In this document: positions 1 to 15,206 of the stretch, piece after piece | Layout of the letters: each line of letters begins with the position of its first letter | Numbering within the stretch: the first letter of the stretch is position 1 | Assembly (NCBI GenBank): GCA_016235455.1 | Contig: JACRKZ010000114.1 | Coordinates: 1 to 15,206, forward strand | Direction of reading: 5' to 3' | Length of the DNA stretch: 15,206 nucleotides | DNA from: Armatimonadota bacterium | GTDB lineage: Bacteria; Armatimonadota; UBA10988 | The notes under the pieces: model-generated | Databases searched by the model: none | What the model was told of the DNA's origin: nothing | The model's input: only the letters and a program-made list of their open reading frames with translations | Translations under genes and position numbers: made by a program

Positions 1-180
1 CTGCACCCGCGCGTCGCCAAAGTAGGCCGGGAAGCCGATGCCGGTGGGGTTGGCTTCGGGCCGGCGCATGGTGTAGCGCACATTGATGCCCAGCACCAGC
101 GGCACCCGGATGGGCCGGCGCGCGCGGTAGGCGTCCCACACTTCGCGCACCTCGGCGTTGTGCGCCTCAAAGTCGGTCAC
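1..180 (-). CDS. 5' part of a gene running off the left edge; probable uroporphyrinogen decarboxylase (UroD/MtaA-like) family protein
   Basis: My translation from GTG at 180 is MTDFEAHNAEVREVWDAYRARRPIRVPLVLGINVRYTMRRPEANPTGIGFPAYFGDARVQ, open to the window edge with GC3-rich codons. The N-terminus resembles UroD-family proteins as I recall them. The catalytic region is outside the window and the start could lie slightly upstream. Confidence 0.5.
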   Translation of the reverse strand, partial: MTDFEAHNAEVREVWDAYRARRPIRVPLVLGINVRYTMRRPEANPTGIGFPAYFGDARVQ

Positions 181-229
181 GGGTGGTAGCAGCGACACGG
201 TCTGGCCCTCCACGCCGAGGGATTGGCCG

Positions 230-259
230 TTGACAACTGCCCTCCTGCGCGCAAACGAT
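230..259 (+). promoter_or_regulatory. Possible sigma70-type promoter for the DUF302 gene
   Basis: Perfect TTGACA at 230-235 and a weak -10-like AACGAT at 254-259 (18-nt spacer). GGGAG RBS at 269-273 precedes the ATG at 280. Confidence 0.4.
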
Positions 260-279
260 GAGTTGAGCGGGAGTGAACC

Positions 280-669
280 ATGGACGGTGCCAAGGTGACG
301 ATGCAGGGCGACATGGACTCTGTAGTAGCGCGGACGACAGCTGCGTTGAAGGCCGAGGGATTCGGCGTGCTGGTGGACATCGATGTCGCGGCCACGCTCA
401 AAGAGAAGATCGGCGTTGACCGCGCGGCGTACCGCATCCTGGGCGCCTGCAACCCGAAGATGGCTGACCTGGCACTCCAGGCCGAGCCCGATGTCGGGCT
501 GCTGTTGCCGTGCAACGTCACGGTGCGCGACCTCGGCGACGGCCAGATCATGGTGTCGTTCGTGGACCCGGTGGCGTTGCTGGGCCTGGTGGGCCGGCCT
601 GATCTGGCCGATGCGGCGCGGCAGGTGGCCGATGGCCTGGCGCGTGCGGCGGCTGCGTTGGCGGGGTGA
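280..669 (+). CDS. DUF302 domain-containing protein (129 aa)
   Basis: Family-typical motifs [19 protein letters not shown] and [10 protein letters not shown]; RBS present. Confidence 0.9.
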
Positions 670-676
670 GCGACGC

Positions 677-1948
677 CTAACCGGCCGACTTCAGCGCCGC
701 CACCAGTTCCGCCGTCTCGCCCAGCGCCTCGCGCAGGTAGCCCAGCACCAGGTCGATCTGCTCGGCGGTGACCACCAGCGGCGGCTCCAGCCGGACCGTC
801 TCGGGCTTGTTCAGCGCGTAGGCGATAAGCAGCTTCTTGAGCGCCAGCTTGGCGATGCACAGGCCGCCGATGTCCTCGTCGAAGAACTCGACGCCGACCA
901 GCAGGCCGCGGCCGCGTACGCTCTTGACCATCTCGGGGAACTGGCCCTGCAGTTCGCGCAGCCCGGCAAGCAGTTGGTTGCCGCGCTCACGGGCTTTAGA
1001 GGCCAGGTCTTGGGCAATGATACTGCGCACCGCGGCCAGGCCGGCGGCGCAGGCCAGCGGGTTGCCGCCCCAGGTGCTGGTGTGGATGAGCGGGTTGGCG
1101 ATCATCGGCTGCCACACTTCGGGCGTGGTGATGACCGCGCCGATAGGCATGACGCCGCCGCCGAGCGCCTTGGCCAGCGTCATCACGTCCGGCGCCACGC
1201 CGTCGTGCTCACAGCCGAACAGGTAGCCGGTGCGGCCAAAGCCGGTCTGCACTTCGTCGAAGATGAGCTTGGCGCCGTGCCGGTCGCAGGCTTCGCGCGC
1301 GGCGCGCAGGTAGCCGTCCGGCGGCGTGATGGCGCCGGCTTCGCCCTGCACAGGCTCCAGGATGACCGCGGCGGTGTTGTCGTCAACCGCCGCGGCCAGC
1401 GCCTCGGCGTCGCCGTAGGGCACATGCACCACGCCGGGGATGAGCGGCTCGAACGGCGCGCGGTACTTGGCGCGGCCGGAGACGGACAGGCCGCCGAGCG
1501 TCTTGCCGTGGAAGGCCTCCCAGGTGCTGACGATGCGCGTGCGCGGCTTGCCCTGGGCGTGGAAGAACATGCGCACCAGCTTGATGGCGCCCTCCACGGC
1601 CTCGGCGCCGCTGTTGCAGAAGAAGGTGTGGCGCAGTTCGCCGGGGGTGATCTCGGCCAGCAGTTCGGCCAAGTCGGCCTGCTGGCGGCTCATCATCAGG
1701 CGGGAACTCATGGGCATCAGGTCGAGCTGCGCGTGCACCGCGGCGCGCACCTCGGGCGGATTGTGGCCCAGGCTGTAGACGCCGAAGCCGCCGAGGAAGT
1801 CCAGGTACTGGTTGCCATCCTCGTCCCACACGTAGCAGCCCTCGGCGCGATGCTCCACCACACCGAAACCCATGAAGTCCAGCAGCTTGGCCAGACCGGG
1901 GTTGAGGTACAGCTTGTACTTGGTCAGGATTGCCGCCAGGTCGCTCAT
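677..1948 (-). CDS. Class-III PLP-dependent aminotransferase (PatA/ArgD-like), 423 aa
   Basis: Motifs YLDFLGGFG, FFCNSGAEAVEGAIKL, FHGKTLG, ILEPVQGEAG, IFDEVQTGFGRTG, TLAKALGGG (PLP lysine), HTSTWGGNPLACAA and VRLEPPL. The likely start is ATG at 1948, which overlaps the upstream stop (ATGA) and has a GGAG RBS; 2389 is unlikely. Confidence 0.93.
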   Translation of the reverse strand: MSDLAAILTKYKLYLNPGLAKLLDFMGFGVVEHRAEGCYVWDEDGNQYLDFLGGFGVYSLGHNPPEVRAAVHAQLDLMPMSSRLMMSRQQADLAELLAEITPGELRHTFFCNSGAEAVEGAIKLVRMFFHAQGKPRTRIVSTWEAFHGKTLGGLSVSGRAKYRAPFEPLIPGVVHVPYGDAEALAAAVDDNTAAVILEPVQGEAGAITPPDGYLRAAREACDRHGAKLIFDEVQTGFGRTGYLFGCEHDGVAPDVMTLAKALGGGVMPIGAVITTPEVWQPMIANPLIHTSTWGGNPLACAAGLAAVRSIIAQDLASKARERGNQLLAGLRELQGQFPEMVKSVRGRGLLVGVEFFDEDIGGLCIAKLALKKLLIAYALNKPETVRLEPPLVVTAEQIDLVLGYLREALGETAELVAALKSAG

Positions 1949-2763
1949 TGTGCGTCTCCATACCACCGGCGCAGCCCTTCGAGGCTGCGTTGGGCGATGG
2001 TGTAGCCCTCCTGCTCGAAGCGGAACACTTCGACCGAGCAGTAGCCGCCAAAGCCAATGGCGCGCAGCGCCTCGGCGACGGTGGTGTGGTCGAAATCGCC
2101 CATGCCGGGGCCGAGGAGGTTGGGGTCGTTGACGTGGAAGTGCCGCAGATGCGCCGCCGACGCTCGGATCACGTCGGCCATGGGCTCGGTCTCGCCGCCA
2201 CTCATGGCCTTGATGTCCAGGATCATCTGGAAGTGCTCGTGGTCCACATCGGACACCATGCGTCGGCCATCGGCGGCGCACTGGATGAAGTCGGTCTCGC
2301 TGGGCGCCAACGGCTCGATGCAGAAGGTCACGCCGCGGCTGGCGGCACGGTCGGCCAGGCGCCGGAAGCCCTCGACCGCGCGCTGCCAACTGGCTTCGTA
2401 GCTGTCGAGCACCGTGCGCTGCTTGGGCGAGCCACAGACCATGATGCCGCCGCCGATATCGCCGCAGAAGTCCACCAGGTCGAGCATGTAGGCCAGCGTG
2501 CGCTCGCGCAGCGCGTCGTCCGGCGTGGTCAGGTGCAGGCCTTCGGGCTTGATCAGCAGCCAGTGCAGGCCGACCACCTCCAGCCCGTGCTCCTCAGCCA
2601 TGCGGCGCAGTGCCACGCGGTCGCCCTCGAGCAGGTCATGCACGGTGTCGGCCAGCGTGAACGGCGCGATCTCGATGCCGTCGTAGCCAAGCTCCGAGAG
2701 CTGGTGGCAGATGTCGTGGAACGGCGTCGGGCCGAACATCTCGTTGCAGGCGGCGAACTTCAT
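1945..2763 (-). CDS. Sugar phosphate isomerase/epimerase, xylose isomerase-like TIM barrel (D-tagatose/psicose 3-epimerase-like), 272 aa
   Basis: Motifs GYDGIEIAP, CGSPKQR, CIEPL, ILD, HFHVND, GPGMG and CSVEVF give the E/D/H/E metal-ligand pattern. A GAGGAG RBS lies in the end of the upstream gene. Confidence 0.9.
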   Translation of the reverse strand: MKFAACNEMFGPTPFHDICHQLSELGYDGIEIAPFTLADTVHDLLEGDRVALRRMAEEHGLEVVGLHWLLIKPEGLHLTTPDDALRERTLAYMLDLVDFCGDIGGGIMVCGSPKQRTVLDSYEASWQRAVEGFRRLADRAASRGVTFCIEPLAPSETDFIQCAADGRRMVSDVDHEHFQMILDIKAMSGGETEPMADVIRASAAHLRHFHVNDPNLLGPGMGDFDHTTVAEALRAIGFGGYCSVEVFRFEQEGYTIAQRSLEGLRRWYGDAQ

Positions 2764-2767
2764 GGGG

Positions 2768-3694
2768 CTACTCCTCGCAGTTCAGCCGCTCGGCCACGGG
2801 GTAGTCGGGCAGGCTGCGGTAGGCGTGGCTGTGCGCGGCCTCGGCCGCCAGACCGGCGGCGATCCAGGCCAGGCCGCCGGCCAGCAGGCCGGCGCACGGC
2901 GCCTCCAACCGGTGCCAGCCGAAGAGGAGGATCCAGAACCAGCTGCAAAGGCCGAGGACCACCATGAGCAGGCCGGTCCCACCGAGCATATGCAGCGGAC
3001 GGCTGCGGTAGCGGGTGATGAAGACGACGGTGAACAGGTCCATCATGCCGCGCGCATAGCGTTCGAGACCGTACTTGCTGACGCCACTGCGCCGCGGATG
3101 ATGCGTCACGGCCAGCTCGCCGATGGTGAAGCCGCGGGCCGAGGCCAGCACGGGGATGTAGCGGTGCAACTCGCCCCACAGGCGCAACTCGTCGATGACC
3201 GCGCGGCGATAGGCCTTGAACCCGCAGTTCATGTCGTGCAGGCCGATGCCGGTGACCCGCCGCACGGTGCCATTGAACAGCTTGCTGGGCAGCGTCTTCT
3301 CTTTCGGGTCGTGGCGCACGGCCTTCCAGCCGCTGACCACGTCGAACTCCTCCAGCGCCTTGAGGAAGCGGGGGATCTCGGCGGGATCGTCCTGCAGGTC
3401 GGCGTCCATGGTGATGACGGCCTCGCCGCGCACGCAGCGGAAGGCGGTGTCGAGCGCGGCTGCCTTGCCCAGGTTGCGGCGGAAGAAGATGACCCGGCAG
3501 AGCGGATCCTCGGCGGCCAGCTCGCGCAACACGTTGCGCGTGCCATCGGTGCTGCCGTCATCAACGAAGACAAACTCGCCGCTGACGCCGGCGGTCTCCA
3601 GCTGAGCCCGCACCTGCTGCCACAGGTCGCGCACCGTGCCGACCTCGTTGTAGCAGGGAATGACGAACGAAACGCGAGGAGTCTCTGCTGCCAT
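2768..3694 (-). CDS. Family 2 glycosyltransferase, polyprenol-phosphate type (ArnC/DPM1/GtrB-like), 308 aa
   Basis: Motifs VIPCYNE, FVDDGSTDGT, RNLGKAAAL, TMDADLQDDP, DMNCGFKAYR, HRYIP and R..GVSKYG, plus two C-terminal hydrophobic helices. Start placed at ATG 3694, which has a GAGG RBS. Confidence 0.92.
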   Translation of the reverse strand: MAAETPRVSFVIPCYNEVGTVRDLWQQVRAQLETAGVSGEFVFVDDGSTDGTRNVLRELAAEDPLCRVIFFRRNLGKAAALDTAFRCVRGEAVITMDADLQDDPAEIPRFLKALEEFDVVSGWKAVRHDPKEKTLPSKLFNGTVRRVTGIGLHDMNCGFKAYRRAVIDELRLWGELHRYIPVLASARGFTIGELAVTHHPRRSGVSKYGLERYARGMMDLFTVVFITRYRSRPLHMLGGTGLLMVVLGLCSWFWILLFGWHRLEAPCAGLLAGGLAWIAAGLAAEAAHSHAYRSLPDYPVAERLNCEE

Positions 3695-3753
3695 GGTGGT
3701 GCCTCGCCGACACGATAGCACCAACCCCGCCGCGCGGCAACGCTCCAGATAGC

Positions 3754-3784
3754 TTGACAATTCTGGTCATATGACCACAATTGT
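3754..3784 (+). promoter_or_regulatory. Sigma70-type promoter with overlapping palindromic operator upstream of the NifB/NifX-family gene
   Basis: TTGACA at 3754-3759 and CACAAT at 3776-3781. A perfect 14-bp palindrome TGGTCATATGACCA (3764-3777) extends to 28 bp (3757-3784) with one mismatched pair. The site is AT-rich against a GC-rich background. Confidence 0.8.
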
Positions 3785-3801
3785 GGCAGTGGAGACGGGT
3801 C

Positions 3802-4206
3802 ATGAAAGTCTGTGTGCCGGTGACAGCTGATCAGGGGCTGGACAGCGCGGTGAGTCTGCATTTCGGCTCGGCGCCGTGGTTTGCCATGGTGGACACGGAG
3901 ACCGGTGTGACGCGCATGGTGGTCAATGGCGACAGCGACCATGCTCATGGCGCCTGCCAGCCGCTCCGCGCGTTGGGTGGCGAGAGCGTCGACGCGGTGG
4001 TGGCGGGCGGCATCGGCGCAGGGGCCATGGCCCGGCTGCGCGAGACCGGCATGAAGGTCTATCTGACCCGGCCCGGCACGGTGCGCAGGGCGCTGGCGGC
4101 GCTGGCCGCGGGTGAGTTGATGGAGGCCAGTCCGGCCGAGGCCTGCGCCCACCACGGCGAGGGTGACGGCTGCCATGGGCAGGCCGCGCCGATCCAGCTC
4201 AGCTGA
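3802..4206 (+). CDS. NifB/NifX-family (dinitrogenase FeMo-cofactor biosynthesis domain) metal-cluster-binding protein, 134 aa
   Basis: Motifs MKVCVP, VSLHFGSAPWFAMVD, HGACQP and VDAVVAGGIGAGA, with a Cys/His tail ACAHHGEGDGCHG. GGAG RBS at 3791-3794, ATG at 3802. Confidence 0.9.
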   Translation: MKVCVPVTADQGLDSAVSLHFGSAPWFAMVDTETGVTRMVVNGDSDHAHGACQPLRALGGESVDAVVAGGIGAGAMARLRETGMKVYLTRPGTVRRALAALAAGELMEASPAEACAHHGEGDGCHGQAAPIQLS

Positions 4207-4510
4207 CGTCGATCGGCGGGTCAACGACCACCGGGCCGCCTTCGATCAGCAGTGCCTTGCCATTGACCAGCGCGTCGGCAGTCTTGCGGCGCGCGCTGGC
4301 CACGATACGGCCGAAGGTCGGTCTCGAGATGCCCATGCGTTCAGCGGCGGCGGCCTGATAGAGCCCTTCCAGGTCGGCCAGCCGGAGGGCTTCCAGCTCA
4401 TCCAGCGTCATCGCTATCGCGGCCAGCCGGGCCATGGGTATGCCGGCCGGCTTGAACGCCGCCGTGATGGGCACCCCGGTGATTCGTCGCTGGCAATGCG
4501 GTCTGGGCAT
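4199..4510 (-). CDS. DUF134 family predicted DNA-binding (HTH) protein, 103 aa
   Basis: Motifs MPRP..RRI, FKPAG, LDELEALRLADLEGLYQ..AAERMGISRPTF.RI..SARRK.ADAL and GKALLIEGG. GGAGG RBS at 4521-4517. Confidence 0.93.
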   Translation of the reverse strand: MPRPHCQRRITGVPITAAFKPAGIPMARLAAIAMTLDELEALRLADLEGLYQAAAAERMGISRPTFGRIVASARRKTADALVNGKALLIEGGPVVVDPPIDVS

Positions 4511-4527
4511 CGACCACCTCCGGCCTG

Positions 4528-4556
4528 AGCAAACGACATCTGTCGTCCTGTGTCAA
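4528..4556 (-). promoter_or_regulatory. Promoter of the DUF134 gene with an inverted repeat in the spacer
   Basis: On the minus strand: TTGACA (4556-4551), 4 nt, then ACGACA-GA-TGTCGT (4546-4533). A weak -10 TTTGCT sits at 17-nt spacing. Confidence 0.6.
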
Positions 4557-4630
4557 GTGTTTGCTGGCGCTACCAGGCCCATTGTTGCATCTAGTGAAAC
4601 AAGTGACATCATCATTCATTGCAATGATAC

Positions 4631-4659
4631 TTGGGCTGGAGGCGTGGCTCGGCTACAAT
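4631..4659 (+). promoter_or_regulatory. Probable promoter for the P-loop kinase gene (near-leaderless transcript)
   Basis: TTGGGC-N17-TACAAT. The ATG at 4670 lies 10 nt past the -10 element with no Shine-Dalgarno in between. Confidence 0.5.
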
Positions 4660-4669
4660 GGTACGTGCG

Positions 4670-5197
4670 ATGGACACGCCGCGACGGATAGTAGTGTTGG
4701 GCACGACGGGCAGCGGGAAGTCGACGCTGGCGCGTCGGCTGGCTGAGCGGCTGGCGTTGCGCTATGTCGAGCTGGACGATCTGAGCTGGCAGCCGGGCTG
4801 GCGCGAGACGCCGATCGAGCTGTTCAGGCACCTGGTGCGGCAGGCCACCGACGGCGACACATGGGTCGTGGCGGGCAACTACAAGCGAGTTCGCGACCTG
4901 TACTGGCCGCGCGCCGATCTGCTGGTGATCCTGGACTATCCGTTTCCGCTGGTGTTCTGGCGACTGCTGTGTCGCACGTTCCGGCGCGGTATCAGCGGGG
5001 AATCCTGCTGCAATGGCAACCGTGAGCGCCTGCTGCCGCACTTCTACAGCCGGGACTCGCTGTTGTGGTGGTGTATCACGACCTACCGCCGGCGCCGCCG
5101 CGAGTTCCTGTGGCTCGACGAGCCGGGCCACAGCGAGGTGCCCGTGCTGCGCCTCACAACGCCATGGGCGACGGAGCGTTGGCTGGCGCGCCTGTAG
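4670..5197 (+). CDS. P-loop adenylate kinase-like / FlaR (topology modulation protein)-like protein, 175 aa
   Basis: Walker A in RIVVLGTTGSGKSTLA, followed by ELDDLSWQPGW, WVVAGNY, RAD..V.LDYP and CCNGNRE. Start chosen at ATG 4670; ATG 4658 is an alternative. Confidence 0.85.
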   Translation: MDTPRRIVVLGTTGSGKSTLARRLAERLALRYVELDDLSWQPGWRETPIELFRHLVRQATDGDTWVVAGNYKRVRDLYWPRADLLVILDYPFPLVFWRLLCRTFRRGISGESCCNGNRERLLPHFYSRDSLLWWCITTYRRRRREFLWLDEPGHSEVPVLRLTTPWATERWLARL

Positions 5198-5220
5198 CGC
5201 CCGTCGGTGTGCTGCCGCGG

Positions 5221-5733
5221 CTATGTTCGCCGGGCCACGGCGGGTCCGATGGCGTGGTACGTGCCGCCGCTGTAGATCATGGCGCGGCGCGGGTCCCAGT
5301 CGACGGCCTCATGCACCGCCAGGATCTTGCCAACGAACCAGACGCGCTCGCCCAGGTCGAGCGTCTGGATGACGCGGCATTCGATGTTGACGGGGCATTC
5401 CGCCACGAGGCTGCTGTCGATCTCTTCGGCCGGCACGGCGGTCAGTCCGGTGGCGGCGAACTTGTCGCCATCGCGGCCCGAGAGGGCGCCGCAAGCGTTC
5501 ACCATCTGGGCGTCGGCGTTGGTGGGGATGTTGACCACGAAGCAGCCTTCGACGCTGATGCGCTCGTAGCTGAAGCGGTCCTTGTGGATGCCCACGCCGA
5601 TAGTCGGCGGGTCAAACGAGAAGTAGTGCACCATGGCCACCGTCAGGACATTGGTCTTGGTGCTGACCAGGGCTACCGCCACGGCCGTGTTGCGGCCCAA
5701 ACAACGGTTGATGTCGCCTCGTTCCTTGACCAT
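5221..5733 (-). CDS. Flavin reductase-like (flavoredoxin/DIM6-NTAB) FMN-binding protein, 170 aa
   Basis: Motifs SFDPPTIGVGI, FVVNIP, CG..SGRDGDKF..TGLT, ECPVNIECRV and FVGKI. ATG at 5733 with GGAGG RBS at 5743-5739. The longer 5221..7056 ORF overlaps the glycosidase out of frame. Confidence 0.9.
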   Translation of the reverse strand: MVKERGDINRCLGRNTAVAVALVSTKTNVLTVAMVHYFSFDPPTIGVGIHKDRFSYERISVEGCFVVNIPTNADAQMVNACGALSGRDGDKFAATGLTAVPAEEIDSSLVAECPVNIECRVIQTLDLGERVWFVGKILAVHEAVDWDPRRAMIYSGGTYHAIGPAVARRT

Positions 5734-5864
5734 CGTGGCCTCCGCAAACGCTGCATTCGCGCTGAGCGCCGAGCATCCTCCAGGCAGTATGGCGCACGGC
5801 GCCGATGTGCGGTGACCGACCTGCACGCCGCCGGGGGCAGCCGTGACTCGCGCCGAGCCGCGCC

Positions 5865-7916
5865 TCACAGCGCGGGCTTGAGTCCTTCCCAGCGCACCGT
5901 CCACGAGCCGTCGTCGGGGAAGCCTGGCGCTGGCCGGGCCGGTGCGCCGTCCCAGCCGGCGGCCATCATGGCCACGGCATAGAGCAGGCCGCCGTTGCCC
6001 GGCAGATACGGACACGGGCCACCGGTGTTGATGCCGCGCTCGTCGTAGTGGTTGCGCGGTGAATCCGCCAGCAACGCATCGACGGCGGTCTTGGGCTCGC
6101 CGACCCGCGCGGCGGCCATGGCCATCCAGGGGAAGTCCCAGCCCCAGCAGCGGCCCCATTGCCAGGAGGTCCAGACCTTGTTGACCGTGCGATGCGCGGT
6201 CTCGGGGTCTACGCCGTCGATGGGTGGCAACATGCCCAGCACGCCGATCGGGTCGGGATGCTCCCAGTTGCGCTTCTGGTAGGTATCCAGCCACTCGGCC
6301 GAATGGCAGAACAGACCATCGCGCTCTGGCAGCGGCGCCAGCCCGCGGCGCACCTCGTCCCAGTGCGGCTCGCGGGGCAGGCCGAGCCGCTCGCGCCAGC
6401 GCTGGGCCAGGTCGAGGCCGAACCGCCAGTAGGCCAGGTCGAACACCGTGTCGCGCGTGAAGCCTTGCTCGCTGGGCGGCATGTCGGGCGTCAGGTGGTA
6501 GAGGCCGTCCGCGCCGCGTTGGGCGAAGTCGGCCATGTGCTCGGCCGTGCCTTCGAGGACCGGCCACCACAGGTCGAGCGTGGCTCGCGTGGGCTTCGCA
6601 CGGTAGGCCAGCTCGGCGAAGAACATGGGGTGTGGCTGCTTCCAGAGCAGTGCCTGGTTGCCCGACCACGGTGCGCTGCGGCCTTCGGGACCCACCGACT
6701 TGGGCCACTTGAGCCCACGCAGACCCAGTTGCTCGGCCAACGCGCGCGCGGCCGGGGTGAAGCGCTGATAGCAGGTCAGCGCCTGCTCGGCGCGGTCCCA
6801 GCGGCCCCACAGCGCGTAGTGCGCCAGGTGCCACCAGGCCATCTCCATGTGGAACTGGCCGCGCCACGGGTCGAGCCCCAGCAGGCCGGTCTCGGCGCAG
6901 GGCCAACTGCCCGCCTGCTGCGCGCCCATCTGATACTGCGACAGCACCACGCGGCGCTCGAGCTCGCGCCAGCGCTCGTCGCGACTGCCCGACAGGTCGA
7001 TCGCGCCGCCCGACTGCCAGTAATCGGCCCAGCGTTTGGTGGTCGATTGCAGGCATTCGGTCACGGTCGGCACGGCGGCGGTGTTGGCATTGAGGCCGAA
7101 GCGCGCGGTCAGTTCCAGCGCGTCGGAGTGGGCCAGCACCTGGTAGCGATGTGGGCTGTCGGTCGGCTCCAGCGTGGCGCTCGGCGACCAGGCCAGGTTC
7201 ACGTCGTAGCGGCTGGCATCAACCTCGCGCGACAGTGTGGCGCTGCTGGCCGAGGGCCGGATCAAGCGGGTCACATGACCGTCGGCGCGGCCAAAGTCGC
7301 CCACGGACGGGGTGTTGTCGAGCGTCGGGTAGCCGAAATCGAGCGTCACGCGCAGCGTGCCGTCGGTCAGCAGCGGGCTGCTGATGCGCACGGCCACGGC
7401 GTCCTGCTGCCCGTGCACGGCGGTCTCGACAATGACCGGCCGACCGTCGACACGGTACTCGGCGGTGTGGATGCCGGTCCACAGATCGAGCCGGCGCGAG
7501 GCCTCGGTGAGTTGGCCAGCGGTGACCGCGCGGCCATCGGCGCGGCTCAGGCGCAGCCGGCCCAGATTGAGCCGGTGCGGGTTGTCGAACAGCCAGGCGC
7601 GCAGCGCGTCCTGGCCCGGCGGGAAGTGGTCGGGACCCGTGGGCCGGCCCTTGGCCAGCGTGCCGGTGGCAGGTACCTGGTCGGGCGTAATGCCGGCGGG
7701 CAGCGCGAAGCTGTGCCAGCCCCAGTGCGCCATGGTGTTGCCGGCCAGCGTCTGCAGGCCGGTGCCGTCGAGGCCGACACAGAACTCGCCATTGCCTACC
7801 GGCCAGACGGTGCTGGCGCCGCCGGCCATGGCGTGCCGGCTGACGATGGCGTGGCGGTCCAGCGGGGCCTGCTCGGCGGTGGCGAGCAGGCCCAGGAGCA
7901 GGTAGACAGGCGGCAT
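5865..7916 (-). CDS. Secreted six-hairpin (alpha/alpha)6 glycoside hydrolase-like protein (GH65/GH95-like architecture), 683 aa
   Basis: Short hydrophobic N-terminus, PVGNGEF, and a beta-rich N-half (RRLDLWTG). The Trp-rich helical C-half contains ELERRVVLSQY, FHMEMAWWH, WKQPHP, WGWDFP and YLPGNGGLL. The exact GH family cannot be assigned by eye. Confidence 0.75.
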   Translation of the reverse strand: MPPVYLLLGLLATAEQAPLDRHAIVSRHAMAGGASTVWPVGNGEFCVGLDGTGLQTLAGNTMAHWGWHSFALPAGITPDQVPATGTLAKGRPTGPDHFPPGQDALRAWLFDNPHRLNLGRLRLSRADGRAVTAGQLTEASRRLDLWTGIHTAEYRVDGRPVIVETAVHGQQDAVAVRISSPLLTDGTLRVTLDFGYPTLDNTPSVGDFGRADGHVTRLIRPSASSATLSREVDASRYDVNLAWSPSATLEPTDSPHRYQVLAHSDALELTARFGLNANTAAVPTVTECLQSTTKRWADYWQSGGAIDLSGSRDERWRELERRVVLSQYQMGAQQAGSWPCAETGLLGLDPWRGQFHMEMAWWHLAHYALWGRWDRAEQALTCYQRFTPAARALAEQLGLRGLKWPKSVGPEGRSAPWSGNQALLWKQPHPMFFAELAYRAKPTRATLDLWWPVLEGTAEHMADFAQRGADGLYHLTPDMPPSEQGFTRDTVFDLAYWRFGLDLAQRWRERLGLPREPHWDEVRRGLAPLPERDGLFCHSAEWLDTYQKRNWEHPDPIGVLGMLPPIDGVDPETAHRTVNKVWTSWQWGRCWGWDFPWMAMAAARVGEPKTAVDALLADSPRNHYDERGINTGGPCPYLPGNGGLLYAVAMMAAGWDGAPARPAPGFPDDGSWTVRWEGLKPAL

Positions 7917-7919
7917 GGG

Positions 7920-8687
7920 CTAGACCTTCGAGAAGTCCGTCGGCGCGAGCACCGTACTGGTGATGTGCGAGACGATGTTCTGGTATTCGGGCTTGCCCGA
8001 CATGGTCTTCCACTCGGGGTCGGCGCCGAACGCCTTCCAGCCGGCGGCGCGCGCGGCGTCGTTCTCGCAGGTGATCATGTAGGTCAGGTTCGGCATGGCC
8101 GCCCCGGCCAGCGTCTGACCAAAGAACACGGGCGCCAGCCCCGCGCGGGCGAAGATGGGGATCTCGCCGTTGTTGAACATGTCGATCTTCTTGGCCGCCG
8201 AGCGCTCGTTGTGGCTCTCGTAGCAGCGCAGTTCGAAGATACGCGGCTTGTCCAGCTTGGGCACGGCGAGGCGCGGCTGACCGGTGAAGGCCAGCATCAG
8301 CGAGCTCTCGACCCGCTTATAGAGCGGATCGGCCGGCGGGAAGTCCAGGTACGGCGCGGCCGCCTTGGCGAATTCGGGGTCGGCGCTGAGCATGTTGACC
8401 ATGGCGATGGTCTCAGGCGAGCCGTGCACGGCCAGCACGAAGACCACGGGGTCAGGCCCCTCGGTGACGGGCTTGAAGACGCCGACGGGCATCACGTCCA
8501 GCCGGTCCAGCGCCGGCAGCAGCGCCGTCTTGAGGTACGCGTCGAACGCGGCTTGCCGCTCGCCGGCCTTGAGCGTGTAGCGCCGCAGTTCATAGAGGTC
8601 GCGGCCCTCCAGTCCCGCTTGTGCCTGGGCCGCGCTGGCCGCCAAGGCCGCCGTGCCGGCGGCCGCTACGAAGGAACGCCTGTCCAT
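7920..8687 (-). CDS. NIPSNAP family protein with Tat signal peptide, 255 aa
   Basis: Twin-arginine leader MDRRSFV...ASAAQA. Two NIPSNAP-type halves start at LYELRRY and IFELRCYESH; also PNLTYM and W..F..DPEW. GGAG RBS present. Confidence 0.88.
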   Translation of the reverse strand: MDRRSFVAAAGTAALAASAAQAQAGLEGRDLYELRRYTLKAGERQAAFDAYLKTALLPALDRLDVMPVGVFKPVTEGPDPVVFVLAVHGSPETIAMVNMLSADPEFAKAAAPYLDFPPADPLYKRVESSLMLAFTGQPRLAVPKLDKPRIFELRCYESHNERSAAKKIDMFNNGEIPIFARAGLAPVFFGQTLAGAAMPNLTYMITCENDAARAAGWKAFGADPEWKTMSGKPEYQNIVSHITSTVLAPTDFSKV

Positions 8688-8725
8688 CGCTCGTTCTCCC
8701 GCGGGCCCATTCGCTGGACTCGCGG

Positions 8726-9004
8726 CTACTCCTGCCCGGCAATGCGCGCGCGAATCGCCGCTACCAGCGCATCGAACTCGGCCTGGGTGGTGATCGAGTC
8801 GACATCACCCGCGCCGCCAATACAGCGGGACAGGTAGTTCATGGCGCGCACGAAACGGCCGGTGACCATGTCCAGCGCCAGCACGTCGAGGCCGCCGTCG
8901 CCCGTCGGCACGAGCTGGACGGGCCGGTCATTGACGGTGTAGAACGCCGGTGCCGGCGGGGCGGGTCGGGAACTGACGGCGTAGCGATTCGATTTGGCGC
9001 GCAC
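8726..9004 (-). CDS. Hypothetical small cytoplasmic protein, 92 aa
   Basis: GTG start with AGGTGA upstream, GC3-rich codons and globular composition (FYTVNDRPVQLVPTGDGGLDVLALD...GRF). It fills the gap between NIPSNAP and the divergent operon. Confidence 0.75.
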   Translation of the reverse strand: MRAKSNRYAVSSRPAPPAPAFYTVNDRPVQLVPTGDGGLDVLALDMVTGRFVRAMNYLSRCIGGAGDVDSITTQAEFDALVAAIRARIAGQE

Positions 9005-9027
9005 GATGGCTCACCTGCTGCTCTCAG

Positions 9028-9055
9028 CATAACCGCTGTGCGGCGCGCGGTTATG
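9028..9055. promoter_or_regulatory. Inverted repeat in the divergent promoter region
   Basis: CATAACCGC (9028-9036), N10, GCGGTTATG (9047-9055). The left arm overlaps a minus-strand -10-like TATGCT (9031-9026). Confidence 0.5.
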
Positions 9056-9134
9056 ACATGGGTGTTGAGATGTACGGGGAGGAATAGCGGGCCACGCGCG
9101 CCAAGGCAGGTCACGATGTGGCTGGAGCACCGAG

Positions 9135-11471
9135 ATGGTCTGCTGGCGGCCGTACCTTCTGGTGATGGTGTTGGGCTGGGCGACGGTCGCACCCGGCCTG
9201 GAGCTGCGGCCCGACGACTGGCAGGACCGCAGCGTCGACGGCCAGGTCGCCTTCGCGGACGGCGTTGTGACGCTGTCGGTGCCCAAGGGCTCCGGCGGCA
9301 CCGCCGAACTCGTCGCCAAGGCACCGGTCAACGGTGATTTCCAGGTGACCGTCAGCTACCGGCTCGAGGCCTGGGTCACCGGGCCCGACGCCACCCTCGG
9401 CGCGCATCTGGGCCTGGCCGACGGCGATGAGGCCAAGGCGCAAGTGCTGGTCGGCCGCGGCTGGGAGCGCACGCTCGACGAGTACGCCGGGATGACCTTC
9501 CGCGACGGCCAGTGGCGCTCACGCTTCGCCACGCTCACGGACGACCGCGAGGGCAAGTTGCAGATCCTCCGCCGCCTGGGCCAGATCCGTGTGGCCGTGC
9601 AACGCGGACATGGCTGGCAGACGCTGGCCATGCTCGACTGGGATCCGCGCGCACCGCTCTTCCTGCGGCTGGGCGTGGTGACCGGGCCGACGGGCACGGC
9701 ACAGGTGCCCGCGGCGGCGGTGCGCTTCGAGAAGCTGACGATTGAGCAGTTGCCCGACCTGCCCAAGCCCGGCACCGGCGCCGCCGGCGGGGCCACGGGC
9801 GACGCTGACCGTGACTGGCTGGTCTGGGCCAACGACCTGGGCTGGCTGCACGTGGGGTCACGCGCGCAGTTCAAGGCCACCACGCCGCGCCGGGCCGAGA
9901 TCCTCGGCGGCCAGGGCGAGGAGCCGCTGGTCAACACCGAACTGCAGGGCGGATTCGAGAACCGCGACAAGGTGCTCGACTGGTTGTGCGAGCGGCTGAC
10001 TCGCGTGGTCGTGGCCTACGACCCCACCGGTGCGCCGCACGAGATCGTCGCCGCGCGCCTGGAGGGCAAGGACTACCGGCTGCGGCTGGTTGGCGGCAAC
10101 GACCCCGAAGCGCTGACCATGGCCGAGAACTACGACTTCGAGGGCGAGAAGGCGGTGCTCGCCGCGCACGGGCTGACCCCGCGTTGCAGCTATCGCCGGC
10201 TGTGGCTGGTCCACGCGCTGGGCCACTCCACGGTGGATGGCTGGGCCGTGGACAACCGCTGGACCACTTTCTCATCGCCGCCGCAACCCCTGGAGAAGGA
10301 GCCCCAGAAGGCATCGTTCGAGGTGGCCGACGGGTTGGGTGGCACGTTCACCTACGTTGCCGACCAATGGGAAGGCCCGTACCGCGACAACTACGGCCTG
10401 GCCGTGGCCATGCGGCGGCTGGGCATCGTCGACGAGGTGCCCATCTTCCCGCCAGCCAGCAACTACCAGCGCAAGCTCAAGGCCGCCGATGTGCCCGAGA
10501 AGCCGCGCGACTTCGGCACCGAAGTGCTCGGCGTGCAGCCGTTCGCCGACCCGCCCGGCTTGCGCGACTGGGTGGTCTACGTGACCGGCGGCGTCTGGCT
10601 GCATATCGGCACCCGCACCGAGTACGACCAGCCGGTGACCCGCGCCGAGACGCTGCTGGCCGGCGACGGCCAGGACGCTGTGCCCAAGAAGCTGGTCGAT
10701 CTGGGCCGCCGCTTCGGCAGCTACGACAGCGCGCTACGGGCGCTGGTCAAGCAACTGACCGACGTGCGCTCGCGGTTCAGCCCGACATCGCAGCCGCGCG
10801 AGGTGGTCGTGGCCAGCCTGGCCGGCGCCGAGGTGGCGGTGCATCTGGCGCGGGACCCCGAGGCGTTGGTGGCCGGCTACGGCGGCTACAACTATGGCGC
10901 CGAGCTGGCGCTGCTGCGCTCGGTGGGCCTGGGCGTGCGCAAGACCTTCGGCGCGCAGCGGCTGGTCCACGCCACCGGTCACGGCACCATGAACGGGCCG
11001 GTCAAGGACGACTTCTGGATGATGGTCAAAGGCGAGCCGCGCGGCGGCAACTCCATCGAGCTGCCGGACGGCATGGGCGGCACGTTCGGCTACTCGCTCG
11101 ACCAGGTCGAGGGACCGTTCACCGACAGCTTCGGGCTCGTGCCCGCATTGGTGGCCCATGGCCTGAAGAGCATCGGCCTGTACGGCGAGGATCGCGGCGT
11201 CGGCCTGCTGGATGGGCCGCCGCCCGCGCCGCCACCACTGACGCCGCCGCGCATTCTGGCCATCACGCCCGACCGCGGCGAGGCGGGCCACAGTTTCTAT
11301 GTCACGGTCATCGCCGAGGGCATGAGGCCGGGCTACGGCTTTGCCTTCGGGCCGGGCGTGCTGGTCAGTGACGAGACCTGCCTGGGCCGCAACCCCGACG
11401 GGCCGGGCGAGCGTTGGCTGGCCACGGTCACGCTGGACCAGGGCACCGGCTTCGCGCCGGTCGCGCCGTGA
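9135..11471 (+). CDS. Exported multidomain hypothetical protein, 778 aa: signal peptide, ConA-like beta-sandwich, two tandem unknown domains, Pro linker, Ig/IPT-like domain
   Basis: GGAG RBS at 9124-9127 and a hydrophobic leader. GDFQVTVSY, KLQILR.GQI and VRFEKLTI suggest a ConA-like fold. The internal duplication is clear. PPPAPPPLTPP is followed by RILAITPDRGEAG, an IPT/TIG-like start. Confidence 0.85.
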   Translation: MVCWRPYLLVMVLGWATVAPGLELRPDDWQDRSVDGQVAFADGVVTLSVPKGSGGTAELVAKAPVNGDFQVTVSYRLEAWVTGPDATLGAHLGLADGDEAKAQVLVGRGWERTLDEYAGMTFRDGQWRSRFATLTDDREGKLQILRRLGQIRVAVQRGHGWQTLAMLDWDPRAPLFLRLGVVTGPTGTAQVPAAAVRFEKLTIEQLPDLPKPGTGAAGGATGDADRDWLVWANDLGWLHVGSRAQFKATTPRRAEILGGQGEEPLVNTELQGGFENRDKVLDWLCERLTRVVVAYDPTGAPHEIVAARLEGKDYRLRLVGGNDPEALTMAENYDFEGEKAVLAAHGLTPRCSYRRLWLVHALGHSTVDGWAVDNRWTTFSSPPQPLEKEPQKASFEVADGLGGTFTYVADQWEGPYRDNYGLAVAMRRLGIVDEVPIFPPASNYQRKLKAADVPEKPRDFGTEVLGVQPFADPPGLRDWVVYVTGGVWLHIGTRTEYDQPVTRAETLLAGDGQDAVPKKLVDLGRRFGSYDSALRALVKQLTDVRSRFSPTSQPREVVVASLAGAEVAVHLARDPEALVAGYGGYNYGAELALLRSVGLGVRKTFGAQRLVHATGHGTMNGPVKDDFWMMVKGEPRGGNSIELPDGMGGTFGYSLDQVEGPFTDSFGLVPALVAHGLKSIGLYGEDRGVGLLDGPPPAPPPLTPPRILAITPDRGEAGHSFYVTVIAEGMRPGYGFAFGPGVLVSDETCLGRNPDGPGERWLATVTLDQGTGFAPVAP
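9810..11165 (+). repeat. Protein-level tandem duplication of a ~200-aa domain (copies at about 9810-10427 and 10563-11165)
   Basis: Collinear matches: RDWLVW/RDWVVY, WLHVGSR/WLHIGTR, DPEAL/DPEAL, LVHALGHST/LVHATGHGT, DGLGGTFTY/DGMGGTFGY, DQWEGPYRDNYGL/DQVEGPFTDSFGL. Confidence 0.9.
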
Positions 11472-11482
11472 GGAGGCCCACC

Positions 11483-14400
11483 ATGCGCCGCACCGTCCTC
11501 GCTCTGTTGCTGCTGACCAGCGCGACCTGGGCCGAACGGCCGCAGGGCCCGCAGATAGGCCGGTCGCCCTCGGCCGTCCTGGACGACCAGGGCCAGCGTG
11601 TGGGCACCGGGCCGGAACTCGGCATCCTGGGCCCGGCGCCCAAGCCGCCGACGCCGACGGCCGCGGCGCCTGACACGTGGGGCGAGGCCACGCGCTGGGT
11701 GGCGGCGTTCCTGGAGCAGTTCGGCCTGCTCGACCATGACATGCAGGTCATCGGCTTCATGCTGCGCGCCAACGTGCTGGCCATCCGCGAGTTGGAGGCC
11801 GAGATCGCCGGTAACGAACGTCTGCTGGCTACGGCGGTTCGCGCCGACCTGCGCGAGGTGCTGCAACGCGCCATCGACCGTGCCAAGGGCGATCTGGCCG
11901 AGCTGACCCGCGAGCGCGACGAGCGGCTCAACGCCGCGCTCGAGCGCTGGACCAACCTGCACGCCAGCCTGGCCGACAAGATCGCCGAGAGCGCGGACAA
12001 GCCCGAGGTCAGCGCCATGCTGACCAAGCTCGAGACCGTGCTTCAGCGGCGTCAGACCATTGGCGAGTTGACGCTCTATCTGCAGGCCGGCTACGCCGAG
12101 CGGTTCCGCACACTGGCCGGCGGCGCCGAGCAGGATCCCGCGCTGGCACCGCATGTGCTGCTGCTGCGTGTGCAGGACCAACTCGACGGTGGGCACCTGG
12201 CCAATGCGCTGCTGATGGCGCGCGACGGCGCCCAACGCTACGCCGACCAGGCCATCGGCAAGTCCTTCGCGGTGCAGGCGCAGTCGCTCGATGTGGCCTA
12301 CATGAAGGCGCTGGCCGACACCTTCGGGCGCGAGTCCGACCAGATCCAGAAGGCCTGGTCCAACTACTCGGGGCAGGTCAGCGACAGCTACATCAAGCAG
12401 TTCTTCACCGGCAGCATGAGGCACAGCTTCGAGTACTACGCCGGCCGCACCGACCGGCTGGCGGCGCTGGCAGGCGAGGAGGCCGACCAGCGCGCCATGG
12501 GCGGCCACGGCCTGCAGGTGATGATTCGTCTGCGCGATGCGGGCCTGAGCTTCAAGGAGATCATGGCGCTCGATGGTGATGGCATCCGCTCTGCCTTCAA
12601 GCAGAAGCTGGGCGCGGAGGTCAGCTTCGAGACGGCGGACATGATGAACACGGCGGTCTCGGTGGCGCTGCGCGACCAGCGGCTGATGAACATGGTGCGC
12701 GGCGACAAGGTCGCCAGCGAGGCCGACCTGCGCGCGGGTTGGGCGGGCAAGGCGGAGTTCGAGGACGGGCTGCTGGCGCACGCGGCCGACGCGATAAACG
12801 TGAAGAACGCGCTGCTGCTGCTCGGGCCGGGCGCGGTGGTCAGCTCGGCGGGCACAGGCGCCAGCCTGACGGCGCGGTTCGCGCAGGTGGTGGGTCGCGG
12901 TGTCAGCGGCGCCGAGCGCATGGAGGCGCTGTTCGGTACCGGGCTCGACGGCGCGGTCACGGCGCGCGACTGGTTGTCCTCGGCGGCGCGGCTGCCCGAG
13001 GTGGCCGGCGCGCTGGCCAAGACCAAGACCGGCGCCGCGCTGCGCGACGGCCTGAACACCTGGTTCTCGGCACGCTATGACGGGCCACTGGCGGCGCGCA
13101 TCGCCATGGGCGCCGAGGGTCTGGTCGCCGAACTGGCCATCTTCGAAACCGCCGGCCGCGCGGGCAAGGCGGTCGGCGGCCAGGTGGGCGAGTTCTTTGG
13201 CCAGGCCATGGCCACGCTTGTGGGCAACCCCGCGGAGTTGGCGCACCAGGCCTTCGGCAAGGCGCGCACGGCCGCCGTGGCGGCCACCATGGCCGAGTTC
13301 CGCGCCGCAGAGCGCGGCCGCGCGCTGGCCCGGGAAGTGAGTCAAGCTGGCCAGACCGTGGATGACGCTGCCAGCCGCCTGACTCGTGGCGAGACCCTGT
13401 CCGCCGATGAGCTGGCTAGGGTCGAGGAAGCCTCGGCCACGGCGCGACGGGTGGAGCAGGAGGCGCTCGCCGTGGAGCAGCAGGCCGGCGGCCCCGGCCC
13501 CAGTTCGAGCACGCGCGGTCCCATCGAGCAGGCGCAGGCGACCGACGGGCTGGCGCAGGCGGTGCGTCGCGGCGACGCCGAGGCCGTGCAACTGGCGCAG
13601 CAGACGTCGCAACGGCTGGCTGGCGCCGGCGAGGAGGCGGCAGGCGCGGTCCGTGAGGCTGAGTCCGGCCTGCAACAGGCCTCGCAACGTGTGGCCGAGG
13701 CGCCCGCCTCGGGCGCTTCGGCCGCGGGCAGCGACGGCCCGCTGGTCAACGACGCCGCGACGCCCATTCGCACCAAGGTGCCCAACTCAGCCGACCTGGG
13801 CTCGGGCGCCCGGGCCCAGGCGGCGGTGGGCAGCGCGCCCAGCGCGCCGCCGCTGAAGCTGGCGCGCAACGCCATGCGCGCGGGCGAGTTCGGCGAGGCC
13901 GAGGCCTGGTACCGCCAGGCGGCACTCAACCCCGAGCTCAACGCCGAGGATGTGAAGCTGGTCCGAGCGGGCATCACCGAGGCTCGGCAGGCACAGCGCT
14001 ACGCGCGCATCCTGGCCGAACGCGCCGAGGCGCCGTGGATCGGCGAGGCACGAGCGCGCGCGGACAAGGCGCTGGAGCCACTGTCGGCCGATGAGAAGGG
14101 CTACCTGTCGGGCTTGGATGTCAACCAGCAGACGCGCTTCTCAGACTTCTTCGGCACGGAGCCGACGGCCGGCGGGCCGCGCGTGGTGTTCGACCGCGAG
14201 GGCCGCATGATGGGCCTGTGGAAGCCCGCGGCGCCGCCCGGCGGGGCCGGCATCCAAGGCATGCCCGACGATGGCAACCTGGTCAGCGAGGTGTTCGTCT
14301 CGCGGCTGGCCAAGAAGCTGGGCCTCAACGTGCCCCGTGCTGAGCCGGTGAGTATGCTGGGCGTCGGCGGCCGGACGGTGGACGGCGTGTTCATCCGCTG

Positions 14401-15061
14401 GGTGCCAGGCACGCACATCGTGCATAAGCTCGAGCCCGGGGCCCGCGCCGTGCTGGCCGAGCAGATCGCCGCCTTCCGGGCGCTGTCGGCCTACACGGGC
14501 AACTACGATGTGCACCTGGGCAACTACCTGGTCGATGGCTCGGGCCGCGTGTGGGGCATCGACTTCGGCAACGCGGCGTTGGGCAAGGTGCCCGTGGAGG
14601 ACGCCAACATCCTGCGCCAGATCATGCATGTGCCAAACTACCCGCTGAGCGGCGACCAGGTGGTGGACGAGGCCCGGCTGCTGCGCGATGCCTACACCTA
14701 CCGCAAGGTTACCCCCGGCACCTTCAACCCCAAGGCGGTGACCATCGAGCAGGGCGACTTCTACAAGGAGGAGGTGGCCTATCTCGACCGCCTGCTGCCG
14801 GCGGCCAAGATGACCAAGGTGGCCGACGGCGTGCGCGACCTATCGGCGGGCGAGATCGAGACTCTGTTGCAGGGCACGTTGCGCCGCGGCTCCGAGGCGG
14901 CCAACAGCGAGGCGGCCAAGGAGATCGCCGAGCATCTGGCTGCGCGCGGCAAGAGCATCGACAAGATCATCGACACCTGGAAGTCGACCGACAAGCTGGA
15001 CTCGGACGTACTGGTGCCGGCCGGCGCGGGGCCGCAGCGGACACCGACGGTCGGCGGGTAG
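11483..15061 (+). CDS. Large exported protein, 1192 aa, with coiled-coil/TPR-like helical body and C-terminal HipA/PI3-PI4K-like atypical kinase domain
   Basis: AGGAGG at 11471-11476 and ATG at 11483. Sec-type leader MRRTVLALLLLTSATWA. Kinase motifs LWKP (K914), SEVFVSRLAKKLGLNVP (E936), YDVHLGNYL (D1009) and IDFG (D1027). Confidence 0.85.
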   Translation: MRRTVLALLLLTSATWAERPQGPQIGRSPSAVLDDQGQRVGTGPELGILGPAPKPPTPTAAAPDTWGEATRWVAAFLEQFGLLDHDMQVIGFMLRANVLAIRELEAEIAGNERLLATAVRADLREVLQRAIDRAKGDLAELTRERDERLNAALERWTNLHASLADKIAESADKPEVSAMLTKLETVLQRRQTIGELTLYLQAGYAERFRTLAGGAEQDPALAPHVLLLRVQDQLDGGHLANALLMARDGAQRYADQAIGKSFAVQAQSLDVAYMKALADTFGRESDQIQKAWSNYSGQVSDSYIKQFFTGSMRHSFEYYAGRTDRLAALAGEEADQRAMGGHGLQVMIRLRDAGLSFKEIMALDGDGIRSAFKQKLGAEVSFETADMMNTAVSVALRDQRLMNMVRGDKVASEADLRAGWAGKAEFEDGLLAHAADAINVKNALLLLGPGAVVSSAGTGASLTARFAQVVGRGVSGAERMEALFGTGLDGAVTARDWLSSAARLPEVAGALAKTKTGAALRDGLNTWFSARYDGPLAARIAMGAEGLVAELAIFETAGRAGKAVGGQVGEFFGQAMATLVGNPAELAHQAFGKARTAAVAATMAEFRAAERGRALAREVSQAGQTVDDAASRLTRGETLSADELARVEEASATARRVEQEALAVEQQAGGPGPSSSTRGPIEQAQATDGLAQAVRRGDAEAVQLAQQTSQRLAGAGEEAAGAVREAESGLQQASQRVAEAPASGASAAGSDGPLVNDAATPIRTKVPNSADLGSGARAQAAVGSAPSAPPLKLARNAMRAGEFGEAEAWYRQAALNPELNAEDVKLVRAGITEARQAQRYARILAERAEAPWIGEARARADKALEPLSADEKGYLSGLDVNQQTRFSDFFGTEPTAGGPRVVFDREGRMMGLWKPAAPPGGAGIQGMPDDGNLVSEVFVSRLAKKLGLNVPRAEPVSMLGVGGRTVDGVFIRWVPGTHIVHKLEPGARAVLAEQIAAFRALSAYTGNYDVHLGNYLVDGSGRVWGIDFGNAALGKVPVEDANILRQIMHVPNYPLSGDQVVDEARLLRDAYTYRKVTPGTFNPKAVTIEQGDFYKEEVAYLDRLLPAAKMTKVADGVRDLSAGEIETLLQGTLRRGSEAANSEAAKEIAEHLAARGKSIDKIIDTWKSTDKLDSDVLVPAGAGPQRTPTVGG

Positions 15062-15147
15062 GGCAGGCGCGGTGGCCTTCGAGCCGGCGGACCGGTACAC
15101 TTAGCGTGTCACGAAGGAACGAGTCTTCGGGCCTGGAACAGTGAACC

Positions 15148-15206
15148 ATGTCCAGCGGGGGAAGCGATCTACTGGCCGAGGAGGCAAGCGAGGCCTGGCA
15201 GCCGAC
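15148..15206 (+). CDS. Possible 5' start of a downstream gene, truncated by the window edge
   Basis: ATG at 15148 reads MSSGGSDLLAEEASEAWQP to the edge, with a -10-like TACACT at 15096-15101. Too short to verify. Confidence 0.3.
   Translation, partial: MSSGGSDLLAEEASEAWQP

Follow-up and report, generated by a model that had tools for sequence, protein, structure and literature searches.

The gene at 11483..15061 of the window (the whole 15,206-nucleotide stretch of DNA that was analysed, from a bacterium of groundwater type; all features given here lie on the + strand) encodes a 1192-aa protein in which a predicted Sec-type signal peptide stands ahead of a C-terminal kinase-like catalytic domain of the PI4K type II, CtkA and HipA type. 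Structural models and sequence profiles confirm the assignment of this domain to the protein-kinase-like superfamily, in the PI3/PI4-kinase-HipA branch, with its catalytic residues conserved and kinase activity predicted. Kinases require ATP, which by the general view is absent from the bacterial periplasm, so that a conserved family of Sec-exported kinases would consist either of secreted effectors or toxins, or of enzymes that carry out phosphorylation outside the cytoplasm. An exported kinase with intact catalytic residues thereby raises the question of its ATP source outside the cytoplasm.

The kinase protein is encoded by a real gene

The kinase-protein gene is a real coding gene. Its open frame runs from 11414 to 15061 (+) in translation, ends in a TAG stop and has ATG 11483 as its likely start; a GGAGG ribosome-binding site, read from the sequence at 11472..11476, lies 6 nt 5′ of this ATG and is directly abutted by the TGA (11469-11471) of the upstream gene. 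Across 11400-14850 the coding frame shows GC3 of 0.85-0.96 and GC2 of 0.39-0.61. The product, in which residues are numbered from the Met at 11483, contains 0 Cys and has the same sequence as the library representative P0002 (1192 aa). Downstream, an unrelated gene starts at 15149 and is interrupted by the contig end.

The C-terminal domain has a kinase fold and conserved catalytic residues

The catalytic domain covers residues 870-1170 (14090..14992), as placed by AF2, Foldseek, VIA-align and a PDB profile search, and is followed by a C-terminal tail (14993..15058) ending ...PTVGG that is of low confidence (pLDDT 49-55 in the last three blocks). The sequence-only reading had located a beta3 lysine, a helix-C glutamate, DxHxxN and DFG in the expected order, and the translated gene matches these positions exactly. 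Conservation was counted in a 58-sequence alignment, fewer sequences of which cover K914 (46) and E936 (48). The beta3 ATP-binding lysine K914 (GLWKP, 14222..14224) is Lys in 44 of the 46 sequences and Arg in the other two, and the helix-C glutamate E936 (14288..14290), in SEVFVSRLAKKLGLNVP, is present in 48/48. Within the catalytic loop D1009-V-H1011-L-G-N1014 (14507..14524), D and N are found in all 58 sequences and H in 50; in D1027-F-G (14561..14569) the metal-binding Asp is invariant (58/58) and the Gly nearly so (55/58). The loop D1009-N1014 aligns with DRHNGN of PI4KA, and D1027-F-G with IDFG of the same protein.

Compared with the canonical DRHxxN, the loop of the window protein (DVHLGN) retains D, H and N, and V replaces R. 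It had been remarked that DVH stands here instead of the more usual DRH. DRH is indeed the commoner form, with R at the second loop position in 26 of the 58 sequences, but DVH is not an oddity of one protein, as V occupies this position in 12 sequences and I in 10. The near clade has the loop GNYD[VI]H and a more distant clade the canonical GDHDRH; on this alignment, DVH is a variant belonging to one clade of a family in which DRH is more frequent.

An AF2 model of the C-terminal ~320 aa reached a pLDDT of 89.1 and a pTM of 0.87. Foldseek analysis of this model, the check named for the C-terminal domain in the sequence-only reading, gave 172 matches at E<=1e-3 and returned a kinase fold: all 44 rows listed were kinases or kinase-like, and the best listed was the PI4K type II structure 4hnd_B (E 1.8e-6). 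All 50 of the rows listed by VIA-align were likewise kinase or kinase-like, with 4pla_A at the top of the listed matches (rmsd 3.8, 239 residues aligned) and Z scores of 17.0 for PI4KIIalpha, 14.4 for CtkA, 13.0 for CotH, 12.1 for actin-fragmin kinase, 12.0 for Fam20 and 11.3 for HipA. In the PDB profile search, all 60 listed matches were PI4K, PI3K or DNA-PKcs (including PI4KA and Vps34), the matched segment being the catalytic loop with DFG. The closest matches among viral structures were phage head-morphogenesis, portal or ADP-ribosyltransferase fusion proteins. Model quality, kinase matches and conserved catalytic residues together bear out the earlier proposal of an apparently intact HipA/PI3-PI4K-like kinase domain. 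The accompanying view that proteins of this fold are normally cytoplasmic toxins or delivered effectors proved too narrow, as its kin also include the secretory or extracellular Fam20 and CotH.

The kinase family is patchily distributed and goes unannotated

Exhaustive HMMER searching recovered 65 relatives, whereas PDB phmmer with the single domain sequence gave matches at chance level only. Pfam, NCBIfam and PHROGs gave nothing above threshold on either the whole protein or the domain: the window protein scored 11.7 bits (E 0.24, 14150-14701, an alignment that takes in the catalytic loop and DFG) against Pfam PF00454 PI3_PI4_kinase (cut-off 27.1), 11.0 bits against HipA_C (cut-off 30.5) and 11 bits against CotH (PF08757; cut-off 23.8), none of which reaches its cut-off, and no Fam20 model match was listed for it in the Pfam/NCBIfam scans. 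Six of the 46 scanned relatives (P0048, P0055, P0056, P0060, P0029 and P0036) pass the PI3_PI4_kinase cut-off and some distant relatives exceed the Pfam HipA_C or HipA_2 thresholds; the close clade P0003-P0023 had no Pfam match whatever. With no Pfam or NCBIfam model of its own the family goes unannotated, and a description of such an exported kinase family was not found in open-access literature text.

The gene was detected in 8/401 genomes of the phylum with the full-length query and in 15/401 with the domain profile, and a scan of the phylum of genome G403 gave a match in 3/401 genomes only. A word-indexed homologue search returned only the protein itself (lengths 656-2088 aa and 177-566 aa), a single-protein search of genome contigs gave no relative, and a metagenome scan yielded 1 locus only. 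The sequencing runs with matching DNA were groundwater and freshwater metagenomes, and no RNA run was listed among the runs carrying matching sequence. Among the relatives are ~5000-aa NUDIX and multi-kinase giants, and some bear CAP or GH20b domains at the N-terminus. The same phylum also has ~1540-aa proteins whose adjacent frames and N-termini we read as prophage-like.

A C-terminal ...AA is present in 30/65 relatives. The window protein, with its ...PTVGG tail, is without the ...AA end of many relatives, and alternative frames at the window 3′ end give no ...AA tail. Where downstream DNA was readable (13 loci), the next gene encodes a PDZ domain above the Pfam cut-off in two loci; at one further locus the PDZ score is below the cut-off, and at another the gene is a homologue without a PDZ match. 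A search of the own genome for homologues of the PDZ neighbour gave a weak generic PDZ match only (E 8.5e-4). A complex prediction for the PDZ protein and kinase tail of locus L016 returned "no answer" with a score of 0.00, which is evidence neither way.

The N-terminal half is conserved and begins with a predicted signal peptide

The predicted Sec-type signal peptide comprises residues 1-17 (MRRTVLALLLLTSATWA, 11483..11533), with predicted cleavage before E18, and is followed by ERPQ. It has two Arg, a hydrophobic core with a best 10-residue Kyte-Doolittle mean of 2.53, and a small-x-small site, T-W-A. A crude hydrophobicity rule, with Arg or Lys before the core, detected a signal-peptide-like N-terminus in at least 23 of the 29 full-length relatives, and 5 of the 6 that fail the rule show one by eye. 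The proposed Sec signal peptide is supported by inspection, the crude rule and conservation, and by these measures a signal-peptide-like N-terminus is a conserved family trait, from which we infer export.

The conserved N-terminal region that follows (residues 18-640, 11534..13402) looks mostly helical from its sequence and aligns over its full length with relatives P0005-P0009, P0015 and P0020. A PDB profile search found no significant sequence relative of this region, and the scores of an Atlas search with it (0.80-0.81) were at chance level. Within it, at 12788..13231, lie two conserved segments of moderate hydrophobicity (residues 444-462 and 536-554, with hydropathy peaks of 1.39 and 1.46) and then a glycine-zipper-like stretch, AGRAGKAVGGQVGEFFGQAMATLVGNP; K441, N442, G448, P449, G558, G561, G565, G566, G569, G581 and P583 are the same in all of 13 aligned sequences. 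The character of these segments would be compatible with a membrane role. A linker rich in Ala, Glu and Gln (residues 641-790) and then a TPR-like pair of helices (residues 791-869) occupy 13403..14089 and lead into the kinase domain, the TPR-like pair giving a weak TPR_2 match (E 0.14) and a weak match to the Sec72 TPR (E 0.0048) in the PDB profile search. In the phylum scan, each match to the N-terminal region leads into the same kinase or ends at a contig edge; as the region is always joined to the same kinase in the genomes searched, this is not a polymorphic-toxin architecture.

The kinase gene is paired with an upstream gene for a predicted exported protein

The upstream partner gene (9135..11471), supported as a coding frame by GC3, encodes a 778-aa protein whose N-terminus resembles a signal peptide and which contains an internal duplication, in which the motif HATGHGT..GPVKDD recurs. 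Its family has 10 proteins including itself, one of which bears a precomputed DUF1583 (PF07622) label; the 778-aa protein itself has no Pfam, NCBIfam or PHROG match, and a profile search found no PDB sequence relative. The partner lies directly 5′ of the kinase gene in 5/5 close loci (L015, L016, L017/L022, L021 and L026) from two phyla; a Vicinamibacterales (Acidobacteriota) MAG carries the gene pair. To judge from sequence, the kinase gene is co-transcribed with this partner, whose export is predicted. No conserved small downstream gene or immunity-like gene was seen beside the kinase gene in the loci compared, there is no HipB-, HipS- or antitoxin-like neighbour, and the window has no T4SS context. 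The 778-aa partner and the AA-tail/PDZ pairing of relatives provide concrete experimental handles.

Action in another cell is weakly preferred to action in the envelope

We lean weakly towards a secreted effector or toxin that acts in another cell, in preference to an envelope-resident kinase. Under this proposal Sec would export the Cys-free 1192-aa kinase protein, which would then leave the producer cell; the kinase would be the warhead, phosphorylating a lipid or protein within another, ATP-containing cell, and the N-terminal region, which contains the hydrophobic and glycine-zipper segments, might serve binding or membrane passage, a translocation role for it being a guess. Counted in favour were the kinase fold with its invariant catalytic residues, the signal-peptide-like starts of the protein and its partner, the phage-protein structural matches, the giant relatives and the prophage-like neighbourhoods (a delivered-cargo context), together with the patchy accessory-gene distribution, the occurrence of the gene pair across phyla and the lack of Cys. 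The TLC ATP/ADP translocase, also counted here, was found in none of six genomes (its own and 5 gene-carrying relatives), a negative that is weak because the same search gave 0/14 in control genomes. Counted against were the CAP and GH20b modules of relatives and their exported PDZ neighbours, which fit envelope residence at least equally well; moreover, no secretion route beyond Sec and no conserved immunity-like gene were identified.

That the kinase instead remains, after export by Sec, in the periplasm or on the cell surface, phosphorylating molecules of its own envelope or secreted molecules, is a real though less favoured possibility. The protein would then correspond, in bacteria, to Fam20 or CotH, both of which are among the closest listed folds, and would have the 778-aa partner as substrate or co-factor. 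The conserved signal-peptide-like N-termini, the conservation and predicted export of the partner, the CAP/GH20b domains in some relatives, the frequent ...AA ends and the PDZ gene downstream at two of the 13 readable loci all point this way. Set against them, the TLC result gave no periplasmic ATP source (with the same caveat from the control genomes), the window protein has no AA tail, the contig ends within the gene downstream of it, and a core envelope function would not be expected to be so patchily distributed. A more specific form, an extracytoplasmic phosphorylation system in which the Sec-exported kinase is held in the envelope, docked in many relatives through the conserved ...AA-COOH tail to the neighbouring exported PDZ protein, and phosphorylates substrates that are secreted or belong to the envelope, in the way that Fam20 acts within the secretory pathway of animals, is somewhat unlikely; if true, bacteria would have to possess a source of nucleotides beyond the cytoplasm that has gone unrecognised.

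AMPylation and glutamylation are among the reactions that kinase-like folds can carry out, and where ATP is scarce, beyond the cytoplasm, a different donor might be favoured. The KINtaro abstract likewise attributes both activities to kinase-like folds. An exported kinase-fold enzyme with other chemistry (e.g. nucleotidyl transfer), or a non-catalytic scaffold, is nevertheless improbable: the canonical phosphotransfer residues are in standard order and strictly conserved, which argues against a pseudokinase, and there is no hint of a flipped nucleotide. Less probable again is a cytoplasmic kinase or toxin whose N-terminus does not function as a signal peptide; the reliance of that assignment on inspection and a crude rule would leave room for it, but the strong ribosome-binding site at the start, the recurrence of the N-terminus across full-length relatives and the lack of an antitoxin-like neighbour speak against it. 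A chance motif match in a region that is not a kinase domain would accord with the failure of any Pfam/NCBIfam model to pass on the window protein and with an unusable single-sequence AF2 model of the domain (pLDDT 34), but relatives, profile, model, Foldseek, VIA-align and conservation all indicate a kinase fold, and it is ruled out computationally by the fold matches and invariant catalytic residues.

The family is hosted by free-living Armatimonadota, Acidobacteriota, Planctomycetota and Victivallales, and for these little-studied phyla both outcomes, secreted effectors or toxins and extracytoplasmic phosphorylation, would add new biology.

Comparison with known systems

PI4KIIalpha is a eukaryotic lipid kinase of the cytosolic face. 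It provides the best listed structural match (4pla/4hnd; Foldseek TMq 0.53), with the Lys, Glu, catalytic loop and metal-binding Asp in the same order; identity is only 15-18%, and the window protein differs in being bacterial and in having a predicted signal peptide and ~870 unrelated residues before the domain. HipA/HipT (3dnv, 4pu3, 7ab3) belong to the same fold branch (Z 10.2-11.3) and share the DxHxxN loop, but HipA is cytoplasmic, whereas the window protein is predicted to be exported and is without a HipB/HipS neighbour. Polymorphic toxins differ from this family, which in the genomes searched shows no varied C-terminal domains on a common delivery region and no conserved downstream immunity gene.

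Fam20 and CotH (5yh0, 4kqa, 5jda) are not matched at the level of sequence families, but they share with the window protein an atypical kinase fold (Z 11.6-13.0) and an exported location, here a predicted one. Fam20 acts in the ATP-supplied Golgi lumen (PMC7948968). CtkA of Helicobacter pylori (JHP0940, 3akj/3akk), the second-best fold match (Foldseek E 2.2e-6), is a bacterial kinase with action outside its producer, as is proposed for the window protein; its pro-inflammatory activity on gastric cells is described in PMC5536186 as requiring the Tfs3 type IV secretion system. CtkA is a stand-alone protein of ~300 aa (chains of 275-296) that is linked to a type IV system, whereas the window protein has 1192 aa, a predicted Sec signal peptide and a conserved 778-aa partner.

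The kinase gene and its genomic context

The window is a complete 15.2-kb contig (C78) of a 6.5 Mb genome (93% complete, 185 contigs). Its G+C content of ~0.69 overall, ranging from 0.66 to 0.75 along its length, makes spurious ORFs plentiful; real genes were separated from these by a GC3 frame plot, leaving 9135-11471 and the kinase ORF on the forward strand. The kinase gene likely starts at ATG 11483, with a GGAGG (11472-11476) 6 nt ahead and the upstream TGA (11469-11471) just before, giving a product of 1192 aa with the same sequence as the library representative P0002. Nothing unusual stands on the minus strand, where neighbouring genes encode an aminotransferase, a sugar epimerase-like protein, a family-2 glycosyltransferase and a 255-aa NIPSNAP protein (7920-8687). 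The NIPSNAP gene forms a divergently transcribed pair with that of a 683-aa protein (5865-7916, minus strand), which has a weak GH65 N-terminal-like match under the cut-off (E 2.8e-4). Between the NIPSNAP gene and 9135-11471 lies a minus-strand 92-aa ORF (8726-9004) with coding-like GC3 phase and no Pfam match. The kinase gene stop is 145 nt from the window end, where a forward-strand gene without a signal peptide starts (ATG 15149, MSSGGSDLLAEEASEAWQP...; 15149-15206) and runs off the contig.

The C-terminal domain is a predicted PI3/PI4-kinase/HipA-type phosphotransferase

The kinase motifs listed by the sequence-only reading were all located exactly, namely K914 (codon 14222), E936 (14288), D1009-V-H-L-G-N1014 (14507-14524) and D1027-F-G (14561-14569). 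The full protein had no match above threshold in Pfam, NCBIfam or PHROGs. The segment encoded by 14150-14701 gave sub-threshold matches, every one to kinase-clan models: APH (E 0.052) and PI3_PI4_kinase (E 0.24) at the catalytic loop, and CotH (E 0.3) and HipA_C (E 0.33) in the helix-C region. As the protein falls below the own thresholds of Pfam PI3_PI4_kinase, HipA_C and CotH, it is a member of none of these. Word-indexed homologue searches returned the protein itself alone; an exhaustive phmmer search with the C-terminal 323 aa as query (1.84 billion representatives) gave 66 proteins at E<=1e-3, including itself, and 34 at E<=1e-10.

In an alignment of 58 kinase sequences the catalytic Asp, the Asn and the DFG Asp were invariant, and the helix-C Glu and the Lys were present in 48/48 and 44/46 sequences, respectively. 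The catalytic loop does read DVH in place of the more usual DRH, Arg being commonest after the catalytic Asp (26/58, versus 12/58 for Val); since Val occurs in these 12 sequences and Ile in a further 10, DVH is characteristic of a clade. In members further removed the sequence is GDHDRHMGNYL...IDHG. The Pfam PI3_PI4_kinase cut-off was passed by six of the 46 relatives scanned (65 in all) and that of a HipA model by three. A profile of 25 members had 132 matches to PDB sequences at E<=10 (best E 0.0011); the 60 listed were all PI4K, PI3K, Vps34 or DNA-PKcs, with DRHxGN aligned onto DRHNGN and IDhG onto IDFG.

AF2 modelling of the domain with an alignment gave pLDDT 89.1 and pTM 0.87 (pLDDT 34 from the single sequence). 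The HipA/PI3-PI4K-like fold that had been proposed was borne out by Foldseek against the PDB, led by PI4KIIalpha (4hnd_B, E 1.8e-6, TMq 0.53) with CtkA and HipA next. VIA-align against 48,161 chains likewise returned PI4KIIalpha (Z 17.0, rmsd 3.8, 239 aligned), CtkA (14.4), CotH (13.0), actin-fragmin kinase (12.1), Fam20 (12.0), HipA (11.3) and MavQ (10.3). Taken together, the family alignment, PDB profile, AF2 model, Foldseek and VIA-align results mean that the kinase fold and catalytic intactness of the domain are well supported.

Distribution and architecture of relatives

Among 401 genomes sampled from the same phylum, eight matched the full-length protein and 15 the domain profile; three of the five other genomes of the window genome's own family matched the full-length protein. 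Matches were found in 21/401 and 3/401 genomes of two further phyla (those of genomes G401 and G403). Most of the matches in the G401 phylum are to a small, separate form of the kinase (~285 aa; open frames of ~273-317 aa), which occurs in 18 of its 401 genomes (loci L032-L053). Relatives were found in MAGs labelled Armatimonadetes or Fimbriimonadaceae, Vicinamibacterales, Planctomycetota and Victivallales; the upstream-gene protein of a relative from the window genome's family is also labelled Fimbriimonadaceae.

The whole architecture, beyond the kinase alone, is common to close relatives (P0005-P0009, P0015, P0020 and others), and CAP, GH20b or HEAT modules are found at the N-terminus of some of the distant exported members. 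Relatives without a signal peptide include proteins of ~5000 aa that combine NUDIX with multiple kinase domains, and proteins of ~1070-1560 aa, also lacking the C-terminal AA found in many relatives, with a distant relative of the kinase domain near the C-terminus (L080, L081, L082, L083, L085 and L086, in genomes G297, G229, G140, G273, G960 and G848). The neighbouring frames of the latter, together with the N-termini of those of ~1540 aa, were read by inspection as prophage-like. The best viral structural matches of the kinase domain were phage head-morphogenesis, portal or ADP-ribosyltransferase fusion proteins.

A conserved upstream partner and C-terminal tails

The N-terminus of the 778-aa partner (9135-11471, forward strand) resembles a signal peptide; the protein is internally duplicated and matches nothing in the family libraries or the PDB. 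A ~250-aa unit occurs twice in it, marked by the invariant motifs HATGHGT..GPVKDD.W and DG.GGTF.Y..D..EGP, and its C-terminal region may be Ig-like. A homologue (45-54% identity) lies directly 5′ of the kinase gene in all five close loci with upstream DNA (L015, L016, L017/L022, L021 and L026, one from Acidobacteriota) and is absent from the seven loci whose kinases are more distantly related (L018, L019, L020, L025, L054, L055 and L056). The partner family numbers ten proteins, including this one; of the pair, the partner is the more strongly conserved, at 45-54% identity versus 30-38% for the kinase protein. No other neighbour is conserved in the kinase-gene loci, and no immunity-like gene was seen in them. 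A zinc-ribbon and PQQ-like beta-propeller protein gene adjoins the kinase gene at L015 (13309-14619, minus strand) and L020 (13998-15266, minus strand), convergent with it in one genome and directly 5′ in the other.

An AA end (LRPAA, LPLAA, LALAA etc.) is present in 30 of the 65 family representatives (relatives P0006-P0067). C-terminal tails are ligands of PDZ domains, and the AA tail may thus serve for docking or processing in the envelope, as a PDZ ligand or as a tag recognised by a tail-specific protease. The next downstream gene encodes a PDZ domain above the Pfam cut-off in two of 13 loci with readable downstream DNA: L016 (3841-4884, minus strand; PDZ_2, E 7.5e-8) and L054 (7922-9724, forward strand; PDZ_2, E 1.6e-17, also TPR). 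The L019 neighbour (6404-8371, minus strand) has NPCBM and a sub-threshold PDZ match (19.6 versus 23.2 bits), and that of L018 (12720-13625, forward strand) is a homologue of the L016 protein without a PDZ match. The kinases of L016, L054, L019 and L018 end in APAA, TVA, LRAA and RQAA, respectively, and in some loci the directly downstream PDZ protein is exported. As the window protein ends in ...TVGG, with no frameshift that would bring back the AA, the tail/PDZ idea does not apply directly to it.

Export and site of action

The Sec signal peptide described from the sequence was recognisable by inspection, MRRTVLALLLLTSATWA followed by E having n-, h- and c-regions. A signal-peptide-like N-terminus was present in 23 of 29 Met-starting relatives of 1000-2000 aa by a crude rule (a hydrophobic 10-mer >=2.0 in the first ~70 residues, with Lys/Arg before it and no acidic residue); five of the six failing it look like signal peptides by eye, with uncertain starts. 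The mid N-terminal region (12788-13231, forward strand; residues 444-583) holds conserved VKNxLLLxGPGAVV and glycine-zipper-like GxxGKAVGGxxGEFxGQAxxxLxGNP segments, which are reminiscent of membrane-inserting hairpins.

The reading tentatively placed first is that of a secreted effector or toxin. The interior of cells is the only place where ATP is available, and CtkA, the closest bacterial structure, acts on host cells (PMC5536186). The same domain appears to be cargo for delivery in phage proteins and giant proteins, the window protein has no cysteine, its hydrophobic and glycine-zipper segments are conserved, and the distribution is patchy across phyla. Against this, no means of export beyond the inner membrane was identified, an immunity gene is absent, and the domain arrangement is constant, unlike that of polymorphic toxins. 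An envelope-resident kinase is possible, and somewhat less probable: Fam20 and CotH are among the structural neighbours, the partner is predicted to be exported, and CAP or GH20b modules and PDZ neighbours occur among relatives. It would need ATP, but no source was found, a search for a TLC ATP/ADP translocase in six genomes with the kinase gene (run without a positive control) being negative, which favours the effector or toxin reading. Some other chemistry or a scaffold role is unlikely for a domain with these conserved catalytic residues, and a non-functional signal peptide is improbable beside its recurrence in relatives. A chance motif match is scarcely credible.

Comparison with known systems

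No description of such a Sec-exported bacterial kinase family was found in the accessible portions of the open-access literature, and the accessible part of a survey of kinase-like proteins (bioRxiv 2026, 10.64898/2026.09.18.752743) presents other new kinase-like families without mention of this one. HipA has an antitoxin context that the window protein lacks, and the hallmarks of polymorphic toxins are absent from it; the structures nearest to its domain are type II PI4K and CtkA.
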